Positions 1 through 64,000 of a DNA stretch of 64,000 nucleotides are shown here, piece by piece. The number at the start of each line of letters is the position of its first letter. Positions within the stretch are counted from its first letter, which is position 1. The translations under genes were made by a program, and so were the position numbers. The stretch lies in the NCBI RefSeq assembly GCF_024502345.1, contig NZ_JALDNN010000001.1. The stretch is one strand, 5' to 3'. The notes below the pieces were generated by a model. That model was not told the DNA's origin, ran no database searches, and was given only the letters and a program-made list of their open reading frames with translations. This stretch comes from Escherichia coli (GTDB lineage: Bacteria > Pseudomonadota > Gammaproteobacteria > Enterobacterales > Enterobacteriaceae).

Positions 1-279
1 ACCCGTTTCAGCATCGTCCATAGCTCGTCGAGCAAGAAAATGGATAAGTCGATCCCATTTCTCAGCATTCGCGACTGAGCCTGTCCATTCAACTAGTTGA
101 GGAGAATAATCTCCTATTTGTGTAATATTTCTGAACTTTTTTTCCATATCAGCGGACATGTGTTCCCCTTTTTTCCACTTGCTAATTTGTGTTGAGGAAA
201 CACCTAAGTGGCTTGCTAAATCTTTTTGAGTGCATTTCAGAGTATGTAATGCGAGGCGTACAAAATATTCACCATTCAT
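1..279 (-). CDS. XRE-family helix-turn-helix transcriptional regulator, N-terminal 93 codons only (gene runs off window start)
   Basis: Minus-strand ATG at 279 with AAGGAA Shine-Dalgarno upstream; frame open to position 1; N-terminus MNGEYFVRLALHTLKCTQKDLASHLGVSSTQISKWKKGE has an XRE-type HTH signature. Absent from ORF track because truncated. Confidence 0.6.
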   Translation of the reverse strand, partial: MNGEYFVRLALHTLKCTQKDLASHLGVSSTQISKWKKGEHMSADMEKKFRNITQIGDYSPQLVEWTGSVANAEKWDRLIHFLARRAMDDAETG

Positions 280-420
280 CGGTCATTCCTTTTACTGAGC
301 ATAAAAACATAAAGTAAAAATAGAATGCGCTGAAATTTACTTTATTTCATTTAACTTTTACTTTAATTCCGAATTCGGACATGGTGGCCCCTAAACGCAG
401 TCACATTCTCTTAGCCGTAA

Positions 421-447
421 AAAAAGGCCGCATTTGCGGCCTTTAGC
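421..447 (-). terminator. argG rho-independent terminator (GC hairpin ggccgcaaatgcggcc followed by T-run on minus strand)
   Basis: Inverted repeat GGCCGCAAATGCGGCC flanked by A/T runs immediately downstream of argG stop. Confidence 0.6.
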
Positions 448-462
448 ACGAAAGCTATGATA

Positions 463-1821
<1,359 letters not shown>

Positions 1822-1854
1822 TTAATTAACTGATGATGAGCCTGGATTTCCGCT

Positions 1855-1895
1855 CTCACTGAATTTTTATGCAAAATAAATGAGTTTTCATTTAA
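1855..1895. promoter_or_regulatory. putative ArgR operator (ARG box-like palindrome cacTGAATttttATgCAa) in argG upstream region
   Basis: Near-match to ARG box consensus TnTGAATwwwwATTCAnw at 1857-1874, upstream of argG start. Confidence 0.45.
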
Positions 1896-2031
1896 TCATC
1901 TTTTATCGGAGACAGGAAGAGTTTAGTGTGTTTTTTGTAAAATAATGCGCTTAAGGGAGAGCAGGAGAAGGCAAAAGTATTCAACAAATGAAAGTGAACT
2001 GGATATTCATTCACGTGATTAGCAATAAACG

Positions 2032-2061
2032 TTGACAAAATGTGGCATGGATCACTATAAT
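2032..2061 (+). promoter_or_regulatory. sigma70 promoter of metY-rimP-nusA-infB operon (TTGACA at 2032-2037, TATAAT at 2056-2061)
   Basis: Consensus -35 and -10 hexamers with 18-bp spacer; a second TTGCAT/TAGAAT pair lies at 2110-2138. Confidence 0.6.
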
Positions 2062-2153
2062 GCCTGCAGATTTTACGTCCCGTCTCGGTACACCAAATCC
2101 CAGCAGTATTTGCATCTTTTACCCAAAACGAGTAGAATTTGCCACGTTTCAGG

Positions 2154-2230
<77 letters not shown>

Positions 2231-2353
2231 CTTTCCCTTAGAGTCCTTTTTCAAATATACTGTGAAGACTTCGGCCTTCGTAGTGGGATTTGAAAAAATC
2301 CTTCTGGAAAGTGCTCCAGACCGCAGTTGCGGTTATAGGGTTCAGTTATATAA

Positions 2354-2377
2354 AGCCCCGATTTATCGGGGTTTTTT
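2354..2377 (+). terminator. rho-independent terminator/attenuator between metY and rimP
   Basis: Hairpin agccccgatttatcggggc followed by TTTTTT. Confidence 0.6.
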
Positions 2378-2436
2378 GTTATCTGACTACAGAATAACTG
2401 GGCTTTAGGCCCTTTTTTTATGTCTTGGGGGTGGGC

Positions 2437-2889
2437 TTGTCCACATTAGAGCAAAAATTAACAGAGATGATTACTGCGCCAGTTGAGGCCCTGGGTTTTG
2501 AACTGGTTGGCATCGAATTTATTCGCGGTCGCACATCCACACTGCGCATCTATATTGATAGTGAAGATGGCATCAATGTTGATGATTGTGCTGATGTGAG
2601 CCACCAGGTAAGTGCTGTGCTGGATGTTGAAGATCCCATCACCGTTGCTTATAACCTGGAAGTCTCCTCACCGGGTCTCGATCGCCCACTGTTCACGGCT
2701 GAACACTACGCCCGTTTTGTCGGAGAAGAGGTGACTCTGGTTCTCCGTATGGCGGTACAAAACCGTCGTAAATGGCAGGGCGTTATCAAAGCGGTAGACG
2801 GTGAAATGATCACAGTTACCGTCGAAGGTAAAGATGAAGTGTTCGCGCTGAGTAATATCCAGAAGGCGAACCTGGTTCCCCACTTTTAA
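2437..2889 (+). CDS. rimP: ribosome maturation factor RimP
   Basis: ORF matches RimP ([20 protein letters not shown]...); start assigned to in-frame TTG giving 150 aa. Confidence 0.85.
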
Positions 2890-2916
2890 TAGTCTGGATG
2901 AGGTGAAAAGCCCGCG

Positions 2917-4404
<1,488 letters not shown>

Positions 4405-4428
4405 TAAACTGTAGCAGGAAGGAACAGC

Positions 4429-7101
4429 ATGACAGATGTAACGATTAAAACGCTGGCCGCAGAGCGACAGACCTCCGTGGAACGCCTGGTACAGCAATTT
4501 GCTGATGCAGGTATCCGGAAGTCTGCTGACGACTCTGTGTCTGCACAAGAGAAACAGACTTTGATTGACCACCTGAATCAGAAAAATTCAGGCCCGGACA
4601 AATTGACGCTGCAACGTAAAACACGCAGCACCCTTAACATTCCTGGTACCGGTGGAAAAAGCAAATCGGTACAAATCGAAGTCCGCAAGAAACGCACCTT
4701 TGTGAAACGCGATCCGCAAGAGGCTGAACGCCTTGCAGCGGAAGAGCAAGCGCAGCGTGAAGCGGAAGAGCAAGCCCGTCGTGAGGCAGAAGAATCGGCT
4801 AAACGCGAGGCGCAACAAAAAGCTGAACGTGAGGCCGCAGAACAAGCTAAGCGTGAAGCTGCTGAACAAGCGAAACGTGAAGCTGCGGAAAAAGACAAAG
4901 TGAGCAATCAACAAGACGATATGACTAAAAACGCCCAGGCTGAAAAAGCCCGCCGTGAGCAGGAAGCTGCAGAGCTCAAGCGTAAAGCTGAAGAAGAAGC
5001 GCGTCGTAAACTCGAAGAAGAAGCACGTCGCGTTGCTGAAGAAGCACGTCGTATGGCGGAAGAAAACAAATGGACTGATAACGCGGAACCGACTGAAGAT
5101 TCCAGCGATTATCACGTCACTACTTCTCAACATGCTCGCCAGGCAGAAGACGAAAGCGATCGTGAAGTCGAAGGCGGCCGTGGCCGTGGTCGTAACGCGA
5201 AAGCAGCGCGTCCGAAGAAAGGCAACAAACACGCTGAATCAAAAGCTGATCGTGAAGAAGCACGCGCAGCAGTACGTGGCGGTAAAGGCGGAAAACGTAA
5301 AGGTTCTTCCCTGCAGCAAGGCTTCCAGAAGCCTGCTCAGGCCGTTAACCGTGACGTTGTGATCGGCGAAACCATCACCGTTGGCGAACTGGCGAACAAG
5401 ATGGCGGTTAAAGGCTCTCAGGTCATCAAAGCGATGATGAAACTGGGCGCAATGGCAACCATCAACCAGGTTATCGATCAGGAAACCGCACAGCTGGTTG
5501 CTGAAGAGATGGGCCACAAAGTTATCCTGCGTCGTGAAAACGAGCTGGAAGAGGCGGTAATGAGCGACCGTGACACGGGTGCTGCGGCTGAACCGCGCGC
5601 GCCGGTTGTGACCATCATGGGTCACGTTGACCACGGTAAAACCTCTCTGCTGGACTACATTCGTTCAACGAAAGTTGCCTCTGGCGAAGCGGGCGGCATT
5701 ACCCAGCACATTGGTGCATACCACGTTGAAACTGAAAACGGCATGATCACCTTCCTGGACACCCCGGGGCACGCCGCGTTTACTTCAATGCGTGCACGTG
5801 GTGCGCAGGCAACGGACATCGTAGTCCTGGTTGTTGCTGCCGACGACGGCGTGATGCCGCAGACCATCGAAGCAATCCAGCACGCGAAAGCGGCGCAGGT
5901 ACCGGTGGTGGTTGCAGTGAACAAGATTGATAAACCAGAAGCCGATCCGGATCGTGTTAAGAACGAACTCTCCCAGTATGGCATCCTGCCGGAAGAGTGG
6001 GGCGGTGAAAGCCAGTTCGTACACGTATCTGCGAAAGCGGGTACCGGCATCGATGAACTGCTGGACGCTATCCTGCTGCAGGCGGAAGTTCTGGAGCTGA
6101 AAGCGGTACGTAAAGGTATGGCGAGCGGTGCGGTTATCGAATCCTTCCTCGATAAAGGTCGTGGTCCGGTTGCTACCGTTCTGGTACGTGAAGGTACTCT
6201 GCACAAGGGCGATATCGTTCTGTGTGGCTTCGAATACGGTCGTGTTCGTGCGATGCGTAACGAACTGGGTCAGGAAGTGCTGGAAGCGGGTCCGTCCATT
6301 CCGGTGGAAATCCTCGGCCTGTCCGGCGTACCGGCTGCGGGTGATGAAGTTACCGTTGTACGTGACGAGAAGAAAGCGCGTGAAGTTGCACTGTATCGTC
6401 AGGGTAAATTCCGCGAAGTTAAACTGGCGCGTCAGCAGAAATCTAAACTCGAGAACATGTTCGCCAACATGACCGAAGGCGAAGTTCACGAAGTGAACAT
6501 TGTCCTGAAGGCAGACGTACAGGGTTCTGTGGAAGCGATCTCCGACTCCTTGCTGAAACTGTCTACTGACGAAGTTAAAGTGAAGATCATCGGTTCTGGC
6601 GTAGGTGGTATCACCGAAACCGACGCCACCCTGGCTGCGGCGTCCAACGCCATCCTGGTTGGCTTTAATGTACGTGCTGATGCCTCTGCACGTAAAGTGA
6701 TTGAAGCGGAAAGCCTGGATCTGCGTTACTACTCCGTCATCTATAACCTGATCGACGAAGTGAAAGCGGCAATGAGCGGTATGCTGTCTCCGGAACTGAA
6801 ACAACAGATTATCGGTCTGGCGGAAGTTCGTGACGTATTCAAATCACCGAAATTTGGTGCCATTGCAGGTTGTATGGTTACCGAAGGTGTGGTTAAACGT
6901 CACAACCCGATCCGCGTTCTGCGCGACAACGTGGTTATCTACGAAGGCGAGCTGGAGTCCCTGCGCCGCTTCAAAGATGACGTTAACGAAGTCCGTAACG
7001 GTATGGAATGTGGTATCGGCGTTAAGAACTACAACGATGTCCGCACTGGCGATGTGATCGAAGTATTCGAGATCATCGAAATCCAACGTACCATCGCTTA
7101 A
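4429..7101 (+). CDS. infB: translation initiation factor IF-2
   Basis: 890-aa ORF with GTPase motifs (GHVDHGKT) and charged N-terminal repeats; recognised as IF2. Confidence 0.95.
4900..4902 (+). other. infB: in-frame GTG at codon 158 of infB, position of the known internal IF2-beta start (ATG codon 165 at 4921)
   Basis: Frame arithmetic on the ORF; internal initiation is established knowledge for E. coli infB. Confidence 0.5.
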
Positions 7102-7111
7102 GGTTGTCTGG

Positions 7112-7190
7112 GTTGTAGGCCGGATAAGGCTTTTACGCCGCATCCGGCAGCCGTTGCCTGATGTGACGCTGGCGCGTCTTATCAGGCCAA
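7112..7190. repeat. REP (repetitive extragenic palindromic) element cluster
   Basis: GCCGGATAAGGC...GCATCCGGCA and GCCTGATGTGACGC...TCTTATCAGGCC palindromic units typical of E. coli REP. Confidence 0.7.
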
Positions 7191-7222
7191 CGTGAACAGC
7201 CCTTCCACCTGAAATTAATTTT

Positions 7223-7248
7223 AAAAAGGGGCTAACAGCCCCTTTTTT
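7223..7248 (+). terminator. hairpin + T-run between infB and rbfA (partial terminator)
   Basis: aaaaaggggctaacagcccctttttt. Confidence 0.5.
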
Positions 7249-7264
7249 GTCAGGAGAATTTATT

Positions 7265-7666
7265 ATGGCGAAAGAATTTGGTCGCCCGCAGCGCGTAGCG
7301 CAGGAAATGCAAAAAGAGATCGCTCTCATCCTGCAGCGTGAAATTAAAGATCCTCGCCTGGGCATGATGACCACCGTTTCCGGTGTCGAAATGTCTCGCG
7401 ACCTGGCGTATGCCAAAGTATATGTGACGTTCCTCAACGACAAAGATGAAGACGCGGTTAAAGCGGGCATCAAAGCGTTGCAAGAAGCTTCTGGTTTCAT
7501 CCGCAGCCTGCTGGGGAAAGCGATGCGCCTGCGTATCGTGCCGGAACTGACCTTCTTCTACGACAACTCTCTGGTTGAAGGGATGCGCATGTCAAACCTG
7601 GTGACCAGCGTGGTCAAACATGACGAAGAACGTCGTGTTAACCCGGACGACAGCAAGGAGGACTAA
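7265..7666 (+). CDS. rbfA: ribosome-binding factor A
   Basis: ORF matches RbfA starting [18 protein letters not shown]; 133 aa. Confidence 0.9.
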
Positions 7667-8610
7667 TGAGTCGTCCTCGTCGTCGCGGTCGCGACATTAA
7701 CGGCGTTTTGTTGCTGGATAAACCGCAGGGTATGTCCAGCAATGATGCGCTGCAAAAAGTGAAACGGATTTATAACGCCAACCGTGCCGGGCATACCGGT
7801 GCGCTGGACCCGCTGGCAACTGGCATGTTGCCAATTTGCCTCGGGGAAGCGACGAAGTTTTCCCAGTATCTGCTGGACTCCGACAAACGCTATCGGGTCA
7901 TTGCGCGTCTTGGACAGCGTACCGATACTTCTGATGCCGACGGACAAATCGTTGAAGAACGTCCGGTAACCTTTAGCGCAGAGCAACTGGCGGCGGCGCT
8001 GGATACTTTCCGTGGCGATATCGAACAGATCCCTTCGATGTATTCAGCACTGAAATATCAGGGTAAAAAACTGTACGAATATGCGCGTCAGGGCATTGAA
8101 GTACCGCGTGAAGCGCGCCCGATTACCGTTTATGAATTGCTGTTTATTCGCCACGAAGGCAATGAGCTGGAGCTGGAAATTCACTGCTCAAAAGGCACTT
8201 ATATCCGCACCATCATTGATGACCTGGGTGAAAAACTCGGTTGTGGCGCGCATGTTATTTACCTGCGTCGTCTGGCGGTAAGTAAATATCCGGTTGAACG
8301 GATGGTGACCCTGGAACATCTGCGTGAACTGGTCGAACAAGCCGAACAGCAGGATATTCCGGCTGCGGAGTTACTTGATCCATTACTGATGCCAATGGAC
8401 AGTCCAGCTTCGGACTACCCGGTGGTGAATCTTCCGTTAACGTCTTCTGTTTACTTCAAAAATGGTAACCCAGTTCGTACATCCGGTGCGCCGCTGGAAG
8501 GACTGGTTCGCGTTACAGAAGGTGAGAACGGCAAATTTATCGGTATGGGCGAAATTGACGATGAAGGCCGCGTTGCGCCTCGTCGTCTGGTGGTTGAATA
8601 CCCGGCGTAA
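7666..8610 (+). CDS. truB: tRNA pseudouridine-55 synthase
   Basis: 314-aa ORF recognised as TruB; overlaps rbfA stop. Confidence 0.95.
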
Positions 8611-8662
8611 TGTTAACCGTCTTGCGATAACAGGTCGCTACGAGTAGAATACTGCCGCTTAA

Positions 8663-9028
<366 letters not shown>

Positions 9029-9043
9029 TTCTTGCGAGTTTCA

Positions 9044-9072
9044 GAAAAGGGGGCCTGAGTGGCCCCTTTTTT
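9044..9072 (+). terminator. rpsO rho-independent terminator
   Basis: gaaaagggggcctgagtggcccctttttt hairpin + T-run. Confidence 0.7.
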
Positions 9073-9075
9073 CAA

Positions 9076-9274
9076 GCTGACGGCAGCAATTCACTGGAAA
9101 CTAATGTATTGTTGCTATGAATGATCTTCCGTTGCAGAGGTTCGCGCGGCTAATGAGAGGCTTTACCCACATTGGGCTGGGTTAGGGTTGTCATTAGTCG
9201 CGAGGATGCGCAGAAGATCGGGTATTAACACCAGTGCCGTAAGGTACTGTCTAAGAAAGAGAAAGGATATTACA
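9076..9274 (+). promoter_or_regulatory. pnp leader region (site of RNase III-processed autoregulatory hairpin in E. coli)
   Basis: Position between rpsO terminator and pnp start; established knowledge for this locus, structure not folded here. Confidence 0.45.
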
Positions 9275-11410
9275 TTGCTTAATCCGATCGTTCGTAAATT
9301 CCAGTACGGCCAACACACCGTGACTCTGGAAACCGGCATGATGGCTCGTCAGGCTACTGCCGCTGTTATGGTTAGCATGGATGACACCGCGGTATTTGTT
9401 ACCGTTGTTGGCCAGAAAAAAGCCAAACCAGGTCAGGACTTCTTCCCACTGACCGTTAACTATCAGGAGCGTACCTACGCTGCTGGTCGTATCCCGGGTA
9501 GCTTCTTCCGTCGTGAAGGCCGCCCAAGCGAAGGCGAAACGCTGATCGCGCGTCTGATTGACCGCCCGATTCGCCCGCTGTTCCCGGAAGGTTTCGTCAA
9601 CGAAGTTCAGGTTATCGCCACCGTGGTTTCTGTTAACCCGCAGGTTAACCCGGATATCGTCGCGATGATTGGTGCTTCCGCAGCACTGTCTCTGTCTGGT
9701 ATTCCGTTCAATGGTCCGATTGGTGCTGCTCGCGTAGGTTACATCAATGACCAGTACGTACTGAACCCGACTCAGGACGAGCTGAAAGAGAGCAAACTGG
9801 ATCTGGTTGTTGCCGGTACTGAAGCCGCTGTTCTGATGGTTGAATCTGAAGCTGAACTGCTGAGCGAAGACCAGATGCTGGGCGCAGTAGTGTTCGGTCA
9901 TGAACAACAGCAGGTTGTTATTCAGAACATCAATGAACTGGTGAAAGAAGCCGGTAAACCACGTTGGGACTGGCAGCCGGAGCCGGTAAACGAAGCGCTG
10001 AACGCGCGCGTTGCTGCACTGGCTGAAGCTCGCCTGAGCGATGCTTACCGCATCACCGACAAACAAGAGCGTTATGCGCAGGTTGATGTCATCAAATCTG
10101 AAACCATCGCGACGCTGCTTGCTGAAGACGAAACCCTGGACGAAAACGAACTGGGTGAAATTCTGCACGCTATCGAGAAAAACGTTGTTCGTAGCCGCGT
10201 ACTGGCAGGCGAACCGCGTATCGACGGTCGTGAAAAAGATATGATCCGTGGTCTGGATGTGCGTACTGGCGTGCTGCCGCGTACTCACGGTTCTGCGCTG
10301 TTCACCCGTGGTGAAACGCAGGCGCTGGTTACTGCAACGCTGGGTACCGCTCGTGACGCACAGGTTCTTGATGAACTGATGGGCGAACGTACCGACACCT
10401 TCCTGTTCCACTACAACTTCCCTCCGTACTCCGTAGGCGAAACCGGCATGGTCGGTTCTCCGAAGCGTCGTGAAATTGGTCACGGTCGTCTGGCGAAGCG
10501 CGGCGTGCTGGCAGTCATGCCGGATATGGACAAATTCCCGTACACCGTACGTGTTGTGTCTGAAATCACTGAATCCAACGGTTCCTCTTCTATGGCTTCC
10601 GTGTGCGGCGCGTCTCTGGCGCTGATGGACGCAGGTGTGCCGATCAAAGCTGCCGTTGCGGGTATCGCAATGGGTCTGGTGAAAGAAGGCGACAACTACG
10701 TTGTACTGTCTGACATTTTGGGCGACGAAGATCACCTGGGCGATATGGACTTCAAAGTTGCGGGTTCCCGCGAGGGTATCTCTGCATTGCAGATGGATAT
10801 CAAAATTGAAGGTATCACCAAAGAGATCATGCAGGTTGCGCTGAACCAGGCTAAAGGTGCGCGTCTGCATATCCTGGGCGTAATGGAACAGGCGATCAAC
10901 GCGCCGCGTGGCGATATCTCTGAGTTCGCACCGCGTATCCATACCATCAAGATCAACCCGGACAAGATCAAAGATGTTATCGGTAAAGGCGGCTCTGTTA
11001 TCCGTGCCCTGACCGAAGAAACCGGCACCACCATCGAAATCGAAGATGACGGTACTGTGAAGATCGCAGCGACCGACGGCGAGAAAGCGAAACACGCTAT
11101 TCGTCGTATCGAAGAGATCACTGCAGAAATTGAAGTGGGCCGCGTCTACACTGGTAAAGTGACCCGTATCGTTGACTTCGGCGCATTTGTTGCCATCGGC
11201 GGCGGTAAAGAAGGTCTGGTACACATCTCTCAAATCGCTGACAAACGCGTTGAGAAAGTGACCGATTACCTGCAGATGGGTCAGGAAGTACCGGTGAAAG
11301 TTCTGGAAGTTGATCGCCAGGGCCGTATCCGTCTGAGCATTAAAGAAGCGACTGAGCAGTCTCAACCTGCTGCAGCACCGGAAGCTCCGGCTGCTGAACA
11401 GGGCGAGTAA
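9275..11410 (+). CDS. pnp: polynucleotide phosphorylase (PNPase)
   Basis: ORF recognised as PNPase with KH and S1 domains at C-terminus; start placed at in-frame TTG ([15 protein letters not shown]) giving 711 aa. Confidence 0.9.
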
Positions 11411-11517
11411 GGTTGCCATTTGCCCTCCGCTGCGCGGGGGGCTTTTAACCGGGCAGGACGCCTTGTTAGCAACCGGGAACAGGACGTTCATTCAACCGTG
11501 GTCTTCGGGAGTGGGAA

Positions 11518-12402
11518 ATGAAGCCTTTTTTGCGCTGGTGTTTCGTTGCGACAGCACTTACGCTTGCAGGATGCAGTAATACTTCCTGGCGTAAAAGTGA
11601 AGTCCTCGCGGTACCATTGCAACCGACTTTACAGCAGGAAGTGATTCTGGCACGTATGGAACAAATCCTTGCCAGTCGGGCTTTAACCGATGACGAACGC
11701 GCACAGCTTTTATATGAGCGCGGAGTGTTGTATGATAGTCTCGGTCTGAGGGCATTAGCGCGTAACGATTTTTCGCAAGCGCTGGCAATCCGACCGGATA
11801 TGCCTGAAGTATTCAATTACTTAGGCATATATTTAACGCAGGCAGGCAATTTTGATGCTGCCTATGAAGCGTTTGATTCTGTACTTGAGCTTGATCCAAC
11901 TTACAACTACGCGCACTTGAATCGCGGGATCGCATTATATTACGGCGGTCGTGACAAGTTAGCGCAAGATGATCTGCTGGCGTTTTATCAAGACGATCCC
12001 AATGATCCTTTCCGTAGTCTGTGGCTTTATCTCGCCGAGCAGAAGCTCGATGAGAAGCAGGCTAAAGAAGTGTTGAAACAGCACTTCGAAAAATCGGATA
12101 AGGAACAGTGGGGATGGAACATTGTCGAGTTCTACCTGGGCAACATTAGCGAACAAACGTTAATGGAAAGGCTCAAGGCGGACGCAACGGATAACACCTC
12201 GCTCGCTGAGCATCTCAGTGAAACCAACTTCTATTTAGGTAAGTACTACCTAAGTCTGGGGGATTTGGACAGCGCCACGGCACTGTTCAAACTGGCGGTT
12301 GCCAACAACGTTCATAACTTTGTTGAGCACCGATACGCATTGTTGGAATTATCGCTCCTGGGCCAGGACCAAGATGACCTGGCAGAATCGGACCAGCAAT
12401 AG
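11518..12402 (+). CDS. nlpI: lipoprotein NlpI (TPR repeats)
   Basis: 294-aa ORF with lipobox (LTLAGC) and TPR-like repeats; recognised as NlpI. Confidence 0.95.
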
Positions 12403-12581
12403 CTGACGTACACATCAGCCCGTAATCTTTTTTGATTGCCATCACCTTAACGGGTGAGGGCGTTGTTGTTCGTTAATACACCTACTTTGAGCCGGTTCAC
12501 ACTTTTCAATGAAAATTGCTGATCAATTTCATGATGAGTTATGTAGACTGGCCGCCATTAATTTTGAGGCACACGTACTAC

Positions 12582-14471
12582 ATGGCTGAATTCGAAACCA
12601 CTTTTGCAGATCTGGGCCTGAAGGCTCCTATCCTTGAAGCCCTTAACGATCTGGGTTACGAAAAACCATCTCCAATTCAGGCAGAGTGTATTCCACATCT
12701 GCTGAATGGCCGCGACGTTCTGGGTATGGCCCAGACGGGGAGCGGAAAAACTGCAGCATTCTCTTTACCTCTGTTGCAGAATCTTGATCCTGAGCTGAAA
12801 GCACCACAGATTCTGGTGCTGGCACCGACCCGCGAACTGGCGGTACAGGTTGCTGAAGCAATGACGGATTTCTCTAAACACATGCGCGGCGTAAATGTGG
12901 TTGCTCTGTACGGCGGCCAGCGGTATGACGTGCAATTACGCGCCCTGCGTCAGGGGCCGCAGATCGTTGTCGGTACTCCGGGCCGTCTGCTGGACCACCT
13001 GAAACGTGGCACTCTGGACCTCTCTAAACTGAGCGGTCTGGTTCTGGATGAAGCTGACGAAATGCTGCGCATGGGCTTCATCGAAGACGTTGAAACCATT
13101 ATGGCGCAGATCCCGGAAGGTCATCAGACCGCTCTGTTCTCTGCAACCATGCCGGAAGCGATTCGTCGCATTACCCGCCGCTTTATGAAAGAGCCGCAGG
13201 AAGTGCGCATTCAGTCCAGCGTGACTACCCGTCCTGACATCAGCCAGAGCTACTGGACTGTCTGGGGTATGCGCAAAAACGAAGCACTGGTACGTTTCCT
13301 GGAAGCGGAAGATTTTGATGCGGCGATTATCTTCGTTCGTACCAAAAACGCGACTCTGGAAGTGGCTGAAGCTCTTGAGCGTAACGGCTACAACAGCGCC
13401 GCGCTGAACGGTGACATGAACCAGGCGCTGCGTGAACAGACACTGGAACGCCTGAAAGATGGTCGTCTGGACATCCTGATTGCGACCGACGTTGCAGCCC
13501 GTGGCCTGGACGTTGAGCGTATCAGCCTGGTAGTTAACTACGATATCCCGATGGATTCTGAGTCTTACGTTCACCGTATCGGTCGTACCGGTCGTGCGGG
13601 TCGTGCTGGCCGCGCGCTGCTGTTCGTTGAGAACCGCGAGCGTCGTCTGCTGCGCAACATTGAACGTACTATGAAGCTGACTATTCCGGAAGTAGAACTG
13701 CCGAACGCAGAACTGCTGGGCAAACGCCGTCTGGAAAAATTCGCCGCTAAAGTACAGCAGCAGCTGGAAAGCAGCGATCTGGATCAATACCGCGCACTGC
13801 TGAGCAAAATTCAGCCGACTGCAGAAGGTGAAGAGCTGGATCTCGAAACTCTGGCTGCGGCACTGCTGAAAATGGCACAGGGTGAACGTACTCTGATCGT
13901 ACCGCCAGATGCGCCGATGCGTCCGAAACGTGAATTCCGTGACCGTGATGACCGTGGTCCGCGCGATCGTAACGACCGTGGCCCGCGTGGTGACCGTGAA
14001 GATCGTCCGCGTCGTGAACGTCGTGATGTTGGCGATATGCAGCTGTACCGCATTGAAGTGGGCCGCGATGATGGTGTTGAAGTTCGTCATATCGTTGGTG
14101 CGATTGCTAACGAAGGCGACATCAGCAGCCGTTACATTGGTAACATCAAGCTGTTTGCTTCTCACTCCACCATCGAACTGCCGAAAGGTATGCCGGGTGA
14201 AGTGCTGCAACACTTTACGCGCACTCGCATCCTCAACAAACCGATGAATATGCAGTTGCTGGGCGATGCACAGCCGCATACTGGCGGTGAGCGTCGTGGC
14301 GGTGGTCGTGGTTTCAGTGGCGAGCGTCGTGAAGGCGGTCGTAACTTTAGCGGTGAACGCCGTGAAGGTGGTCGTGGTGATGGTCGTCGTTTTAGCGGCG
14401 AACGTCGTGAAGGCCGCGCTCCGCGTCGTGATGAATCTACCGGTCGTCGTCGTTTCGGTGGTGATGCGTAA
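12582..14471 (+). CDS. deaD: ATP-dependent DEAD-box RNA helicase DeaD/CsdA
   Basis: DEAD-box motifs ([20 protein letters not shown]) and RG-rich C-terminal repeats; start at [11 protein letters not shown] (629 aa). Confidence 0.9.
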
Positions 14472-14513
14472 TCATCGCTGAACAGCGAACACAGTCTGTA
14501 AAATAATATATAC

Positions 14514-14544
14514 AGCCCCGATTTGAACCATCGGGGCTTTTTTT
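14514..14544 (+). terminator. deaD rho-independent terminator
   Basis: agccccgatttgaaccatcggggcttttttt. Confidence 0.7.
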
Positions 14545-14624
14545 CTGTCTTTTGTACTCGTGTACTGGTACAGTGCAATACATAACAACGCAGTCGCACT
14601 ATTTTTCACTGGAGAGAAGCCCTC

Positions 14625-15869
14625 ATGGCAACACTAACCACCACCCAAACGTCACCGTCGCTGCTTGGCGGCGTGGTGATTATCGGCGGCACCATTATTG
14701 GCGCAGGGATGTTTTCTCTGCCAGTGGTCATGTCCGGGGCGTGGTTTTTCTGGTCAATGGCGGCGCTGATCTTTACCTGGTTCTGTATGCTGCATTCCGG
14801 CTTGATGATTCTGGAAGCTAACCTGAATTACAGAATCGGTTCGAGTTTTGACACCATCACCAAAGATTTGCTGGGCAAAGGCTGGAACGTGGTCAACGGC
14901 ATTTCCATTGCCTTTGTGCTCTATATCCTGACCTATGCCTATATTTCTGCCAGTGGTTCGATTCTGCATCACACCTTCGCAGAGATGTCACTAAACGTCC
15001 CGGCACGGGCGGCGGGTTTTGGTTTTGCATTGCTGGTAGCGTTTGTGGTGTGGTTGAGCACTAAAGCCGTCAGTCGCATGACAGCGATTGTGCTGGGGGC
15101 GAAAGTCATTACCTTCTTCCTCACCTTTGGTAGCCTGCTGGGGCATGTGCAGCCTGCGACATTGTTCAACGTCGCCGAAAGCAATGCGTCTTATGCACCG
15201 TATCTGTTGATGACCCTGCCGTTCTGTCTGGCATCGTTTGGTTATCACGGTAACGTGCCAAGCCTGATGAAGTATTACGGCAAAGATCCGAAAACCATCG
15301 TGAAATGCCTGGTGTACGGTACGCTGATGGCGCTGGCGCTGTATACCATCTGGTTGCTGGCGACGATGGGTAACATCCCGCGTCCGGAGTTTATCGGTAT
15401 TGCAGAGAAGGGCGGTAATATTGATGTGCTGGTACAGGCGTTAAGCGGCGTACTGAACAGCCGTAGTCTGGATCTGCTGCTGGTCGTGTTCTCAAACTTT
15501 GCGGTAGCGAGTTCGTTCCTCGGCGTAACGCTGGGTTTGTTTGACTATCTGGCAGATCTGTTTGGTTTCGACGACTCGGCTGTGGGCCGCTTGAAAACGG
15601 CATTGCTGACCTTTGCCCCGCCAGTTGTGGGGGGGCTGTTGTTCCCGAACGGATTCCTGTACGCCATTGGTTATGCTGGTTTAGCGGCTACCATCTGGGC
15701 GGCAATTGTTCCGGCGCTGTTAGCCCGTGCATCGCGTAAACGCTTTGGCAGCCCGAAATTCCGCGTCTGGGGTGGCAAGCCGATGATTGCGCTGATTCTG
15801 GTGTTTGGCGTCGGCAACGCACTGGTGCATATTTTATCGAGCTTTAATTTACTGCCGGTGTATCAGTAA
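14625..15869 (+). CDS. mtr: tryptophan-specific permease
   Basis: 414-aa polytopic membrane ORF recognised as Mtr. Confidence 0.9.
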
Positions 15870-15985
15870 TCAGCGGGCCTTATCCGACATTTCTGCTGCC
15901 TACACAATGCCTGATGCGCTTCGCTTATCAGGCCTACGTAGGACAGCGTTGCCAGCTCGGATAAGGCTTCCCGCGTTAAGACACA
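15870..15985. repeat. REP element cluster between mtr and yhbW
   Basis: GCCTGATGCGCTTCGCTTATCAGGCCTAC and CGGATAAGGC palindromic units. Confidence 0.7.
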
Positions 15986-16993
15986 CTATCCCAACAACTC
16001 TTCCTTAACATCCATCGCCAGCTCAAACGAATGCAGGCGCGCCTGGTGGTCGAAAATCTGCCCGTTAACCATAATCTCATCGGCGTCGGTTTCGCGCAGG
16101 ATCGACTGCAAGCCATGACGCACTTTCGCTTTATCGCCCACCAGCGACATACTCAGCGCCTGTTGCACGCCATACTGCTCAGACGGTGACCAGAACTGAT
16201 CCATATTTTGAATCGGCGGCGGCAGTTGCCCGGTTTCGCCACGGCGCAGCTTCACAAAGGCTTGCTGCATTGAGGTAAACAGAAATTCAGCGTCGCGGTT
16301 GCTGTCGGCAGCGATAATATTGATGCACACCATCGCGTATGGTTTTTCCAGTCGTGCCGACGGTTTGAAGTTGCTGCGATAAAGATGCAGCGCCTGGAAC
16401 AACATATCCGGCGCGAAGTGTGAGGCAAACGCAAACGGCAGACCAAGCTGCGCCGCCAGTTGCGCGCTGTAAAGGCTGGAGCCTAACAACCACACGGGGA
16501 TTTTCTCGCCATAGCCTGGTACCGGGCGCACATGCGGATTGGGATCGCGGGCGTCAAACCAGTCCACCAGCTCCGCCACATCGCGGGGGAAATTATCAAT
16601 ATCGCCGCTCATATGACGACGTAGCGCCATCATTGTCCGTTGGTCACTACCCGGAGCACGACCCAGCCCCAAATCGATTCGCCCCGGATAGAGTGTATTA
16701 AGCGTGCCGAACTGTTCTGCAATGACCAACGGTGAGTGGTTAGGCAACATCACGCCGCCAGACCCCAGATGCAGCGTGGTGGTATTCGCCGCCAGATAGC
16801 CAATCAATACCGACGTGGCAGCACTGGCAATGCCAGTCATATTGTGGTGTTCTGCCAGCCAGTAGCGATGATAGCCGCGCTTTTCAGCCAGACGGGCGAG
16901 ATCGAGAGAGTGGGAGAATGCTTCTCGCGCTGAAGAACCTTCGGGAATGGGGGCCAGATCGAGTAGCGAAAACGCAATGGTTTTATCAGTCAT
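15986..16993 (-). CDS. yhbW: luciferase-like (LLM-family) monooxygenase
   Basis: 335-aa ORF; recognised as YhbW. Confidence 0.85.
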
Positions 16994-17073
16994 AACAGCT
17001 CACTTTGTTACCGATTAATCTTTAATACTGCATTAAAGAGTAGTTAAAGTTGTTAACAAAGTGAGCTATTTAC

Positions 17074-17952
17074 TTAGGCTTGCAGCTCCAGTCCTGCCAG
17101 CCGCCACCAGTAGCCGTTACAGTCGCTGTTCGCCGTCAACGGCAGTGGTGCAGCGCCATTTTCATTAGCGCGGAAGGCGTCGAGCATCGCGAAAGTGTCA
17201 GTACCCTGCGGTGACAGGCGGACCACATCAACCAGGCCCTGCATGGATGCCAGCTCGTTACCGAGGTTGTAAACGTAGCCGCTCATGGTCTGAATGCCAT
17301 TGAGTACAAACACTTGTTGGTTTTCCTGCGACAGCACGTTGCGCCCGTTCGGATACTTAATGCAGCAGGTTTCACACTCATCTTTCGGGCGGTCTTCCGA
17401 ACGCGCGGTAAAGCAGCGAGCGGAGTAGGCCAGCGGTAGATGACCGTAGCTCAGGACTTCCACTTCAAACTGGTTGCGAATGCCCAGCTCATCGCACTGA
17501 TTAAGCAGATTCACCAGCCAGTCGCGGGAAAGCTCCACCGGCATACACCAGCGCATCATGCCCTGTTTGAGCAATATTTTCAGCGTCACCGCGTTATAGC
17601 AGTTCAGCGCGTGTCCGGCGACGAACGGCAGTTTGCGTTCAGCGCACATATTCACCACGCCGAGATCGCTGGCTTCAATCAGAAACTCACCGTTCTCAAC
17701 ATAGCGTTTCAGTTCGCCCAGTTCAGATGATGCCTGCACCAGCGCCAGCGTGGAGAGCACTATCTGCTTACCACTTCCGGCGAGCGATTTTGCCATCTCC
17801 AGCCAGTCGCCAACTTTGGTTGCCCGGCGCTTGCTGCAAACCGCTTCGCCAAGATAAATCACGTCGGCGCTGCTGGTGGCGGCCTGCTGATAAAAATCTT
17901 CCAGCGTCTCTTTTGGCCAGTACCACAGCACTGGCCCTAAGGAATATTTCAT
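17074..17952 (-). CDS. ubiV: U32-family protein UbiV (O2-independent ubiquinone biosynthesis)
   Basis: ORF recognised as YhbV; start trimmed to MKYSLGPVLWYW. Confidence 0.8.
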   Translation of the reverse strand: MKYSLGPVLWYWPKETLEDFYQQAATSSADVIYLGEAVCSKRRATKVGDWLEMAKSLAGSGKQIVLSTLALVQASSELGELKRYVENGEFLIEASDLGVVNMCAERKLPFVAGHALNCYNAVTLKILLKQGMMRWCMPVELSRDWLVNLLNQCDELGIRNQFEVEVLSYGHLPLAYSARCFTARSEDRPKDECETCCIKYPNGRNVLSQENQQVFVLNGIQTMSGYVYNLGNELASMQGLVDVVRLSPQGTDTFAMLDAFRANENGAAPLPLTANSDCNGYWWRLAGLELQA

Positions 17953-17960
17953 TGATCTTC

Positions 17961-18956
17961 TCACTGCCATTTACGGTGATACGCGCCAAGGGTGGTCTGC
18001 GTGCCTTCGGACATCGACCCGAGCGTCTCCATCCACGCGCTTTGCGGTACGAAGTTTTGCGGATCGGCCTTACAACGGTCGATAGCCTGACGCCAGACTT
18101 TCGCCACTTGGCTGACATACGCCGGGCTACGCTGGCGGCCTTCAATTTTCACCGAAGCGATATTCGACGCCATTAACTCCGGCAGCAGTTCCAGGGTATT
18201 GAGACTGGTTGGTTCTTCCAGCGCGTGATAGCGCTCGCCGTCCACCAGATAACGCCCTTTACACAACGTCGGATAACCTGCGTTTTCGCCGTCCTGATAA
18301 CGGTCGATCAGCACTTCGTTCAGGCGGGATTCCAGCCCCTGCGGCGTTTGCTGCCAGCGCACGAAACGGGCCGGAGAACACGCACCTACAGTGTTGGGCG
18401 ACTCACCCGTCAGATACGACGACAGATAGCAACGGCCTTCCGACATAATGCACAGGCTGCCAAAAGCAAAGACTTCCAGCGGGACAGGTGTGACCCGTGC
18501 CAGCTGTTTCACCTGATGAATCGACAACACGCGCGGCAGCACCACGCGGGCAACGTCAAAATGGCGATGATAAAAGTTAATCGCCTCTTCATTGGTCGCC
18601 GAAGCCTGCACTGACACATGACGCTCAATATGCGGGTAACGCTCGGCGGCGTACTCCAGCATGGCGAGGTCGGCGAGGATCAGCGCGTCGGCACCCAGCT
18701 GCGCCGCCATATCCACGGCGCGCTGCCAACGCGCGTAACCGTCCGGATGCGCAAAAGTGTTAATCGCGATGTGAAGTTTGCGGCGATGTTGATGGACAAA
18801 ACTCACCGCTTCCTGCAATTTTTTCTCGGTAAAGTTAAGGCCGGCGAAGTGACGGGCATTGGTATCATCTTTTAGCCCGATATAAACAGCATCTGCGCCG
18901 TTTTCGATGGCCGCCTTAAGCGCCGGGAGATTTCCGGCAGGGCAGAGCAGCTCCAT
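17961..18956 (-). CDS. ubiU: U32-family protein UbiU (O2-independent ubiquinone biosynthesis)
   Basis: ORF recognised as YhbU; start trimmed to MELLCPAGNLP. Confidence 0.8.
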   Translation of the reverse strand: MELLCPAGNLPALKAAIENGADAVYIGLKDDTNARHFAGLNFTEKKLQEAVSFVHQHRRKLHIAINTFAHPDGYARWQRAVDMAAQLGADALILADLAMLEYAAERYPHIERHVSVQASATNEEAINFYHRHFDVARVVLPRVLSIHQVKQLARVTPVPLEVFAFGSLCIMSEGRCYLSSYLTGESPNTVGACSPARFVRWQQTPQGLESRLNEVLIDRYQDGENAGYPTLCKGRYLVDGERYHALEEPTSLNTLELLPELMASNIASVKIEGRQRSPAYVSQVAKVWRQAIDRCKADPQNFVPQSAWMETLGSMSEGTQTTLGAYHRKWQ

Positions 18957-19164
18957 AATTTTTCCTGAAGGTTGCGCTATCAAAACGCAAAAATGTTAAC
19001 GAACTGGGATTTTAGTTAACCTTGCTGCGACAATTTTTGATTTAAGGCAGTTAAAGTTGTATTGGTGGTAGCAGCAATTTCATATGGAATTGTTGATTTA
19101 TACCGCTATGTTATTTTTCTGATATGGCAAAATAGGATGATTGTTGAAACAGGGAGTAAAACTC

Positions 19165-19689
19165 GTGTTGGATAAACTGCGTTCCCGCATTGTGCATTTG
19201 GGACCATCTCTGTTGAGTGTACCGGTAAAACTGACGCCATTTGCGCTAAAACGCCAGGTTCTTGAGCAGGTCTTAAGCTGGCAATTCCGCCAGGCGCTGG
19301 ATGATGGTGAGCTGGAGTTCCTTGAAGGCCGCTGGTTAAGTATTCATGTGCGTGATATTGACCTGCAATGGTTTACCTCGGTGGTGAATGGCAAACTGGT
19401 GGTCAGCCAGAACGCGCAAGCTGATGTGAGTTTTAGTGCCGACGCCAGCGATCTGCTGATGATTGCGGCGCGTAAACAAGATCCGGATACGCTCTTCTTC
19501 CAGCGTCGGCTGGTGATTGAAGGCGATACGGAACTGGGGCTGTATGTGAAAAACCTGATGGACGCCATTGAACTGGAGCAAATGCCGAAAGCCTTACGCA
19601 TGATGCTGCTGCAACTGGCGGATTTTGTTGAGGCGGGAATGAAAACCGCGCCTGAAACCAAACAGACATCGGTAGGTGAACCATGCTAA
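19165..19689 (+). CDS. ubiT: SCP2-domain lipid carrier UbiT
   Basis: ORF recognised as YhbT; GTG start assumed; divergent from ubiUV. Confidence 0.75.
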   Translation: MLDKLRSRIVHLGPSLLSVPVKLTPFALKRQVLEQVLSWQFRQALDDGELEFLEGRWLSIHVRDIDLQWFTSVVNGKLVVSQNAQADVSFSADASDLLMIAARKQDPDTLFFQRRLVIEGDTELGLYVKNLMDAIELEQMPKALRMMLLQLADFVEAGMKTAPETKQTSVGEPC

Positions 19690-20186
19690 TTCGAGTAGAA
19701 ATTCCCATTGATGCGCCGGGTATTGATGCCCTGCTGCGTCGTTCATTCGAAAGTGATGCGGAAGCGAAGCTGGTTCACGATCTGCGTGAAGATGGCTTTC
19801 TGACGCTGGGGCTGGTGGCGACAGATGACGAAGGTCAGGTCATTGGCTATGTGGCATTTAGTCCGGTTGATGTGCAGGGCGAAGACCTGCAATGGGTCGG
19901 CATGGCACCGTTGGCGGTTGATGAAAAATACCGTGGACAGGGGCTGGCACGCCAACTGGTCTATGAAGGACTCGATTCGCTTAATGAGTTCGGCTATGCC
20001 GCAGTGGTGACGCTGGGCGATCCGGCGCTGTACAGCCGTTTTGGCTTTGAACTGGCGGCACATCACGATCTGCGTTGCCGCTGGCCGGGCACTGAAAGCG
20101 CCTTCCAGGTACATCGTTTAGCGGATGACGCGTTGAATGGCGTAACTGGTCTGGTTGAGTATCACGAGCATTTCAATCGCTTTTAA
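19683..20186 (+). CDS. yhbS: GNAT-family N-acetyltransferase
   Basis: 167-aa ORF recognised as YhbS. Confidence 0.85.
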
Positions 20187-20475
20187 TCTCCGGGGTTTGC
20201 AGACTGCTTAACAGCTCTGCAAACCCTGCGCCTTCCGCTACCAGACGCTCTTTTTGCCGTTTGGTCAGTTGCTTAACGCGATATTCCGCCCGTAACGCCA
20301 GCGAACGATCGCCCACTGGCGCAGAAAACGCCAGCGTCAGTTCTCCTTTCCCGCGCAGTGCTTTCGCCCCTTTGCCGCTTTGGTGCTGCTGATAGCGGCG
20401 TTCGACATCCGTGGTGATCCCGGTATAAAGCTTATTGTCGGCGGTACGGATCAAGTAAAGAAACCAGGGTGCCAT
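20173..20475 (-). CDS. yhbQ: GIY-YIG domain nuclease
   Basis: 100-aa ORF with GIY...YTG motif ([18 protein letters not shown]). Confidence 0.85.
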
Positions 20476-20525
20476 CGTCTGCGTCGCATGTTAAGGTCAG
20501 GCCCACAGTATAAAAGAGAACAGCA

Positions 20526-20948
20526 ATGGAAACACTCATCACCATCAGCCGTTGGTTGGCAAAACAACATGTTGTCACCTGGTGTGTGCAGCAGGAAGGG
20601 GAACTCTGGTGCGCCAATGCCTTTTATCTTTTTGATGCACAGAAAGTCGCCTTCTACATTTTGACGGAAGAAAAAACACGTCATGCGCAGATGAGTGGGC
20701 CGCAGGCGGCAGTTGCCGGAACGGTAAACGGTCAGCCGAAAACGGTAGCGTTAATTCGCGGCGTGCAGTTTAAAGGCGAGATCCACAGGCTGGAAGGTGA
20801 GGAAAGCGACCTCGCACGCCAGGCGTACAATCGTCGCTTTCCGGTTGCCAGAATGCTGTCGGCTCCGGTGTGGGAAATCCGGCTCGATGAAATCAAATTC
20901 ACCGACAACACGCTGGGCTTTGGTAAAAAAATGATTTGGCTACGCGGC

Positions 20949-20969
<21 letters not shown>
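20526..20969 (+). CDS. yhbP: UPF0306 protein YhbP
   Basis: 147-aa ORF recognised as YhbP. Confidence 0.85.
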
Positions 20970-22230
<1,261 letters not shown>

Positions 22231-22302
22231 TTATTCCCAAGAATTGATAGTGAGCGTAATATTCACGCGCTCAATTATCATAACTTATTCCTGGGGAATG
22301 CT

Positions 22303-23343
22303 ATGACTGGTCAGTCTTCATCTCAGGCGGCAACGCCCATTCAGTGGTGGAAACCCGCGCTTTTCTTTCTCGTTGTCATTGCCGGTCTCTGGTATGTGAA
22401 ATGGCAACCTTACTACGGCAAAGCGTTTACTGCAGCCGAAACCCACAGTATCGGTAAATCTATCCTTGCGCAGGCGGATGCTAATCCATGGCAGGCGGCG
22501 TTGGATTACGCGATGATCTATTTCCTCGCGGTATGGAAAGCGGCGGTGCTGGGGGTGATCCTCGGTTCGTTGATTCAGGTGCTGATCCCGCGTGGCTGGT
22601 TGTTGCGTACGCTTGGGCAATCGCGCTTTCGCGGCACGCTGCTGGGAACGCTGTTTTCACTGCCGGGCATGATGTGTACCTGCTGTGCGGCTCCGGTCGC
22701 GGCGGGAATGCGTCGCCAACAGGTGTCGATGGGCGGTGCGCTGGCATTCTGGATGGGGAATCCGTTGTTAAACCCGGCGACGCTGGTGTTTATGGGTTTT
22801 GTCCTCGGTTGGCAATTTGCCGCGATTCGTCTGGTGGCGGGCCTGGTGATGGTGTTGCTGATTGCGACGCTGGTGCAAAAATGGGTGCGTGAAACACCGC
22901 AAACGCAGGCACCGGTCGAAATTGACATACCGGAAGCACAGGGCGGATTTTTTAGCCGCTGGGGCAGGGCGCTATGGACGCTTTTCTGGAGTACGATCCC
23001 GGTTTACATCCTTGCAGTACTGGTGTTGGGTGCCGCTCGCGTCTGGTTATTCCCCCATGCCGATGGTGCTGTCGATAACAGCCTGATGTGGGTGGTGGCG
23101 ATGGCGGTAGCAGGATGCTTGTTTGTCATTCCCACGGCAGCAGAAATTCCGATTGTACAAACGATGATGCTGGCAGGTATGGGAACTGCTCCGGCGCTGG
23201 CATTGTTGATGACGCTCCCGGCGGTGAGTTTGCCGTCACTGATTATGCTGCGCAAAGCGTTCCCGGCGAAAGCCTTATGGCTGACAGGGGCGATGGTGGC
23301 AGTGTCAGGCGTGATTGTCGGCGGGCTGGCGCTGTTATTCTGA
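22303..23343 (+). CDS. yraQ: predicted permease (UPF0718)
   Basis: 346-aa polytopic membrane ORF recognised as YraQ. Confidence 0.85.
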   Translation: MTGQSSSQAATPIQWWKPALFFLVVIAGLWYVKWQPYYGKAFTAAETHSIGKSILAQADANPWQAALDYAMIYFLAVWKAAVLGVILGSLIQVLIPRGWLLRTLGQSRFRGTLLGTLFSLPGMMCTCCAAPVAAGMRRQQVSMGGALAFWMGNPLLNPATLVFMGFVLGWQFAAIRLVAGLVMVLLIATLVQKWVRETPQTQAPVEIDIPEAQGGFFSRWGRALWTLFWSTIPVYILAVLVLGAARVWLFPHADGAVDNSLMWVVAMAVAGCLFVIPTAAEIPIVQTMMLAGMGTAPALALLMTLPAVSLPSLIMLRKAFPAKALWLTGAMVAVSGVIVGGLALLF

Positions 23344-23349
23344 TTTGAG

Positions 23350-23455
23350 GGAAAACATGTCGGATGCGGCGTAAACGCCTTATCCGACCTACGGTTTGCA
23401 TCGTTGTAGGCCTGATAAGACGCGGCAAGCGTCGCATCAGGCATTACAAGGGGCT
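23350..23455. repeat. REP element cluster between yraQ and dolP
   Basis: GTCGGATGCGGCGTAAACGCCTTATCCGAC and GCCTGATAAGACGCG...CGCATCAGGC palindromes. Confidence 0.7.
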
Positions 23456-23456
23456 G

Positions 23457-24032
23457 CTATTTAATAAACGTAAACGCCGTAGTTACCCGCTTCACGCCGC
23501 TCACCCGGCTGGCAATATCTGCCGCCGCTTTCGCTTCACGTTCAGTCACCAGCCCCATCAGGAACACTTCACCGTTTTCGGTGGTCACTTTCACGTTGGA
23601 CGATTTCACCAGGTCGCTGGTTAAGAGCTGCGAACGCACTTTGGTGGTGATCCACGTATCATTAGACGCTTCGCCCAGACCAATCGGCTGGCCCTGACGA
23701 ATCTCGTTATACACTTCGTTGGCACCGTCTACGCCCATAGCAATCTGTTTGGCGCGAGCCGAAAGTTCAGCGTTTGGTGACTGCCCAACCAGCAGCACTT
23801 TGCCCTGATAGGCCGTTACATTAATGCGCGCTTCTTTCTTAATCTGTTCGTCTTTCGACAATGCGCTGTTCACGCGCACTTCCAGGGTACCATCGTCCAC
23901 CTGGGTGCCGACACTGCGTGGGTCAGTTGCGGCTTTGGTACCCACAGCAGCGGTACCCACTACGGCAGCGGCAACACAACCTTGCAACAGCAGCGCGGAA
24001 ATAAGGACTGCGATTGGCGATAATGCCTTCAT
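23457..24032 (-). CDS. dolP: outer-membrane lipoprotein DolP (dual BON domain)
   Basis: 191-aa ORF with lipobox (LLQGC); recognised as YraP. Confidence 0.85.
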   Translation of the reverse strand: MKALSPIAVLISALLLQGCVAAAVVGTAAVGTKAATDPRSVGTQVDDGTLEVRVNSALSKDEQIKKEARINVTAYQGKVLLVGQSPNAELSARAKQIAMGVDGANEVYNEIRQGQPIGLGEASNDTWITTKVRSQLLTSDLVKSSNVKVTTENGEVFLMGLVTEREAKAAADIASRVSGVKRVTTAFTFIK

Positions 24033-24041
24033 GTATTCTCC

Positions 24042-24632
24042 TTAATCATCCTGGTGAGGGAAAAGCGTGTTATCGATCAGATCGCACAGGCAATTTACCG
24101 TCAGCATATGCATTTCCTGAATGCGAGTACTACGATGCGAAGGAATGCGGATCTCCACATCCTGTGGCCCTAACAAACCTGCAAGTTCACCGCCGTCATA
24201 GCCGGTCAATGCCACAATGGTCATATCACGCGTAACGGCAGCTTCTACCGCTTTTACAATATCGCGGCTGTTGCCACGGGTAGAAATGGCTAACAATACA
24301 TCTCCCGCATGACCCAGCGCCCGCACCTGTTTTGCATACACTTCATCATGTAAGCGATCGTTGGCAATCGCCGTTAAGACAACATTATCAGTATTTAGTG
24401 CAATGGCAGGTAAGCTGGGCCGCTCCGTTTCGAAACGGTTGATCATGCTGGCAGCAAAATGCTGTGCATTGGCAGCGGAAGTTCCATTACCACAACAGAG
24501 GATTTTGTTGCCATTGAGCAGAGACTGAACCAGCGTCATGGCCGCACGGGAGATGGCATCCGGAAGCGCCTCTGCCGCCGCAATTTGAGTTTGAATGCTT
24601 TCAGTGAAGCAAGCTTTAATTCTTTCTTGCAC
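24042..24632 (-). CDS. diaA: DnaA initiator-associating protein DiaA (SIS domain)
   Basis: 196-aa ORF recognised as DiaA. Confidence 0.9.
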
Positions 24633-24651
24633 GCTAATCCTTAAACCTTAA

Positions 24652-25047
24652 TTATGAGTGGTCATTAAAGGCATCCTTAATCCACTCAACCTCATTCCCG
24701 GTGAAGGCTACCACATCGAACCGGCAATCCACAGTATCAAAACTCCCATTATGACGCGCGAGCCACAAGCGGGCAGTCTGTAATAATTTGTGTTGTTTGC
24801 TGCGGGTCACACTGGCTGCCGCGCCGCCATAAAGCGCAGAGCGGCGATAGCGTACCTCGACAAAAACGGTGGTCCGGCCTTCACGCATTATCAGATCGAT
24901 CTCGCCGCCACGCTCGTTCACGTTAGCGGCGATAAACCGCAGTCCTTTGCCTTCCAGCCAGCGAAGCGCTTGTGCTTCCCACGCATCGCCGGTCTGTTTG
25001 GTGGTTAACTGGCGGGGACTACCTGACCTTGTTGGTACTGTAGCCAT
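24652..25047 (-). CDS. yraN: UPF0102 protein YraN
   Basis: 131-aa ORF recognised as YraN. Confidence 0.85.
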
Positions 25048-27041
25048 GATAACTTCCTGTTAATCACGCAATCCGGGTTTGCCGTCAGGCTTCCGGTATT
25101 ACCGTTGATTTCAAAACCCTGAACCTGGCGCATTTGTGAGAAATGATTTGCCAGCGACCAGGCATCGACGCCCATCGCATACATGCGAGCCAGTGAATAA
25201 TCGTTATTCACCGCGCTGAGTGCCTGCTGCATTAACGGCAGATTACCGCCCGCCAGCATCGGGATTTCGCTGTACTGCAAACCTTCCATCTCCAGACGGA
25301 AATCCGGGCCTGCGGTGCCTTGTGCGCTGCGGGAGCTGGCGTACAGCATTGCACCGCTCTGGCTACCGTTACGCATGGCGATCATCGGTTTGATAAAAGC
25401 GATTTCACCCGGCGTTGCCACAATGTACACCGCATCGACACGACCGCCATTATTGGTGAACTGGTCATCGGTTGGCGTGGTTTGCAGCGTTGGATTGTTG
25501 GTCGTCATACCGGAGTCGGTTGTCGCTCTGGGAGTAATCGGTGTACCCGTTAAAGCGATACCAGAACCGCCGTTAACACCCGCGCGTAATTCGCTGGTGG
25601 AACCAAATTTTTGTTGCAGAACGGTGCCGCCGCCCAGTTTCTGCCACTCTTGCGCAAACGCATTGGCTACGCGATCGCCCAATGAACTGCGTGGGATCAG
25701 CACCAGCGGCGCTTGTTTACCCTGGTCACGAATATGACGCGCTGCATCGCGCGCTTCGTCTTCCGGTGAAAGCGCGAAGTAACAAATATTGACGCGGTTT
25801 TCGATATTCTCCGGCTGGTTCAGTGCCAGTACGTTCAGCGGGGTGTTGCTCTTCAGCAACTCTTCAACGTTATTTTTCAGCAACGGACCAACCACAATAC
25901 TCGCGCCATCCTGCTGAACCTGGCTTAAGATCTGGCTAAGTGGTTGTGATGAGGTATCGTAGATTTTCAGCTCTGCGGATGGATTTGCGGGTGCGCTTAC
26001 CGCTGCGGTGCTTGTGGCCGGGGCGCTTACAGGCACCGGCTGGGCCGCAGGCTGTTCACCGGTCAGATCGCTAACCGAGGCTTGTGCCGGGCTGGCAACG
26101 CCATCCACGGTTTGCGGCTGAGGTTGTTCAGCTACGTCTGCGGCAGGTGCGGCAGCTACCTGAGCCGCCACTGGCTGAGTGCCGATATTTTTCGCCGCTT
26201 CAAAGCCTTGCTGAATAGTGCGACCAAATACCGCTGCCTGGCCATTCAGCGGCAACAGCAGGGCGATTTTGTTGGTCGAGGCTGGTTTAAACGCTTTTAC
26301 GTTAACCAACTGCGTTGGCAGCATTTTCGCGCCCGGATTGTTCGGATAACGTTTTTGCCAGTCGGCGATCCCGGCTTTCATCATGTCGGGATCGTTACGG
26401 TTATCAAACCAGACGCGCTGCAGATCCAGCCAGCCTTGCAGAATATTTTCGTCGGCGTTGATCACCAGCGTATTCGCCTGTTCCTGAGTCATGGAGGAGA
26501 GCGCCTGCCAGGTGGCATCAATATTCTGCTGTTTTTCTTTCGCGCCGAGCAGCGGTTCCTGAGCAATTAACGCGCGCAGTAAATCAATGGAAGGACGCCC
26601 CTGGCTGGCATCGATTTTTGCCTGCCAGTAACGCGCTTGCTGGTTTTGTTCTAAATCGGCAGGTGTGATTTTCGCCAGCAAGTTTTGCGCGCCAGCAAAA
26701 TCTTTCTGCGCCAGTTTAATCTCTACCGCCAGCAGTGTTTTCTCGCGACGCTGAGAATCGTTCAGTTCTTGCGGTAGTTGGTTAAACAACTCAACCGCCT
26801 GCCCGGTTTTACCTTCTTTCACCAGTGCACGAATGGCGAGTAATTGCCAGTTGATCCTGGTATCATCAGAGCTTTGCTGCATCTGCTGAAGATAAAAGGC
26901 AGAATCAGCCTGCGCCGTGCCCTGCATATAAGCAGTGGACTGATCGGGAGTATGGGTGCCACAACCGGCGAAAATCAGGGCTGCCAGAACAACAGGCAGA
27001 CAACGCGCGGCTTTCAAACGAGAAAATGTTGAGGGTACCAT
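25005..27041 (-). CDS. lpoA: penicillin-binding protein activator LpoA
   Basis: 678-aa ORF with lipobox (IFAGC) recognised as LpoA. Confidence 0.9.
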
Positions 27042-27104
27042 AATGTATCCAGTGATATTTTTTTACGCAATGCTCAATATTAAATCGGCAATACGGACGA
27101 CACA

Positions 27105-27965
27105 ATGAAACAACACCAATCGGCGGATAATTCTCAGGGCCAGCTTTACATTGTACCGACGCCAATCGGCAATCTGGCGGATATCACCCAGCGTGCGTTA
27201 GAGGTATTACAGGCCGTTGATCTGATTGCCGCCGAGGATACTCGTCACACCGGTTTATTGCTGCAACATTTTGGGATTAATGCCCGGTTGTTTGCGCTGC
27301 ACGACCATAACGAACAACAAAAAGCCGAAACGCTGCTGGCGAAGCTGCAAGAGGGGCAAAACATTGCGCTGGTTTCCGATGCCGGAACGCCGCTAATTAA
27401 CGATCCTGGCTACCATCTGGTGCGTACCTGCCGTGAAGCGGGGATTTGCGTGGTGCCGCTACCCGGGCCGTGTGCTGCTATCACTGCGTTAAGCGCCGCG
27501 GGTTTACCCTCTGACCGTTTCTGTTACGAAGGCTTTTTACCTGCCAAATCAAAAGGCCGCCGTGATGCGCTAAAAGCCATTGAAGCGGAGCCGCGCACGC
27601 TGATTTTTTATGAATCCACCCACCGTCTGTTAGATAGCCTGGAAGATATCGTTGCGGTATTAGGCGAATCCCGCTACGTGGTTCTGGCGCGTGAGCTGAC
27701 CAAAACCTGGGAAACCATTCACGGCGCGCCCGTTGGCGAGCTGCTGGCGTGGGTAAAAGAAGATGAAAACCGTCGCAAAGGCGAAATGGTGCTGATTATC
27801 GAAGGTCATAAAGCACAGGAAGAAGACTTACCCGCCGATGCCCTGCGCACGCTGGCGCTGCTACAGGCAGAACTGCCGTTGAAAAAAGCGGCGGCGCTGG
27901 CGGCAGAAATTCACGGCGTGAAGAAAAATGCGCTGTATAAGTATGCGCTGGAGCAGCAGGGGTAA
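27105..27965 (+). CDS. rsmI: 16S rRNA 2'-O-methyltransferase RsmI
   Basis: 286-aa ORF recognised as RsmI. Confidence 0.9.
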
Positions 27966-27975
27966 GAGTGCCGAA

Positions 27976-28009
27976 GCGTTGCGTTAATCAAAACGCAACG
28001 TCTTCTTTT
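27976..28009. terminator. hairpin between convergent rsmI and yraK (likely bidirectional terminator)
   Basis: gcgttgcgttaatcaaaacgcaacg inverted repeat followed by T-rich run. Confidence 0.5.
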
Positions 28010-29099
28010 ACCGCACGATGACGGTAATGGTGGCGGTGCCCTGAAATTTTCCTGTTTCCAGCTCACCACCGACCAGATTAACTGGCCAGGCGCGCATGTT
28101 GATGGTGCCATGCCCGGAAGGATCAACGGGAAGGATACCGTTCTGAAAAGGAATATTTGCAACTCCGCCGCCGAGATTTTCAATACGAATACCGACATCG
28201 GGCGCATTGTCTGAACTTCTTCGTCTGGCGACCAGGTTGTACTGGTCTACTACCCCAGTTGTACCGTCGATGCGCATTTGCAACGAGTTTTTAATCTTTG
28301 AAGTATCACCACAGTCATAAGTGATATCAAAGTCTACTGGAGTAAAACCGTCTGGCATGGCATTGCGGGTGGTAAACTTCTGACCATTGATGAATCCAAA
28401 ATTAACCTTAATAACATCGCCCTGATTAATTTTGCACGACTGTGGGGCGGTGAGATTTCCCTGAATCGATAACTTGACTAAATCATGGAAGTCACCTGTA
28501 GACGGGCTTCCCATTCCATCGACCCATGCGCCTTTAATGACGGCAATATCCGTTTTCGGAATGGTCATCGAGCCGAGAAATGGCTTGGTGACATACAGGG
28601 TAAAGGTGGTATTTGCACCAATATTAACGGGTCCATAACGAGACGTGTCACCCTGGCAAACACCCGTTTGAGTTGCAGCAGAATATACGGTGTTGCTTTT
28701 TATCTGTGTGAATCGGGTGTTAACAGAAACGGTCTGGTCAGTCACGAGTCCTGGAATGTCATTCGCCTGTAATGTGGTTTTAATATCCAGACTATCATTG
28801 AGTTTGTAATATCCTGCTTGATGTCCAGTGGTGGTAAGTACAGGGCTGACCATATAGACAAGTTTAACTGCCTTACCCGCAGAGCAGGTACAGGCGTATT
28901 GCCAGTTAGTGCTACTTAGCGTGGCAGAGGTAAACTCCCGTCCTGTCACGTTATCTGTCTGGTTCACCGTAACATCATCAACCACACTGCTGTAATTTGT
29001 CGCACCGCTAGTGCTGTCAGCTCCACACCCTCCTGAGGAGGCATAAGCGCAGGATGTGGATATCAACAAAAGTCCTGTTATAAGAGGCGCTCTTTTCAT
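28008..29099 (-). CDS. yraK: fimbrial adhesin-like protein
   Basis: ORF trimmed to signal-peptide start MKRAPLITGLLLISTSCAYA (363 aa); last gene of yraHIJK chaperone-usher operon. Confidence 0.8.
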   Translation of the reverse strand: MKRAPLITGLLLISTSCAYASSGGCGADSTSGATNYSSVVDDVTVNQTDNVTGREFTSATLSSTNWQYACTCSAGKAVKLVYMVSPVLTTTGHQAGYYKLNDSLDIKTTLQANDIPGLVTDQTVSVNTRFTQIKSNTVYSAATQTGVCQGDTSRYGPVNIGANTTFTLYVTKPFLGSMTIPKTDIAVIKGAWVDGMGSPSTGDFHDLVKLSIQGNLTAPQSCKINQGDVIKVNFGFINGQKFTTRNAMPDGFTPVDFDITYDCGDTSKIKNSLQMRIDGTTGVVDQYNLVARRRSSDNAPDVGIRIENLGGGVANIPFQNGILPVDPSGHGTINMRAWPVNLVGGELETGKFQGTATITVIVR

Positions 29100-29109
29100 T
29101 TTTTTATCC

Positions 29110-31626
29110 TTAATGGCACTGCGCCGTGCCTTGTAATACAGAGGTTGTTGGTTCTGAATCCGGTGTACTAAAAGCAAACTGACATTGTTGATCTGCCTGA
29201 TTTCCCCAGCGTACAGTCCAGCTTTGTGATTTACTCGATATCCCAGAGAGATATAGTATGCCGCCCTCATCGACGATACTTTGTTGCCCCGTCTCATCGT
29301 TGCTGGCAAGAGCGCCAAAGGGCAACGGTTTACCGTTGCGATCGCTGACTGTAACAAGTACGCGATAACCGATATTGGCGTTGAAACGCGCCGCTACCAT
29401 TGCACCTCTGTTGGGCACCACAAACTGTGTTGTTTGCTCAAGATCGACGTTATCGGGCAGCTGCGTAGTATCTACCGAGAGACGGTTTTCCTGGTAAGTC
29501 GTGAGATAAGGAACCACTGCATAGCCAAAGGGATCAGTAGCAATCCCCGGATAGTTTTGTATCCTCACGCCAGAAGCCCCATTAGCATCGATAAGCGCAA
29601 AAGCGTTGCCCAGATATTGCGAGAGCGTCACGCCATGAGGATGGATAACCACGCCGCCGGTAACGCCGTAATTGTATTGGCTGCTGTCATTACCGTAACT
29701 GTATCCGGCACTGAAGGTGCCATAAGGTGAACGGTAACTGGCGTTCAGGCTACTGTTATGGTTGTTATCGTCATCCAGACTTTGTTCCAGGCTATAGCTC
29801 AGGCGACCATCATCCAGCAGTGAGCCATCAAGACGCATTTCATGTTGGGTTGGGCGATCTTTCTGGCTGGTCATCTGATAGGAAACCCGGCTACGCGGTA
29901 ACCAGCGTTCTAACGGAATACTGAGATTCAAAGAGAGTGCGCGGTCATTATTTTGATCCGTGTAGCGACTGTATTGATAATTCAGGCTGTAACCAATTCC
30001 CCATTGCTGGCCGGAAACCCCAACTGAGATATTCCTGTTTTTATCGTTATTGCCCCAATAGTCTTGCTGCGAACCGGAGGCATACAGACTTACCCCATCA
30101 AATATTGTCTGGCTGATGTTGAATTGAATTTCACTTTTTTGGCGACTGTTATAGTCCCAATTGCGGGTATTGGCTTCATCAAAACTAAAATAGCCATCGT
30201 TGGTATAGCGATAGTAGCTAACAGCGATATTGGTGTTGGTTTCCGGGATATCTTTGATGTACTGCGTACGCCATTGATAGCCATGAAAAGAGTGCTGGTT
30301 ATCGAATTGGGTGTCAGCTCTGTTGATATCCATCGACAACGCGCCCAGTGCGCCAAGTGTGCCGCCGATACCGATCCCCAGCGCATAATAATCTTCAGAA
30401 CCGAGCAGGCCGCCATACAGCGTAAAAGTATTATTCAAACCATATATTGCCGTGGCTTCAGCAAATTCGGGTTCCTTGCTATCACTGTTTGCATCAGCGC
30501 GATAGCGTCCAGCGGTCGCGCTATATTTTAGATGCCCAGGTCGCTGCATCATGGGTAATGAAGAATAAGGCTGGATAAAGCGACGTTGTGTACCGTCACT
30601 TTCTTCAATCGTGACTTCTAAATCGCCGCTGTTGGAAGAGGGGTAGAGATCGTTAATTTCAAAGGCACCCGCTGGCACGTTGCTTTGATAGATCACATAA
30701 CCATTTTGCCTGATAGTCACGATTGCACTACTGTTTGCGATACCGCGTACCGTTGGGGCAAATCCGCGCTGGCTGTTTGGCAACATATTATCGTCGGAAG
30801 CGAGTTGCACGCCAGTAAAGGTGTAGCTGGAAAAAATACTGCCGCTGGTGGCGCTTTCTCCCAGAAGCAACTGAGACTTCAACGCCTTGATATCACGTTG
30901 TAAATAACTACTGATAGTGTTCCAGCTTGACGCCTGATCGTTGCGTGTCCACGTAGAATAGTTACGTAATCGCCAGGGGCCAAAATTAGCACCATTTTGC
31001 ATATTCAGGTACTGTCGTTGGCTACGATTGCCCTGGCGGTAACGGTTATTAGAACCTGTAAACGAGTAGTTGGTAAACAGCGTTGGTATACCATCGTCCC
31101 AACGAGAAGGGGAGACGTAACCTCTTGCATCACGGTACAGTGCAATTTGGGGAATGCTCAAATTAAGTCGCTGATGATTGAAATCAAATTCAGCAGCTGT
31201 ACCGGGAATGATTTGTTCAAGCGAGTTGATCACGCTATCGTCATCTTTTTCAGCCAGCGCCGGGATTTCATCCACCTTAATACCCAGCTCACGTAGTTGT
31301 TCTACCGTAAACTGTGGCTGCAGAAGTTGCTCTGCATTGGCGGTAAATGTAATTTTTTTCTGTGAAACCTTCTTTTTATTCAGCCAGATATCAACCTGAT
31401 AAGTTCCTGGTAGTTGTGCGTATTTTTTTGAAAAACGTGACAGATCAGTTGTTTGCATACCACTTTTTGTAGTTTCCAGCATAATGGGGTCGAAATAATA
31501 CTCTTCGGCGTTAGCGGTAGTGCAAAGCATGCCGCTGCCAGTGAGCACCATCGGCAAACAGCGTTTGATGATGAGCGCCAACTGTTTCGGTGTGCGTTTA
31601 TGTCCCTGGTGGTGTCGTTGTGGCAT
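29110..31626 (-). CDS. yraJ: fimbrial outer-membrane usher
   Basis: 838-aa ORF recognised as YraJ, usher family. Confidence 0.9.
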   Translation of the reverse strand: MPQRHHQGHKRTPKQLALIIKRCLPMVLTGSGMLCTTANAEEYYFDPIMLETTKSGMQTTDLSRFSKKYAQLPGTYQVDIWLNKKKVSQKKITFTANAEQLLQPQFTVEQLRELGIKVDEIPALAEKDDDSVINSLEQIIPGTAAEFDFNHQRLNLSIPQIALYRDARGYVSPSRWDDGIPTLFTNYSFTGSNNRYRQGNRSQRQYLNMQNGANFGPWRLRNYSTWTRNDQASSWNTISSYLQRDIKALKSQLLLGESATSGSIFSSYTFTGVQLASDDNMLPNSQRGFAPTVRGIANSSAIVTIRQNGYVIYQSNVPAGAFEINDLYPSSNSGDLEVTIEESDGTQRRFIQPYSSLPMMQRPGHLKYSATAGRYRADANSDSKEPEFAEATAIYGLNNTFTLYGGLLGSEDYYALGIGIGGTLGALGALSMDINRADTQFDNQHSFHGYQWRTQYIKDIPETNTNIAVSYYRYTNDGYFSFDEANTRNWDYNSRQKSEIQFNISQTIFDGVSLYASGSQQDYWGNNDKNRNISVGVSGQQWGIGYSLNYQYSRYTDQNNDRALSLNLSIPLERWLPRSRVSYQMTSQKDRPTQHEMRLDGSLLDDGRLSYSLEQSLDDDNNHNSSLNASYRSPYGTFSAGYSYGNDSSQYNYGVTGGVVIHPHGVTLSQYLGNAFALIDANGASGVRIQNYPGIATDPFGYAVVPYLTTYQENRLSVDTTQLPDNVDLEQTTQFVVPNRGAMVAARFNANIGYRVLVTVSDRNGKPLPFGALASNDETGQQSIVDEGGILYLSGISSKSQSWTVRWGNQADQQCQFAFSTPDSEPTTSVLQGTAQCH

Positions 31627-31655
31627 TCCCTGATGACCTGTGTTTTTTATATTTG

Positions 31656-32351
31656 TTATTGCAGTGGACGAGTTTCTGTCCTGGAACTGCCGCCATAATC
31701 ATTGATTGCAGCCCATTTCACGTTCTTTCCGCCAGATGCAGGAAGTGGTAACTGTTTATGTTCTCCGGGCGCGATATATTCAATTTTGCTTGTGAGATCG
31801 GTTTTATCGACTGCCAGTCCGGCAAATACGACGTAATATTCAGTTGGGTTATATATATTGAGTGAATGGTCACTACGTTTAAATTCCAGTGATGTCCACG
31901 CATCGTTTACCCGTCCCTTCAGGTGTGCGGGGCGATAAAACATTTTGATCCGTGTTTTAAATACCAGCGTCAACTCGTTAGCATTAACATCATCTGATTT
32001 TTTCTTTGCTGGAATGGCACGAACATTAATGTAGAACAGCGACTCTTTATTTTCAGGCAGGTTATCAGCTGTTTTAATAATTCGCAGTGATGAGTCATCG
32101 CCAGCTTCAAGACGAAATAGCGGTGGGGTTATAATAAATGGGGCACGGCTTGTACCATCTATATTATCTACCCATGATTGCAGTAAATAAGGCGTTTCTG
32201 CGCCTTTGTTTGCGACAGGTAACGCAGCCTCTTTGCGGCTGGCATCATAGATCACTCGCGTTCGCTGTAAAACGATACCCCCTGCAAGCGCCTGGCCGAT
32301 ACAGAAGCTACACAACAAGGTTATTATCACCGCGAATGTTCGTTTTGACAT
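31656..32351 (-). CDS. yraI: periplasmic fimbrial chaperone (PapD-like)
   Basis: 231-aa ORF with signal peptide; recognised as YraI. Confidence 0.9.
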
Positions 32352-32430
32352 AGTTATTTTTCAACCTGATACAACGAGAAAGAGGAAGGAAAAGGGCGTT
32401 ATCTGAAAGGTCAGATAACGCCGTAACGTA

Positions 32431-33015
32431 TTAACGGTAATCCAGCGTTACGTTAACGACAGCGTCTGCTTCCCCTGGGGTGATTTCTGATGCTTCAACG
32501 GTTGATACGTAGTAAGCGATGAGGTCAACATTGACAATACCATTGGAGTCCGCTGGGATCTGATAAACCGTGTTATCATTCCCCATAGCATTCAGTGGCA
32601 TAAGGTTTCCGCTTTCCGCATCGTCAATACGGATACCCACACCTGTTGCCGCTGTGCCAGCAAAAGAGCCCACTTTTGCCAGATTAGGGAAGTTAGGGAC
32701 GGTGCCATTATCCCGCGTTTCCAGCCATAAACGGAAAGACGCTTCAACGTTGCCGTTATCGTGCTCCCACCCAGTCACTGGGCAGTTAACTAAAGGAATA
32801 GTGAATGGAATTTTTGGGCTACGATCGCCAACAGAACGAAACTGTTCGGCATTATAGTGACCAAGAGCAACTTCAATTTTCTTATCAGAGTCATTGATTT
32901 CACAAGCGGATTTTAAAATCTCGCCATCAAAAACTATTTCACCATCGGTTGCAGCGGCATTACCTGCGAAAAGCGCAAGTAAGCCCACAATAGCTGTTTT
33001 TGTAACTTTATTCAT
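32431..33015 (-). CDS. yraH: fimbrial major subunit-like protein
   Basis: 194-aa ORF with signal peptide; first gene of yra operon. Confidence 0.85.
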   Translation of the reverse strand: MNKVTKTAIVGLLALFAGNAAATDGEIVFDGEILKSACEINDSDKKIEVALGHYNAEQFRSVGDRSPKIPFTIPLVNCPVTGWEHDNGNVEASFRLWLETRDNGTVPNFPNLAKVGSFAGTAATGVGIRIDDAESGNLMPLNAMGNDNTVYQIPADSNGIVNVDLIAYYVSTVEASEITPGEADAVVNVTLDYR

Positions 33016-33415
33016 TTATAACCTTATCCTTGTAACAAGTACATAATCATATTTAATGTGAATATATGTTCAACATCTTTAAAGATTATACAGGTAGAAA
33101 TATTTCATTGAACATTAAATAGACTAAACTTTAAGATTATATTTATATGCAAATATTTTATGTTTTTATTATATTGATATGAATTTTCTATGTGTTAAAA
33201 AGAGTATAAATGCCTGACTTTGCTGCGCCAGGGGCCGAGTCAGAATACGAGGTGATTTATTAATAGAACAAGTTATATGTATATCTAAAATTAAATTGTT
33301 GAACATAACTCCTTTTGCTATTGGCGTTATGTTCAACCCAGTCAAATGTTATTTAATATAATGCGTGACTGTTGAATAAGTTAATTTAAAAATTTTGAGC
33401 AAATTTTTCATCTGG

Positions 33416-34171
33416 TTAGGTATTAATTAAACAAATAAAGTTACTGTGCAGCCATAAAAACGAAGCCGGGATAGCGGTGGAGACTTTAGCCGTGAGAAAA
33501 CGTTCTGTCGCATCCTGCTTTCCTTCGCCAGTCACCAATAACAAAACCTCGCGGGCATTGAGAATATCCTTCAGGCCTAAGGTGATCCCACGAGTCACGG
33601 GGCGACCCGTGGTTTTTAACATCTCATGTTGCTGTGTTCTGGCATCAAGTTGACTGATATGGCAGGCCGGTTGTAGGCTTTCTCCCGGTTCGTTCAGCCC
33701 AAGATGACCGTTTTTCCCCAACCCGAGAACGCATAAATCCAGACCGCCTTTGCGCGCAATCAGGTTCGTTACCCGTTCGCACTCTGTCTCATTTATCTCT
33801 TCGGAGCGAAAGCTGATGAGCTGGTCTTCACGCAGCCCCAGCGGCTGCACGATATGCTGTTGTAGGAAAGTTTCGCAGGTGCCAGGCATCGTTAATGGCA
33901 GATCCACCCATTCGTCGAGCTTCACGAAGGTGAGCTGGCTGATATCAACCTGCTGCTGGTGGATTTTTTCTACCAGATAATGATACGTCAGTAATGGCGT
34001 GGCTCCGGTCGCCAGGCAAATCACGGCATCCGGTTTGCTACGGATCACAGCCAATAAATATTCGCTGGCTCGTTCACTTAACGCCGTATAGTTTTCAACT
34101 TGCTGAAGGGTTTGCACAGGATGAAATTCCTTAAGTAAAGAGGCACCGCCAGAAGCAGTGCCTCGTTCCAT
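33416..34171 (-). CDS. agaI: galactosamine-6-phosphate deaminase/isomerase-like protein
   Basis: 251-aa NagB-family ORF; position at end of aga cluster. Confidence 0.85.
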   Translation of the reverse strand: MERGTASGGASLLKEFHPVQTLQQVENYTALSERASEYLLAVIRSKPDAVICLATGATPLLTYHYLVEKIHQQQVDISQLTFVKLDEWVDLPLTMPGTCETFLQQHIVQPLGLREDQLISFRSEEINETECERVTNLIARKGGLDLCVLGLGKNGHLGLNEPGESLQPACHISQLDARTQQHEMLKTTGRPVTRGITLGLKDILNAREVLLLVTGEGKQDATERFLTAKVSTAIPASFLWLHSNFICLINT

Positions 34172-34963
34172 TTACAAAATGCCGAATGCGGAACAAACAA
34201 TAGAGAGCACAAAAGTCACGCCGATTAACAGCACCGGATGCGCTTTTTTCACCCGCAGGAAGTAATACATCAGCATGGTGTAGGCCATCGGTAAAATGTT
34301 CGGGAAGACTTTATCGAAGAAATCCTGTTGCAGCGCGACGCTGTGGGTACTGTCGATGGCAAACGATGTCACCACGTTAATATGCACATACGAAGCGATC
34401 AGCCCGCCGATTACCGTGATCCCGAGGATGGTTGCCGAGCGAGCAATCATCTGCGAGTTCTCTCGCACTTTATCGATCGCCTTCACGCCGACTGAATAAC
34501 CGACGTGGGTCCAGCCGACGCGCAGGAAAAAGATAAGCAGGTAAACGGCGAAAAATAGAATCGGCCCCAGCAGGTTTCCCTGGCTGGCAAATGATGAGCA
34601 AATTCCCGCCATAATCGGCAACAAAGTAAACCAGAAAATCGCATCGCCAATCCCGGCGATTGGGCCAAACAGTGCCACTTTGAGGCCTTTAATGGTGTCG
34701 CGGTTTTCTCCTTTTTCTTCCATCGAAATTAATAACCCCATCAGGAATCCGACCAGATTCGGGTGGGTATTAATAAATTCGAGGTTATCTTTCATCGCCG
34801 CGCTTAAGCCCGGTTTGTCGTCCTTATAAATCTTTTTCAGGATCGGCAACATCGCCCAGGTAAAACCGCCCGCCTGCATCCTTTCGTAGTTAAAGCTCGC
34901 TTGCAGCAGCGACGAACGAAAGCCCAGACGGGTGATATCTTTTTTACTGATTTCAGATCCCAT
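34172..34963 (-). CDS. agaD: PTS galactosamine-specific EIID component
   Basis: ORF trimmed to MGSEISKKDITRLG (263 aa); mannose-family IID. Confidence 0.85.
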   Translation of the reverse strand: MGSEISKKDITRLGFRSSLLQASFNYERMQAGGFTWAMLPILKKIYKDDKPGLSAAMKDNLEFINTHPNLVGFLMGLLISMEEKGENRDTIKGLKVALFGPIAGIGDAIFWFTLLPIMAGICSSFASQGNLLGPILFFAVYLLIFFLRVGWTHVGYSVGVKAIDKVRENSQMIARSATILGITVIGGLIASYVHINVVTSFAIDSTHSVALQQDFFDKVFPNILPMAYTMLMYYFLRVKKAHPVLLIGVTFVLSIVCSAFGIL

Positions 34964-35756
34964 TGCTGTAGTCCTCTTCTTCATTTTTACTGGCAACGGG
35001 CTGCGGTTGCGCTTGCTGCCGGGATTTCGCATTGAAAAACTCATACACCGCAAAGCCTGCGCCCAGTACGGCAACCGGCAACAGGTTGCTGACCTGGATG
35101 TAGCAAACAAACAGGAAACCGGCGATCAGGTAAGGGATATATTGCGCTTTGAACATTACGCGCAGCAGCAAGCCAAAACCAACGGCAGGCAGAATACCGC
35201 CAGCCACTTCAAAGCCGTGGGTCAACCAGGCGGGCATCGCTTTCACCAGCGCCTGCATCGCCCCTTGTGCCAGGTAAGTACAGAGGAAAGCAATCACCGC
35301 ATACGCTGAAGCGACGATGAGCATCGTTGTCCAGTTAAGCCGGGAAAACGCTGCCGTATCCGCCTCTTTCGCGCATTTATCGGCTTTGGTCATAAATAAT
35401 GAGAAAGCGGAATAGAAGAACAGAATGACGTACTGCATTAACAAACTAAACGGCAGGCCAAGACCAATTGCTGTTTTGGCATCAACGCCCGTAGACCATG
35501 CAATGACGGTGGTCATCAGACCCGCCATAATCGGGTTGGGCGGCTGAACACCACCTGCAGGGGTTAATCCGGCGAAAGCCAACTCTGTCAGACCACCGGT
35601 AATTAAGCCAGTCTGAATATCACCGAGAATAGCGCCAGTTAGGGTACAAACGATTATCGGGCGGAATAAAAATAAGGCTTCCAGCCAAAAATCAATCCCC
35701 AGAACGAAAACTAACGCCGCCAGGGATAATCCCTGAAGTAGGGTTATTTCATGCAT
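34953..35756 (-). CDS. agaC: PTS galactosamine-specific EIIC component
   Basis: 267-aa membrane ORF recognised as AgaC. Confidence 0.85.
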   Translation of the reverse strand: MHEITLLQGLSLAALVFVLGIDFWLEALFLFRPIIVCTLTGAILGDIQTGLITGGLTELAFAGLTPAGGVQPPNPIMAGLMTTVIAWSTGVDAKTAIGLGLPFSLLMQYVILFFYSAFSLFMTKADKCAKEADTAAFSRLNWTTMLIVASAYAVIAFLCTYLAQGAMQALVKAMPAWLTHGFEVAGGILPAVGFGLLLRVMFKAQYIPYLIAGFLFVCYIQVSNLLPVAVLGAGFAVYEFFNAKSRQQAQPQPVASKNEEEDYSNGI

Positions 35757-35794
35757 TTTTATTACCTCAAACCAATATTAAGGCGATTTTAGAT

Positions 35795-36271
35795 TTAGTC
35801 AGGGATTTGTTCTTTTTGATCGCCAGGGACGTCCTGAATGAAAACATTCACGCCACGTTGTTTAATAAAACGTAAGTCCGCGAGATCCTGGTCATCGACA
35901 TAAACTTTACTGCTGATTTGCTTTTTCCCTTCCGAGAAATGCATATTGCCGACGTTGATATCTTTCAGGTCAATGCCACCTTCTACCAATTTACGTACCG
36001 TTTGTGGCGTACGGCAAATAAGGAAGATCTTCTGATGCGGTGCAGCTTTGCCGATGACGTTAATGGTTTTTTCGATAGTAAAGAAACGAATGCCAAAGCC
36101 GTAGGTTTCTGCGGTAATACCCATTAATTTCTGTTGAATATCATCGTTAGCGACAACATCATCCACGACTACCAGCAGATTCGCACCGATGGTGGATGTC
36201 CAGGTCACGCCAACCTGACCGTGAACCAGACGGTTATCAATACGGGTTAAGAGAATATTTGGACTGCTCAT
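35795..36271 (-). CDS. agaB: PTS galactosamine-specific EIIB component
   Basis: 158-aa ORF recognised as AgaB. Confidence 0.85.
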   Translation of the reverse strand: MSSPNILLTRIDNRLVHGQVGVTWTSTIGANLLVVVDDVVANDDIQQKLMGITAETYGFGIRFFTIEKTINVIGKAAPHQKIFLICRTPQTVRKLVEGGIDLKDINVGNMHFSEGKKQISSKVYVDDQDLADLRFIKQRGVNVFIQDVPGDQKEQIPD

Positions 36272-36437
36272 TGTGTAATCCTCACCATAAAGTTGAATAA
36301 TATAATTTTTTTTAATATATTATTGTTGCGATATTGTACTGATGTATTTATTAAGGTTTAGTCATCTCCTTTTCCATTAAGGCACTCCCCGATATTAATC
36401 GGGAAGTACATTGGGATAAATCATAAAAAACTAATGA

Positions 36438-37310
<873 letters not shown>

Positions 37311-38465
37311 TTATGCCTGCCACGGATGAATGATTACGCCTTGCACCACGCGGTTAACGGTGCCGCTGGCTGATGGGGTATCCGGCGTATTGCCCATGTG
37401 CAGCGACTGCATCAGTGCAAACGTCTGGGCGTACATCAGGAAGCAAAATGCCTGCTCAACGTCGATAAAGTGACGTGACGGCGGCAGGATAATATGTGGA
37501 CCGGCAGCGACGATGTCGGTGCTTTCCGCGGCGATGGCGATTACGCGCATTGCCTGGTTGTCACGGCGGAGTTCAGCCAGCAGATCAAGATCATACTGAC
37601 GGGTGTAAGGGTGGCTGGAGACAAATACCACCACCAGTGTTTCGTTATCGACCAGCGATTTTGGTCCATGACGGAATCCGGTTGGAGAATCATAAAAGGC
37701 CGCCAGTTTACCCGCCGTCAGTTCCAGCACTTTCAGCGCCGACTCGCGTGCTGCGCCCTGTAAGCCACCGCTGCCGAGATAAACGATCCGTTTCCACGGT
37801 GCGTAACCAAACACACCTTCGCTGAAATCGCCCAGTGAGGTCAGGATCGCCTGGCAACGATCCGCCACGTCGCGGAAGGTTTGGCTGTTGATCGTCTCAG
37901 GTGCGAAAACCGCGAGGCAGCTGGCCATCATGGTGGTAATGCTGCTGGTCATCGCAAAGCCGCGATCGTGCGTTTCTGCGGGCATCAGCAGGGCAAACGC
38001 GTTATCGCTGTTGATCGCGTTTTGGTAAAGAGCGCCCGCTTCGTTGCAGGTGATCGGCAGGTGATAGCATTCTGGTACAAATTGATTTGCCAGTTCCACG
38101 GCAGCGACGCTTTCCGGGCTGTTGCCGGATCGACCGAAGGAGATCAACAGCAGCGGATGGGCTGGGTTCAGGTAGTCCATCGGATTGGTGACCAGATCGG
38201 TGGTCGGTACGGCGCTGAAGTTTTTACCGGTATGGCTGGCGAGCCACGGCGCGATGATGTCACCGATAAATGCCGACGTTCCGGCTCCGGTCAGGATGAT
38301 CCGCAGATTCTCTTTGCGCAGTAACGGTTCAAGGAAGTTATTGAGCGCGGAACGTAGCGCGTCGATGTTGGTGAGTGAACGGATCCATGCGCGAGGCTGA
38401 TGGCGGATCTCTTCTTCAGTCCATGTACCGGTTGCGGCGGCAGCAGGGGTGTAATTTTCTGGCAT
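37311..38465 (-). CDS. agaS: SIS-domain galactosamine-6-phosphate deaminase/isomerase
   Basis: 384-aa ORF recognised as AgaS. Confidence 0.9.
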   Translation of the reverse strand: MPENYTPAAAATGTWTEEEIRHQPRAWIRSLTNIDALRSALNNFLEPLLRKENLRIILTGAGTSAFIGDIIAPWLASHTGKNFSAVPTTDLVTNPMDYLNPAHPLLLISFGRSGNSPESVAAVELANQFVPECYHLPITCNEAGALYQNAINSDNAFALLMPAETHDRGFAMTSSITTMMASCLAVFAPETINSQTFRDVADRCQAILTSLGDFSEGVFGYAPWKRIVYLGSGGLQGAARESALKVLELTAGKLAAFYDSPTGFRHGPKSLVDNETLVVVFVSSHPYTRQYDLDLLAELRRDNQAMRVIAIAAESTDIVAAGPHIILPPSRHFIDVEQAFCFLMYAQTFALMQSLHMGNTPDTPSASGTVNRVVQGVIIHPWQA

Positions 38466-38620
38466 AACTCAATCCTTAGTCTGATGAACTTGACGTCGGG
38501 CGTTGTCGCTTTCACTTGCCTTTCGTTTCATTTCACTTGGTGATGTCTTTCGTTGATTAAAATCTATATAAAAGAAACTGAAAGTTCAATGGAGAAAAAG
38601 GAAATAAAACGAAATCTGTG
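38466..38620. promoter_or_regulatory. agaS promoter region with repeated CTTTCGTTT-type AgaR operator half-sites
   Basis: cctttcgtttcatttcac, tctttcgttg, aaaacgaaatc motifs upstream of agaS start. Confidence 0.5.
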
Positions 38621-38649
38621 ATCGTTGAAAGAAAAGACAAGGGAAGATT

Positions 38650-38760
38650 AAGAATTGCGTAATGACGTCGCTATGTTCACCGATTGCCGGATGCGGCGTA
38701 CCGTAGGTCGCATAAGACGCGTTAGCGTCGCATCCGACACCGCTGCACAGATCAAAAAGA
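38650..38760. repeat. REP element cluster between agaA and agaS
   Basis: GCCGGATGCGGCGTACCGTAGGTCGCATAAGACGCGTTAGCGTCGCATCCGAC palindromic units. Confidence 0.7.
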
Positions 38761-38804
38761 AAGGCCTTACGGGGGAAGTGAAGGCCCAATAATGGAGCAA
38801 ACCA

Positions 38805-39938
38805 TCAAAACGAAGCTAATTGACCCTGAATCCAGATTTGTTGCACATGTAGCCCGCTATCCAGCGCAACGACGCTGGCGCGTTTGCCCGGTTTAAGCGA
38901 TCCCAGAACACCATCAACACCCAGCATTCGCGCCGGATGCAGCGACGCCATATGGATGGCTTCCGCAGGCGTTACGCCCGTCAACTCGACCATATTGCGC
39001 ACTGCCGCATCAACAGACAGCGTACTGCCCGCCAGCCCACCAGACGCGGTACGGACAACGCCACCGTGCATCTGCACTTCTTCACCACATAACGTATAGC
39101 GACCATCCGGCATCCCAGCTGCCTGCATCGCGTCGGTGATCAGTACGATTCTCTCTTTCGCACAGCAACAACACAGCGACATTGCCGCCGGATGCACATG
39201 ATGACCATCGGCTATCAGTTCCAGCCAGGCGCGCTTGTCCGTTAATCCCGCGCCAACCATTCCCGGTTCGCGGTGATGTAAACCTGTCATCCCGTTATAG
39301 CAATGCACCAGGCCGTCGGCACCAGCATCAAATGCGGCGCGGGTTTGTTGCCAGGTCGCCGCGCTATGCCCCAGCATCACCCTTACGTTTTGCTGTTTAA
39401 GATGGCGGATGGCCTGCAATGCCCCTTCTTTTTCCGGTGCCAGCGCTACCACGCGTAAGGTGTGCTGAGAAACGGCAATCAACTGATCCAGCTCGGCAAT
39501 TTCAAGCTCGCGAAACAACTGCGGCGGATGCGCGCCTTTATTCTGCGGCGTGAAGTACGGTCCTTCGAGATAACTCCCCAGCACTTGCGCACCAGGTCCG
39601 CCGCGTTGGCAACGTTGAGCAATACGTTTCAGCGCCGCATGAATGGTATTAAGCGGCGCGGTTACGGTGGTCGGTAACCAACTGCCGACACCTTCGCGTG
39701 CCTTGTGCATTGCCAGCTTGTCGAGTACATCCGGCGCGTCATCCATTACATCAACGCCCGCACCACCGTGTACATGGGTGTCGATGTAAGCAGGGCAGAG
39801 CAGTTCCGCATCGCGTTCAGTCACGCCCGCTGGAATCGGTTCGATTGCTGCGATGACACCGTCAGCAATACGCAACTGATGGTCATCGAGCCATCCCTCT
39901 TCAGTCAGCAGCCTTCTGGCGCGCAGAACGTGTGTCAT
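38805..39938 (-). CDS. agaA: N-acetylgalactosamine-6-phosphate deacetylase, apparently full length
   Basis: 377-aa NagA-family ORF from ATG at 39938 (overlaps upstream TGA in ATGA) with N-terminal metal-binding HVHGG motif. Confidence 0.85.
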   Translation of the reverse strand: MTHVLRARRLLTEEGWLDDHQLRIADGVIAAIEPIPAGVTERDAELLCPAYIDTHVHGGAGVDVMDDAPDVLDKLAMHKAREGVGSWLPTTVTAPLNTIHAALKRIAQRCQRGGPGAQVLGSYLEGPYFTPQNKGAHPPQLFRELEIAELDQLIAVSQHTLRVVALAPEKEGALQAIRHLKQQNVRVMLGHSAATWQQTRAAFDAGADGLVHCYNGMTGLHHREPGMVGAGLTDKRAWLELIADGHHVHPAAMSLCCCCAKERIVLITDAMQAAGMPDGRYTLCGEEVQMHGGVVRTASGGLAGSTLSVDAAVRNMVELTGVTPAEAIHMASLHPARMLGVDGVLGSLKPGKRASVVALDSGLHVQQIWIQGQLASF

Positions 39939-40078
39939 ATCCCTTCCTCGACCGGACATTCTTCATGGCAGCGGTCTAACTCGTCCACCAGACTGGTCAG
40001 CCCACGATGTCCACACTCCAGCGCCTGTACTCGGAATTCTTCACCGCTTAACCCTTCGCGCTCCAGCACCATCTCCAG
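39935..40078 (-). pseudogene. agaF: 3' remnant (47 codons) of PTS EIIA gene agaF, lacking start
   Basis: In-frame peptide LEMVLEREGLSGEEFRVQALECGHRGLTSLVDELDRCHEECPVEEGI ending in stop that overlaps agaA start; no upstream initiator. Confidence 0.5.
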
Positions 40079-40241
40079 TACCGCCGGTTAAAATACCGGT
40101 ATGCAGATCGCCAAGTACCAGCCCGACTAACGGGCCGAGGACCACCGGGCGGTGCATATGGGTTAAGCCGTTAAACATATCCAGGCCAGCGATAAAGGCG
40201 ATAATGCCCAACGCGAATGCCTGCAACAGACTGATTTCCAT
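40041..40241 (-). pseudogene. agaW: 5' fragment of PTS EIIC gene agaW (54 native codons then frameshifted tail)
   Basis: N-terminus MEISLLQAFALGIIAFIAGLD... parallels AgaC N-terminus, then runs out of frame into agaF remnant. Confidence 0.6.
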
Positions 40242-40251
40242 GATGAATCCC

Positions 40252-40725
40252 TCAAAGTAATTTAAAGAGGTCCACAGCAGGCTCTGTCGGGACGCCCTGA
40301 ACGAAGCATTCCACCCCAGCGGCTTTCAGGTCGTTAAATGCTGCGATATCGCCCGCATCCACAGAAACCGTTTTGGCGATTTGTTGCTTGCCATTGGCGT
40401 AGTGCATATTGCCAACGTTAATGCGATTCACCGGAACGCCACCTTTCACCAGCGTCAGGAAATCGGCGGGTGTTTTACAAACCAGCAGGATTTTCTGTCG
40501 ATCGGCGGCGCGATGAATGTTGTCGATAACTTTTTGCAGCGTCCAGAAACGTACGGCGATCCCTTCTGCCAGTACCATTTCCATCAGGTTTTGTTGTACC
40601 GGATCTTCGGCAACCTCATCGTTGGCTACCAGCACCAGATTTGCCCCCGCAAATCCGACCCACTGAACGCCGACCTGACCGTGAATCAAGCGTTCATCAA
40701 TCCGGCTTAAAACAATATTTGGCAT
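40252..40725 (-). CDS. agaV: PTS N-acetylgalactosamine-specific EIIB component
   Basis: ORF trimmed to MPNIVLSRIDERLIHGQ (157 aa); paralogue of AgaB. Confidence 0.85.
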   Translation of the reverse strand: MPNIVLSRIDERLIHGQVGVQWVGFAGANLVLVANDEVAEDPVQQNLMEMVLAEGIAVRFWTLQKVIDNIHRAADRQKILLVCKTPADFLTLVKGGVPVNRINVGNMHYANGKQQIAKTVSVDAGDIAAFNDLKAAGVECFVQGVPTEPAVDLFKLL

Positions 40726-40747
40726 AGCGTGTTCCTCTTTGTTTTGC

Positions 40748-42028
40748 TTATTGGCCTTCACAGGCTGTGTGGTACTGCGCCAGGATGTCCTGAATATGGT
40801 TGATAATGAGTTCCCGTGGCGTTGGCTGCAGCTCGCCGGAGCGAACTTTCACGTACTGCAGCGGCAGATACTGGCTGATCAGCGGCAGCGGAATTGGTGA
40901 ATCCGCCAGATTACGTACCAGATGAGCGAAAGCGTCATCAATCTGGCTGTCCGGCCAGTAATAGCGCACGCGATCCGAGTAGCTATAACCACGCGCCAGA
41001 CGACGCGCGTTGCCGTCACCGTGGTAGTGGCTTTGCCAGTATTCCGGGCGGTCGAGCATCACGTTTTCCAGCACCTGACGCAGACCAGAACAGGCTTTTG
41101 CTGGCACCAGTTCTTCTTCAATCGCTGCCAGAGAGAACAGAGCTTCACGCAGGGCGAAGGTCAGCGCCGGGCCAACTTTCAGAATGGCAAAGTGGTCAAT
41201 CACCAGCCGGCGCAGCGATTGCGGCGTTTGATAATCGGTAGAGTGCGCTTCGAAAATCAGCGTTTCGTAGCTTTCGACCATCTGGCTTAAGGCGGTCGCT
41301 TTGGCGGGCTGATAATCAATAACGTTGGTGTGATCGAATTCGACGCCGGGTTGAACCACCAGGGCAATGATGCGTGGCCAGATGGCATTCAAACCTTGCT
41401 TTTCAAAGGCGTGACGATGGGCTTCCAGCGTGGCGCGGGCGGCATCCGGCGTGGTGACCACCAGCTCGCTTAAGGTTTCATGCGCGCCGCCAGGTACCGG
41501 CACTTCGGTACCAATGACATACTCCAGATCGGCTTCGCCAAAGTGTTCAAGACAGGTTTCTTCCGCCACTTTCGCCAGACGGGCGGCGCGTTCAGCCACG
41601 ATGTCATCAGTTAAGGGAATCGGATCGTCCTGACAGGACATGCTGCAATCAAGGTGGATTTTTTTGAATCCTGCCGCAACGTAGCTTTTAATCAAATCAT
41701 CGGCATTGGCCATTGCCTGAGCGGCCGGCAGGTTTTGCCAGCGGTTTGGCCCCAGATGGTCACCACCCAGAATCAACGCATCCTGCGGGAAATTCAACGA
41801 GTCGGCGAGCTGACAAACAAAGCCGCGAAAATCGGCGGGCGTCATTCCGGTATAACCGCCGAACTGGTCTACCTGATTGGAGGTTGCTTCAATCAGTAAC
41901 GGCGTTTGGTTTGCACTGGCGTAGCGGATTGCAGCCTCCAGCACCAGCGGATGTGCGGAACAAACGGCATAAATTCCATTTGTTTTGCCCGCTTTGTGCT
42001 GTCTCACCATTTCTGTCAGATGTTTCAC
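40748..42028 (-). CDS. kbaZ: tagatose-bisphosphate aldolase non-catalytic subunit
   Basis: 426-aa ORF recognised as KbaZ/AgaZ. Confidence 0.9.
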
Positions 42029-42276
42029 TTTCCTCTCCAGTTCAGATTACTGCGATATTAATCTTTCGTTTTGTTTCAGTTGATACTGCGTCATGGTGAG
42101 ATAAAAATAAAACGAAAGATAATAGTTTTCTGATCTGATTCACAAAAGAAACATAATGAAAGTCACTGAAACGAGAGTAGCTTGCGTCAATGGGCAAGGT
42201 GGGCTTGCATTTGCTTAATAGAAAGGCGTTAATAGGCAAAACGAAATGAAACGAAAGTTTTACGAAAGGACTTACT
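42029..42276. promoter_or_regulatory. kbaZ/agaR divergent control region with repeated AgaR operator motifs
   Basis: At least five copies of CTTTCGTTT / AAACGAAAG (e.g. 42063-42072, 42108-42118, 42240-42270). Confidence 0.6.
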
Positions 42277-43086
42277 ATGAGTAATACCGACGCTTCAGGT
42301 GAGAAGCGAGTGACAGGCACCAGCGAGCGACGAGAACAGATCATTCAGCGTCTGCGACAGCAAGGGAGTGTGCAGGTTAACGATCTGTCGGCATTGTATG
42401 GCGTATCTACTGTGACGATCCGCAACGATCTGGCGTTTCTGGAAAAGCAGGGGATCGCTGTGCGTGCCTATGGTGGCGCGTTGATCTGCGATAGCACGAC
42501 GCCGTCAGTCGAGCCATCAGTGGAAGATAAAAGCGCACTGAACACCGCGATGAAACGCAGCGTTGCGAAAGCTGCCGTTGAGTTGATTCAGCCAGGTCAT
42601 CGGGTGATCCTCGATTCCGGGACCACCACTTTTGAGATTGCTCGTCTGATGCGCAAGCACACTGACGTAATTGCGATGACCAACGGTATGAACGTGGCTA
42701 ATGCGTTGCTGGAAGCGGAAGGCGTTGAGCTGCTGATGACCGGCGGGCATTTGCGCCGTCAGTCGCAATCTCTTTACGGCGATCAGGCTGAGCAATCGCT
42801 GCAAAATTACCACTTCGATATGCTGTTTCTTGGTGTAGATGCGATTGATCTGGAGCGCGGCGTCAGCACACATAATGAAGATGAAGCCCGTTTAAACCGC
42901 CGGATGTGCGAAGTTGCGGAACGGATCATCGTGGTCACCGATTCCAGTAAGTTCAATCGTTCCAGTTTACATAAGATCATTGATACTCAACGTATCGACA
43001 TGATCATTGTTGATGAAGGCATTCCTGCGGATAGTCTGGAAGGACTGCGAAAGGCTGGGGTTGAAGTGATTCTGGTCGGGGAGTGA
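42277..43086 (+). CDS. agaR: DeoR-family repressor of the aga regulon
   Basis: 269-aa ORF with N-terminal HTH and DeoR-type sugar-binding domain. Confidence 0.9.
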
Positions 43087-43141
43087 GAAAGGGTTGCCCG
43101 CTGGTCAACACGAATGCGTTCGGCGGGCATTGTGAACACCA

Positions 43142-43606
43142 TCAATGGTTTTCTTCTGTCTCTTGGGTGAGGCTTTCCCAGTCGGCAGGAGGATGTCCTC
43201 TTTTTAACATTTTACTGAATACGGTATAGGCATCTGTTTTTTTACCGTAGGTGCGCAGCGTGTTTTCATCGTTCATCCATCCCAGAATGATGACTTTCTC
43301 TTTTTCACTATAGCGAAAGAAGAGACGATAACGACCAGCATCAAATTTTACCCGTGACCAGTCTTTATTTTTCCCAGAGCCTAACGACTTGCCATGACGG
43401 AATGCCGGTGATGATGGATTGACCGTGATATGCTCCTCAATCACTTTATGGACTACCGCCAATAACTTTGTGGCGGCTTTTCTCTGATAATTTTCAGGAT
43501 CTTTTCCCTTTAATGTCTCGACTTCGGCAACTAAAGCGTCGTAGGTTTCCTGAAAACAGGGATGAGCATATAGCGCCCAACCATTAACCCTTTGTGGAAA
43601 ATCCAT
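43142..43606 (-). CDS. yhaV: type II toxin YhaV (ribosome-dependent mRNA interferase)
   Basis: 154-aa ORF recognised as YhaV; overlaps prlF stop. Confidence 0.9.
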   Translation of the reverse strand: MDFPQRVNGWALYAHPCFQETYDALVAEVETLKGKDPENYQRKAATKLLAVVHKVIEEHITVNPSSPAFRHGKSLGSGKNKDWSRVKFDAGRYRLFFRYSEKEKVIILGWMNDENTLRTYGKKTDAYTVFSKMLKRGHPPADWESLTQETEENH

Positions 43607-43941
43607 TATTCGTCGTCGCCAATCTCATCATCAATGTTGACGTCCATGCCAGCGACAAGTTTCTTTCCTTGTTGAATGTTGAATGGACGAGTTTTTTGCG
43701 GGTTGTTCTGGATATCTGCATCCAGAAAACGCAAAAATGCATTCATAGTATGATCCTCCTGTTCATTTCCCAGTCGGCACATAAATACTTGCCCACCAGG
43801 CAGAATTTCGTAATGAATGCTGTCCTGGCCTGGCTTCAGTTTTAAAGCCTCACGCACTGGCGCGGGGATAGTTGTTTGTCCGCGTATCGTGACCTTTGAT
43901 TCAGTGGTCAGTACAGCGTGAGAGCGAGCATTAGCGGGCAT
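43606..43941 (-). CDS. prlF: antitoxin PrlF/SohA (AbrB/SpoVT-type DNA-binding fold)
   Basis: 111-aa ORF with acidic C-terminal tail; upstream of yhaV. Confidence 0.9.
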   Translation of the reverse strand: MPANARSHAVLTTESKVTIRGQTTIPAPVREALKLKPGQDSIHYEILPGGQVFMCRLGNEQEDHTMNAFLRFLDADIQNNPQKTRPFNIQQGKKLVAGMDVNIDDEIGDDE

Positions 43942-44089
43942 GATTCACTGTCCTTTTACAGCCTGTTTTCTGCTCAAATTATAAGCTTGAAATAAGGTAA
44001 TGCAAATGCATTATTAATGGACGTGGGGGCTTTAAACAATAAAAACATGGCACTAAGGCCATGTTTTGCGAGGGACGTTCCAAAAGAAA

Positions 44090-45661
44090 TCAGGTCACCG
44101 GTGCTGGGTTAAACACCGCCAGCTGGTTATGCAGTCCCCATTGATCCGAGAAGGTTTTCTTCTTCCCGCTGGCGACGTCGAGAATAAAGTGGAACAACTT
44201 CCAGCCCACCTCTTCAATGGTTTCTTCGCCGGTGGCGATAGTGCCCGCGTTAATATCCATTAAATCAAACCAGCGGTTCGCCAGCTCGGTGTGGGTCGCC
44301 ATTTTAATGACGGGTACCGCCATCAGGCCGTACGGCGTACCACGACCGGTCGTAAACACTTGCACGGTGATACCCGAAGCCACCTGTTGCGTGCCACAGA
44401 CAAAATCGCTGGCTGGCGTCGCGGCGTAAATTAATCCGCGTTTAGTCGGGCGTTGACCGGGCGACAGCACTTCAACAATTGCGCTTTTACCCGATTTAGC
44501 AATGGAGCCGAGTGCCTTCTCTACCACGTTTGCCAGACCGCCTTTCTTGTTGCCCGGCGAAGGGTTGGCGCTGCGGTCGGTTTTTCCCATATTGAGATAG
44601 TTATCGTACCACTCCATCTCCTCCAGCAGCCGTTTGCCGACCTCTTCGTTCACTGCGCGTGGTGTCAGCAGATGGATCGCGTCACGCACTTCCGTTACTT
44701 CTGAAAACATCACCGTTGCGCCGCAGCGCACCAGTAGATCAGACGCATAGCCAACCGCCGGGTTTGCCGTTACACCAGAAAACGCATCGCTGCCACCGCA
44801 CTGCATACCAACGACCAGTTCTGAAGCCGGGCAGGTTTCTCGCTGCCGTTGATTCAGTTTTTGTAGATGGCGTTCGGCGATCTGCAAAATATCCTCGACC
44901 ATGGACTGAAAACCGACATGCTTTTCATCCTGCAAGCTGACAATACTGGCGTTCTCCAGCGGAATACCTTGTACATCATCCGTGCCGACCAGCAGGCGTT
45001 CTGGCTGTAATTTCTCGCAACCCAGGCCAATCACCATCACCTCGCCGCCAAAGTTTGGGTTAAGCGAAATGTTGTGAATGGTCCGAATGGGCACCACCGC
45101 CGCCGGAGCGTTAATCGCCACGCCACAACCGTACAGATGATTCAGCCCCACCACGCCATCGACGTTCGGGTATTTCGGCAGCAGATCGCGTTCAATGATT
45201 TTTACTACGTAGTCCACCACGCCTGCCACACAGTGGACGCTGGTGGTGATGCCGAGCAGGTTTTTGGTGCCCACGCTGCCATCGGCATTGCGATAGCCTT
45301 CAAAGGTGTAACCTTCCAGCGGCGGTAAGGGTTCCGGGACTTTGGTTGCCAGTGGCAGCGTGTGTAACGGCGGCGCTTCCGGTAGTACAACCATTGATTC
45401 GTCGATCCAGCTTCCGCGTGGGATTGCGCGCACGGCGTAACCAATCACTTCGCCATAACGAATAATTTCACCATTAGCCGGAATGTCCAGCAATGCGACT
45501 TTATGCCCCTGGGGAATATGTTCAATTAATTCCAGCCCATCCGGAAAACGCGTTCCTGCTTTCAGGCCATTATCATTAACAATAATTGCCACATTATCTG
45601 TGTCGTGAACTTTTATATAAAACGCAGTTGGCGTTTCTTGTCTGATTTCGATGTTGGCCAT
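44090..45661 (-). CDS. garD: galactarate dehydratase
   Basis: 523-aa ORF recognised as GarD. Confidence 0.9.
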
Positions 45662-46035
45662 TGTGCAATATTCTCCAGCCAGGGGTTATTAAAATGAGGA
45701 CCTGGTCTCATTTAAAAATAAATGACTTCATTGGGTGAAATAAGAATGTCAGGAGTTTAAACGCAGAAATGTGATCAATGTCAATCATTTCAGGGATTGC
45801 AGTGCCGCCCGGCAAGGTAAAGCGCAAATCTGTGCTTTAGCGCGCAACCTTATGTGCATATGCTCAAAATAATATTTAAATGGTATTAATTAAATTAGCA
45901 TTTGCACAATGATTATTATTCTCGCGCTGCTTATACTAATTCCCGAGTTCATTGTCGTAACGGCATAAATAAAACTCATAAATAACACCTTCACCATAAT
46001 AATAAAAATCAGCCTAAGTACCCGAGGTAAATAAA
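45662..46035. promoter_or_regulatory. garD/garP divergent AT-rich control region
   Basis: 374-bp intergenic region between divergent operons; specific sites not resolved. Confidence 0.4.
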
Positions 46036-47370
46036 ATGATTCTGGACACCGTTGACGTAAAAAAGAAAGGCGTGCATACCCGCTATTTAATATTACTGAT
46101 TATTTTTATTGTTACCGCCGTTAACTACGCCGATCGTGCAACGCTGTCTATTGCTGGTACCGAAGTAGCAAAAGAGTTGCAGTTAAGTGCGGTTTCGATG
46201 GGTTACATCTTTTCTGCTTTTGGCTGGGCCTACCTGCTGATGCAAATCCCCGGCGGCTGGCTGCTTGATAAGTTTGGCTCGAAAAAAGTTTATACCTATA
46301 GCCTCTTTTTCTGGTCGCTATTCACCTTCCTGCAAGGCTTTGTTGATATGTTCCCGCTGGCCTGGGCAGGGATCTCAATGTTCTTTATGCGCTTTATGCT
46401 GGGGTTCTCGGAAGCGCCATCATTCCCGGCGAACGCCCGTATTGTCGCCGCCTGGTTCCCGACGAAAGAACGTGGTACTGCCTCCGCCATCTTTAACTCG
46501 GCGCAATATTTCTCGCTGGCGCTCTTTTCGCCTCTGCTTGGCTGGCTGACTTTCGCCTGGGGCTGGGAGCACGTCTTTACCGTTATGGGGGTGATTGGTT
46601 TTGTGCTGGCGGCGCTGTGGATCAAATTGATTCATAACCCGACAGATCACCCACGTATGTCTGCGGAAGAGCTGAAGTTTATCTCTGAAAATGGCGCGGT
46701 GGTCGATATGGACCACAAAAAGCCGGGCAGCGCGGCAGCAAGCGGTCCCAAACTGCATTACATCAAGCAATTGCTCTCTAACCGCATGATGTTGGGCGTA
46801 TTTTTCGGACAATATTTTATCAACACCATCACCTGGTTCTTCCTCACCTGGTTCCCGATTTATCTGGTGCAGGAAAAAGGCATGTCGATTCTGAAAGTGG
46901 GTCTGGTCGCCTCGATTCCGGCACTGTGTGGTTTTGCGGGCGGCGTGCTGGGAGGTGTCTTCTCGGATTATCTGATCAAACGCGGTTTATCCCTGACCCT
47001 GGCACGTAAACTACCGATTGTGCTGGGAATGTTGCTGGCTTCCACCATCATCTTATGTAACTACACCAACAACACCACGCTGGTGGTCATGCTGATGGCG
47101 CTGGCTTTTTTTGGCAAAGGATTTGGTGCTCTGGGCTGGCCGGTGATTTCTGACACCGCGCCGAAAGAGATTGTTGGCCTCTGTGGCGGCGTCTTTAACG
47201 TCTTTGGCAATGTTGCCTCCATTGTCACTCCACTGGTGATTGGCTACCTGGTAAGTGAACTGCACTCCTTCAATGCAGCACTGGTTTTCGTGGGATGTTC
47301 AGCGCTGATGGCGATGGTCTGCTACCTCTTCGTAGTTGGCGACATTAAACGTATGGAATTGCAGAAATAA
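46036..47370 (+). CDS. garP: galactarate/glucarate MFS transporter
   Basis: 444-aa MFS ORF recognised as GarP. Confidence 0.9.
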   Translation: MILDTVDVKKKGVHTRYLILLIIFIVTAVNYADRATLSIAGTEVAKELQLSAVSMGYIFSAFGWAYLLMQIPGGWLLDKFGSKKVYTYSLFFWSLFTFLQGFVDMFPLAWAGISMFFMRFMLGFSEAPSFPANARIVAAWFPTKERGTASAIFNSAQYFSLALFSPLLGWLTFAWGWEHVFTVMGVIGFVLAALWIKLIHNPTDHPRMSAEELKFISENGAVVDMDHKKPGSAAASGPKLHYIKQLLSNRMMLGVFFGQYFINTITWFFLTWFPIYLVQEKGMSILKVGLVASIPALCGFAGGVLGGVFSDYLIKRGLSLTLARKLPIVLGMLLASTIILCNYTNNTTLVVMLMALAFFGKGFGALGWPVISDTAPKEIVGLCGGVFNVFGNVASIVTPLVIGYLVSELHSFNAALVFVGCSALMAMVCYLFVVGDIKRMELQK

Positions 47371-47385
47371 GCAAAGGTATAAGCG

Positions 47386-48156
47386 ATGAATAACGATGTT
47401 TTCCCGAATAAATTCAAAGCCGCACTGGCTGCGAAACAGGTACAAATTGGTTGCTGGTCAGCACTCTCTAACCCGATTAGCACTGAAGTTCTTGGTTTGG
47501 CTGGGTTTGACTGGCTGGTGCTGGATGGCGAACATGCGCCAAACGATATCTTCACGTTTATTCCGCAGTTAATGGCCCTGAAAGGCAGCGCCAGCGCGCC
47601 AGTAGTGCGAGTGCCGACCAACGAGCCGGTAATTATTAAGCGTCTTCTGGATATCGGTTTCTATAACTTCCTGATTCCTTTTGTAGAAACAAAAGAGGAA
47701 GCAGAGCAGGCGGTGGCATCAACTCGTTACCCGCCGGAAGGCATTCGCGGCGTCTCCGTTTCTCACCGCGCCAATATGTTTGGCACCGTGGCGGATTATT
47801 TCGCTCAGTCGAACAAGAACATCACTATTCTGGTCCAGATAGAAAGTCAGCAGGGCGTAGATAACGTCGATGCTATTGCCGCTACCGAAGGTGTAGACGG
47901 TATCTTCGTCGGCCCCAGCGATCTGGCTGCGGCATTAGGCCATCTCGGCAATGCCTCGCACCCGGATGTACAAAAAGCAATTCAGCACATTTTTAACCGT
48001 GCCAGTGCGCACGGCAAACCCAGCGGTATCCTCGCACCGATCGAAGCCGATGCGCGTCGTTATCTGGAATGGGGCGCGACGTTTGTGGCTGTCGGCAGCG
48101 ATCTCGGCGTCTTCCGCTCTGCCACTCAGAAACTGGCTGATACCTTTAAAAAATAA
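47386..48156 (+). CDS. garL: 5-keto-4-deoxy-D-glucarate aldolase
   Basis: 256-aa ORF recognised as GarL. Confidence 0.9.
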
Positions 48157-48185
48157 CCACCACCGCAACAAGAGAGATGATTGAT

Positions 48186-49076
48186 ATGACTATGAAAGTT
48201 GGTTTTATTGGCCTGGGGATTATGGGTAAACCAATGAGTAAAAACCTTCTGAAAGCAGGTTACTCGCTGGTGGTTGCTGACCGTAACCCAGAAGCTATTG
48301 CTGACGTGATTGCTGCAGGTGCAGAAACAGCGTCTACGGCTAAAGCGATCGCTGAACAGTGCGACGTCATCATAACCATGCTGCCAAACTCCCCTCATGT
48401 GAAAGAGGTGGCGCTGGGTGAGAATGGCATCATTGAAGGCGCGAAGCCAGGTACGGTATTGATCGATATGAGTTCTATCGCACCGCTGGCAAGCCGTGAA
48501 ATCAGTGAAGCGCTGAAAGCGAAAGGCATTGATATGCTGGATGCTCCGGTGAGCGGCGGTGAACCGAAAGCCATCGACGGTACGCTGTCAGTGATGGTGG
48601 GCGGCGACAAGGCTATTTTCGACAAATACTATGATTTGATGAAAGCGATGGCGGGTTCCGTGGTGCATACCGGGGAAATCGGTGCAGGTAACGTCACCAA
48701 ACTGGCAAATCAGGTCATTGTGGCGCTGAATATTGCCGCGATGTCAGAAGCGCTAACGCTGGCAACCAAAGCGGGCGTTAACCCGGACCTGGTGTATCAG
48801 GCAATTCGCGGTGGACTGGCGGGCAGTACCGTGCTGGATGCCAAAGCGCCGATGGTGATGGACCGCAACTTCAAGCCGGGCTTCCGTATTGATCTGCATA
48901 TTAAGGATCTGGCAAATGCGCTGGATACTTCCCACGGCGTCGGCGCGCAACTGCCGCTCACAGCTGCGGTTATGGAGATGATGCAGGCACTGCGAGCAGA
49001 TGGTTTAGGAACGGCGGATCATAGCGCCCTGGCGTGCTACTACGAAAAACTGGCGAAAGTCGAAGTTACTCGTTAA
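48186..49076 (+). CDS. garR: 2-hydroxy-3-oxopropionate (tartronate semialdehyde) reductase
   Basis: ORF with N-terminal GFIGLGIMG Rossmann motif; start at MTMKVGF. Confidence 0.85.
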   Translation: MTMKVGFIGLGIMGKPMSKNLLKAGYSLVVADRNPEAIADVIAAGAETASTAKAIAEQCDVIITMLPNSPHVKEVALGENGIIEGAKPGTVLIDMSSIAPLASREISEALKAKGIDMLDAPVSGGEPKAIDGTLSVMVGGDKAIFDKYYDLMKAMAGSVVHTGEIGAGNVTKLANQVIVALNIAAMSEALTLATKAGVNPDLVYQAIRGGLAGSTVLDAKAPMVMDRNFKPGFRIDLHIKDLANALDTSHGVGAQLPLTAAVMEMMQALRADGLGTADHSALACYYEKLAKVEVTR

Positions 49077-49172
49077 TGACGTCGTGCCCGGATGGCGTAT
49101 TGCAATCCGGGCCTGGAATCCAGGCCGAATAAGAGAAACGCCCTCCGGCGTCATGTGGTAACAGGCATAGGT

Positions 49173-50318
49173 ATGAAAATCGTAATCGCCCCAGACTCTT
49201 ATAAAGAAAGTTTATCTGCCAGCGAGGTTGCGCAGGCGATAGAAAAAGGATTTCGGGAAATTTTTCCTGATGCACAGTACGTTTCTATTCCGGTTGCCGA
49301 CGGTGGCGAAGGAACGGTGGAAGCGATGATTGCAGCCACCCAGGGTTCTGAACGTCACGCCTGGGTTACAGGGCCGCTGGGCGAGAAAGTGAATGCCAGT
49401 TGGGGGATCTCCGGCGATGGCAAAACCGCGTTTATTGAAATGGCGGCTGCCAGTGGGCTGGAGCTGGTACCTGCGGAAAAACGCGATCCACTCGTGACCA
49501 CTTCACGCGGCACAGGCGAGTTAATCCTGCAGGCGCTGGAGAGCGGCGCGACAAACATTATTATCGGCATTGGCGGTAGCGCTACAAATGATGGCGGCGC
49601 AGGCATGGTACAGGCGCTGGGGGCGAAATTATGCGACGCCAACGGCAATGAAATTGGTTTTGGCGGCGGTAGTCTTAATACTCTGAATGATATTGATATT
49701 TCCGGCCTCGATCCGCGCTTAAAAGATTGCGTCATTCGCGTCGCTTGTGATGTCACCAATCCGCTGGTGGGCGATAACGGCGCATCGCGCATCTTTGGCC
49801 CACAAAAGGGAGCCAGTGAAGCGATGATTGTTGAGCTGGACAATAACCTCTCTCACTATGCCGATGTCATTAAAAAAGCGCTGCATGTTGATGTGAAAGA
49901 TGTCCCCGGCGCAGGAGCTGCGGGCGGTATGGGTGCGGCGCTAATGGCGTTTCTTGGTGCGGAACTGAAAAGTGGTATTGAAATCGTCACTACGGCGCTG
50001 AATCTGGAGGAACATATTCACGATTGTACGCTGGTGATCACCGGTGAAGGGCGTATTGACAGCCAGAGTATACACGGCAAGGTTCCGATTGGCGTCGCAA
50101 ACGTGGCGAAAAAGTACCATAAACCGGTGATTGGCATTGCGGGTAGCCTGACCAATGATGTTGGCGTTGTACATCAGCATGGCATTGATGCGGTCTTCAG
50201 CGTATTGACCAGTATTGGTACGTTGGACGAAGCATTCCGCGGGGCTTATGACAATATTTACCGTGCTTCACGTAATATCGCCGCGACACTGGCGATTGGA
50301 ATGCGCAACGCGGGGTGA
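49173..50318 (+). CDS. garK: glycerate 2-kinase
   Basis: ORF trimmed to MKIVIAPDSYKESL (381 aa); glycerate kinase family. Confidence 0.85.
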   Translation: MKIVIAPDSYKESLSASEVAQAIEKGFREIFPDAQYVSIPVADGGEGTVEAMIAATQGSERHAWVTGPLGEKVNASWGISGDGKTAFIEMAAASGLELVPAEKRDPLVTTSRGTGELILQALESGATNIIIGIGGSATNDGGAGMVQALGAKLCDANGNEIGFGGGSLNTLNDIDISGLDPRLKDCVIRVACDVTNPLVGDNGASRIFGPQKGASEAMIVELDNNLSHYADVIKKALHVDVKDVPGAGAAGGMGAALMAFLGAELKSGIEIVTTALNLEEHIHDCTLVITGEGRIDSQSIHGKVPIGVANVAKKYHKPVIGIAGSLTNDVGVVHQHGIDAVFSVLTSIGTLDEAFRGAYDNIYRASRNIAATLAIGMRNAG

Positions 50319-50350
50319 CAAGGGCGCGCAAACCCTCTATACTGCGCGCC

Positions 50351-50727
<377 letters not shown>

Positions 50728-50736
50728 GTTTTACGT

Positions 50737-50768
50737 AAAAACCCGCTTCGGCGGGTTTTTGCTTTTGG
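50737..50768 (+). terminator. rnpB rho-independent terminator
   Basis: aaaaacccgcttcggcgggtttttgcttttgg. Confidence 0.7.
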
Positions 50769-50778
50769 AGGGGCAGAA

Positions 50779-50891
50779 AGATGAATGACTGTCCACGACA
50801 CTATACTCAAAAGAAAGCGGCTTATTGGTCAGTTTCACCTCTTTTAACGAAAACCCGGCAGCGTAAACTGGCGGGTTTTTGCTTTTTGGAG
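50779..50891 (+). repeat. direct repeat of the rnpB 3' end plus a second terminator-like hairpin
   Basis: agatgaatgactgtccacgaca...ggtcagtttcacct...gggtttttgcttttggag repeats 50678-50770 with divergence; a third truncated start agatgaat at 50901. Confidence 0.75.
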
Positions 50892-50954
50892 CATAGTGTA
50901 AGATGAATAAATATCTACGGTATTAATAATAGACTTTGTAAGAAATTATTAAGT

Positions 50955-52142
50955 CTATATTGCATTTAAAAGGTCGTAATCATACGTATAGTCCTCTCTG
51001 GTAAAATATTGCTTCTCTGAGTTATAAGCTTCATATGTGTTATATTTTACGACCTCAAAGCAATTGTCTGGAGAATTTTCGTCTTTCTCGATTGTATTAT
51101 CTGGAAGGAATTCCTCTGAGCTAGAGTCCTCTATGTTTAAATCTGTATTGTAATTAATTTTTGGAACGATTAGATAAGCATTTTCTTTGACGCTTTCATA
51201 ATCTTTAATGATTATATCGATGTAATAATCTATTTTTTCTAATGAGAATGCTTTCATCTCTGGTAATTTAATTCTGTTCAAGTAATTGTTAATTTTCGAT
51301 GAGCTTTTATATATTTCTTTTGTTAATTCATTTTCTAATTCATCTGTTAGAGTTGCTCTTGGTATAGATTCTATAATTGCAAGTCTCATAATTTTTAATT
51401 GTTCTTCGGTAATATCTCCAAGCGCATTTAAACAACTTTTGATAAGTTTAATTTTTTCTTCAGAATACATATCGTTAATGCTTGTTATAACAGGCGTTAT
51501 TTTTAGTAAATAATCCCATGAGATTGTGGCGTTTTGTTTTGAACTAACGAAATTTACCTGAAACATGTTGGCATTAGTAAAATCTGTGTCATCCAATTTA
51601 AAAGGATTTAAAATTGTATTGGCCATATGTTTATCTGTAAAATCATAAGGTTCTAAATCGACATTCCGTAAGTCCAGAGAGGATAGATCAACTATACCTC
51701 CAGTCCCACAACTAAAGATAACGTTCAACCTCCTGATTTCATTGTAAATGTCTTTCAATGGGCAATTAACATTAATATTGCCTGTGGATATTTCCTGGTT
51801 TTTTAACGGTTCATTAATTGTAAGTTCACAGGTATTGTCTGATCGTTGAATAATTCGGGCGTTATAACCAAAAAAATCCATACGAAGAGACAAATCATTA
51901 TAAAGAATTACATTTTGTAAGTACGCTAATTCTTTTTGAAAATCACCAGTGATAACACATTTCCCACCTGGTTGTAACGCGTTAAGTAAAGTGACCATTT
52001 CAATAGAGGTCTGTTTTAGTTTTTCTATGCCTGGTGCTAGTGCTTCGAGGTTATTTCCTATGGGGCTTTCAGGAAGGTCATTCATTTTTCGACGGGCTAA
52101 ATCACTACTAATATCATTACCAATTGATGAAACAGGTGACAT
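50955..52142 (-). CDS. yhaC: uncharacterized pentapeptide-repeat-containing protein
   Basis: 395-aa ORF, strongly AT-rich; internal run of 5-residue periodicity (SSLDL RNVDL EPYDF TDKHM ANTIL NPFKL DDTDF TNANM FQVNF). Confidence 0.8.
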   Translation of the reverse strand: MSPVSSIGNDISSDLARRKMNDLPESPIGNNLEALAPGIEKLKQTSIEMVTLLNALQPGGKCVITGDFQKELAYLQNVILYNDLSLRMDFFGYNARIIQRSDNTCELTINEPLKNQEISTGNINVNCPLKDIYNEIRRLNVIFSCGTGGIVDLSSLDLRNVDLEPYDFTDKHMANTILNPFKLDDTDFTNANMFQVNFVSSKQNATISWDYLLKITPVITSINDMYSEEKIKLIKSCLNALGDITEEQLKIMRLAIIESIPRATLTDELENELTKEIYKSSSKINNYLNRIKLPEMKAFSLEKIDYYIDIIIKDYESVKENAYLIVPKINYNTDLNIEDSSSEEFLPDNTIEKDENSPDNCFEVVKYNTYEAYNSEKQYFTREDYTYDYDLLNAI

Positions 52143-52163
52143 TATTTTATCCTTTATAAATAA

Positions 52164-52655
52164 TCAATAAAAATCATTATTAAAATGATCGGGTGAAAAA
52201 AAGAGAACTTGCCAACAATCTGAAGGAATGGCGGTTTTATTAAAGTACGTAGGGGGGGGTAAGATGGCTTCTTTTCGGGTGAATTTTGCACAATACTTAG
52301 AAATCGTCTCCTTAATACATTCCAGCTCTTTTTTATTGACGGCTGAGCAAGTACATTGTTCACCAAAAGGTGCAAAAGTGCCTACATCTAATGTTTGTAT
52401 GATATAATCATCATGTTCTCCTGTAGAAATATCTATGATGAATGGACTCATATTTTCCGGTTGGATTCGGATCATGACAGAAGGAACATCGCCTTGATAG
52501 AAATTCAATGCAGTAATTGCAGATAATACTCTCCGCAGTTCATTACTTATACTGTAAATTTTATTAACGTCATTGGTGGAGACAATTTCTGCAAACTTTC
52601 TTTTTACCGTCCAATAATCAATATTTCTATTGTGATTGTTAACCACTGCGTGCAT
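52164..52655 (-). CDS. yhaB: uncharacterized protein YhaB, 5' end separated from its first ~12 codons by the IS insertion
   Basis: 163-codon ORF from an internal ATG; in-frame N-terminal extension MKGFPIAHIFHPSIPP is reconstituted only when the IS and one TSD copy are removed. Confidence 0.7.
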   Translation of the reverse strand: MHAVVNNHNRNIDYWTVKRKFAEIVSTNDVNKIYSISNELRRVLSAITALNFYQGDVPSVMIRIQPENMSPFIIDISTGEHDDYIIQTLDVGTFAPFGEQCTCSAVNKKELECIKETISKYCAKFTRKEAILPPPTYFNKTAIPSDCWQVLFFSPDHFNNDFY

Positions 52656-52670
52656 TGGCGGGATTGAAGG

Positions 52671-53727
52671 GGCTTTGTTGAATAAATCAGATTTCGGGTA
52701 AGTCTCCCCCGTAGCGGGTTGTGTTTTCAGGCAATACGCACGCTTTCAGGCATACCTGCTTTCGTCATTTTGTTCAGCGCTCGTACCAGGGCCATAGCCT
52801 CTGCAACCTGACCATCGTAGTCACGCAGTGTCAGTGAACCCCCGAACAGCTGTTTTACCCGGTACATCGCCGTTTCCGCTATCGAGCGACGGTTGTAATC
52901 TGTTGTCCATTTCCACCGCGCATTACTCCCGGTCATTCGCTGATTAGCCACTGCACGGTTACGGTCTGCATATTCACCGGGCCAGTAACCCGCACCTTTT
53001 CGGGGAGGGATAAGCGCGCTGATTTTCTTACGCCGCAGTTCATCGTGACATAGCCGGGTATCGTAAGCGCCATCGGCGGCGGCTGACCTGATTTTCCGGT
53101 GGGTTTGCCGGATTAACCCGGGGAAGGCCTCTGAGTCCGTAACGTTGTTCAGCGACAGGTCAGCGCAGATGATTTCATGTGTTTTACTGTCAACGGCGAG
53201 ATGCAGCTTACGCCAGATACGGCGGCGTTCCTGGCCATGCTTTTTGACTTTCCACTCGCCTTCACCGAAGACCTTCAGCCCGGTGGAATCAATTACCAGG
53301 TGTGCGATTTCACCCCGGGTGGGCGTTTTGAAACTGACATTAACCGACTTTGCCCGCCTGCTGACACAGCTGTAATCCGGGCAGCGTAGCGGAACGTTCA
53401 TCAGAGAAAAAATGGAATCAATAAAGCCCTGCGCAGCGCGCAGGGTCAGCCTGAATACGCGTTTAATGACCAGCACAGTCGTGATGGCAAGGTCAGAATA
53501 GCGCTGAGGTCTGCCTCGTGAAGAAGGTGTTGCTGACTCATACCAGGCCTGAATAGCTTCATCATCCAGCCAGAAAGTTATGGAGCCACGGTTGATGAGG
53601 GCTTTATTGTAGGTGGGCCAGTTGGTGATTTTGAACTTTTGCTTTGCCACGGAACGGTCTGCGTTGTCGGGAAGATACGTGATCTGATCCTTCAACTCAG
53701 CAAAAGTTCGATTTATTCAACAAAGCC
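52671..53727 (-). mobile_element. IS903-family (IS5 family, IS903/IS102 group) insertion sequence, 1057 bp, apparently intact
   Basis: 18-bp terminal inverted repeats GGCTTTGTTGAATAAATC at 52671-52688 and 53710-53727; single transposase ORF; flanked by 9-bp direct repeat GATTGAAGG (52662-52670 and 53728-53736). Confidence 0.9.
52727..53650 (-). CDS. IS903-type DDE transposase
   Basis: ORF ...KQKFKITNWPTYNKALINRGSITFWLDD...LVIDSTGLKVFGEGEW...ADGAYD...MPESVRIA; likely GTG start giving 307 aa (track shows 322-aa TTG-initiated frame to 53695). Confidence 0.85.
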   Translation of the reverse strand: MAKQKFKITNWPTYNKALINRGSITFWLDDEAIQAWYESATPSSRGRPQRYSDLAITTVLVIKRVFRLTLRAAQGFIDSIFSLMNVPLRCPDYSCVSRRAKSVNVSFKTPTRGEIAHLVIDSTGLKVFGEGEWKVKKHGQERRRIWRKLHLAVDSKTHEIICADLSLNNVTDSEAFPGLIRQTHRKIRSAAADGAYDTRLCHDELRRKKISALIPPRKGAGYWPGEYADRNRAVANQRMTGSNARWKWTTDYNRRSIAETAMYRVKQLFGGSLTLRDYDGQVAEAMALVRALNKMTKAGMPESVRIA

Positions 53728-54024
53728 GATTGAAGGGTGAAAAATATGTGCAATTGGGAAGCCTTTCATTGATGCCTGCCTTGTCGTCATGACAAACAAT
53801 AATAGATGCTTATTTTCCTCGCACGACACTTACGCACTATCAAAAAACGCTCATTTACCCGGCGTTACAGTAAACGAAGCAACATTCTGTGTCCTACGCT
53901 GATGTAAAGCACAGTGAAAATCCCCCTTGTTGACTTCGTCTGACCTTATCGCGGCGACCAGCAATTATTCGTTTTGTGATCCTCAACACAAAATGCTATT
54001 CGTCGCCTATGAGGGGAGAAGAAT

Positions 54025-54369
54025 TTATGGAAAACGATTGCATTCACAAAATGACGTCCTGTCAGAAGAGAAAAAGTTGACGTTAATCAATTGTTCGAGA
54101 TGATCAATACCTGTATTCGAAATTTTAAAATATTGATAAAATAAATGTTTGTTCTCCAACAAATAGCGTGAAAAAATGTGACGTGCCGCAGTATTTATCG
54201 CTGAAAATGGTTTATTTATAATAAAATTTGAGAACTTGCTCATTAAATTTAACTCAAATTTTGCCTGGTAATTATCCGGTAATTGCTTGAAATATGGTCT
54301 CAGCCCCTTTTTTGTATTAACCACATAACTAATGATGTTATCGCCATAAAATATGGTTATCCCCGTCAT
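54025..54369 (-). CDS. tdcR: threonine dehydratase operon activator TdcR (longest ORF; true start may be internal)
   Basis: AT-rich 114-codon ORF divergent from tdcA; position matches tdcR. Confidence 0.65.
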   Translation of the reverse strand: MTGITIFYGDNIISYVVNTKKGLRPYFKQLPDNYQAKFELNLMSKFSNFIINKPFSAINTAARHIFSRYLLENKHLFYQYFKISNTGIDHLEQLINVNFFSSDRTSFCECNRFP

Positions 54370-54478
54370 TTTTTTTGATAAAAATCAGGGTTTATGCTGA
54401 TTTTTATACTTTAACTTGTTGATATTTAAAGGTATTTAATTGTAATAACGATACCCTGGAAAGTAATGAAAGTTAATT

Positions 54479-54494
54479 TGTGAGTGGTCGCACA
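54479..54494. promoter_or_regulatory. CRP-binding site in tdc promoter (TGTGAgtggtcGCACA)
   Basis: Close match to CRP consensus TGTGA-N6-TCACA about 65-80 bp upstream of tdcA start. Confidence 0.6.
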
Positions 54495-54557
54495 TATCCT
54501 GTTCATTTCATTTTGATACACTTCATGCCGTCAATGAGGTAATTAACGTAGGTCGTT

Positions 54558-55496
54558 ATGAGCACTATTCTTCTTCCGAAAACGCAGCACCTGGTAGTCT
54601 TTCAGGAAGTCATTAGAAGTGGCTCTATCGGCTCGGCTGCAAAAGAATTAGGGTTAACTCAACCGGCCGTCAGTAAAATCATTAACGATATTGAAGATTA
54701 TTTTGGTGTGGAATTAGTGGTGCGGAAAAATACCGGTGTAACATTAACACCTGCCGGTCAATTGTTACTCTCCCGTTCCGAATCCATTACTCGTGAAATG
54801 AAAAATATGGTTAATGAGATAAGCGGTATGTCTTCTGAGGCGGTGGTGGAAGTCTCATTTGGTTTTCCTTCATTGATTGGTTTTACTTTTATGTCAGGGA
54901 TGATCAACAAGTTCAAAGAGGTGTTCCCGAAAGCGCAGGTTTCTATGTATGAAGCGCAACTGTCTTCGTTCTTACCGGCAATCCGCGACGGTCGACTGGA
55001 TTTTGCGATTGGTACGTTAAGTGCAGAAATGAAGCTTCAGGATTTACATGTTGAGCCGCTGTTCGAGTCCGAGTTTGTGCTGGTAGCCAGTAAGTCCCGA
55101 ACATGCACCGGCACCACCACGCTGGAGTCGTTGAAGAACGAACAGTGGGTGTTGCCACAAACCAATATGGGGTACTACAGCGAGCTTCTTACTACGTTAC
55201 AAAGAAATGGCATCAGTATTGAAAACATCGTTAAAACCGACTCAGTCGTGACAATTTATAATCTTGTTCTCAATGCTGATTTCTTAACTGTAATTCCTTG
55301 TGATATGACGTCACCTTTTGGTTCAAATCAATTTATTACTATTCCGGTTGAAGAAACATTACCTGTGGCACAATATGCCGCGGTATGGTCGAAAAATTAT
55401 CGTATTAAAAAAGCAGCATCGGTTTTGGTGGAATTAGCCAAAGAGTATTCATCTTATAATGGGTGTAGACGAAGGCAATTAATAGAAGTTGGTTAG
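54558..55496 (+). CDS. tdcA: LysR-family transcriptional activator of tdc operon
   Basis: 312-aa ORF with N-terminal HTH; recognised as TdcA. Confidence 0.9.
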   Translation: MSTILLPKTQHLVVFQEVIRSGSIGSAAKELGLTQPAVSKIINDIEDYFGVELVVRKNTGVTLTPAGQLLLSRSESITREMKNMVNEISGMSSEAVVEVSFGFPSLIGFTFMSGMINKFKEVFPKAQVSMYEAQLSSFLPAIRDGRLDFAIGTLSAEMKLQDLHVEPLFESEFVLVASKSRTCTGTTTLESLKNEQWVLPQTNMGYYSELLTTLQRNGISIENIVKTDSVVTIYNLVLNADFLTVIPCDMTSPFGSNQFITIPVEETLPVAQYAAVWSKNYRIKKAASVLVELAKEYSSYNGCRRRQLIEVG

Positions 55497-55594
55497 TTAT
55501 TTGTTTTTATTTAAACATAAATAATCCACCTGTCTGTTTTGCAGGTGTCGGTTACGGTTACCTACATATTTAATTCAGGCGAAGAGGTTTTATA

Positions 55595-56584
55595 ATGCAT
55601 ATTACATACGATCTGCCGGTTGCTATTGATGACATTATTGAAGCGAAACAACGACTGGCTGGGCGAATTTATAAAACAGGCATGCCTCGCTCAAACTATT
55701 TTAGTGAACGTTGCAAAGGTGAAATATTCCTGAAGTTTGAAAATATGCAGCGTACGGGTTCATTTAAAATTCGTGGCGCATTTAATAAATTAAGTTCACT
55801 GACTGATGCGGAAAAACGTAAAGGTGTAGTGGCCTGTTCTGCGGGCAACCATGCGCAAGGGGTTTCGCTCTCCTGCGCGATGCTGGGTATCGACGGTAAA
55901 GTGGTGATGCCAAAAGGTGCGCCAAAATCCAAAGTAGCGGCAACGTGCGACTACTCCGCAGAAGTCGTTCTGCATGGTGATAATTTCAACGACACTATCG
56001 CTAAAGTGAGCGAAATTGTCGAAATGGAAGGCCGTATTTTTATCCCACCTTACGATGATCCGAAAGTGATTGCTGGCCAGGGAACGATTGGTCTGGAAAT
56101 TATGGAAGATCTCTATGATGTCGATAACGTGATTGTGCCAATTGGTGGTGGCGGTTTAATTGCTGGTATTGCGGTGGCAATTAAATCTATTAACCCGACC
56201 ATTCGTGTTATTGGCGTACAGTCTGAAAACGTTCACGGCATGGCGGCTTCTTTCCACTCCGGAGAAATAACCACGCACCGAACTACCGGCACCCTGGCGG
56301 ATGGTTGTGATGTCTCCCGCCCGGGTAATTTAACTTACGAAATCGTTCGTGAATTAGTCGATGACATCGTGCTGGTCAGCGAAGACGAAATCAGAAACAG
56401 TATGATTGCCTTAATTCAGCGCAATAAAGTCGTCACCGAAGGCGCAGGCGCTCTGGCATGTGCTGCATTATTAAGCGGTAAATTAGACCAATATATTCAA
56501 AACAGAAAAACCGTCAGTATTATTTCCGGCGGCAATATCGATCTTTCTCGCGTCTCTCAAATCACCGGTTTCGTTGACGCTTAA
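55595..56584 (+). CDS. tdcB: catabolic threonine dehydratase (PLP-dependent)
   Basis: 329-aa ORF with PLP-lysine motif SFKIRGA. Confidence 0.95.
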
Positions 56585-56602
56585 TTAATTCGTTGAGGAT
56601 AG

Positions 56603-57937
<1,335 letters not shown>

Positions 57938-57962
57938 TCCGTAACTCAGGATGAGAAAAGAG

Positions 57963-59171
57963 ATGAATGAATTTCCGGTTGTTTTGGTTATTAACTGTGG
58001 TTCGTCTTCGATTAAGTTTTCCGTGCTCGATGCCAGCGACTGTGAAGTATTAATGTCAGGTATTGCCGACGGTATTAACTCGGAAAATTCATTCTTATCC
58101 GTAAATGGGGGAGAGCCAGCACCGCTGGCTCACCACAGCTACGAAGGTGCATTGAAGGCAATTGCATTTGAACTGGAAAAACGGAATTTAAATGACAGTG
58201 TGGCCTTAATTGGCCACCGCATCGCTCACGGCGGCAGTATTTTTACCGAGTCCGCCATTATTACCGATGAAGTCATTGATAATATCCGTCGCGTTTCTCC
58301 ACTGGCACCCCTGCATAATTACGCCAATTTAAGTGGTATTGAATCGGCGCAGCAATTATTTCCGGGCGTAACTCAGGTGGCGGTATTTGATACCAGTTTC
58401 CACCAGACGATGGCTCCGGAAGCTTATTTATACGGCCTGCCGTGGAAATATTATGAAGAGTTAGGTGTACGCCGTTATGGTTTCCACGGCACGTCGCACC
58501 GCTATGTTTCCCAGCGCGCACATTCGCTGCTGAATCTGGCGGAAGATGACTCCGGCCTGGTTGTGGCGCATCTTGGCAATGGCGCGTCAATCTGCGCGGT
58601 TCGCAACGGTCAGAGTGTTGATACTTCAATGGGAATGACGCCGCTGGAAGGCTTGATGATGGGTACCCGCAGTGGCGATGTCGACTTTGGTGCGATGTCC
58701 TGGGTCGCCAGCCAAACCAACCAGAGCCTGGGTGACCTGGAACGCGTAGTGAATAAAGAGTCGGGATTATTAGGTATTTCCGGTCTTTCTTCGGATTTAC
58801 GTGTTCTGGAAAAAGCCTGGCATGAAGGTCACGAACGCGCGCAACTGGCAATTAAAACCTTTGTTCACCGAATTGCCCGTCATATTGCCGGACACGTAGC
58901 TTCATTACGTCGCCTGGATGGAATTATATTCACCGGCGGAATAGGAGAGAATTCAAGCTTAATTCGTCGTCTGGTCATGGAACATTTGGCTGTATTAGGC
59001 GTAGAGATTGATACAGAAATGAATAATCGCTCTAACTCCTGTGGTGAGCGAATTGTTTCCAGTGAAAATGCGCGTGTCATTTGTGCCGTTATTCCGACTA
59101 ACGAAGAAAAAATGATTGCTTTGGATGCCATTCATTTAGGCAAAGTTAACGCGCCCGCAGAATTTGCATAA
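57963..59171 (+). CDS. tdcD: propionate kinase
   Basis: Acetate/propionate kinase family; start at [19 protein letters not shown] (402 aa). Confidence 0.9.
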
Positions 59172-59204
59172 TTTAGTTGAAGTATTGTAGAGAGATTATT
59201 TTTC

Positions 59205-61499
59205 ATGAAGGTAGATATTGATACCAGCGATAAGCTGTACGCCGACGCATGGCTTGGCTTTAAAGGTACGGACTGGAAAAACGAAATTAATGTCCGCGAT
59301 TTTATTCAACATAACTATACACCGTATGAAGGCGATGAATCTTTCCTCGCCGAAGCGACGCCTGCCACCACGGAATTGTGGGAAAAAGTAATGGAAGGCA
59401 TCCGTATCGAAAATGCAACCCACGCGCCGGTTGATTTCGATACCAATATTGCCACCACAATTACCGCTCATGATGCGGGATATATTAACCAGCCGCTGGA
59501 AAAAATTGTTGGCCTGCAAACGGATGCGCCGTTGAAACGTGCGCTACACCCGTTCGGTGGCATTAATATGATTAAAAGTTCATTCCACGCCTATGGCCGA
59601 GAAATGGACAGTGAATTTGAATATCTGTTTACCGATCTGCGTAAAACCCATAACCAGGGCGTATTTGATGTTTACTCACCGGATATGCTGCGCTGCCGTA
59701 AATCTGGCGTGCTGACCGGTTTACCAGATGGCTATGGCCGTGGGCGCATTATCGGTGACTATCGCCGCGTAGCGCTGTATGGCATCAGTTATCTGGTACG
59801 TGAACGCGAACTGCAATTTGCCGATCTCCAGTCTCGTCTGGAAAAAGGCGAGGATCTGGAAGCCACCATCCGTCTGCGTGAGGAGCTGGCAGAGCATCGT
59901 CATGCGCTGTTGCAGATTCAGGAAATGGCGGCGAAATATGGCTTTGATATCTCTCGCCCGGCGCAGAATGCGCAGGAAGCGGTGCAGTGGCTCTACTTCG
60001 CTTATCTGGCGGCAGTGAAATCGCAAAATGGCGGCGCGATGTCGCTGGGCCGCACGGCATCGTTCCTCGATATCTACATTGAGCGCGACTTTAAAGCTGG
60101 CGTACTCAATGAGCAGCAGGCACAGGAACTGATCGATCACTTCATCATGAAGATCCGTATGGTACGCTTCCTGCGTACACCGGAATTTGATTCGCTGTTC
60201 TCCGGCGACCCAATCTGGGCGACGGAAGTGATCGGCGGGATGGGGCTGGACGGTCGTACGCTGGTGACCAAAAACTCCTTCCGCTATTTGCACACCCTGC
60301 ACACTATGGGGCCGGCACCGGAACCTAACCTGACCATTCTTTGGTCGGAAGAATTACCGATTGCCTTCAAAAAATATGCCGCGCAGGTGTCGATCGTCAC
60401 CTCTTCCTTGCAGTATGAAAATGACGATCTGATGCGTACTGACTTCAACAGCGACGATTACGCGATTGCCTGCTGCGTCAGCCCAATGGTGATTGGTAAG
60501 CAAATGCAGTTCTTTGGTGCACGCGCTAACCTGGCGAAAACGCTGCTCTACGCAATTAACGGCGGGGTGGACGAGAAGCTGAAGATTCAGGTCGGGCCGA
60601 AAACAGCACCGCTGATGGACGACGTGCTGGATTACGACAAAGTGATGGACAGCCTCGATCACTTCATGGACTGGCTGGCGGTGCAGTACATCAGCGCGCT
60701 GAATATCATTCACTACATGCACGACAAGTACAGCTACGAAGCTTCGCTGATGGCGCTGCACGATCGTGATGTCTATCGCACTATGGCATGCGGCATCGCG
60801 GGCCTGTCGGTGGCGACGGACTCCCTGTCTGCCATCAAATATGCCCGCGTGAAACCAATCCGTGACGAAAACGGCCTGGCGGTGGACTTTGAAATCGACG
60901 GTGAATATCCGCAGTACGGCAACAACGACGAGCGCGTAGACAGCATTGCCTGCGACCTGGTTGAACGCTTTATGAAGAAAATTAAAGCGCTGCCAACCTA
61001 TCGCAACGCCGTCCCTACCCAGTCGATTCTGACTATCACTTCTAACGTGGTGTACGGCCAGAAAACCGGTAATACGCCGGACGGTCGTCGCGCCGGAACA
61101 CCGTTCGCGCCGGGCGCTAACCCGATGCATGGTCGTGACCGCAAAGGTGCCGTGGCCTCATTGACGTCGGTGGCGAAACTGCCGTTCACCTACGCCAAAG
61201 ATGGGATCTCGTACACCTTCTCAATCGTTCCTGCGGCGCTGGGCAAAGAAGATCCAGTACGTAAAACCAACCTTGTCGGCCTGCTGGATGGGTATTTCCA
61301 CCACGAAGCGGATGTCGAAGGCGGTCAACACCTCAACGTCAACGTAATGAATCGGGAAATGCTGCTGGATGCCATCGAGCACCCGGAAAAATATCCTAAC
61401 CTGACAATCCGTGTCTCTGGCTACGCCGTGCGCTTCAACGCACTGACCCGTGAACAGCAACAGGATGTTATTTCACGTACTTTTACCCAGGCGCTCTGA
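59205..61499 (+). CDS. tdcE: 2-ketobutyrate formate-lyase / pyruvate formate-lyase 4 (glycyl radical enzyme)
   Basis: 764-aa ORF with C-terminal glycyl-radical motif (RVSGYAVRF). Confidence 0.95.
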
Positions 61500-61512
61500 C
61501 GCCGGAGGATGT

Positions 61513-61902
61513 ATGAAAAAGATTATCGAAACGCAACGTGCCCCAGGCGCAATCGGCCCTTATGTTCAGGGCGTTGATTTAGGCAGCATGGTCTTCACCT
61601 CCGGGCAAATTCCGGTTTGCCCGCAGACCGGTGAGATCCCGGCTGATGTGCAAGATCAGGCGCGTTTAAGCCTCGAAAACGTCAAAGCGATCGTGGTTGC
61701 TGCCGGGCTGAGCGTGGGCGATATCATCAAGATGACCGTGTTCATCACCGATCTGAATGATTTTGCCACCATCAATGAAGTCTATAAGCAGTTCTTCGAT
61801 GAGCATCAGGCGACCTACCCGACCCGGAGCTGTGTGCAGGTTGCGCGTTTGCCGAAAGATGTGAAGCTGGAAATTGAAGCTATCGCAGTACGTAGTGCGT
61901 AA
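61513..61902 (+). CDS. tdcF: RidA/YjgF-family enamine/imine deaminase
   Basis: Start at MKKIIETQRAPGAIGPY (129 aa). Confidence 0.9.
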   Translation: MKKIIETQRAPGAIGPYVQGVDLGSMVFTSGQIPVCPQTGEIPADVQDQARLSLENVKAIVVAAGLSVGDIIKMTVFITDLNDFATINEVYKQFFDEHQATYPTRSCVQVARLPKDVKLEIEAIAVRSA

Positions 61903-61973
61903 AGCCTCGTGAGCGGGACGGTCGCAAGGTCGTTCCGCTCCACTTCACTGAACGGCAATCCGAGGGTGTGGAT

Positions 61974-63338
61974 ATGATTAGTGCATTCGATATTTTCAAA
62001 ATTGGGATTGGTCCCTCCAGTTCGCATACCGTGGGGCCAATGAATGCCGGAAAAAGTTTTATTGATCGGCTGGAAAGTAGCGGCTTATTAACCGCGACGA
62101 GCCATATTGTGGTCGATCTGTATGGGTCGTTGTCACTGACGGGCAAAGGCCATGCCACGGATGTCGCCATTATCATGGGACTGGCAGGAAACAGTCCGCA
62201 GGATGTTGTCATTGATGAGATCCCTGCATTTATAGAGTTAGTAACGCGCAGCGGGCGGCTGCCAGTGGCATCTGGTGCGCATATTGTTGATTTTCCTGTA
62301 GCAAAGAACATTATCTTCCATCCCGAAATGTTGCCTCGCCATGAGAACGGAATGCGGATCACTGCCTGGAAGGGACAGGAAGCGCTATTAAGTAAAACCT
62401 ATTACTCTGTCGGCGGCGGGTTTATTGTCGAAGAAGAACACTTCGGCCTGTCGCACGATGTCGAAACGTCCGTACCTTACGATTTCCACTCAGCAGGTGA
62501 ACTGCTGAAAATGTGTGATTACAACGGCCTGTCTATTTCTGGCCTGATGATGCACAACGAGCTAGCGCTGCGCAGTAAAGCGGAAATTGACGCCGGTTTT
62601 GTCCGTATCTGGCAAGTGATGCATGACGGTATTGAACGCGGGATGAACACTGAAGGCGTGCTGCCTGGTCCGCTCAATGTGCCGCGTCGTGCCGTAGCGC
62701 TGCGTCGTCAGCTGGTTTCCAGCGATAACATCTCTAACGATCCGATGAATGTCATCGACTGGATCAACATGTACGCGCTGGCGGTTAGTGAAGAAAACGC
62801 AGCTGGCGGGCGCGTGGTAACGGCACCGACTAACGGTGCGTGCGGCATTATTCCAGCAGTGCTGGCTTATTACGATAAGTTCCGTCGTCCGGTAAACGAG
62901 CGGTCAATTGCCCGCTATTTTCTGGCAGCGGGGGCTATTGGCGCGTTGTATAAAATGAACGCCTCCATCTCTGGCGCGGAGGTCGGCTGTCAGGGGGAGA
63001 TTGGCGTGGCCTGTTCAATGGCGGCGGCAGGGTTAACTGAACTACTGGGCGGCAGTCCGGCGCAGGTATGCAATGCGGCGGAAATCGCGATGGAGCATAA
63101 CCTTGGGCTGACCTGCGATCCGGTTGCCGGACAGGTACAAATCCCGTGCATTGAACGTAATGCCATTAATGCCGTGAAAGCAGTAAACGCCGCGCGGATG
63201 GCGATGCGCCGCACCTCGGCACCGCGTGTTTCACTCGATAAAGTGATCGAGACGATGTATGAAACCGGCAAAGATATGAACGATAAATACCGCGAAACAT
63301 CACGCGGAGGACTGGCCATTAAAGTGGTCTGCGGCTGA
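61974..63338 (+). CDS. tdcG: L-serine dehydratase (Fe-S)
   Basis: ORF recognised as TdcG/SdaA family; start at [11 protein letters not shown] (454 aa). Confidence 0.9.
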
Positions 63339-63362
63339 CATTGCTGTCAGCTTTCATCCTTG

Positions 63363-63388
63363 GGTGCACAAATGTGCACCTTTTTTTT
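63363..63388 (+). terminator. tdc operon rho-independent terminator
   Basis: ggtgcacaaatgtgcacc hairpin followed by TTTTTTTT. Confidence 0.7.
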
Positions 63389-63612
63389 GTGATCTGCCGC
63401 AAATAGAGAATGAATATTCTCTTGCGATTAATTTAGTAGAAAATTCTTATCCATCTCCGTTATTTCAAAGTCTTGATTGTGAAGATTTTCTCTGACCTCG
63501 CGCGTATCATTTCTTTATTCTAATAACTCGCCTGCAAAAACGTAGACCGCATATCGCCTTGATGCGGCTCGGAAAAAAATAATAAGCCCTACAAAATATT
63601 GAGCGAGAAATT

Positions 63613-64000
63613 ATGGAAATTGCATCGAATAAAGGCGTCATTGCAGACGCTTCGACCCCGGCGGGTCGTGCTGGAATGAGTGAGAGCGAGTGGCGAGAAG
63701 CGATCAAATTCGACAGTACTGACACCGGCTGGGTGATTATGAGTATCGGGATGGCGATTGGCGCGGGGATTGTTTTTCTCCCGGTGCAGGTCGGTTTGAT
63801 GGGATTGTGGGTATTTTTGCTCTCATCGGTGATTGGTTACCCGGCAATGTATCTGTTTCAGCGGTTGTTTATTAATACGCTGGCAGAATCACCAGAATGT
63901 AAAGATTACCCGAGTGTCATTAGCGGTTATTTAGGTAAAAACTGGGGCATCCTGTTAGGTGCGCTCTATTTCGTAATGCTGGTGATTTGGATGTTCGTCT
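63613..64000 (+). CDS. yhaO: putative serine/amino acid transporter (TdcC paralogue), N-terminal part only
   Basis: ORF MEIASNKGVIADASTPAGRAGMSESEWREAIKFDSTDTGWVIMSIGMAIG... runs off window end. Confidence 0.8.
   Translation, partial: MEIASNKGVIADASTPAGRAGMSESEWREAIKFDSTDTGWVIMSIGMAIGAGIVFLPVQVGLMGLWVFLLSSVIGYPAMYLFQRLFINTLAESPECKDYPSVISGYLGKNWGILLGALYFVMLVIWMFV

What the first reader, a model, noticed from the sequence alone, without database searches (positions are those of the whole stretch)
1..462. XRE-family HTH regulator gene downstream of argG, with a thrice-repeated TAAAGTAAA motif in its promoter
On the minus strand an ORF starts at ATG 279 (AAGGAA ribosome-binding site upstream) and stays open to the window edge; its N-terminus has a textbook XRE helix-turn-helix. 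In K-12 as I recall it, this position holds the 3' end of yhbX on the other strand, and no plus-strand coding frame is open here, so this looks like strain-specific content, possibly the edge of an inserted island. The AT-rich 280-420 interval carries TAAAGTAAA three times (plus strand 310-318; minus strand 337-345 and 357-365, the latter two 20 bp apart), a layout expected for operators of an autoregulated HTH repressor. Only 93 codons are visible, so the rest of the locus cannot be judged.
Basis: partly seen in the sequence, partly recalled or inferred. Interest (0 to 1): 0.5.

Follow-up and report, generated by a model that had tools for sequence, protein, structure and literature searches.

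The report
Solitary self-regulating HTH gene replacing yhbX
In about 4 % of E. coli strains the yhbX gene next to argG is replaced by one horizontally acquired gene for a DNA-binding protein that very probably switches itself off by binding four short repeated sites in its own promoter; the protein's large second domain resembles nothing known, so its wider role is open.

Summary
A minus-strand ORF starts at ATG 279 and runs off the window. In a 100 %-identical genome it is a 317-aa protein. TAAAGTAAA occurs three times in 64 kb, all in the 280-370 interval (expected 0.35). The middle copy is at 336-344, not 337-345, and a fourth site (291-299) was missed.

The operator idea is strongly supported by comparison. 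Across 55 non-redundant homologous loci from several phyla, the palindrome TTTASTAAA is about 100-fold enriched upstream of the gene. Sites come mostly in pairs 21 bp apart that overlap the -35/-10 or +1 region. There are 56 pairs upstream and none in 643 kb of flanks. The half-site variant also co-varies with a recognition-helix residue (p about 1e-6).

The gene is always solitary, and it is essentially absent from phage records and rare on plasmids. Its 260-aa all-helical C-terminal domain has no sequence or fold relative. My verdict is a negatively autoregulated regulator of an uncharacterised family, of moderate interest.

The parts
1..279 (-). The 5' part (codons 1-93) of a 317-codon gene for an HTH protein (RefSeq WP_001012978.1, 'helix-turn-helix domain-containing protein'). 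The remaining 224 codons and the stop lie beyond the left edge of the window (window -674 to 0).
   Evidence: Translation. The full gene was read from the 100 %-identical record NZ_CP104613.1. The start codon aligns with the N-termini of 43 homologues.
286..291 (-). Shine-Dalgarno sequence AAGGAA, 6 nt upstream of the ATG.
   Evidence: Read directly from the sequence. AAAGGA is conserved in the alignment of enterobacterial promoters.
291..299 (-). Site 4 (CTCAGTAAA), at -20 to -12 relative to the ATG and overlapping the ribosome-binding site.
   Evidence: It is a positionally conserved block (TTTACTAAAAGG in Citrobacter, Salmonella and Enterobacter).
310..318 (+). Site 3 (TAAAGTAAA on the plus strand, TTTACTTTA in the gene's sense), at -39 to -31. 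It covers the inferred transcription start.
   Evidence: Conserved block TTYACTTWA in five enterobacterial lineages.
322..327 (-). Inferred -10 hexamer CATTCT. It is weak (3 of 6 matches), but the key positions A2 and T6 are invariant in the alignment.
   Evidence: Alignment A3. The consensus promoter scan found nothing at its threshold, so this assignment is an inference.
336..344 (-). Site 2 (TAAAGTAAA), at -65 to -57, inside the 17-nt spacer between the inferred -35 and -10.
345..350 (-). Inferred -35 hexamer ATGAAA, which aligns with TTGAAA or TTGCAA in Salmonella, Enterobacter and Citrobacter.
   Evidence: This is an inference.
357..365 (-). Site 1 (TAAAGTAAA), at -86 to -78, 21 bp upstream of site 2.
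416..445 (-). Intrinsic terminator of argG (GGCCGCAAAUGCGGCC followed by U7). It belongs to the strain-specific segment.
   Evidence: Inverted repeat I3. RNA fold of -22.6 kcal/mol, z = -3.9. In K-12 the corresponding sequence lies inside the 3' end of yhbX.
463..470 (-). Right-hand breakpoint of the replacement, inside the last codons of argG. The protein ends ...NKVK here and ...NKGQ in K-12.

Best explanation
This is a horizontally acquired, solitary gene for a transcription factor that represses its own promoter.

The N-terminal ~57 residues form an XRE-type helix-turn-helix that recognises a 9-11-bp site. The family consensus is a-TT(T/A)A-S-T(A/T)AA-t. The E. coli version is TAAAGTAAA, which keeps the AGTAAA core. 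Sites come in pairs 21 bp apart, that is two helical turns, on the same face of the DNA.

In E. coli four sites cover the promoter. Site 1 lies just upstream of the -35. Site 2 lies in the -35/-10 spacer. Site 3 lies over the transcription start. Site 4 lies over the ribosome-binding site. A bound protein should therefore exclude or trap RNA polymerase and hold its own level constant.

The 260-residue all-helical C-terminal domain is found only fused to this HTH. It most probably makes the dimer or tetramer that bridges sites two turns apart. It also carries an invariant surface (E-T-G-Y, and H-P-D-I-Y-M-N-E-L-L-x-G-M-R-x-I-H-Q-V-L-P) that would receive a signal or a partner.

The 1.17-kb cassette (own terminator for argG, promoter/operators, gene) replaced the 2.05-kb yhbX segment. 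The likely route is homologous recombination through the argG and leuU flanks, from an enterobacterial lineage that carries the gene in the same slot.

Shown: the ORF, its distribution, the replacement boundaries, the HTH fold, the conserved paired sites and the covariation. Inferred: binding by this protein, the direction of regulation (repression), the promoter hexamers, and the role of the C-terminal domain. Any targets other than its own promoter are unknown.
For: Gene and allele:
- The full ORF is 317 aa.
- 236 of 5,426 genomes carry it and 5,179 carry yhbX.
- The breakpoints are at the leuU terminator and within argG codons 446-447.
- The cassette is 34-40 % GC against 50-57 % in the flanks.
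- SNPs against K-12 cluster next to the junction.
- The same argG-leuU slot is occupied in Salmonella, Citrobacter, Enterobacter and an 89 %-identical variant.

HTH:

Operator:
- Exact TTTASTAAA occurs in 41 of 55 non-redundant upstream regions, at 1.27 per 160 nt against 0.011 in shuffles.
- At least two sites are present in 43 of 55 regions, and 39 of 57 spacings are 20-22 bp.
- There are 56 pairs in 9.4 kb of own-upstream DNA against 0 in 643 kb of flanks.
- Sites bracket TTGACA-like -35 boxes or abut TATAAT.
- The inverted orientation is found in 22 of 44 pairs, p = 3e-4.
- Four site blocks are conserved while the spacers drift in five enterobacterial lineages.
- Residue 30 Thr goes with half-site TTTAS (26 of 27) and Ala with TTAAS (10 of 12), Fisher p = 1e-6.

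Solitary gene:
- No neighbour is conserved within 4 kb on either side in 59 loci.

C-terminal domain:
- It is always fused to the HTH: 314 representatives of 1.84 billion proteins match, with the domain starting at residue ~58-66 in nearly all of those listed.
Against: - No experiment exists; binding and repression are inferred from sequence alone.
- The E. coli sites deviate from the family consensus at 2 of 9 positions, although the recognition helix is the Thr type.
- The inferred E. coli promoter is poor (-35 4/6, -10 3/6) and was not found by the consensus scan. The E. coli copy could therefore be weakly expressed or regulated differently.
- The covariation test is not corrected for shared ancestry.
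- A 9-bp palindrome is too short for a conventional XRE dimer, and 21-bp spacing is unusual, so the stoichiometry is unknown.
- The most conserved C-terminal segment is modelled with low confidence (pLDDT 53-67).
- Negative autoregulation alone does not say what the protein is for.
Confidence: 0.72

Rival explanations
1. It is a one-gene defence or abortive-infection (or otherwise toxic) module. The C-terminal domain would be an effector or a phage sensor, and the HTH would only keep expression low, as the regulators of BREX or CBASS systems do, but here fused into one polypeptide.
For: The gene is solitary and patchily distributed (4 % of E. coli). It has low GC. It spreads across phyla at 50-57 % identity. 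It is inserted between unrelated core genes. Invariant polar residues (H275, D277, E282, R288, H291, K203, K233, E246) could form an active or ligand site. This reading is compatible with the autoregulation evidence.
Against: No PADLOC model matches beyond the HTH, either for the whole protein or for 33 C-terminal domains. There is no nuclease, protease, NTPase or other effector fold. The sampled neighbourhoods are not defence islands. No toxicity or phage data exist.
Confidence: 0.15
2. It is an orphan immunity repressor left behind by a prophage, ICE or other mobile element.
For: XRE HTH repressors with multiple operators are typical of phages. The best structural matches include ImmR of ICEBs1 and P22 C2. 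PHROG 'transcriptional regulator' families match the HTH.
Against: There are no matches in 50,697 phage records. Only 4 weak or fragmentary matches turn up in 2.9 million IMG/VR contigs, and 5 in 72,556 plasmids. No integrase, att-like repeat or phage gene is nearby. There is no S24 peptidase or ImmA-type partner. The PHROG hits cover residues 7-62 only.
Confidence: 0.04
3. The repeats are not protein-binding sites but a by-product of an AT-rich promoter, or are bound by a host factor rather than by the encoded protein.
For: The interval is AT-rich. The E. coli sites differ from the family consensus. No binding data exist.
Against: Dinucleotide-preserving shuffles give 0.011 sites against 1.27 observed. 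Real flanking DNA has no pairs in 643 kb. The motif follows the gene into unrelated genomes and contexts. It changes together with the recognition helix.
Confidence: 0.04

Closest known systems
Cro/C1 (XRE) family autoregulators with a small HTH: 434/P22 repressors, ImmR of ICEBs1, anti-CRISPR-associated Aca proteins, DdrO
   Different: Those proteins use 14-20-bp operators with half-sites about 10 bp apart, and their C-terminal parts are known (S24 peptidase, short dimerisation helices, a partner protease). Here the sites are 9-11-bp palindromes paired at 21 bp. The 260-aa C-terminal domain has no relative, and there is no partner gene or mobile element.
Controller (C) proteins of restriction-modification systems (C.AhdI, C.Esp1396I, C.BclI)
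   Different: C proteins are about 80 aa, sit in an R-M operon, and both activate and repress. This protein is 317 aa and solitary, and its sites also cover the spacer, the +1 position and the RBS.
RNPP/Rgg-type regulators (PlcR, PrgX, Rgg2): XRE HTH plus a ~230-aa helical peptide-sensing domain
   Same: Same overall plan and size: an N-terminal XRE HTH followed by a large all-helical domain that dimerises and senses a signal.
yhbX (K-12 b3173, putative phosphoethanolamine transferase), the alternative occupant of the slot
   Same: It occupies the same argG-leuU interval. The two are effectively mutually exclusive alleles in E. coli (5,179 against 236 genomes).
   Different: It is an unrelated gene on the opposite strand, 541 aa, with a membrane enzyme fold. 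It shares no sequence with the HTH cassette.

Membership tests
XRE / Cro-C1-type HTH DNA-binding proteins | Five-helix HTH_3-like fold at the DNA-binding domain | tested here: met
XRE / Cro-C1-type HTH DNA-binding proteins | Match to Pfam HTH_3 (PF01381) or HTH_19 (PF12844) above the gathering score | tested here: not met
   For the E. coli protein, HTH_19 scores 25.1 bits against a cut-off of 30.2, and HTH_3 scores 19.2 against 23. Many homologues carry precomputed PF01381 or PF12844 hits, so the family as a whole is borderline by sequence and clear by fold.
XRE / Cro-C1-type HTH DNA-binding proteins | Sequence-specific binding to repeated operator sites | not testable with these tools
   The evidence is comparative only: conserved paired sites and covariation between the recognition helix and the half-site.
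RNPP / Rgg quorum-sensing regulators | C-terminal TPR-like repeat domain that binds a peptide | tested here: not met
Phage CI / LexA-type repressors | C-terminal S24 peptidase (self-cleavage) domain and residence in a prophage immunity region | tested here: not met
   No Peptidase_S24 hit. There are 0 phage records and 4 weak IMG/VR loci. No phage genes are adjacent.
Type II toxin-antitoxin antitoxins with XRE HTH (HigA, MqsA, HipB) | Adjacent, co-transcribed toxin gene | tested here: not met
   No gene cluster is shared among 59 loci within 4 kb on either side. In E. coli the neighbours are argG and tRNA-Leu. The NCBIfam HigA, MqsA and HipB hits score about 15-16 bits against cut-offs of 48-72, and cover the HTH only.
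ImmR/ImmA or IrrE/DdrO pairs | Cognate COG2856 metalloprotease (HEXXH) encoded next to, or fused with, the HTH | tested here: not met
   No conserved neighbour. No peptidase family hit is found in the protein or in 33 C-terminal domains.
Known anti-phage defence systems (PADLOC-DB v2) | Significant match of the protein, outside the generic HTH, to a defence-system model | tested here: not met
   The full protein matches only over HTH residues 2-49, with E of 1.8e-4 or weaker. Of the 33 C-terminal domains, each of four models is matched by a single member, with E of 0.012 or weaker.

The most novel reading that the evidence does not exclude
The family may be a self-contained one-gene module of a kind not yet described. 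In this reading, an autoregulated HTH is permanently fused to an orphan all-helical domain whose invariant polar cluster (ETGY; HPDIYMNELL-GMR-IHQ) acts as an effector or sensor. Examples would be a single-protein anti-phage or anti-plasmid system, or a regulator that docks onto a universally conserved host machine. That would explain why a lone gene spreads across phyla, stays more than 50 % identical, and regulates nothing nearby except itself. A second unusual possibility is a DNA-binding geometry with one HTH per 9-bp palindrome and partners held two helical turns apart.
Probability: 0.2. Interest if true: 0.7.

Novelty: new variant of a known kind. Interest (0 to 1): 0.42.

Why it matters
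This gives a clean, testable case. An uncharacterised but widespread regulator family (745 proteins found at E <= 0.001, in Alpha-, Beta- and Gammaproteobacteria, Desulfuromonadota, Acidobacteriota and others) now has four things defined:
- a predicted operator;
- a predicted specificity-determining residue (Thr/Ala at position 30 against T/A at site position 3);
- a defined promoter layout;
- a natural presence/absence polymorphism in E. coli (236 against 5,179 genomes at one locus) that could be used for isogenic comparisons.

The C-terminal domain has no sequence or structural relative, so solving it would add a fold and possibly a function. The finding also shows that the argG-leuU interval is a two-allele slot shared across Enterobacteriaceae, and that strains with this allele lack yhbX.

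It is not a surprise in kind, because autoregulated XRE regulators are common.

Tried and rejected
1. Edge of a genomic island. Rejected: the cassette is 1.17 kb with one gene, and core genes resume immediately.
2. Conserved partner gene (toxin, protease or effector). Rejected: all-against-all clustering of ORFs within 4 kb on either side in 59 loci found nothing shared beyond close relatives. The 270-aa gene 18 bp downstream in one Acinetobacter is absent from other Acinetobacter loci.
3. A fixed cassette boundary suggested by a 183-nt upstream gap in several genera. Rejected as coincidence: the gaps range from -19 to 933 nt.
4. Phage or plasmid origin. Rejected: 0 phage records, 5 plasmids, 4 weak IMG/VR loci.
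5. Identification of the C-terminal domain. The following found nothing significant or consistent:
- Pfam, NCBIfam, PHROGs and PADLOC on the protein;
- Pfam and PADLOC on 33 diverse domains;
- PDB by sequence and by profile;
6. Distant relatives with other architectures. A profile search of 1.84 billion representatives gave only 314 hits, essentially all with the same HTH-plus-domain layout.
7. A J-domain reading of the invariant HPD tripeptide. No DnaJ hit appears at E <= 1 in any of 33 members, so it was dropped.
8. An RNA element in the intergenic region. No Rfam match in 1-470.
9. A canonical sigma-70 promoter in E. coli. The consensus scan found none. The hexamers I give come only from alignment with other enterobacteria.
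10. Other targets nearby. The only exact family-consensus site in the window (51,502) maps, by coordinates in the near-identical record NZ_CP104613.1, inside garK, and it is at the chance level.
11. Literature. No paper in the held library mentions the protein accession or the operator, and none of the six papers retrieved for the yhbX/argG/leuU locus was on this topic.

Full report
**1. What is in the sequence**

On the minus strand an ORF starts at ATG 279 and is open for 93 codons to the window edge. AAGGAA lies at 286-291, 6 nt upstream. No plus-strand ORF longer than 42 aa overlaps 1-462. argG occupies 463-1806 on the minus strand. A GC-rich hairpin followed by U7 at 416-445 is its terminator (-22.6 kcal/mol, z = -3.9).

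TAAAGTAAA occurs three times in the 64-kb window, and all three are here:
- 310-318 on the plus strand;
- 357-365 on the minus strand.

The expected number is 0.35, and 0 of 100 shuffles reach three. The two minus-strand copies are 21 bp apart. No Rfam family matches the interval.

**2. The whole gene and the locus**

Window 1-470 is 100 % identical to E. coli AHM8C212RI. In that record the ORF is a 954-bp gene for a 317-aa 'helix-turn-helix domain-containing protein', lying between tRNA-Leu (leuU) and argG.

Alignment of the two alleles places the left breakpoint directly after the leuU terminator (window -707|-706). The right breakpoint is inside the last codons of argG, at window 463-470, so the protein ends ...NKVK here and ...NKGQ in K-12. 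Thus about 1.17 kb replaces 2,049 bp. The new segment holds a new argG terminator, a promoter region and one gene.

Other features of the replacement:
- The segment is 34-40 % GC against 50-57 % in the flanks.
- SNPs against K-12 are concentrated next to the junction: 8 in window 468-580 and 23 across argG, against 7 in about 2 kb of the left flank. That pattern suggests import by homologous recombination through the flanks.
- Among 5,426 complete E. coli genomes, 236 carry this segment (always chromosomal, 228 of them at 99 % identity or more) and 5,179 carry the yhbX segment.
- Core genes follow on both sides, so this is not the edge of an island.

In Salmonella (71 % protein identity), Citrobacter koseri (73 %), Enterobacter (68 %) and an 89 % variant, the homologue sits in the same argG-leuU/secG slot.

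**3. The protein**

Only residues 6-42 match any family. They match generic HTH models below the Pfam cut-offs (HTH_19 25.1 against 30.2; HTH_3 19.2 against 23). NCBIfam, PHROGs and PADLOC likewise match only the HTH.

The family itself is real and tightly conserved:
- 745 proteins at E <= 0.001, 316-322 aa long, 52-58 % identical over their full length in Pseudomonas, Photorhabdus, Serratia, Acinetobacter, Massilia, Oryzomonas and others.
- 75 genomic loci in Alpha-, Beta- and Gammaproteobacteria, Desulfuromonadota, Acidobacteriota and Deferribacteres.
- Invariant motifs that include ETGY and R-x-HPDIYMNELL-x-GMR-x-IHQVLP.

A profile of the C-terminal domain finds only 314 representatives among 1.84 billion proteins. 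Nearly all of those listed have the domain starting at residue ~58-66, so the domain is essentially always fused to this HTH.

**4. The gene is solitary**

Clustering of all ORFs within 4 kb on either side in 59 loci shows that nothing is shared between unrelated genomes except the gene itself. The contexts differ:
- between an MFS gene and pflA in Serratia;
- next to a Fic gene in Pseudomonas;
- beside a T6SS cluster in Acinetobacter;
- between argG and leuU in enterobacteria.

There are no matches in 50,697 phage records, 5 in 72,556 plasmids and 4 weak or fragmentary ones in 2.9 million viral contigs.

**5. The repeats are a conserved operator**

The upstream regions of homologues in five genera cannot be aligned, yet all carry AGTAAA/TTTACT two to four times.

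In 55 non-redundant upstream regions:
- The exact palindrome TTTASTAAA is present in 41, at a mean of 1.27 per 160 nt against 0.011 in dinucleotide shuffles.
- With one mismatch allowed, 51 have at least one site and 43 have at least two.
- The top de novo 8-mers are TTACTAAA and TTAGTAAA, each in 41 loci.
- 39 of 57 site-to-site spacings are 20-22 bp, and 28 of them are exactly 21.

Using real DNA as the control, there are 56 pairs in 9.4 kb of own-upstream sequence and none in 643 kb of flanks. Single sites occur at 15 per kb against 0.57 per kb.

The extended consensus is a-TT(T/A)A-G-TAAA-t. Pairs prefer the inverted orientation, 22 of 44, p = 3e-4.

Two layouts recur:
- Site 1, then a TTGACA-like -35, then site 2 inside the spacer.
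- TATAAT fused to site 1, so that the pair covers +1 to about +30.

Both layouts predict that a bound protein blocks RNA polymerase.

The half-site variant also tracks the first residue of the recognition helix. VSPTQISKW goes with TTTAS (26 of 27) and VSPAQISKW with TTAAS (10 of 12), Fisher p = 1e-6, not corrected for phylogeny. This links the motif to the encoded protein rather than to a host factor.

**6. The E. coli arrangement**

E. coli has four sites in two pairs. Sites 1 and 2 are 357-365 and 336-344, 21 bp apart. Sites 3 and 4 are 310-318 and 291-299, 22 bp apart. The fourth overlaps the Shine-Dalgarno. Each site keeps the AGTAAA core but deviates from the family consensus at two positions.

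Alignment with four other enterobacterial promoters shows the four site blocks conserved while the intervening sequence drifts. A -35-like hexamer lies between sites 1 and 2 (ATGAAA at 345-350; TTGAAA or TTGCAA in the others). A -10-like hexamer follows 17 nt later (CATTCT at 322-327), with A2 and T6 invariant.

These hexamers are weak, and the consensus scan did not find them. They are an inference.

**7. Most likely mechanism**

The protein is a negatively autoregulated XRE-type transcription factor. Its HTH reads one 9-11-bp site each. The C-terminal domain would hold two (or four) HTHs so that sites two helical turns apart are bound together.

I put about 0.8 on 'binds its own promoter at these sites', about 0.65 on 'represses', and little on any specific role for the C-terminal domain.

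The main rival is a one-gene defence or effector module with built-in autoregulation, at about 0.15. It is compatible with everything above, but no database or fold match supports it. The orphan phage-repressor and chance-motif readings are essentially excluded.

**8. Comparison and novelty**

It works like the small Cro/C1-type autoregulators and the R-M controller proteins, which have paired operators over their own promoter. It is built like RNPP/Rgg regulators, with an HTH plus a large helical domain. It fails the defining tests of each more specific family considered:
- the CI/LexA repressors (no S24 peptidase);
- the toxin-antitoxin and ImmR/ImmA pairs (no toxin or protease partner);
- the RNPP/Rgg regulators (no TPR-like domain);
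- phage immunity repressors (no phage context).

The held literature has nothing on the protein or its operator. I rate it a new variant of a known kind: an ordinary mode of regulation attached to an unknown domain in an unusually self-contained, widely transferred gene. Interest is moderate.

Noticed in passing
window 463-470 (argG 3' end): The replacement changes the last two residues of argininosuccinate synthase (NKVK* here, NKGQ* in K-12, NKGK* in the Salmonella locus L015). It also gives argG a different terminator. In K-12 the argG stop is only 7 nt from the convergent yhbX stop.
   Followed up: partly
window 468-928 (argG): SNPs against K-12 are clustered: 8 in 468-580 and 8 in 841-928. 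The background is about 0.4-0.5 % further away. This looks like mosaic recombination tracts reaching into argG.
   Followed up: partly
L071-L074 and L086, upstream ~60 nt (Polynucleobacter): The most divergent clade (34 % identity, recognition helix VSKVQISKW) has a different inverted repeat, GTTACTTAAC-N15-TTAAGTAAC, in place of the TTTASTAAA pair. This would be a further step of operator/protein co-divergence.
   Followed up: partly
L011:8982-9794 (Acinetobacter ursingii): A 270-aa gene without any Pfam hit follows the homologue by 18 bp on the same strand. It is not found next to the homologue in other Acinetobacter loci (L046, L070).
   Followed up: partly
L017 (contig JAIJJM010000762.1, labelled MAG Collinsella sp.): A 1,485-bp contig in a Collinsella (Actinobacteria) metagenome bin encodes a protein 100 % identical to the E. 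coli one. It is most likely an E. coli contig mis-binned into that MAG.
   Followed up: no
window 2319-2400 and 2154-2230: The rimP leader (Rfam RF01770, 69 bits) and the initiator tRNA-Met metY lie upstream of rimP-nusA-infB, as expected for this region.
   Followed up: no
window ~33,500-44,000 (L096:20043-30459): This strain's near-identical genome has the complete aga/kba N-acetylgalactosamine cluster, including agaW, agaE, agaF and the deacetylase gene.
   Followed up: no
window 51502-51510: This is the only exact family-consensus site (TTTAGTAAA) in the window. By coordinates in the near-identical record it falls inside garK. It is unpaired and at the chance level (33 of 100 shuffles have at least one).
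   Followed up: yes
P0003 (292 aa), P0010 (228 aa), P0013 (182 aa): Some E. coli-type members are shorter than 317 aa. They may be truncated alleles or partial gene calls, which would suggest occasional decay of the gene in E. coli.
   Followed up: no

Follow-up and report, generated by a model that had tools for sequence, protein, structure and literature searches.

The 246-bp rpsO-pnp spacer of an Escherichia coli genome as a control region working on both strands

The segment at positions 9029 to 9274 is, with a probability of roughly 95%, the Escherichia coli rpsO-pnp intergenic control region, working on both strands. Positions refer to the window, i.e., the whole stretch of 64,000 nucleotides that was analyzed, and there is no evidence that contradicts this identification. 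PNPase is a major RNA-degrading enzyme, and the short region sets its level by controls that act in layers: attenuation and processing by RNase III are joined by autoregulation, by CsrA, by an antisense RNA, and by the weakness of the start codon. The locus is well characterized and long published, and the current understanding of it is unchanged. Our analysis covered the identity to K-12, the gene positions, Rfam matches, RNA folds, covariation, the choice between the strands, and the conservation of the TTG codon and the Shine-Dalgarno (SD) sequence. The cleavages, the autoregulation, CsrA binding, and the expression and action of SraG were taken from the literature, with PMC5029454 serving as the source for the RNase III sites, autoregulation, CsrA, the mapping of SraG, and the UUG toeprint. 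The additions made here are modest. They comprise a strand test of the structure shared by SraG and the pnp leader, the finding that the UUG codon and the core of the hairpin are conserved across the order, a small hairpin at 9232-9249 whose structure is conserved, and the observation that the SraG promoter is only weakly conserved.

The gene order in the window was truB (7666-8610), rpsO (8759-9028), the 246-bp spacer (9029-9274), a long open reading frame (ORF) including pnp, and nlpI. rpsO encodes ribosomal protein S15 (89 amino acids, plus strand) and ends with a TAA stop codon at 9026-9028 in the ORF list; its coordinates agreed with the annotations of K-12 and of the PGAP-annotated strain Combat11I9. 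pnp, encoding polynucleotide phosphorylase, occupies 9275-11410 on the plus strand (711 amino acids with a TTG start), as judged from the ORF, the K-12 protein NP_417633.4, and PGAP. A sequence-only reading of this DNA had described a noncoding region of 246 bp between the rpsO terminator and pnp. The interval itself was confirmed, with rpsO ending at 9028 and the pnp TTG located at 9275, as in K-12 and in the PGAP-annotated strain; however, its left border had to be corrected. Since the count of 246 bp starts from the rpsO stop codon, the rpsO terminator lies inside the interval and not at its left edge. Likewise, the description as noncoding is right for protein but not for RNA, since a minus-strand small RNA gene spans 216 of the 246 bp.

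An ungapped comparison showed that the sequence from 8600 to approximately 11430 is colinear with E. coli K-12 MG1655, which annotates rpsO, sraG, and pnp at positions corresponding to those in the window. Within the spacer, 244 of 246 positions were identical. The two differences, at 9173 (T for A) and 9175 (G for A), both fall within the loop at the apex of the pnp leader hairpin and touch no predicted pair; the apical part of this hairpin, where they are found, is excised by RNase III. The stretch from 8600 to 9700 was present in 5,425 of 5,426 complete E. coli genomes, with at least 99% identity in 5,407 of them. The ungapped match to K-12 ended from 11435 on, just past the pnp stop codon, which implies that the pnp-nlpI spacer contains an indel with respect to K-12. 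Two Rfam matches were obtained between 8400 and 9800, namely, SraG (RF00082) and the ribosomal S15 leader (RF00114). The latter (8701-8815, plus strand, 117.6 bits) covers the rpsO 5′ UTR and the first codons and represents the S15 autoregulatory site. It was matched in every tested relative for which the sequence upstream of rpsO was covered, including a Pseudidiomarina outgroup.

The autoregulatory, RNase III-cleaved hairpin of pnp had been expected in this spacer, and folding of the leader located it. The region 9076-9290 folded with −75.1 kcal/mol (z = −4.0 compared to shuffled sequences, none of which was as stable) and contained a long hairpin of 97 nt at 9123-9219 on the plus strand, hereafter called hairpin R. 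On the coding strand, it follows rpsO and precedes both the pnp SD sequence (9263-9267) and pnp itself. Its stem is identical to the K-12 stem within a leader of K-12 sequence, and its pairs covary across Enterobacterales; the fold, a covariance model, and the covariation all support this hairpin, the presumed RNase III substrate of the pnp leader. RNase III cleaves the K-12 pnp leader twice, at +39 and at +77 relative to the P2 start (PMC5029454). From the 38-nt spacing of these sites, the 2-nt 3′ overhangs, and the predicted pairing, we infer that hairpin R is cut after 9155 and after 9193 and that P2 transcription starts at 9116-9117 on the plus strand. Independently determined transcript sizes fit this geometric placement. 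The rpsO transcript ending at T1 measures 420 nt and the RNase III-processed transcript 502 nt (PMC2834685), so that the first cut would be located 82 nt past the T1 end, at 9154-9155. The 3′ arm of hairpin R carries GGAUG at 9204-9208 (plus strand) as part of a GAGGATG stretch that is nearly invariant in 94 sequences. The processed pnp leader has two binding sites for CsrA (PMC5029454), and the GGA at 9204-9206 is a candidate for the upstream site, which would be exposed upon processing.

Upstream of hairpin R, a terminator scan and folds of both strands revealed a bidirectional Rho-independent terminator at 9044-9072. It consists of a G+C core (9050-9066) bordered by runs of A and of T on its two sides and constitutes both T1 of rpsO (plus strand) and the SraG terminator (minus strand). 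For the latter direction, the scan reported a terminator-like site from 9066 to 9050 that is followed by a T run, and SraG was reported to end at the rpsO terminator, which is active in both directions (PMC5029454). The RNase E site that initiates rpsO mRNA decay lies about 10 nt past the stop codon (PMC2834685), which would place it at approximately 9036-9040 on the plus strand. The pnp P2 promoter was reported downstream of T1 (PMC5029454). P2 and the SraG promoter both escaped a consensus promoter scan; therefore, the placement of both rests on the literature and on the identity to K-12. Conserved blocks were seen around 9102-9112; inspection by eye yielded no clear P2 hexamers in them. The fold also contained a hairpin (H1, 9082-9116, plus strand) between T1 and hairpin R that overlaps the P2 promoter region and would be present only in read-through rpsO-pnp transcripts. 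H1 was widespread in relatives, and the sense strand was the more stable one in 53 of 55 cases.

To follow the leader in other species, we used a degenerate DNA pattern for the PNPase N terminus, which retrieved 120 loci, one per species, nearly all of them from Enterobacterales and a few from Alteromonadales. The hairpin core comprised 27 columns that were invariant in 94 sequences spanning several Enterobacterales families, among them CGCGCGGCTAATGA in one arm and TCATTAGTCG.GAGGATG in the opposite arm. A plain MAFFT alignment analyzed with RNAalifold yielded only this invariant core, with 2 pairs covarying, since it had misaligned the stems at the base and the apex; it was replaced by an alignment to a covariance model derived from the structure of the E. 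coli hairpin. The search threshold was tightened after a lower one had mixed sense and antisense matches, and only sense matches were kept. The model then gave one sense-strand match, with 48 to 114 bits, in 88 of 100 sources and no match in the Idiomarina or Glaciecola outgroups. In the structural alignment of the 88 sequences, 93.6% of the cells held standard pairs, and 21 of the 37 pairs displayed compensatory changes on both sides. These pairing and covariation values were reached by none of 500 shuffles, and pairing fell to 34 to 53% in controls in which the partner was slid by 1 to 3 columns. In this alignment, covariation is thus found toward the base and the apex of the stem, with a frozen middle between them, and the hairpin core is far more conserved than base pairing alone needs.

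The length of the spacer varied among the relatives. In some of them, the rpsO-pnp spacer measured approximately 300 to 400 nt, compared to the 239 to 262 nt usual in Enterobacteriaceae, and a length of 535 nt was found in Candidatus Hartigia. The loci with long spacers include L013, L015, L018, L021, L023, L036, L063, L067, L093, and L102. In the Erwiniaceae examples that were examined, the extra sequence was located between rpsO and the terminator.

The minus strand of the spacer carries sraG. The Rfam model RF00082 matched 9045-9216 on this strand with 162.2 bits (gathering score, 50; model positions 1 to 177), and the K-12 gene b4449 (sraG, 3311183-3311398) maps to 9260 to 9045. SraG had been mentioned for the spacer without a position, and these two results place it on the minus strand at 9260 to 9045, antisense to nearly the whole pnp 5′ UTR; this orientation was the point missing from the sequence-only reading. 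By cRT-PCR mapping, the primary transcript has 216 nt and starts 42 nt upstream of the old annotation (PMC5029454). The older annotation of 174 nt began at 9218 in window coordinates. According to the literature, the 5′ 42 nt are needed for the action of SraG. A −10 box (TAATAT, 9272 to 9267 on the minus strand) ends 7 nt upstream of 9260 and is thus situated between the pnp SD sequence and the TTG codon; mutating the −10 box abolishes SraG (PMC5029454). The promoter sequence equals that of K-12, in which the start was mapped; expression of SraG is a prediction for the present strain. Among relatives, the TAATAT hexamer was kept in only 32 of 109, and RF00082 had no match in one Pseudidiomarina outgroup.

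The two RNAs overlap almost completely, and the structure included by Rfam in the SraG model mirrors the pnp leader hairpin. The conserved hairpin could accordingly be kept for the minus-strand SraG, the pnp leader being merely its mirror; RF00082 scored well in every Enterobacterales genome tested (74 to 161 bits in 11 of 11), and SraG alone is cut in vitro by RNase III at the mirror sites (PMC5029454). This explanation is nevertheless very unlikely given the folding properties of the two strands. Alignment-free folding gave a mean energy of −47.3 kcal/mol for the sense strand and −30.5 kcal/mol for the antisense strand, and in 95 of 96 distinct sequences the sense strand had the lower energy, the mean advantage being 17 kcal/mol. 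G-U pairs were counted 554 times in the alignment-free folds of the sense strand and 66 times in those of the antisense strand. The structural alignment contained 411 G-U cells, which pair on the pnp strand only, against 31 A-C cells, which pair on the SraG strand only; this count comes from an alignment fitted to the sense-strand model and hence favors the sense strand, but the alignment-free energies agree with it. The sense-built model, with its 48 to 114 bits on the sense strand, reached at most 42 bits on the opposite strand. In addition, the hairpin was kept in nearly all genomes, whereas the SraG −10 hexamer was kept in fewer than a third. The energies and the excess of G-U pairs show that the hairpin structure is maintained for the pnp mRNA, and it is on the pnp mRNA strand that the structure is under selection. 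That RF00082 matches all 11 Enterobacterales genomes while TAATAT occurs in 32 of 109 relatives suggests that the Rfam SraG family is in part the other strand of the leader. In many taxa, RF00082 may therefore respond to the terminator together with the mirrored pnp leader and not to an expressed small RNA.

A further hairpin, H3 (9232-9249, plus strand), was found in the fold between hairpin R and the SD sequence. It comprises 7 bp (CAGUGCC-GUAA-GGUACUG) and falls within the 5′ 42 nt of SraG. In 95 distinct relatives, its sequence varied while the hairpin was mostly kept (mean z = −2.9; z < −2 in 72 of 95). No description of H3 was found in the literature searched, which did not include the original mapping papers of the locus. 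The features of the leader can be joined into one reading that goes beyond the published picture and that we consider speculative and rather unlikely as a whole. The frozen core would be a sequence-specific protein-binding site, with PNPase, S1, CsrA, or RNase III box elements as candidate binders; H3 would be an undescribed element that tunes the accessibility of the SD sequence after processing; and "SraG" would often be an unexpressed mirror. Parts of this reading may already be published.

We place the start of pnp translation at TTG 9275, as the sequence-only reading had proposed. The protein read from this codon has 711 amino acids, equal to NP_417633.4, and the K-12 RefSeq annotation and PGAP both place the start there. 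The SD sequence AAGGA (9263-9267, plus strand) precedes the codon by 7 nt, and an AGG/GGA motif was present at this position in 109 of 109 relatives. A 30S toeprint was observed 15 nt from the pnp UUG, and a replacement of TTG by TGA was used to inhibit initiation of pnp translation (PMC5029454). Of 109 usable genomes, 105 had TTG at the homologous position, three Providencia genomes had GTG, and one Colwellia genome had ATG. The PNPase chains of 711 amino acids in the PDB begin at the TTG 9275 codon. In two older PDB entries for E. coli PNPase, 3CDI and 3CDJ, the chains begin six residues upstream (KRKDIT, encoded by the 5′ UTR at 9257-9274), an extension that presumably stems from a construct cloned from an upstream start, on the basis of an older and longer gene model, and not from the native end.

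The same reading had named an ATG at 9188 as the nearest upstream alternative, which does not hold. Position 9188 is a TTG, the start of the 740-codon ORF reported by the ORF finder, and the extension of 29 residues belongs to this codon; the only in-frame upstream ATG is found at 9206-9208 and would add 23 residues. Initiation at ATG 9206 (734 amino acids) or TTG 9188 (740 amino acids) would make part of the leader coding. The frame is indeed open from 9188 to 9275 in the window, and the KRKDIT residues of 3CDI and 3CDJ indicate that some workers cloned from upstream, but the remaining evidence renders such a start extremely improbable. No SD sequence precedes 9188 or 9206, both of which lie inside the RNase III hairpin, and the toeprint and the TGA replacement both concern the UUG codon. 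An in-frame stop codon was located at most 29 codons upstream of the pnp start in 96 of 109 genomes (median, 12 codons), and in 72 genomes there was no alternative start codon between this stop and the TTG. Given these upstream stops, the frame that stays open up to 9188 in E. coli is an accident of this lineage. ATG 9206 belongs to GAGGAUG, a nearly invariant motif in the hairpin R 3′ arm, and is kept whatever its frame, i.e., as an RNA motif and not as a start codon.

A minus-strand ORF of 58 codons with an ATG start (9163-9339) covers the start of pnp together with a part of the leader and is probably spurious. That the spacer hides a small protein gene such as this one is hardly credible, even with the ATG-initiated ORF and a longer transcript of the minus strand, whose start was predicted 339 nt upstream of the promoter of SraG (PMC5029454), because spacer lengths in relatives (mostly 239 to 262 nt, with a second group near 300 to 310 nt and some longer) differ by non-multiples of three, the stretch between hairpin and SD sequence lacks sequence conservation, the K-12 annotation is empty there, and the ORF starts outside the mapped SraG transcript.

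Taken together with the published work, the rpsO-pnp control region can be proposed to act as follows. Transcripts from the rpsO promoter would either stop at T1 (9044-9072) or read through into pnp, and P2 would add pnp-only transcripts that start at about 9116-9117. Both kinds of pnp transcripts are expected to carry hairpin R, whose two arms would be cut by RNase III, probably after 9155 and 9193, and the short upstream strand of the remaining duplex would then be removed by PNPase. The processed leader, of about 81 nt from near 9194, would open to RNase E and CsrA, with CsrA predicted to bind GGA motifs of the processed leader, one of which overlaps the SD sequence. As a net outcome, PNPase would lower its own synthesis, the autoregulation described in the literature (PMC5029454). 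Translation of pnp would begin at the weak codon UUG at 9275, 7 nt past AAGGA. On the other strand, SraG is predicted to be made from the minus-strand promoter, from 9260 to 9045, ending at the same terminator as rpsO. It may pair with the pnp leader up to 3 to 4 nt from the SD sequence, and this pairing would block binding of the 30S subunit and create extra RNase III sites. For annotation, pnp should be started at the TTG and not at the longer open frame, the spacer should be given sraG on the opposite strand, and Rfam SraG matches may in part reflect the mirror of the pnp leader hairpin.

Among known systems, SraG as represented by RF00082 and b4449 agrees with the window in the full-length match of 162 bits and the antisense position between the two genes, and the terminator and −10 box equal those of K-12. 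The Rfam model represents the older short form, which extends to 9216, whereas the primary transcript was mapped to a start at 9260, 42 nt farther upstream than in that annotation. Similar to SraG, RliD of Listeria and ref41 of Enterococcus are antisense to pnpA in Firmicutes and adjoin rpsO (cited in PMC5029454); RliD and SraG were reported to lack high sequence similarity (PMC5029454). Compared to the rpsO-pnp region of K-12, the genes, their order and spacing, the hairpin, the SD sequence, and the TTG start are all alike, and the two apical-loop substitutions at 9173 and 9175 in the hairpin set the present sequence apart.

The pnp leader also resembles other RNase III-controlled leaders, such as that of the rnc operon, in which a 5′ UTR hairpin is cut, the message is destabilized, and a ribonuclease is thereby placed under feedback control. 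Both leaders form a long 5′ UTR hairpin that is cut by RNase III and both are subject to feedback control. In contrast to the rnc operon leader, the feedback enzyme of pnp is PNPase, acting on the cut duplex, and not RNase III itself, and pnp has the added layers of an antisense RNA and CsrA.

What the first reader, a model, noticed from the sequence alone, without database searches (positions are those of the whole stretch)
33016..33415. Repeated ATGTTCAAC motif in the long AT-rich region upstream of the cryptic yraHIJK fimbrial operon
The 400-bp region upstream of yraH is extremely AT-rich, as expected for a silenced chaperone-usher operon. It contains ATGTTCAAC on the plus strand at 33066 and 33329, and its reverse complement GTTGAACAT at 33298, with a near-copy TTGAACAT at 33108. 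Four copies of a 9-mer may mark binding sites for a regulator rather than chance, though AT-richness inflates the chance expectation.
Basis: seen in the sequence. Interest (0 to 1): 0.3.

Follow-up and report, generated by a model that had tools for sequence, protein, structure and literature searches.

The report
Repeated 9-mer is mostly one hairpin
The repeated ATGTTCAAC motif between agaI and the silent yraH fimbrial operon is real, but two of its four copies are the arms of one conserved stem-loop just after agaI and the other two flank the likely yraH promoter, so it is an ordinary gene-boundary feature and not a new regulator's binding motif.

Summary
All four motif positions are correct. 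agaI, the 400-bp spacer (26% GC) and yraHIJK lie on the minus strand.

The excess over chance is modest. Any 9-mer reaches 3 copies in 11.6% of local shuffles, and any 10-mer in 1.8%.

The copies at 33298 and 33329 are the two arms of one 15-bp inverted repeat (33298-33337). On the agaI sense strand it folds at -18 kcal/mol (z about -5), 79 nt after the agaI stop, with a U-rich tail. Three divergent syntenic loci keep this hairpin through compensatory changes and different loops. In one of them it sits about 900 nt from the fimbrial gene. yra-like operons not adjacent to agaI lack it.

Copies 1 and 4 lie at about +3..+13 and at the -35 position of a conserved TATAAT. They are invariant within E. 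coli but decay in the divergent relatives. The motif is absent upstream of the other K-12 fimbrial operons examined.

Best reading: a terminator-like 3' stem-loop of the aga transcript, plus two promoter-proximal look-alikes inside a published H-NS-bound "promoter island". The hairpin is not a canonical intrinsic terminator, and K-12 Term-seq lists no 3' end there. Low interest.

The parts
33416..34171 (-). agaI (galactosamine-6-phosphate isomerase), last gene of the aga operon. Its stop codon borders the spacer.
   Evidence: ORF list; RefSeq annotation of identical or near-identical E. coli records.
33016..33415 (-). The 400-bp agaI-yraH spacer, 26% GC, single copy per genome. It is the published H-NS-bound 'promoter island' (MG1655 3287026-3287425).
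   Evidence: PMC3661553 and PMC3946193.
33298..33337 (-). Conserved hairpin. Its arms are 33298-33312 and 33323-33337 (14 of 15 complementary, 10-nt loop). These arms contain motif copies 2 and 3. The hairpin lies 79-118 nt after the agaI stop.
   Evidence: Inverted repeat I2. Fold of -18.1 kcal/mol, z -5.8. Kept in L017, L022 and L023 with 89% of cells paired and 3 pairs changed on both sides.
33285..33297 (-). U-rich tail after the hairpin on the sense strand (AAUUUAAUUUUAG). In the relatives it reads (U)GUUUAAUUUAU(U)AG, followed by a conserved block AGATAAACACGTTAC.
   Evidence: The opposite strand has no such tail.
33370..33387 (.). Degenerate fifth copy (TGTTGAATAAGTTAATTT). It is an imperfect complement of 33288-33305, so the hairpin can extend into a longer imperfect one.
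   Evidence: Inverted repeat I1, 83% over 18 nt. Rfam hairpin-type chance hits span 33284-33358 on both strands.
33213..33245 (-). Second, G+C-rich stem-loop (CUGACU...AGUCAG / CCUGGC...GUCAGG) followed by CAUUUAUACUCUUUUU. It is terminator-like but lineage-specific.
   Evidence: The only terminator-like hit of the scan. It is weakened in the O157, ETEC1731, SM107 and EC45 haplotypes and absent in L017 and L022.
33130..33150 (-). Conserved block ATATAAATATAATCTTAAA. It contains a TATAAT and is shared by yra-like operons even in other genomic contexts.
   Evidence: Alignment A4: present in 7 of 8 loci.
33105..33121 (.). Motif copy 4 (TTGAACAT at 33108-33115) with its extension. On the sense strand it reads TATTTAATGTTCAATGA and occupies the -35 position (GTTCAA-17-TATAAT) of the conserved -10.
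   Evidence: I5. Invariant within E. coli. Reads AATGTTtAAc in L017 and is lost in L022 and L023.
33085..33090 (-). TATAAT hexamer (TGTATAAT at 33092 down to 33085), the inferred -10 of a yraH promoter. No experimental start site was found.
   Evidence: Invariant in the window, K-12, L017 and L022, and GGTATAAT in L023. The promoter role is inference.
33066..33076 (.). Motif copy 1, a perfect 11-bp palindrome ATGTT-C-AACAT. It lies at about +3..+13 of the inferred promoter. Its TTGAAC is also the -35 of a second promoter-like site (TTGAAC-16-TATGAT).
   Evidence: Invariant within E. coli. Reads ATGcTGAACAT in L017, ATGTTaCCcAc in L022 and tTGTTGAAaAg in L023.
32431..33015 (-). yraH, the first gene (a fimbrial-subunit gene) of the yraHIJK chaperone-usher operon.

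Best explanation
The 'four copies' are two unrelated things that share an 8-11-nt core.

(1) Copies 2 and 3 are the arms of one conserved stem-loop in the 3' flank of agaI. I infer that it forms in the aga operon transcript as its terminator-like or 3'-protective hairpin. It would mark the boundary between the sugar-inducible aga operon and the H-NS-silenced yra operon.

(2) Copies 1 and 4 lie around the likely yraH core promoter. Copy 4 is at the -35 position and copy 1 is just downstream of the start, relative to a conserved TATAAT. Their resemblance to the hairpin arms is most likely a coincidence of AT-rich, promoter-like sequence (TTGAAC resembles the -35 consensus TTGACA). It does not look like the signature of a shared regulator.

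Shown: the inverted repeat, its fold, its conservation with compensatory changes, its linkage to agaI, the absence of the motif at other fimbrial operons, and the conserved TATAAT.

Inferred: that the hairpin acts at the RNA level and ends or stabilises the aga transcript, and that the TATAAT is the working -10 element.
For: - Copies 2 and 3 form a 15-bp inverted repeat, 14 of 15 complementary.
- Sense-strand fold is -18.1 kcal/mol, z -4.8 to -5.8.
- It is the strongest hairpin in the spacer (-19.2 kcal/mol in K-12) and sits just after the upstream gene. The same is true of the best hairpins after gltA, yehE, sixA, ubiK and gltD in other fimbrial spacers.
- Divergent syntenic loci keep a hairpin at the same place: L017 (YraH 87% identical), L022 (54%) and L023 (53%). 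They differ in upper stem and loop. Across 16 pairs, 89% of cells are paired versus 29-40% in slid controls, and 3 pairs changed on both sides.
- In L023 the hairpin is about 90 nt after agaI but about 900 nt from the fimbrial gene.
- yra-like operons beside other genes have no hairpin and no motif.
- A U-rich tail is present only on the agaI sense strand and is conserved.
- L017 keeps pairing through two G.U wobbles that would be C.A mismatches on the other strand: -9.6 versus -7.1 kcal/mol.
- In strains without yra, agaI is followed by a different, G+C-rich terminator shared with rsmI. yra-carrying strains therefore need another 3' element.
- TGTATAAT is invariant in window, K-12, L017 and L022, while copies 1 and 4 drift.
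- The motif is absent from 13 other K-12 fimbrial upstream regions.
Against: - The hairpin is not a canonical intrinsic terminator. The stem is A+U-rich, two A residues separate it from an interrupted U-tract, and the terminator scan did not call it.
- K-12 Term-seq tables list 3' ends at 3286304 and 3287795 but none at the hairpin, 3287104-3287160 (PMC7815308 supplement). aga is barely transcribed under those conditions, so this is only weak evidence.
- Only four independent lineages support the covariation. Perfect inverted repeats can also be maintained by template-switch mutation without selection.
- The recurrence of a hairpin 10-mer elsewhere in the spacer has P of about 0.02, so calling copies 1 and 4 a coincidence is not fully comfortable.
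- They are invariant in E. coli, although zero changes in about 43 motif positions is expected 14% of the time by my own calculation.
- No transcription start site data were found.
Confidence: 0.55

Rival explanations
1. Regulator-binding sites: a dimeric transcription factor recognises the palindrome ATGTT-S-AACAT. It would bind at copy 1 (overlapping the transcript start, as a repressor), at copy 4 (-35 region) and at the two upstream copies, perhaps looping the DNA.
For: - Copy 1 is a perfect 11-bp palindrome, and 33296-33306 matches it at 10 of 11 positions.
- All copies are invariant in five E. coli haplotypes.
- The repeat count is nominally above chance.
- Copies 1 and 4 bracket a conserved TATAAT about 40 bp apart.
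- The hairpin core spacing differs by exactly 10 bp between L022 and the window.
Against: - No such motif occurs upstream of the other K-12 fimbrial operons examined, nor upstream of yra-like operons elsewhere.
- Copies 1 and 4 are not kept in L022 or L023.
- The upstream pair keeps base-pairing in its variable upper stem, which a protein-site model does not explain.
- The 11-mer palindrome is imperfect at three of the four sites, and with up to 2 mismatches it is not enriched in the window: 26 observed versus 18 expected.
- The papers read report no factor binding this spacer. The GalR in-silico site is inside yraH, and the BolA effect is global.
Confidence: 0.12
2. Pure chance in AT-rich DNA: all the repeats, including the inverted repeat, are by-products of low-complexity composition and have no function.
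For: 11.6% of composition-matched shuffles carry some 9-mer three times. The region was selected by eye from 64 kb. Conservation within E. coli is not significant, since 18 variable sites in 400 bp predict only about 2 changes in the motif positions.
Against: - The hairpin folds far better than shuffles, with 0-1 of 200 as good.
- It is retained with compensatory changes in loci whose surrounding spacer has diverged beyond easy alignment.
- A 10-mer in three copies occurs in only 1.8% of shuffles.
- None of 13 comparable spacers shows such a repeat.
Confidence: 0.15
3. RNA-level coupling: the shared core allows alternative pairings in a read-through aga-yra transcript. For example, the 3' arm UAUGUUCAACA could pair with copy 1 UGUUGAACAUA (11 nt, perfect). 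Hairpin formation or melting would then control yraH expression in an attenuator-like way.
For: There is an exact 11-nt complementarity between 33297-33307 and 33065-33075 (I4). The elements are ordered X, X', X', X on the sense strand. An upstream segment at 33370-33387 can compete for the 3' arm (I1).
Against: - The promoter-proximal pairing has no energetic signal, z -0.5.
- The whole spacer folds only marginally better than shuffles, z -1.7.
- Copy 1 and copy 4 are not conserved where the hairpin is.
- In L023 the hairpin is about 900 nt from the promoter.
Confidence: 0.05
4. DNA-level element: the inverted repeat is a cruciform, a recombination site or a relic of a mobile element, marking the edge of the exchangeable fimbrial cassette between agaI and rsmI.
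For: - The hairpin lies about 110-150 bp inside the left end of the segment (window 27971-33446) that is missing in strains without yra.
- Different fimbrial cassettes at this site share the hairpin and the roughly 45 nt after it, but little else of the spacer.
- Most stems are equally stable on both strands.
Against: - It is single copy in 3374 E. coli genomes, with no second place and no plasmid copies.
- No transposase or integrase lies nearby.
- The breakpoint is inside agaI, which fits homologous replacement rather than site-specific insertion.
- Metagenome hits to the core outside E. coli are unrelated sequence families.
Confidence: 0.08

Closest known systems
Intrinsic (Rho-independent) terminators, and the 3' stem-loops that define stable mRNA ends after Rho-dependent termination
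   Same: A stem-loop immediately downstream of the last gene of an operon, on the sense strand, followed by a U-rich stretch. It is the strongest local fold in the spacer, like the hairpins after gltA, yehE, sixA and gltD in other fimbrial spacers. Each lineage has a C-rich, G-poor patch 40-60 nt downstream, compatible with Rho loading (a weak hint).
   Different: The stem is A+U-rich (3 G-C pairs in the lower 12). The U-tract is interrupted and offset by AA. The consensus scan does not call it. No 3' end is listed there in K-12 Term-seq.
H-NS-bound 'promoter islands' next to horizontally acquired genes (Panyukov and Ozoline 2013)
   Same: This very spacer is listed as agaI/yraH, 3285165_325, bound by H-NS. 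It is AT-rich and carries several overlapping promoter-like hexamers, including TTGAAC-16-TATGAT built on motif copy 1.
   Different: The listed island starts at about the end of the hairpin (my estimate from the offset between genome versions). The hairpin is therefore a separate feature at the island's edge. The simple promoter scan is not enriched over shuffles here, 3 versus 3.3.
Palindromic operators of dimeric repressors, e.g. DeoR-family sites such as the GlpR half-site WATGTTCGWT or DeoR TGTTAGAA/TTCTAACA (recalled from memory, not tested)
   Same: Copy 1 is a perfect short palindrome overlapping the inferred transcript start. TATGTTCAAC resembles the GlpR half-site at 8 of 10 positions. 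The neighbouring aga operon is controlled by a DeoR-family repressor, AgaR.
   Different: The second half-site at the spacing those proteins need is missing. The published AgaR consensus, as I recall it, is unrelated. There is no conservation in divergent loci and no recurrence at other operons.

Membership tests
Intrinsic terminator | G+C-rich stem of 5-14 bp with a short loop | tested here: inconclusive
   A 12+2 bp stem at -18 kcal/mol is present. However, it is A+U-rich with a 10-nt loop, and the scan's criteria (at least 3 G-C pairs, loop 3-8) did not report it.
Intrinsic terminator | Uninterrupted U-tract starting 0-2 nt after the stem | tested here: not met
   The tail is AAUUUAAUUUUAG. 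In the relatives it is (C)UGUUUAAUUUAU. It is U-rich but interrupted.
Intrinsic terminator | Sense orientation just downstream of a stop codon | tested here: met
   The hairpin lies 79 nt after the agaI stop in the window, about 45 nt after it in L022, and about 90 nt after it in L017 and L023.
Intrinsic terminator | Mapped RNA 3' end at the U-tract | tested here: inconclusive
   The Term-seq tables of PMC7815308 held as text list no 3' end at 32871xx. aga is barely expressed, and an upstream 3' end at 3286304 already stops most transcripts.
Transcription-factor regulon motif | Recurs upstream of other co-regulated (fimbrial) operons | tested here: not met
   Zero 9-mer hits and one 7-mer core hit in 13 other K-12 fimbrial upstream regions.
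Transcription-factor regulon motif | Sites conserved in orthologous promoters of diverged relatives | tested here: not met
   The sites are invariant within E. coli. In the relatives, copy 1 carries 1, 4 and 4 changes and copy 4 is lost in L022 and L023. yra-like operons elsewhere lack the motif.
Transcription-factor regulon motif | Fixed half-site spacing and orientation | tested here: not met
   The core-to-core gap is 18, 18, 20 and 8 nt in the upstream pair and 34 nt, with opposite polarity, in the downstream pair.
Transcription-factor regulon motif | Match to a known factor's matrix or to binding data | not testable with these tools
   No motif library is available. The literature search found only a GalR in-silico site inside yraH and a global BolA effect.
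H-NS-bound promoter island | AT-rich spacer next to horizontally acquired genes, listed as H-NS bound | tested here: met
   The spacer is 26% GC. The yra segment is present in 3374 of 5426 genomes and is absent or replaced in the others. It is listed in PMC3661553 Table 1 and PMC3946193.
Dispersed repeat (REP, ERIC, MITE) | Many copies per genome | tested here: not met
   One place per genome in 3374 genomes, a maximum of 2, and none on plasmids.
Rfam RNA family | Score at or above a family's gathering threshold | tested here: not met
   The best hit is a generic hairpin match to MIR405, 21.8 bits against a threshold of 102.

The most novel reading that the evidence does not exclude
The shared core is functional. 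One factor, or an RNA-RNA interaction, would link the 3' hairpin of the GalNAc/galactosamine (aga) operon with the yraH core promoter. Sugar-dependent transcription of aga would then gate expression of an otherwise cryptic fimbria, through the X, X', X', X arrangement of TTGAACAT and ATGTTCAA elements.
Probability: 0.07. Interest if true: 0.5.

Novelty: new member of a known kind. Interest (0 to 1): 0.15.

Why it matters
The practical value is small. This work gives a concrete boundary element between a sugar-utilisation operon and a silenced fimbrial operon, and it nominates a conserved TATAAT and a conserved upstream block as the places to look for yra regulation. It also shows that a repeated-word signal in AT-rich DNA can simply be the two arms of a hairpin. 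If the hairpin does stop aga transcription, it would help explain why yra stays silent even when aga is induced.

Tried and rejected
- **Rfam scan of the spacer:** only chance hairpin hits.
- **Genome-collection scan with YraH:** only a 45%-identical Ewingella locus and a probable contaminant contig.
- **'Divergent' YraH proteins P0017 and P0020:** these proved to be assemblies of C-to-T converted reads and were discarded.
- **Metagenome scan anchored outside the stem:** 0 hits.
- **Metagenome scan on the stem core:** more than 120 hits, of which only 6 are the E. coli locus. The rest are unrelated families.
- **Small ORF 33169-33345 (58 aa):** rejected, because other haplotypes carry a premature stop.
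- **Promoter-proximal inverted repeat as an RNA structure:** rejected, z -0.5.
- **Start-site and 3'-end data in supplements:** nothing held, or nothing at the site.
- **Literature search for 'agaI terminator':** swamped by the word 'again'.
- **Known operator consensuses recalled from memory** (GlpR, DeoR, MntR, OmpR, ArcA, CRP, Fnr, Zur): none fits in both sequence and spacing. These were not tested with a tool.
- **Dam/GATC phase-variation sites:** I saw no GATC in the spacer on reading the sequence.

Full report
**Observation.** Every motif position is as stated. ATGTTCAAC is at 33066(+) and 33329(+), GTTGAACAT is at 33298, and TTGAACAT is at 33108. These are the only exact copies in the 64-kb window. 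All the genes here are on the minus strand: agaI at 33416-34171, then a 400-bp spacer of 26% GC, then yraH at 32431-33015, yraI and yraJ. The real repeat unit is slightly longer than reported: the 10-mer TATGTTCAAC occurs three times.

**Chance.** In dinucleotide-preserving shuffles of the 400 bp, some 9-mer reaches three copies (either strand) in 11.6% of trials. Some 8-mer reaches four copies in 4.4%, and some 10-mer reaches three copies in 1.8%. As an empirical control, none of 13 other K-12 fimbrial upstream regions carries any 9- or 10-mer three times. The signal is therefore nominally unusual, but not strong for a region chosen by eye.

**Anatomy: two copies form one hairpin.**
- The copies at 33298 and 33329 are the arms of one inverted repeat, GTTGAACATAACtCC / GGcGTTATGTTCAAC. 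It is 14 of 15 complementary with a 10-nt loop (I2).
- On the sense strand of agaI it folds at -18.1 kcal/mol, z -4.8 to -5.8.
- It starts 79 nt after the agaI stop and is followed by AAUUUAAUUUUAG.
- Copy 1 (33066-33076) is itself a perfect palindrome, ATGTT-C-AACAT.
- Copy 4, read on the sense strand, is AATGTTCAATG.

**Comparative evidence.**
- The spacer is single copy and present in 3374 of 5426 complete E. coli genomes at 95% identity or more.
- In one genome examined that lacks yra (AR_0058), agaI abuts rsmI across a different, G+C-rich hairpin. The variable segment is window 27971-33446, with its left breakpoint inside agaI.
- Across five E. coli haplotypes all four copies are invariant while 18 other spacer positions vary. 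Only about two changes would be expected in the motif positions, so this is uninformative.
- Useful divergence came from three syntenic loci (agaI, spacer, yraH-like gene): L017 (YraH 87% identical), L022 (Escherichia sp. MOD1-EC7003, 54%) and L023-L025 (53%, with a 1047-nt spacer).
- All three keep a hairpin at the equivalent place with the core TTGAACATAA / TTATGTTCAA (one arm base differs in each of L017 and L023). The base pair at the foot differs (G-C versus A-U). The upper stems differ (C.GCC/GGA.G versus UUUCA/UGAAA, or none). The loops differ, giving a core-to-core gap of 18, 20, 8 and 18 nt.
- On the five-sequence alignment, 89% of cells in 16 pairs are paired against 29-40% for slid partners, and three pairs changed on both sides.
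- L017 keeps pairing on the sense strand through two G.U wobbles, giving -9.6 versus -7.1 kcal/mol for the other strand.
- The hairpin and the roughly 45 nt after it are a conserved island in otherwise poorly alignable sequence.
- In L023 the hairpin is about 90 nt after agaI but about 900 nt from the fimbrial gene.
- yra-like operons next to other genes (L019-L021, L026, L027, L005) have neither the hairpin nor the motif.
- The hairpin therefore goes with the agaI 3' flank, not with the fimbrial promoter.

**What the hairpin most likely is.** In other K-12 fimbrial spacers that follow a same-strand gene, the strongest local fold sits immediately after that gene: gltA/ybgD, yehE/yehD, sixA/yfcV, ubiK/ygiL and gltD/gltF. 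The agaI hairpin fits this pattern. I therefore read it as the terminator-like or 3'-protective stem-loop of the aga transcript. Caveats follow.
- It is A+U-rich, its U-tract is interrupted, and the consensus scan did not call it. The scan called only a second, G+C-rich and lineage-specific stem-loop at 33213-33245.
- K-12 Term-seq tables list 3' ends at 3286304(+) and 3287795(-) but none at the hairpin, which maps to 3287104-3287143.
- aga is barely transcribed under those conditions, so this neither supports nor refutes the reading.
- A C-rich, G-poor patch 40-60 nt downstream in each lineage would allow Rho-dependent termination with trimming back to the hairpin. That is inference.

**The promoter-proximal copies.**
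- TGTATAAT (33092 down to 33085) is invariant in the window, K-12, L017 and L022, and reads GGTATAAT in L023.
- If this is the -10 element, copy 4 occupies the -35 position (GTTCAA-17-TATAAT) and copy 1 spans about +3 to +13.
- Copy 1's TTGAAC also serves as the -35 of a second promoter-like site, TTGAAC-16-TATGAT.
- Copy 1 reads ATGcTGAACAT in L017, ATGTTaCCcAc in L022 and tTGTTGAAaAg in L023. Copy 4 is lost in L022 and L023.
- The inverted repeat formed by copies 4 and 1 has no folding signal, z -0.5.
- A different block, ATATAAATATAATCTTAAA (33130-33150), is shared even by yra-like operons in other contexts. It is a better candidate for conserved control.

**Test of the regulator idea.** The motif is absent from the upstream regions of yadN, sfmA, ybgD, elfA, fimA, fimE, fimB, yehD, yehE, yfcV, ydeT, ygiL, gltF and yhcA, apart from a single 7-mer core hit at yadN. 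The palindrome with up to 2 mismatches is not enriched in the window, 26 observed against 18 expected. The literature offers no factor for this spacer. It is a listed H-NS-bound promoter island (PMC3661553) and an RpoD SELEX site with an H-NS mark (PMC3946193). BolA overexpression raises yraH along with many cryptic fimbrial genes (PMC4337573). A GalR in-silico site lies inside yraH (PMC5110547).

**Verdict.** The non-random core of the signal is an ordinary, previously unannotated stem-loop at the end of the aga operon, and the other two copies are probably look-alikes in promoter-like AT-rich DNA. Residual probability remains for a palindromic operator at copy 1 or for an RNA-level link between the two regions. 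Interest is low.

Noticed in passing
window 27971-33446; L003, L022, L023: The whole yraHIJK block, its 400-bp spacer and the last 31 nt of agaI form a presence/absence segment. In one yra-less genome examined (AR_0058, L003), agaI and rsmI are joined through a 93-nt G+C-rich hairpin region; about 1,850 of 5426 genomes match only the agaI part of the query. Rare genomes (2 of 5426) and Escherichia sp. MOD1-EC7003 carry a different yra-like operon (about 54% identical subunit) in the same slot. This may bear on the reported mutual exclusion of YraJ and UshC (PMC5717340), but I did not check whether the variant is ush.
   Followed up: partly
window 33130-33150 (minus strand): The block (G)AAATATAAATAnATTCTTAAAA, about 100-115 nt upstream of the start codon, is conserved in 7 of 8 yra-like operons, including those beside unrelated genes (alignment A4). 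It is a better candidate for a conserved promoter or regulatory element than ATGTTCAAC.
   Followed up: partly
L012-L016 (Logan assemblies SRR3359617, ERR3578265, SRR27475780, SRR27475582, SRR24798472): Apparent 66-71% identical YraH 'homologues' are artefacts. Their DNA differs from E. coli by 49-55 C-to-T changes and about 9 others, with no indels, so they are assemblies of bisulfite- or deaminase-converted reads. Such entries pollute the protein database.
   Followed up: yes
L004 (NZ_NIBV01000010.1, Xenorhabdus szentirmaii DSM 16338, 2233-bp contig): This contig encodes a 93%-identical YraH fragment. It is probably E. coli contamination of that assembly.
   Followed up: no
L002 and L009 (EcMAD1, EC45); window about 33076: An IS1 is inserted directly next to motif copy 1, with loss of yraH, yraI and the 5' part of yraJ. 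Both genomes have the same junction and the same IS1 transposase accession, so this is probably one event.
   Followed up: partly
window about 34137 (MG1655 3286304, + strand there) and about 32646 (MG1655 3287795, - strand there): Published K-12 Term-seq lists a 3' end 34 nt into agaI, after a GAGGCAC...GTGCCTC hairpin that follows agaD. It also lists a strong 3' end antisense to yraH, with a score of 23751 (PMC7815308 supplement). The antisense RNA inside a silent fimbrial gene was not examined.
   Followed up: no
window 33213-33245: A G+C-rich island in the middle of the AT-rich spacer forms a terminator-like stem-loop followed by CAUUUAUACUCUUUUU. It is weakened by a G-to-T change in the O157, ETEC1731, SM107 and EC45 haplotypes and is absent from L017 and L022.
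   Followed up: partly
L039, L053, L057, L059, L070, L071, L091, L112, L138, L139, L146 and others (metagenome contigs): Unrelated metagenomic contigs carry arrays of the form TTGAC-TTGAACATAA-T-TTGAACATAA-T-TTATGTTCAA. Several contigs have multiple copies about 264 bp apart. A separate termite-gut family reads CACTGCCGTGTGGGCCGTAGCATAT-TTGAACATAA-ACACTGC-TTATGTTCAA. These look like iteron- or operator-like repeats of unknown elements and have no link to E. coli.
   Followed up: no
L006 (E. coli O157:H7 E32511): agaI is annotated as a pseudogene with an internal stop in this O157:H7 genome.
   Followed up: no

Follow-up and report, generated by a model that had tools for sequence, protein, structure and literature searches.

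The divergent region between kbaZ and agaR in this stretch of Escherichia coli DNA is crowded with short T-rich repeats, which raises the question of whether they serve as operators for AgaR, which belongs to the DeoR family and represses the N-acetylgalactosamine/galactosamine (aga) regulon, and which of the copies deserve that name. We addressed this question in the window, i.e., the whole 64-kb stretch of DNA analysed here, in which the aga cluster is of the E. coli type and lies in reverse orientation. Gene coordinates follow the open reading frame list together with the annotated clusters of A30 and K-12 MG1655, and the transporter remnant was delimited by a BLAST comparison with the complete A30 cluster:

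33416-36271, minus strand: agaI, agaD, agaC and agaB
36438-37298, minus strand: kbaY
37311-38465, minus strand: agaS
38805-39938, minus strand: agaA
about 39960-40241, minus strand: agaW'-'agaF remnant
40252-40761, minus strand: agaV
40748-42028, minus strand: kbaZ
42029-42276: divergent intergenic region of 248 bp between kbaZ (minus) and agaR (plus)
42277-43086, plus strand: agaR
43142-43606, minus strand: yhaV

The sequence-only reading of this DNA had counted at least five copies of a 9-mer in the kbaZ-agaR region and had pointed to similar motifs upstream of agaS. The sequences it quoted are present where it had placed them, and so are the motifs upstream of agaS (38517-38618). We show that the motif cluster is real and that the earlier count was overstated. 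Exact copies of CTTTCGTTT/AAACGAAAG number three in 42029-42276 (42063 on the plus strand, 42110 and 42249 on the minus strand), and the figure of five holds only once one mismatch is allowed, which adds 42169 (minus strand, CTCTCGTTT) and 42239 (minus strand, ATTTCGTTT). Together with a single exact copy upstream of agaS (38520, plus strand), the window contains four exact copies against 0.84 expected, all of them in the two aga regions.

Such repeats could have arisen by chance in T/A-rich promoter DNA, as A-tracts, UP-element-like sequence or terminator T-tracts with no specific protein partner. The motif is indeed T-rich, one distal copy falls on a terminator U-tract, four copies are unconserved, and one-mismatch 9-mers are common throughout the window (28 against 20.5 expected from shuffling, not significant). 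At the same shuffle rate (20.5 per 64 kb), approximately 0.08 one-mismatch 9-mers would be expected in the 248-bp kbaZ-agaR region, which holds five. The longer pattern CTTTCRTTTYRTTTY, with up to two mismatches, matched 12 times against 2.5 expected, with 9 of the 12 in the two aga regions. We also compared the window with the published AgaR consensus, which we take to be the 24-nt string WRMMTTTCRTTTYRTTTYNYTTKK. With up to three mismatches, this string matched five times in the 64-kb window against 0.24 expected; all five matches lie in the two aga regions and two are perfect (38517-38540, plus strand; 42237-42260, minus strand). Full-text literature searches for the consensus string or the operator sequences returned no match. 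The confinement of 4/4 exact copies and 5/5 consensus matches to two short regions speaks against chance.

Seven sites stand out as conserved operators, four in the kbaZ-agaR region (A, B, C2 and D2) and three upstream of agaS (S2, S4 and S5). Mismatches below are counted against this 24-nt consensus, and bits are scores under a weight matrix built from these seven window sites:

42060-42083, plus strand: operator A, AATCTTTCGTTTTGTTTCAGTTGA; 3 mismatches, 25.8 bits; conserved as taTCTTTCGtTTTGTTTCAtTTaA across genera
42098-42121, minus strand: operator B, TATCTTTCGTTTTATTTTTATCTC; 22.9 bits; conserved across genera
42142-42165, minus strand: operator C2, TGACTTTCATTATGTTTCTTTTGT; 1 mismatch, 24.1 bits; nearly invariant across genera
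42237-42260, minus strand: operator D2, AAACTTTCGTTTCATTTCGTTTTG; perfect match, 26.3 bits; positions 42243-42257 invariant across genera
38517-38540, plus strand: operator S2, TGCCTTTCGTTTCATTTCACTTGG; perfect match; conserved across genera
38564-38587, minus strand: operator S4, GAACTTTCAGTTTCTTTTATATAG; 20.6 bits; conserved as GAaCTTTCGnTTTCTTTtCTATAg
38595-38618, minus strand: operator S5, CAGATTTCGTTTTATTTCCTTTTT; 2 mismatches, 24.1 bits; conserved

Gene order relative to the annotated K-12 and A30 clusters confirms the location of the operators, within 42060-42260 for the kbaZ-agaR sites and within 38517-38618 for those upstream of agaS. The 9-mer misses one of the conserved operators, C2 (CTTTCATTATGTTTC). 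The operators are 20-24 bp long and made of direct xTTTC units, with CTTTC and a second K/ATTTC unit separated by 10 bp and, in many cases, a third unit at +5, as in CTTTC-GTTTT-GTTTC (A), CTTTC-ATTAT-GTTTC (C2) and CTTTC-GTTTC-ATTTC (D2, S2); the consensus here is nCTTTCRTTTYRTTTCnnTT. The unit period of 5/10 bp places the repeated elements on one face of the helix. In the motif count by weight matrix, every window match of at least 19 bits falls within the two aga regions and nothing above 15 bits lies outside them, a result that is circular because the matrix was made from the window's own sites.

To look beyond the window, we scanned with the AgaR protein, taking one genome per species, and obtained 80 loci covering about 25 other enterobacterial genera. 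The loci include Escherichia, Klebsiella, Kluyvera, Citrobacter, Raoultella, Enterobacter, Salmonella (arizonae, diarizonae), Lelliottia and Kosakonia, as well as Yersinia, Buttiauxella, Serratia, Trabulsiella, Cedecea, Mixta, Pantoea, Ewingella and others. In 80/80 loci, kbaZ and agaR are divergent, and the intergenic length is 248-251 bp in 66/74. All seven operators are conserved in sequence and position above the flanking non-coding DNA. At a threshold of at least 16 bits, the matrix gave 592 matches in 1.10 Mb from the 80 loci, 568 of them (96%) in the two aga regions (322 in the kbaZ-agaR region, 246 within 250 bp upstream of agaS and 24 elsewhere), a test that is only partly independent, given that these regions are homologous to the window. 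Four matches per locus occur at fixed positions of the kbaZ-agaR region in 66/80 loci. With 96% of the matches at fixed positions in the same two regions, and with operator cores conserved base by base while the flanks are not, we consider it exceedingly improbable that the repeats are a by-product of base composition without a protein partner.

In Citrobacter-type loci (seven of those scanned), the matrix also found a match of about 21 bits (e.g., GCTTTCGTTTTCTTTTTAAT) approximately 255 bp past the agaR stop codon, at a position occupied by yhaV in E. coli. This site may mark an additional regulon member there.

The spacing between operators is almost invariant. Measured from core to core, A and B are 55 bp apart in 58/65 loci, the B-to-C2 distance is 44 bp in 64/65, and the C2-to-D2 distance is 96 +/- 2 bp across genera. 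The last of these spans 42163-42200, 38 bp between C2 and the putative agaR promoter in which the sequence is free to vary and the C2-D2 length is kept. This stretch resembles a spacer under length constraint, a hint that the repressor may bind in a phase-dependent (looped) manner, and the fixed spacings as a whole suggest that AgaR binds cooperatively or in a looped arrangement.

Conservation also separates the operators from four incidental motif copies in the two regions, at 42169-42177, 38506-38514, 38547-38555 and 42261-42269:

42169-42177, minus strand: one-mismatch copy CTCTCGTTT (AAACGAGAG), inside the unconserved stretch 42163-42200
38506-38514, plus strand: copy CTTTCACTT, low conservation across genera
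38547-38555, plus strand: one-mismatch copy CTTTCGTTG, low conservation across genera
42261-42270, plus strand: ttacgaaagg, third "repeat" of the tandem before agaR, mainly the agaR Shine-Dalgarno sequence

The copy at 42169-42177 is probably not an operator, since it sits in the sole unconserved stretch of the region (conservation 0.1-0.4). The tandem aaaacgaaatgaaacgaaagttttacgaaagg that had been described just before agaR is present at 42238-42269, directly 5' of the agaR ATG (42277), but its third unit is mostly the agaR Shine-Dalgarno sequence: GAAAGG (42265-42270), 7 nt before the ATG, is conserved, and the TTAC part (42260-42263) is not conserved across genera.

A generic sigma-70 scan returned no promoter on the kbaZ or agaS strand and two plus-strand matches of uncertain meaning (42080-42123); we therefore took the hexamers of the kbaZ, agaR and agaS promoters (PZ, PR and PS) from cross-genus conservation. 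The elements considered, other than the two PZ candidates, are as follows:

42129-42144: CRP-like site TCTGATCTGATTCACA, 1 mismatch to TGTGA-N6-TCACA
42203-42236, plus strand: promoter-like block CTTGCAT...GAAAGG.GTTAATAGG, conserved across genera
42205-42234, plus strand: putative agaR promoter PR, with -35 TTGCAT (42205-42210), a 17-bp spacer and -10 GTTAAT (42228-42233)
38589-38561, minus strand: putative PS promoter, with -35 TTGAAC (38589-38584), a 17-bp spacer and -10 TAGATT (38566-38561), hexamers read from conservation
38617-38632: weak CRP-like half site, in which TGTGATC (38617-38623) is conserved; 3 mismatches to the CRP pattern

For PZ, two candidate placements fit the conserved hexamers. 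The first would have its -10 at TATTTT (42109-42104), overlapped by operator B, with the CRP-like site near -40 and with operator A placed relative to the -10 just as S2 is at PS. The second would have its -10 at CAGTAT (42088-42083), with the CRP-like site near -61 and with A and B lying over the -10 and -35. With either placement the operators would bracket or overlap core promoters, which agrees with the published account of repression through promoter overlap.

The kbaZ promoter reportedly requires CRP. The site at 42129-42144 is one of only four in the window that match the CRP pattern with up to one mismatch, and its right half and spacer are conserved across genera. The half site upstream of agaS is by itself not above chance, as sites with three mismatches to the CRP pattern are not enriched in the window (198 against 231 expected).

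The putative PR is conserved as CTTGCaTTcc...AAAaGAAAGG.gTTAATAgg across genera, and its spacer carries a conserved CCTTTCT on the minus strand (42220-42226). A terminator-like hairpin at 42194-42208 (plus strand; GCAAGGTGGGCTTGC then ATTTGCTT) was returned by a consensus scan; we judged it to be probably a chance occurrence, as it consists mostly of unconserved sequence and overlaps the putative PR -35.

On this map, AgaR without inducer would occupy its sites and block RNA polymerase at PZ, PR and PS, including its own promoter, and growth on GalNAc or GalN would lift the repression. A and B would flank or overlap the kbaZ core promoter, with C2 just upstream of the CRP-like site. D2 would span the predicted start site of agaR, in keeping with autorepression. 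At PS, S2 lies downstream of the predicted start, about 20 bp past the -10, S4 falls within the spacer between the putative -35 and -10, and S5 sits just upstream of the -35.

The position of A, S2 and D2 in or near predicted 5' untranslated regions could alternatively mean that the repeats act at the RNA level, through a leader structure or a small RNA, and not as DNA operators. However, the sites occur in both orientations, B, C2, S4 and S5 lie upstream of promoters, and 38300-42400 contains no Rfam family. Conservation concerns sequence and spacing and gives no indication of pairing arms, and we regard an RNA-level role as barely credible.

The DNA-operator reading, which assigns the sites to AgaR, is reinforced by comparison with E. 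coli K-12, which shares the locus, the genes, the operator sequences and a DeoR-family repressor that differs by one amino acid. The kbaZ-agaR intergenic region is identical to that of K-12 at 247 of 248 positions, and the sole difference (42124, A versus G) lies outside every motif; window position x maps to K-12 position 3278914 + (42028 - x). The motif copies upstream of agaS are all identical to K-12, as are all seven conserved operators. AgaR operators of K-12 have reportedly been described at PZ (kbaZ/agaZ), PR (agaR) and PS (agaS) by Ray & Larson (2004), and a comparative reconstruction is reported by Leyn et al. (2012).

Could the repeats nevertheless be bound mainly by another regulator, such as GatR or another DeoR-family sugar repressor, or by a nucleoid protein, with AgaR acting elsewhere? 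DeoR-family paralogues do exist in E. coli. However, the motif accompanies agaR in every genus examined, and it adjoins the agaR start codon, as expected of an autoregulated repressor; AgaR is described as autoregulatory in PMC4694137. The secondary literature, including PMC3668189, assigns binding at exactly these three promoters (PZ, PR and PS) to AgaR. Furthermore, Table S3 of PMC8667592 lists an AgaR site from PkbaZ, CTTTCGTTTCATTTTCGTTT, that corresponds to D2 (genomic CTTTCGTTTCATTTCGTTTT at 42257-42238, minus strand), the printed sequence being shifted by 1 nt. The shift is probably typographical or an engineered variant, K-12 and the window being the same there. In that study, a synthetic promoter carrying the D2 sequence as its AgaR site showed AgaR-dependent repression. 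Binding mainly by a different protein is thus very improbable.

Taken together, the identity with K-12, the enrichment of the motif, the conservation of the sites and of their spacing across genera, and the intact state of the repressor gene make us highly confident that the motifs are AgaR operators, as the sequence-only reading had proposed in attributing them to the known AgaR regulon; the matches to the 24-nt consensus and the Table S3 site point the same way. The operators here are already known and not a new feature, and the region is an ordinary, well-conserved regulatory region.

The repressor itself is full length (269 aa) and carries an N-terminal HTH_DeoR domain (PF08220, 1.9e-21) and a C-terminal DeoRC domain (PF00455, 8.3e-55), both above the curated cut-offs, which is the architecture of the DeoR/GlpR family. 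It differs from K-12 AgaR by one substitution, F166L (codon at 42772-42774); A30 also has F at this position, and other-genus orthologues have F in 75/77 and Y in 2/77. The substitution is probably tolerated, because the same L166 allele also occurs beside an intact agaVWEF cluster in another assembly. Given F166L, the repressor or inducer-response function of AgaR in the window's lineage is not guaranteed.

The sequence-only reading had also suggested that regulation is retained despite deletion of the agaWEF transporter genes. The deletion is real (about 1.79 kb relative to A30), but it does not remove three whole genes: it runs from about agaW codon 56 into agaF, so that agaE is lost completely, together with the 3' part of agaW and the 5' part of agaF. 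What remains is an out-of-frame fusion of the first 55 agaW codons with the 3' part of agaF; both agaV and agaA are intact. At the junction (about 40062-40080) lies an imperfect 12-bp microhomology, CACCATCTCCAG versus CACCAGTTCCAG. Of 5315 complete E. coli genomes in which the search found a match, none has the junction (0/5315). It is shared, however, by five public assemblies whose identity to the window is 99.7-99.99%, and hence represents a real lineage trait. The K-12 deletion is a separate event, 2.3 kb long and running from agaW' to agaA'.

Retained regulation is plausible, given a full-length AgaR with both DeoR-family domains. It is also reasonable by analogy with K-12, in which the cluster is likewise deleted and PZ and PS fusions are AgaR-controlled and GalNAc-inducible, according to PMC3668189 citing Ray & Larson.

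Another change of the window's lineage lies behind agaA:

38754-38787, minus strand: agaA terminator hairpin (38763-38787, from folding) followed by CCTTTCTTTTT, the remnant of a distal CTTTC-N5-CTTTC repeat

In K-12, A30 and most other genera, the hairpin is followed by CCTTTCTTTTT-CTTTCGTTTT, i.e., two CTTTC units 10 bp apart. Compared with K-12 and A30, the window lacks exactly the second 10-bp unit, CTTTCGTTTT, and the same deletion is found in its near-identical public relatives. In alignments with 5067 E. coli genomes that gave a match, the sequence breaks off at this point in every case but one, and that one carries a different indel; neither this 10-bp deletion nor the agaW-agaF deletion was found among 5,426 complete E. 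coli genomes. The weight matrix also matches the distal two-unit repeat in many genera, and the repeat could serve as an AgaR operator, could lengthen the U-tract of the terminator, or could do both.

Two other elements were observed near the agaA terminator. In many non-Escherichia genera, a CTTTCATT/CTTTCGTT motif lies past the agaA stop codon and before the terminator hairpin, and it is absent from the window and from K-12. A REP-like palindromic element (gccggatgcggcg...cgcatccgaca) occupies 38680-38745, between the distal repeat and the agaS promoter; the K-12 version is longer, with two copies, and other genera have none.

On these grounds, AgaR oligomers might form DNA loops that connect the kbaZ promoter with the agaR promoter, and possibly also the agaA terminator with PS, and the window's lineage might be at an early stage of regulon decay. 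The looping part draws on the invariant spacings over about 25 genera and on the distal CTTTC-N5-CTTTC repeat, which is conserved and directly adjoins the agaA terminator. The decay part draws on the agaW-agaF deletion, which would be new and microhomology-mediated, on a 10-bp slippage that would have halved the distal operator, and on F166L at a near-invariant residue of the sensor domain. We put this combined proposal forward tentatively and hold it to be rather doubtful.

Related systems offer a partial precedent. GlpR and DeoR of E. coli have multiple operators, bind cooperatively and form loops, and their half-sites are palindromic. AgaR shares their two-domain architecture and, like them, has multiple operators per promoter at fixed distances, here roughly in helical phase. 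In contrast to their palindromic half-sites, the AgaR sites here consist of direct xTTTC units whose period is 5/10 bp. The PDB holds no DeoR-family/DNA complex related to AgaR, its only relevant entry being the DeoR C-terminal domain 7L6L. Streptococcal AgaR (Streptococcus pneumoniae, S. suis) shares the name and the sugar pathway controlled; however, it belongs to the GntR family and has unrelated operators (PMC4694137, PMC5018945), and the regulation is not homologous.

Although the significance beyond annotation is small, our results are modestly useful in several ways. The aga regulatory DNA here is essentially that of K-12, so that the model published for repression by AgaR can be carried over to this genome as it stands, and the site-by-site map sets conserved operators apart from incidental motif copies. 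That the operator spacing stays rigid across Enterobacterales is an argument for AgaR binding cooperatively or with looping. Finally, the erosion seen in this lineage, with a new transporter deletion, a half-deleted distal repeat and F166L, may interest those who track the loss of GalNAc use in E. coli and Shigella-like lineages.

What the first reader, a model, noticed from the sequence alone, without database searches (positions are those of the whole stretch)
43142..43941. prlF-yhaV type II toxin-antitoxin module between the aga and gar loci
A 111-aa AbrB-like antitoxin and 154-aa toxin overlap by one base in the expected antitoxin-first order. This is a known module; it is noted because it sits at the junction of two sugar-catabolism islands and, with the IS element, is the only addiction-type function in the window.
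Basis: established knowledge. Interest (0 to 1): 0.15.

Follow-up and report, generated by a model that had tools for sequence, protein, structure and literature searches.

The report
Known prlF-yhaV toxin-antitoxin pair
This is the well-known E. coli prlF-yhaV toxin-antitoxin gene pair in its usual chromosomal place between agaR and garD, apparently intact, so the finding is correct but ordinary.

Summary
The observation and the interpretation both hold. On the minus strand, prlF (43941-43606, 111 aa) and yhaV (43606-43142, 154 aa) share one base (TAATG). They score far above the curated cut-offs of the PrlF and YhaV families. They are 99% and 97% identical to E. coli K-12 b3129 and b3130. 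They lie between agaR and garD, as in about 5,100 of 5,426 complete E. coli genomes.

A sigma-70-type promoter sits upstream, with TTTGCA, a 17-nt spacer and TATAAT. A perfect palindrome, TAATGCA-NN-TGCATTA (43998-44013), overlaps its -35 hexamer. The same core recurs, twice, upstream of a PrlF-YhaV pair only 35%/51% identical, so it is probably the autoregulatory operator.

A confident AlphaFold model of YhaV (pLDDT 96) matches only RelE/ParE-type toxins. All family-invariant residues are present.

The allele is a rare natural one: YhaV G89D, PrlF D59N and a promoter-spacer G>T. G89D lies in a variable hairpin turn, and nothing shows it inactivates the toxin.

One side observation: prlF contains the (CATTCAA)x2 heptamer, the known prlF1 hot spot. 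The window has the wild-type two copies, but about 0.4% of complete genomes carry 3 to 19 copies.

Verdict: already known, low interest.

The parts
43606..43941 (-). prlF, antitoxin and autorepressor (111 aa; allele with D59N relative to K-12)
   Evidence: ORF. PF15937 E=1e-41 and NF007429 equivalog E=2e-50. 110/111 identical to K-12 b3129. The exact protein is present in public data on 331 contigs.
43142..43606 (-). yhaV, RelE-superfamily ribonuclease toxin (154 aa; allele with G89D, T144S, R147Q, T153N relative to K-12)
   Evidence: ORF. PF11663 E=1.2e-53. 150/154 identical to K-12 b3130. The AlphaFold2 model has pLDDT 96.3 and its best PDB fold matches are PfiT, RelE, HigB2 and YoeB/ParE. 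All family-invariant residues are present.
43606..43606 (-). One-base stop/start overlap (TAATG) between prlF and yhaV
   Evidence: Read directly from the sequence. It fits translational coupling within a single transcript; PMC5535158 reports a single transcript for this operon.
43978..44006 (-). Predicted sigma-70 promoter of the operon: -35 TTTGCA (44006-44001), 17-nt spacer, -10 TATAAT (43983-43978)
   Evidence: Consensus scan, 10 of 12 matches. This is a prediction only; no transcription start was mapped here.
43998..44013 (.). Perfect palindrome TAATGCA-NN-TGCATTA over the -35 hexamer; candidate PrlF-YhaV operator
   Evidence: one match in the window against 0.01 expected by chance. It is invariant in all E. 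coli loci fetched. It is also present upstream of the distant PrlF-YhaV pair in L016, as an exact copy plus a one-mismatch copy. Binding to a palindrome in this promoter is reported by Schmidt et al. 2007, as summarised in PMC7781912.
43951..43955 (-). Shine-Dalgarno-like AAGGA about 10 nt before the prlF ATG
   Evidence: Read from the sequence. Inference.
43672..43685 (-). Heptanucleotide tandem repeat (CATTCAA)x2 inside prlF (codons 86-90), the prlF1 slippage hot spot; wild-type copy number here
   Evidence: The 7-bp duplication at this site is described in PMC7686311 and PMC12107188. Natural alleles with 3 to 19 copies were seen.
43341..43341 (-). Variant base that gives YhaV G89D (GGT>GAT)
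   Evidence: The 50-mer carrying it is exact in 27 of 5,001 complete E. coli genomes. The position is variable in the family and lies in a beta-hairpin turn.
43767..43767 (-). Variant base that gives PrlF D59N (GAT>AAT)
   Evidence: The 61-mer is exact in 2 of 3,620 complete genomes. The column is variable in the PrlF alignment A2.
43992..43992 (-). Promoter-spacer variant (G>T relative to K-12), outside both hexamers and outside the palindrome
   Evidence: No complete genome showed a full-length exact match of the 61-mer. It is natural nonetheless: L006 and several other assemblies share it.
44042..44067 (-). garD intrinsic-terminator hairpin (10-bp stem followed by a T run); upstream boundary of the prlF-yhaV unit
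43095..43129 (-). Weak hairpin in the 55-nt gap between the convergent yhaV and agaR genes; possible terminator, not supported statistically
   Evidence: Fold of -19.3 kcal/mol with z = -1.67 against shuffles. The terminator scan did not call it.

Best explanation
This is the chromosomal type II toxin-antitoxin operon prlF-yhaV of Escherichia coli, in its ancestral position between agaR and garD.

From sequence and the literature, it most likely works as follows. One sigma-70 promoter drives a bicistronic mRNA. PrlF is translated first, and yhaV translation is coupled to it through the TAATG overlap. PrlF has an AbrB/MazE-like DNA-binding N-terminal domain and an acidic C-terminal tail. It binds YhaV, a RelE/ParE-fold ribosome-dependent mRNA endonuclease, and neutralises it. 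The PrlF-YhaV complex binds the palindrome TAATGCA-NN-TGCATTA, which overlaps the -35 hexamer, and so represses its own operon. If PrlF is lost, free YhaV cleaves mRNA and arrests growth.

Shown here: identity, gene architecture, synteny, the palindrome and its conservation in a distant homologue, the RelE-type predicted fold, and retention of all family-invariant residues. Taken from the literature or inferred: complex formation, DNA binding, RNase activity and growth arrest. The copy in this window is a rare natural allele (YhaV G89D, PrlF D59N, promoter-spacer G>T) that I judge to be probably functional.
For: ORFs and the one-base overlap. Family HMMs far above their curated cut-offs. 99% and 97% protein identity to K-12 b3129 and b3130. 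The same agaR | yhaV prlF | garD order in K-12, in TB06051 and in 5,122 of 5,426 complete genomes at 80% coverage or more. Promoter prediction with 10 of 12 matches, and a palindrome unique in the window (0.01 expected) over the -35 hexamer. The same palindrome core occurs twice upstream of a PrlF-YhaV pair only 35%/51% identical. In 3 of 4 diverse YhaV homologues a PrlF-family gene sits directly upstream. The YhaV model has pLDDT 96.3, and its top 40 or so PDB fold matches are nearly all RelE, HigB, YoeB, ParE or PfiT toxins. Invariant or near-invariant residues P64, G72, W83, R85, K87, R94, L95, F96, W110, N112, D113 and R118 are all present. The review PMC5408214 says that replacing two conserved arginines abolishes activity. 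The biochemistry (PrlF2-YhaV4 complex, palindrome binding, ribosome-dependent cleavage) is summarised in PMC7781912.
Against: Nothing contradicts the identification. Several things limit the functional claim.

- G89D puts an acidic residue where none of 95 aligned family representatives has Asp. The site lies in the hairpin between the strands that carry R85/K87 and R94, so reduced toxin activity cannot be excluded.
- The AbrB-like assignment of the PrlF N-terminus is sub-threshold by sequence, and the PrlF model was unusable (pLDDT 40.6).
- No terminator was convincingly found after yhaV.
- A role in 'addiction' is not established for this chromosomal copy (PMC5960147).
Confidence: 0.95

Rival explanations
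1. The module is present, but the toxin is attenuated or inactive in this lineage because of G89D, with D59N and the promoter change possibly compensating or following. It would then be a decaying toxin-antitoxin pair in which PrlF acts mainly as a regulator.
For: G89D is rare, found in 27 of 5,001 complete genomes. Asp never occurs at this position in 95 aligned representatives. The site lies in the turn between the strands bearing the invariant basic residues R85/K87 and R94. Loss-of-function yhaV mutations are repeatedly selected in chemostats (PMC5960147). Three assemblies with the identical YhaV allele carry frameshifting heptamer expansions in prlF.
Against: Position 89 is one of the most variable columns of the core (L, G, F, Y, M, A, N, H, I, plus gaps), next to an indel-prone turn. 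All invariant residues are intact, and the AlphaFold2 model made with the D89 sequence is very confident. The allele persists full-length, without frameshift or stop, on 133 contigs. The prlF frameshifts are not informative, because the same kind of frameshift (prlF1) is tolerated in K-12 with wild-type YhaV (PMC12107188).
Confidence: 0.12
2. The pair is functional, but its biologically relevant output is not post-segregational killing ('addiction'). Instead it modulates stress physiology: PrlF-dependent activation of Lon and lower ompF expression that alters beta-lactam susceptibility. This output would be tuned by slippage at the heptamer repeat inside prlF.
For: The (CATTCAA)x2 repeat is present at 43672-43685. 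The 7-bp duplication at this site is repeatedly selected in laboratory evolution. It derepresses the operon, raises Lon activity and confers resistance to carbenicillin, aztreonam and D-valine (PMC7686311, PMC12107188). Alleles with 3 to 19 copies exist in about 20 of 5,155 complete genomes and in 3 assemblies of this lineage. The module is a fixed core-genome locus, not on a mobile element.
Against: The window carries the wild-type two-copy allele, so nothing here shows switching. Expanded alleles are rare (about 0.4%) and may be passage or assembly-time mutations rather than adaptive states. The link between PrlF and Lon is mechanistically unexplained in the literature.
Confidence: 0.3
3. 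The pair is a dedicated anti-phage defence system that works by abortive infection through YhaV.
For: Many type II toxin-antitoxin systems have been linked to phage defence (general knowledge). One distant YhaV homologue lies in a prophage-like setting, next to CI- and Cro-like repressors (L018).
Against: Neither protein hits any of the 5,027 PADLOC models. The papers read give no phage phenotype. The locus lies between housekeeping catabolic operons, not in a defence island.
Confidence: 0.05

Closest known systems
E. coli K-12 PrlF (SohA, b3129) / YhaV (b3130) type II toxin-antitoxin system (Schmidt et al. 2007; Choi et al. 2017)
   Same: Orthologous. Protein identity is 99% and 97%. Protein lengths, the TAATG overlap and the flanking genes (agaR, garD) are the same. 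Apart from the single G>T change in the promoter spacer, the upstream region aligned here, with the palindrome and the garD terminator, is identical, and the heptamer repeat has the same copy number.
   Different: Five amino-acid substitutions: PrlF D59N, and YhaV G89D, T144S, R147Q and T153N. There is also one G>T change in the promoter spacer. G89D, D59N and the spacer change are rare among complete genomes.
RelE/ParE-superfamily ribosome-dependent mRNA interferases (RelE, HigB, YoeB, YafQ; PfiT)
   Same: The predicted YhaV core matches solved RelE, HigB2, YoeB/ParE and PfiT structures: Foldseek probability 0.98-1.0 for most of the top 20, TM-score on the target 0.6-0.79. It has conserved basic residues on the sheet.
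   Different: There is no detectable sequence similarity to any solved chain, even with a 65-sequence profile. YhaV is about 60 residues longer, with extra helices (16-35, 44-60, 143-152). Its partner is an AbrB/MazE-type antitoxin rather than a RelB/HigA type.
MazE/AbrB (SpoVT_AbrB, PF04014) antitoxins
   Same: PrlF residues 15-52 align to the AbrB-family DNA-binding domain in the expected register. The antitoxin gene comes first, and a palindromic operator sits in the promoter.
   Different: The matches fall below the curated cut-offs. The C-terminal toxin-binding part is specific to the PrlF family. The partner toxin has a RelE fold, not a MazF/CcdB fold.

Membership tests
PrlF-YhaV type II toxin-antitoxin system | The antitoxin matches the PrlF family model above its curated cut-off | tested here: met
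   PF15937 scores 141.5 bits (cut-off 32). The NF007429 equivalog scores 169.5 bits (cut-off 125) and covers residues 1-111.
PrlF-YhaV type II toxin-antitoxin system | The toxin matches the YhaV family model above its curated cut-off | tested here: met
   PF11663 scores 181.3 bits (cut-off 35) and covers residues 12-150. NCBIfam has no hit for the toxin, but RefSeq annotates the orthologues as YhaV.
PrlF-YhaV type II toxin-antitoxin system | Orthology to E. coli b3129/b3130 by identity and synteny | tested here: met
   110/111 and 150/154 identical. The agaR | yhaV prlF | garD order is the same as in K-12.
PrlF-YhaV type II toxin-antitoxin system | Antitoxin-first bicistronic operon with tightly coupled genes | tested here: met
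   One-base TAATG overlap. The same order, with gaps of 2 to 5 nt, is seen in distant homologues L015-L017.
PrlF-YhaV type II toxin-antitoxin system | Palindromic operator in its own promoter, bound by the complex (autoregulation) | tested here: met
   The sequence part is met. The palindrome at 43998-44013 overlaps the -35 hexamer, and its core is conserved in the distant locus L016. Binding itself cannot be tested with these tools; it is reported in the literature (PMC7781912).
PrlF-YhaV type II toxin-antitoxin system | Conserved residues of the toxin, including the arginines needed for activity | tested here: met
   P64, G72, W83, R85, K87, R94, L95, F96, I106, W110, N112, D113, R118 and F130 are all present. 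Which two arginines were mutated in the original study could not be checked, because the paper is not held.
PrlF-YhaV type II toxin-antitoxin system | The toxin arrests growth by ribosome-dependent mRNA cleavage, and the antitoxin neutralises it | not testable with these tools
   Experimental property. Known for the K-12 proteins (PMC7781912).
RelE/ParE toxin superfamily (fold) | RelE-type alpha/beta fold with an antiparallel sheet packed on helices | tested here: met
   AlphaFold2 pLDDT 96.3. The best Foldseek PDB matches are 9w3a PfiT (E=1.6e-4), 4fxh/4fxe RelE, 5ja8 HigB2, 2khe RelE and 6n90 YoeB/ParE. This rests on a predicted structure, not a solved one.
RelE/ParE toxin superfamily (sequence) | Detectable sequence homology to solved RelE-family members | tested here: not met
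   phmmer and a 65-sequence profile against all PDB chains gave only chance-level hits with E of 0.01 or more. The relationship is visible only at the fold level.
AbrB/MazE (swapped-hairpin) DNA-binding antitoxins | N-terminal SpoVT/AbrB-type domain | tested here: inconclusive
   TIGR01439 scores 27.1 bits against a cut-off of 28.3 (E=2.6e-6). PF04014 scores 19.5 against 24.7. The profile matches the AbrB-family regulators 5itj, 2l66 and 5itm at E about 0.006, over residues 15-52. The homologue in L016 has a PF04014 hit on record. The AlphaFold2 model of PrlF was unusable, pLDDT 40.6.
Catalogued anti-phage defence systems (PADLOC) | Match to a PADLOC protein model | tested here: not met
   No hit for either protein at E of 0.01 or less.
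Plasmid-type addiction (post-segregational killing) module | Located on a mobile replicon and stabilises it | tested here: not met
   The locus is chromosomal and lies at the same core-genome site in nearly all E. coli; 5,886 of 5,889 matching places are on chromosomes. Killing on loss cannot be tested here.

The most novel reading that the evidence does not exclude
The heptanucleotide repeat (CATTCAA)n inside prlF (43672-43685, two copies here) may be more than a laboratory hot spot. It could be a natural contingency-type tandem repeat that varies in copy number. Slippage would reversibly switch PrlF between three states: full length, C-terminally truncated (frameshifted, with the operon derepressed and Lon activated), and in-frame expanded forms. 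E. coli populations would thereby gain heritable variation in envelope and beta-lactam stress tolerance. In that case the rare D59N/G89D/promoter allele in this window would be one of several lineages in which this locus is evolving actively.
Probability: 0.15. Interest if true: 0.5.

Novelty: already known. Interest (0 to 1): 0.1.

Why it matters
The finding itself adds little. It correctly labels a textbook E. coli toxin-antitoxin locus and gives an annotator confidence that the pair is intact. Three by-products have modest value.

1. The operator core TAATGCA-NN-TGCATTA is conserved between E. coli and a very distant PrlF-YhaV pair. That gives a testable recognition motif for the family.
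2. No PrlF or YhaV structure exists in the PDB, yet YhaV models with very high confidence as an enlarged RelE fold.
3. The prlF1 heptamer hot spot, known from laboratory selections for beta-lactam tolerance and Lon activation, shows natural copy-number variation from 3 to 19 copies. If this variation is adaptive, a toxin-antitoxin antitoxin would serve as a mutational switch for stress tolerance.

Tried and rejected
- I tried to read Schmidt et al. 2007 (PMC2699681) for the mapped operator and the mutated arginines. The paper is not held, so I relied on reviews.
- Sequence searches of both proteins against all PDB chains, singly and as profiles, found no PrlF or YhaV structure and no significant RelE hit. 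For PrlF the top profile hits were designed repeat proteins, which are summed weak repeats (an artefact). The AbrB-family hits at E about 0.006 are the meaningful ones.
- AlphaFold2 of PrlF from a 4-sequence alignment gave pLDDT 40.6 and was discarded, so no fold search was run on it.
- I considered that G89D marks a dead toxin. It remains a minority view, because the column is variable and all invariant residues are intact.
- I considered using the co-occurrence of prlF frameshifts with the G89D allele as evidence that the toxin is inactive. I rejected this because the same kind of frameshift is tolerated with wild-type YhaV in K-12.
- I looked for a terminator after yhaV. Only a hairpin that is not significant against shuffles was found (z = -1.67).
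- I looked for a second operator copy in the window, allowing up to 3 mismatches. None was found.
- The PADLOC scan for defence-system membership was negative.
- The Rfam scan for type I toxin-antitoxin RNAs in the window was negative.

Full report
**1. Observation.**
Searches show two minus-strand ORFs at exactly the reported coordinates. The first runs from 43941 to 43606 (111 aa). The second runs from 43606 to 43142 (154 aa). The sequence GAATAATGGAT makes the last base of the first gene's TAA stop the first base of the second gene's ATG. The overlap is therefore one base, and the smaller gene comes first.

**2. Identity.**
The 111-aa protein matches Pfam PF15937 (PrlF_antitoxin) at E=1e-41, 141.5 bits against a cut-off of 32. 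It matches the NCBIfam PrlF equivalog NF007429 at E=2e-50, 169.5 bits against a cut-off of 125. The 154-aa protein matches PF11663 (Toxin_YhaV) at E=1.2e-53, 181.3 bits against a cut-off of 35.

Against E. coli K-12 MG1655, PrlF is 110/111 identical (D59N). YhaV is 150/154 identical (G89D, T144S, R147Q, T153N).

A 1.2-kb query across the locus matches 5,359 of 5,426 complete E. coli genomes, and 5,122 of them at 80% coverage or more. Nearly all matches are on chromosomes. Every hit listed is annotated yhaV, prlF, garD and agaR. The gene order agaR (+) | yhaV (-) prlF (-) | garD (-) is the same as in K-12 and in strain TB06051.

**3. Regulatory anatomy.**
The 148-nt gap between garD and prlF holds three features.
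- The garD terminator hairpin lies at 44042-44067.
- A promoter-like site has -35 TTTGCA (44006-44001), a 17-nt spacer and a consensus -10 TATAAT (43983-43978), 10 of 12 matches.
- A perfect palindrome, TAATGCA-NN-TGCATTA, lies at 43998-44013 over the -35 hexamer. It occurs once in the window, against 0.01 matches expected by chance.

The palindrome is invariant in every E. coli locus I fetched. The same core also occurs upstream of a very distant PrlF-YhaV pair on metagenome contig L016, where PrlF is 35% and YhaV 51% identical. There it appears as two adjacent copies, GGTAATGCAAACGCATTACC and GGTAATGCAAATGCATTACC, between a TTGACA hexamer and the start codon.

Conservation of the motif at that protein distance is good comparative evidence that it is the PrlF recognition site. 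It agrees with the report that the PrlF2-YhaV4 complex binds a palindrome in this promoter (Schmidt et al. 2007, as summarised in PMC7781912). I found no second copy in the window with up to 3 mismatches. Downstream of yhaV, the 55-nt gap to the convergent agaR holds only a hairpin that is not significant against shuffles (z = -1.67).

**4. The toxin.**
A search of 1.84 billion representative proteins found 980 relatives at E of 0.001 or less. In an alignment of 102 near-full-length representatives, and in a curated set of 65, the following residues are invariant or nearly so: P64, G72, W83, R85, K87, R94, L95, F96, I106, W110, N112, D113, R118 and F130. All are present in the window protein.

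No PDB chain matches YhaV by sequence, even with the 65-sequence profile. AlphaFold2 with that alignment gives a very confident model (pLDDT 96.3, pTM 0.91). Foldseek against the PDB returns almost only RelE/ParE-superfamily toxins: PfiT 9w3a, RelE 4fxh/4fxe, HigB2 5ja8, HP0892, RelE 2khe and YoeB/ParE 6n90. Probabilities are 0.98-1.0 for most of the top 20, and the TM-score on the target is 0.6-0.79.

YhaV is thus an enlarged RelE-fold protein. This fits its description as a ribosome-dependent mRNA interferase (PMC7781912).

**5. The antitoxin.**
Residues 15-39 give sub-threshold matches to AbrB/MazE-type domains. TIGR01439 scores 27.1 bits against a cut-off of 28.3 (E=2.6e-6). PF04014 scores 19.5 against 24.7. 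A 4-sequence PrlF profile hits solved AbrB-family regulators (5itj, 2l66, 5itm) at E about 0.006 in the expected register. The better-scoring designed repeat proteins in that search are artefacts of summed weak repeats. An AlphaFold2 model of PrlF from only 4 sequences failed (pLDDT 40.6). 'AbrB-like' is therefore consistent with my tests and with the literature, but I did not establish it independently.

**6. Family architecture.**
I looked up the genomic contexts of four diverse YhaV homologues, 56% to 39% identical. Three have a PrlF-family gene immediately upstream, 2 to 5 nt away (L015, L016, L017). One (L018) has an unrelated 63-aa ORF upstream and sits in a prophage-like context. L015 lies next to a TraI relaxase, so it is plasmid-like. 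The antitoxin-first arrangement is therefore a family trait, and relatives do occur on mobile elements. The E. coli copy has a lower G+C content (yhaV 43.7%, prlF 47.0%) than its neighbours (52.5-55%), which fits an old horizontal origin.

**7. What is particular about this copy.**
Three changes are absent from both K-12 and the closest complete genome.
- YhaV G89D (43341): the 50-mer carrying it is exact in 27 of 5,001 complete genomes.
- PrlF D59N (43767): the 61-mer is exact in 2 of 3,620.
- A G>T change in the promoter spacer (43992): no complete genome gave a full-length exact match.

The haplotype is natural. Assembly GCA_032324195.1 (L006) differs from the window by 1 nt in 3,465, and several others are near-identical. 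The exact proteins are on 331 contigs (PrlF) and 133 contigs (YhaV).

Position 89 is a highly variable column (L 31, G 24, F 23, and others). It lies in the turn between strands 84-88 and 93-100. Asp was seen in none of 95 representatives, and the turn joins the strands that carry R85/K87 and R94. I therefore give a minority probability, about 0.12, to an attenuated toxin. D59N falls in a variable linker column. The spacer change touches neither hexamer nor the palindrome.

**8. The 'addiction' label and the rest of the window.**
The annotated syntenic regions list the following genes, in order:
- argG, metY, rimP-nusA-infB-rbfA-truB, rpsO, pnp, nlpI, deaD and mtr;
- the yhb and ubi genes, the yra genes, and lpoA, rsmI and yraHIJK;
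- the aga cluster, agaR, yhaV-prlF, garD and garPLRK;
- rnpB, yhaC, yhaB, and tdcR followed by the tdc operon from tdcA to tdcG.

No other toxin-antitoxin genes appear, and Rfam finds no type I toxin-antitoxin RNAs.

'Addiction' is a label for the class. For this chromosomal locus the literature shows that yhaV knock-outs are viable and are selected in nutrient-limited chemostats (PMC5960147). The best-documented phenotypes come from prlF mutations. Neither protein matches any PADLOC defence model.

**9. Side observation: the heptamer repeat.**
prlF codons 86-90 contain (CATTCAA)x2 at 43672-43685. This is the site of the classical prlF1 7-bp duplication. That duplication recurs in laboratory evolution, truncates the acidic C-terminus, derepresses the operon, raises Lon activity and confers resistance to carbenicillin, aztreonam and D-valine (PMC7686311, PMC12107188).

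The window has the wild-type two copies. Three assemblies with the identical YhaV allele carry 4, 6 and 9 copies. The gene lengths called there (123 and 112 aa) match my simulated frameshift products.

A 3-copy probe against 5,155 complete genomes found 11 genomes with exactly 3 copies. It also found single genomes with 4, 5, 6, 7, 9, 11, 12, 14 and 19 copies. I read the 19-copy allele (AREA_497, annotated as a pseudogene) and the in-frame 14-copy allele (SCU-106, annotated as a 139-aa PrlF) directly.

Two full-text searches found no paper that describes this natural copy-number variation. That is not proof that it is unreported. This is the basis of the 'novel case'. It concerns the gene in general, not this window's allele.

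**10. Verdict.**
The finding is a correct identification of an already known, well-characterised module in its canonical location. Novelty: already known. Interest: low (0.1).

Noticed in passing
window 43672-43685 (minus strand); L008, L013, L014, L019, L020: The prlF1 hot spot (CATTCAA)x2 varies in copy number in natural genomes. There are 11 complete genomes with 3 copies, and single genomes with 4, 5, 6, 7, 9, 11, 12, 14 (in frame, annotated as a 139-aa PrlF) and 19 copies (annotated as a pseudogene). Three assemblies of this window's YhaV lineage have 4, 6 and 9 copies. That is about 0.4% of complete E. coli genomes. The papers searched do not describe this natural variation.
   Followed up: partly
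window 52672-53728: A 1,057-bp IS903-like element (IS5 family) with a transposase ORF at 52727-53695 on the minus strand. It has terminal inverted repeats GGCTTTGTTGAATAAATC... and a 9-bp target-site duplication GATTGAAGG. It is inserted about 30 nt into the 5' end of yhaB, leaving a 163-aa N-terminally truncated ORF at 52164-52655. Strain 19SZHZ803Rt has an IS903B at a different site, in tdcA.
   Followed up: partly
window 40062-40080: An approximately 1.77-kb deletion relative to strains with an intact aga cluster. It removes most of agaF, all of agaE and most of agaW (the GalNAc PTS components), across a 19-bp stretch shared by both sides. agaA/nagA (38805-39959) stays intact. The breakpoints differ from the K-12 agaW'-agaA' deletion. 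The junction was found in none of 5,314 complete E. coli genomes with a match.
   Followed up: partly
L016 310-366: A distant PrlF-YhaV pair (35%/51% identity) has two adjacent 20-bp palindromes upstream, GGTAATGCAAA(C/T)GCATTACC. They share the TAATGCA-NN-TGCATTA core of the single E. coli site. This suggests a family-wide operator motif with a variable number of sites.
   Followed up: partly
L015 and L018: YhaV homologues occur in mobile contexts. L015 lies beside a TraI relaxase and has a short or split PrlF (37 + 77 aa). L018 lies beside CI- and Cro-like repressors and has an unrelated 63-aa upstream ORF instead of a PrlF-family gene, possibly a different antitoxin.
   Followed up: no
literature / PDB (no window coordinates): The review PMC7781912 labels PDB 2KHE as 'YhaV monomer'. 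The PDB description of 2khe is RelE from Thermus thermophilus, and no PDB chain matches YhaV or PrlF by sequence. There appears to be no solved structure of either protein.
   Followed up: yes
window 50840-50875: The stretch just after rnpB (50351-50727) is about 160 nt shorter than in strain TB06051 (35 nt against 196 nt between the aligned blocks), so this is an indel-variable intergenic region.
   Followed up: no
window 1-64000: The whole window is only about 99% identical to its best matches among 5,426 complete E. coli genomes. Yet draft assemblies such as GCA_032324195.1 match the prlF-yhaV region almost exactly. The source lineage is therefore poorly represented among complete genomes.
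   Followed up: partly

Follow-up and report, generated by a model that had tools for sequence, protein, structure and literature searches.

Stable RNA genes are classic integration targets at their 3' ends, and the islands found at tRNA and tmRNA 3' ends share with the locus analysed here a stretch of foreign-composition DNA beside a stable RNA gene with a duplicated 3' end. At rnpB, the gene for RNase P RNA, repeats have been known since the 1980s; Reed and Altman, and likewise Sakamoto et al., both writing in PNAS in 1983, are said to have described repeats arranged in tandem on the 3' side of the E. coli gene. The neighbouring genes have been described in K-12, where yhaC is listed as a promoter island that is bound by H-NS in all data sets compared and is predicted to be foreign (PMC3661553, Table 1) and where the yhaB-yhaC operon has been assigned to a young phylostratum (PMC12218254); yhaC has also been reported among the top positive-selection signals (PMC9110714). 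We analysed a window of 64,000 nucleotides of E. coli DNA, in which a first-pass annotation had proposed that yhaC and yhaB are the remaining cargo of an old islet integrated at rnpB.

The DNA between rnpB and tdcA in the window is wholly occupied by repeat units, yhaC, yhaB, an insertion sequence and tdcR. Windowed GC content between 50.8 and 52.6 kb was 0.27-0.37, compared with approximately 0.52 in the gar genes, and GC3 was 0.27 for yhaC and 0.305 for yhaB, compared with 0.52-0.61 for garP/L/R/K, so that the earlier description of the pair as far more AT-rich than the gar genes held by both measures. The tdcR gene (54025..54243, minus strand; 72-aa form; NCBIfam NF008507, 174.5 bits), with a GC3 of 0.315, and the tdcR-tdcA intergenic region are also AT-rich and belong to the same block, which is thus broader than the first-pass annotation had it. 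tdcR has the same orientation as yhaB and yhaC, lies within the hypervariable block and was found, among the loci compared, in Escherichia alone; TdcR shows 55-82% amino-acid identity across Escherichia species, as against 98-99% for TdcA. Promoter-like sites are in excess, with 19 found and 10.0 +/- 3.6 expected. The rnpB-tdcA spacer of Kluyvera, which is without yhaCB, is already AT-rich, with a GC content of 0.34-0.40.

The rnpB gene itself (50351..50727, plus strand) matched the class A RNase P RNA model over its full length (Rfam RF00010, model positions 1-367, 318.6 bits). Its genuine last 50 nt open the first repeat unit (50678..50778, plus strand), which continues through an intrinsic terminator hairpin, CCCGCTTCGGCGGG, with a T-run, and a spacer. 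The second unit (50779..50900, plus strand) is of a variant type, in which an rnpB pseudo-3' end is followed by a second terminator hairpin at 50850-50879, and which differs from the first by the insertion of 12 nt behind CACGAC and by the replacement of CC with AG. A third unit is present only as a degenerate stub (AGATGAATAAATATCTACGGTA; 50901..50922, plus strand, the end being approximate) that lies 32 nt from the yhaC stop codon and was seen in every E. coli compared. Copies of the 22-mer AGATGAATGACTGTCCACGACA were located at 50678 and 50779 and, in degenerate form, at 50901, while GGCTTATCGGTCAGTTTCACCT occurs at 50706 and again, with one mismatch, at 50819; for both, zero chance matches are expected, and these repeat and motif searches bear out the tandem duplication of the rnpB 3' end that had been noticed at first reading. 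Tandem Repeats Finder, when run on 50000-54600, reported nothing and so missed the array, which comprises only about 2.2 copies with indels. An Rfam search of 50728-51000 with permissive E-values returned only terminator-like noise and, for the variant unit, a weak and incomplete RNase P match at 50728-50840, and the hairpin that RNAalifold predicted for the units was invariant and devoid of covariation, which is uninformative either way on a structured RNA.

The units are strictly head-to-tail, each with its own terminator and with no foreign DNA between them, and their number varies from 1 to 4 across strains of E. coli and other Escherichia. Every extra unit is of the one variant type with the 12-nt insertion, and the same variant was found in K. 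pneumoniae and in two Citrobacter, where other genes follow and yhaCB is absent. The variant unit is nearly base-for-base the same in Escherichia, Citrobacter and Klebsiella, where the adjoining intergenic DNA is not alignable. As it has been kept across genera in such surroundings, the unit could conceivably be a functional element, serving RNase P RNA termination or 3' processing, or acting as a recombination-prone site that drives turnover of the downstream genes, of which yhaBC-tdcR would be one capture; we regard this as distinctly unlikely. The rnpB repeats are a separate and older tandem duplication of the rnpB tail with its terminator, and not attachment-site scars, and their copy number would change through unequal exchange.

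Beyond the array, the first-pass annotation had placed the gene pair at 50892-52703, next to an IS903-like element that was taken to bound it. The position of yhaC was correct, although the right-hand end lies 33 nt inside the insertion sequence, the body of yhaB ending at 52670. This body (52164..52670, minus strand) corresponds to codons 12-179 of a K-12-type gene, with its first in-frame ATG at 52655 giving a 163-aa ORF, and alignment with K-12 YhaB located the severed 5' end, codons 1-11 (MKGFPIAHIFH), at 53737..53769 on the minus strand, from where the native yhaB upstream region runs on to tdcR. The intervening element was identified as IS903B of the IS5 family (52671..53727, minus strand; 1057 bp, 18-bp inverted ends; Pfam DDE_Tnp_1_5 and DDE_Tnp_1), with its transposase ORF at 52727-53695 on the minus strand. 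It falls within yhaB codons 12-14 and is flanked by a 9-bp target-site duplication, GATTGAAGG, at 52662..52670 and 53728..53736. The copy is 100% identical to plasmid copies, and its junction in the window occurred in none of the 5426 complete E. coli genomes surveyed. Thus the element is a recent, strain-specific insertion inside yhaB, which it interrupts, rather than the border of an islet, and in this window the yhaBC operon has thereby lost its connection to both promoter and start codon.

The yhaC gene (50955..52142, minus strand) encodes a protein of 395 aa (NCBIfam NF007262, YhaC equivalog, 853.9 bits) and is convergent with rnpB. YhaC consists of an N-terminal region, a short pentapeptide segment and a helical, acidic C-terminal part. 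The segment covers residues 152-201 (51540..51689, minus strand) and comprises ten pentads, DLSSL DLRNV DLEPY DFTDK HMANT ILNPF KLDDT DFTNA NMFQV NFVSS, with a hydrophobic residue at a fixed position; a run of this length was matched in only 20 of 20,000 shuffles. When a YhaC profile was compared with 1.84 billion proteins, distant matches were confined to residues ~140-210, and all seven that were tested proved to be PF00805 pentapeptide proteins. The scores against Pfam itself fell below the cut-offs (Pentapeptide_4, 15.9 bits where 38 are required; Pentapeptide, 12.4 bits where 20.2 are), and sequence and profile searches of the PDB gave marginal pentapeptide proteins for YhaC (E = 0.02-0.7) and no match for YhaB. 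The pentapeptide-repeat segment noticed in the first-pass annotation is therefore genuine, though short, and would form about 2.5 turns of a right-handed quadrilateral beta-helix if it folds like its family. Structure prediction of both proteins, which had been suggested alongside, could be carried out with AlphaFold2 but on shallow alignments gave only low-confidence models, with a mean pLDDT of 33.8 and no strands at residues 150-205 for YhaC and a pLDDT of 34.0 for YhaB, both too poor to interpret. At most, YhaC may be a protein- or DNA-binding scaffold. Full-length relatives of YhaB are recorded as family PF27690. Searches against PADLOC (defence) and PHROGs (phage) gave no credible match, so that an origin from a defence system or a phage is unsupported.

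The relatives found for the two proteins (74 of YhaC and 26 of YhaB) are all from E. coli or Shigella where named, and an exhaustive HMMER search yielded a single full-length YhaC cluster. We found no yhaCB homologues outside Escherichia and Shigella, none in a search of phages and no copies on true plasmids, the 'plasmid' matches being chromosomal DNA. Within E. coli, 4319 of the 5426 complete genomes (~80%) carry the pair, and another 1063, including the type strain ATCC 11775, share one internal-deletion junction and retain yhaC 3', yhaC internal and yhaB 5' fragments; 5382 genomes are thus in one of two states, with yhaCB present or with this single deletion type. One of the strains from which yhaCB is deleted is presumably a derivative of Nissle 1917, and strain 300444 has an independent deletion associated with IS903B. 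Frameshift variants of yhaB are common, many strains having frameshifts at the C-terminal end. Representatives of six other Escherichia species (E. fergusonii not being among them) have the order garK-rnpB-tdcR-tdcA without yhaCB. In E. albertii a remnant of the yhaB 5' end is left, 72% identical, and in Escherichia sp. MOD1-EC7003 a 76-nt remnant of yhaC, while in the four others the junction lies inside a variant unit, and not at the point where the E. coli array ends. These two remnants could in principle have arrived by recombination instead of vertical descent. Taken together, the yhaC-yhaB pair is old, AT-rich and confined to Escherichia, and it is decaying in many strains.

Four alleles with intact reading frames were compared, with dS up to 0.63. 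The dN/dS ratio lay between 0.28 and 0.40 for yhaC and, for most yhaB pairs, between 0.15 and 0.28, one yhaB pair at very small distances giving 1.29; values of 0.3-0.4 indicate that yhaC and yhaB are real genes. Across the block dS was 0.2-0.6, compared with 0.03-0.13 in the flanks, and the divergence spans the whole block, intergenic DNA and tdcR included. YhaC alleles fall to 62% amino-acid identity at one locus, and that of P0029 is recombinant; the notion that the 62%-identity proteins are paralogues from elsewhere in the genome was rejected, as they occupy the same locus. The rnpB-tdcA haplotypes are unusually deep, nucleotide identity reaching down to 66% (up to 34% divergence) where the flanks differ by 1-3%.

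Several explanations of this locus can be weighed against these data. In the model closest to the first-pass annotation, a site-specific integrase targeted the rnpB 3' end and inserted an element there, possibly in several rounds, leaving repeats that are attL/attR-type scars and yhaCB as the cargo that stayed behind once the integrase was lost. The foreign composition of yhaCB, the copies of the rnpB 3' end that directly adjoin it, and the genes after rnpB, which vary by genus (tdc operon, cyuPA-like, yhaK/yhaJ, nagB-like, IS, an AT-rich regulator-like gene), all accord with this model. However, rnpB-end motifs with up to three mismatches occurred only at 50678-50840 and not distal to yhaCB, and blastn-short of the repeat unit against 50950-56000 gave chance matches only (E >= 0.8), so all copies are on the rnpB side. 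The units moreover stand head-to-tail in variable number, each including a host terminator and spacer, and the same variant unit is found in Klebsiella and Citrobacter without yhaCB. Genomes devoid of the pair carry internal deletions with remnants rather than precise excisions or empty sites, and the IS903B copy, recent and strain-specific within yhaB, marks no islet border. As had been noted at first reading, no integrase or fragment of one was found in the window; between rnpB and tdcA a Pfam scan detected the IS transposase alone, and inspection of ORF listings for 1-12 kb downstream of rnpB at 12 other Enterobacteriaceae loci revealed no integrase-like ORFs. The survey downstream of rnpB thus showed gene content that differs between genera, as had been anticipated, but no integrase genes, and between genera no mobile-element gene follows rnpB except IS copies; a search of the literature brought up no description of rnpB as an attB site. 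We consider integration at rnpB very unlikely, and the reading of the duplicated ends as attachment scars is unsupported, with neither a far-side copy nor an integrase nor a precise empty site found and with the variant unit present in Klebsiella and Citrobacter as well. The suggestion that yhaCB is old acquired cargo is nevertheless reasonable in view of its foreign composition, its restriction to Escherichia and Shigella and the genus-variable content downstream of rnpB, although an integrase-mediated islet at rnpB is unsupported. Alternatively, the pair might be native, having arisen or diverged within the AT-rich rnpB-tdc spacer as a fast-evolving, lineage-specific pair that was never horizontally transferred. 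The Kluyvera spacer, AT-rich without these genes, would fit such an origin, as would the fast evolution of the entire block, tdcR included, and the failure to find a donor or mobile-element copy anywhere searched. Against this, a 395-aa protein with a bona fide pentapeptide segment and under purifying selection is unlikely to emerge from a 0.7-kb spacer, the GC3 of yhaC lies far outside what is normal for the host, weakly expressed genes included, and yhaC is scored as foreign by the methods that PMC3661553 brings together; a native origin therefore seems very unlikely to us.

A third possibility concerns the forces that now act on the pair, which could be a maintained polymorphic conflict or host-interaction locus, for example a secreted effector and its partner, with alleles and presence or absence under balancing or diversifying selection. 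Some secreted effectors do carry pentapeptide segments, and the frames here are intact, with dN/dS of 0.3-0.4 over a dS of up to 0.63. The divergence of alleles in place, together with the recombinant P0029, retention of the pair by 80% of E. coli genomes and the standing of yhaC as a top positive-selection signal (PMC9110714) point the same way. However, the divergence is block-wide, taking in intergenic DNA and tdcR, and so fits imported or old haplotypes better than selection on one protein. Pairwise dN/dS also stays far under 1, in yhaC throughout and in every yhaB pair except one, yhaB is frequently frameshifted, the pair has repeatedly been lost, and the defence, phage and solved-structure libraries gave no match. 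Thus, it is unlikely that yhaBC is maintained as a conflict locus.

Instead, yhaBC is probably an orphan operon of ancient acquisition and in present decay, the rnpB repeats being separate and older. Its horizontal acquisition is suggested by composition and taxonomic restriction. The two genes would have come from an AT-rich source, probably together with the co-oriented tdcR, and would have entered, ahead of the divergence of the Escherichia species, the AT-rich spacer that runs from the rnpB terminator to the tdc promoter region. Transcription is expected to start upstream of yhaB and to run towards rnpB, and hence convergently with it, with the intrinsic terminators after rnpB presumably keeping the two transcription units apart. 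Since yhaC is bound by H-NS in published K-12 chromatin data, the operon is probably largely silent in this strain, and it appears to be dispensable, given the internal deletion in ~20% of E. coli genomes and its loss in other Escherichia species. Simple neutral decay, however, does not account for the depth of allelic divergence in the block or for the positive selection reported for yhaC (PMC9110714).

As an old, decaying orphan pair beside repeats that are an older terminator duplication and not an integration scar, the locus is ordinary and matters little in itself, being a textbook example of an old AT-rich orphan operon that is gradually disappearing from E. coli. The cross-genus conservation of the variant rnpB unit and the deep rnpB-tdcA haplotypes may be of specialist interest. 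The locus also carries a lesson, in that tandem 3' ends of a stable RNA gene are to be read as integration scars only where a further copy flanks the other side, or where an integrase or a precise empty site is found. Unlike the islands at tRNA and tmRNA genes, it has no integrase and no precise empty site, its repeats are tandem rather than flanking, each unit holds a host terminator and spacer, and the repeats predate the cargo and occur more widely. The rnpB 3'-flank array known from E. coli has the same head-to-tail units of ~101-122 nt, made up of rnpB tail and intrinsic terminator; K-12 has four units and the stub where the window has two and the stub, and the distance from rnpB to the yhaC stop is 613 bp in K-12, with REP-like elements before yhaC, against 227 bp here, where these elements are absent. 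With the pentapeptide proteins (PF00805/PF13599, pattern A[D/N]LXX; DNA mimics of the Qnr/McbG/MfpA type, and effectors such as PipB2) YhaC shares a run of ten pentads in which the central residue is hydrophobic and often follows a D or N. In YhaC, however, the repeat makes up ~50 of 395 residues, the remainder being without relatives and the gene without a resistance or effector context, while in Qnr/McbG-type proteins nearly the whole of the ~200 aa is repeat. The IS903B copy is ordinary for the IS5 family in length, ends, target duplication and DDE transposase, and its site is unique among the 5426 complete E. coli genomes. The pair is most readily set beside the H-NS-silenced ORFan genes of K-12 (PMC3661553, PMC12218254), which it resembles in AT-richness, restriction, promoter-like sites and patchy decay. 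K-12 yhaB and yhaC are orthologues of the genes described here, with 87-97% nucleotide identity in 200-nt windows, and the differences are that H-NS binding is known from the K-12 literature only, that yhaC in the window is an allele at a dS of 0.21 from that of K-12, and that yhaB is here split by IS903B.

The gene order in the window was that of K-12, gar-rnpB-yhaC-yhaB-tdcR-tdc, with one extra insertion sequence. The garP, garL, garR and garK genes (up to 50318) were followed by rnpB (50351-50727, plus strand; Rfam RF00010, 318.6 bits), a short array of rnpB-tail/terminator units (50678 to about 50922), yhaC (50955-52142, minus strand, 395 aa; NCBIfam YhaC equivalog, 853.9 bits), yhaB (minus strand, from 52164), IS903B (52671-53727) and tdcR (54025-54243, minus strand), then tdcA, tdcB and tdcC. 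yhaBC is a two-gene operon, convergent with rnpB and separated from it by at least one intrinsic terminator. The other RNAs in the window were ordinary: a tRNA (2154-2227), the rimP leader (2319-2419), naRNA4 (7118-7188), the S15 leader (8701-8815) and SraG (9045-9216).

The first-pass annotation had noted a tandem duplication of the rnpB 3' end, and this was confirmed. Unit 1 (50678-50778) comprises the true end of rnpB (its final 50 nt) along with the terminator and a spacer. Unit 2 (50779-50900), a diverged copy, has a terminator of its own and is directly followed by a 22-nt degenerate stub. Two 1983 papers, one by Reed and Altman and one by Sakamoto and colleagues, reportedly described the K-12 array. 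One unit was present in strain N56, two in the window and in WP8-S18-ESBL-07, four in K-12 and strain SCPM-O-B-8794, three in E. whittamii and in K. pneumoniae, two to three in two Citrobacter species, and one in Salmonella, Kluyvera, Kosakonia, Enterobacter, Intestinirhabdus and Pantoea. The distance from rnpB to the yhaC stop codon was 613 bp in K-12 (L002, the K-12 locus, 3775-4387; four units and REP-like palindromes) and 227 bp in the window (50728-50954; two units, no REP). E. albertii carried a REP-like element after a truncated second unit.

All extra units retaining the relevant stretch were of one variant: 12 nt are inserted after CACGAC and CC is replaced by AG, which together destroy the conserved ACAGAACCCGGC sequence. 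Alignment of window 50779-50900 with loci L027 (about 8110-8300), L011 and L017 (both immediately after rnpB) showed that the variant is common to Escherichia, Citrobacter and Klebsiella, near base-for-base, with neighbouring intergenic DNA not alignable. In Klebsiella the units are followed by a lipoprotein-like gene and by yhaK/yhaJ, in Citrobacter by a nagB-like gene. Since three genera share the variant with different following genes, the duplication predates yhaCB and arose independently of it. The terminator parts were homogenised genome by genome, an indication that exchange between units continues. Conservation of the variant suggests either function or repeated homogenisation; RNAalifold found no covariation in the units. 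We consider it improbable that the variant unit has a function of its own or favours gene turnover here.

YhaC and YhaB relatives were confined to E. coli, Shigella and Escherichia, and an exhaustive HMMER search returned only one full-length YhaC cluster. No tblastn match to yhaCB was found among 50,697 phage records. Four 'plasmid' matches consisted of three chromosome-sized records and one with the same gar-yhaCB-tdc context. Of these four records (NZ_CP134663.1, NZ_CP141089.1, NZ_OL790696.1 and NZ_MG591698.1), three, at 4.8-4.9 Mb, are evidently chromosomes, and one 354-kb 'plasmid' has a chromosomal tdc-yhaBC-gar segment; all four are probably mislabelled or chromosomal fragments. The rnpB 3' end was also searched in one genome per species, giving 22 loci. 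Representatives of six other Escherichia species showed garK-rnpB-tdcR-tdcA without yhaCB (rnpB-tdcR gap 240-600 bp), and Kluyvera genomosp. 1 showed garK-rnpB-0.7 kb-tdcA without tdcR. E. albertii, however, retained a remnant of the 5' end of yhaB (72% identical), and Escherichia sp. MOD1-EC7003 a 76-nt remnant still translating as YhaC residues about 313-338. Absence of yhaCB is thus not primitive; the pair predates the separation of these species and has since been lost repeatedly.

Loss was also frequent within E. coli. At least 80% of the interval from the rnpB flank to yhaB was present in 4319 of the 5426 complete genomes, one common deletion junction occurred in 1063, and 44 had other states, of which one (strain 300444) was inspected. 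The deletion-junction group contains the type strain ATCC 11775 and SYNB1934, which we take to be a Nissle 1917 derivative; both are presumably phylogroup B2. In strain N56, with this junction, roughly 60 nt from the 3' end of yhaC survive, together with a 63-nt segment from the interior of yhaC and roughly 100 nt from the 5' end of yhaB. The N56-type deletion is decay of the genes and does not represent an empty attachment site.

These results bear on the proposal that an integrase inserted DNA at rnpB, leaving duplicated rnpB ends as scars and yhaCB as remaining cargo. Gene order downstream of rnpB does break between genera, but nothing linked the break to site-specific recombination. In Salmonella enterica subsp. 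arizonae (locus L014), an IS10-like end interrupts the rnpB terminator hairpin and is followed by an IS4-family transposase-like ORF, and in subsp. diarizonae (L023, +302 onwards) rnpB is followed by an AT-rich ORF at least 278 aa long; the site gathers different insertions in different lineages. No integrase, flanking repeat or precise empty site was found. The repeats lie in tandem and predate the cargo, with foreign DNA absent between the head-to-tail units and host terminator and spacer in each, motif and sequence searches found no unit copy from yhaC through tdcB in the window, and the IS arrived recently and marks no border. Integration at rnpB was contradicted by each test that could be run and fails; the description of yhaCB as old foreign cargo remains reasonable from its composition, restricted distribution and the literature.

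The IS903-like element proved to be IS903B (1057 bp, 9-bp target duplication GATTGAAGG, 100% identical to plasmid copies). It does not bound yhaB from outside, however, but lies inside the gene, at codons 12-14, with the first 11 codons on the far side (53737-53769); the yhaB end previously placed at 52703 falls within the IS. This junction was found in none of the 5426 complete E. coli genomes, so the insertion is a recent private event. It strips yhaB of its promoter and start codon, and yhaBC expression would be lost or strongly reduced in this strain. In strain 300444 (L030, 7000-8800), an independent IS903B directly follows the rnpB units and has replaced yhaC, yhaB and tdcR along with the 5' portion of tdcA; this AT-rich location has thus been hit two times by the same IS family, in one case together with a deletion of neighbouring DNA.

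The predicted pentapeptide-repeat segment of YhaC was borne out. Residues 152-201 form ten pentads in succession, each carrying a hydrophobic residue at the same position, a run length matched by just 20 of 20,000 shuffles of YhaC. An exhaustive search of the YhaC profile against 1.84 billion representative proteins gave distant matches only to residues about 140-210, and all seven of those scanned were strong PF00805 pentapeptide proteins. YhaC itself scores under Pfam thresholds; the segment is genuine but short, at about 2.5 helical turns. Structure predictions for YhaC and YhaB reached a pLDDT of about 34, searches of PDB, PADLOC and PHROGs with either protein gave nothing credible, and YhaC may be a binding scaffold around a short beta-helix. 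Both genes are real coding sequences under relaxed purifying selection: frames were intact in four alleles (window, K-12, WP8-S18-ESBL-07 and L004, a divergent E. coli type), with dN/dS of 0.28-0.40 for yhaC (dS 0.03-0.63) and mostly 0.15-0.28 for yhaB, and 0-0.1 for the flanking garK, tdcA and tdcB (dS 0.03-0.13). Many YhaB database variants were C-terminal frameshifts into an alternative frame (P0077, P0078, P0080, P0085, P0089), one cluster having 3287 member sequences; the window shows this frame as a 73-aa ORF (52154-52375; yhaB 52164-52400 region).

yhaC has been listed among the top positive-selection signals (PMC9110714). The variation was not confined to it: a hypervariable block begins at the first rnpB terminator, runs as far as the tdcR-tdcA spacer and takes in tdcR as well as intergenic DNA. 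Within this block, identity (window 50800-54450 against L002, L003 and L004) was 87-97% to K-12 and 66-88% to L004, against 97-100% between E. coli strains in the flanks. A 62%-identity YhaC allele lies at the same locus, and a recombinant allele (P0029) joins the two main types. Since divergence is block-wide and dN/dS well below 1, these sequences appear to fit better with exchange of ancient or imported haplotypes via the conserved flanks than with selection on one protein.

The AT-richness of the pair was likewise confirmed, in a block wider than first described: GC was about 0.52-0.56 over the gar genes but 0.27-0.37 at 50.8-52.6 kb, GC3 was 0.27 in yhaC, 0.305 in yhaB and 0.315 in tdcR against 0.52-0.61 in the gar genes, and the block extends through tdcR to the tdcA promoter region (about 54.4 kb). 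A near-consensus FNR-type site, TTGACGTTAATCAA (54077-54090), lies within tdcR; apart from E. albertii, the other Escherichia species examined also keep it, and it agrees with the FNR ChIP target given for yhaB in K-12 (PMC1802558). yhaBC is most likely an old foreign operon, probably silenced by H-NS by analogy with K-12 and often lost across strains, and the rnpB unit array is an older feature, separate from its arrival. Sigma-70-like promoter matches in 50300-54600 were about twice those in shuffles (19 against 10.0 +/- 3.6), in agreement with the published 'promoter island' in yhaC, which was H-NS-bound in all data sets compared and predicted foreign (PMC3661553); the yhaB-yhaC operon has also been placed in a young phylostratum together with prophage operons (PMC12218254). 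The foreign origin of yhaCB is thus already in the literature, and the locus is ordinary and largely already known.
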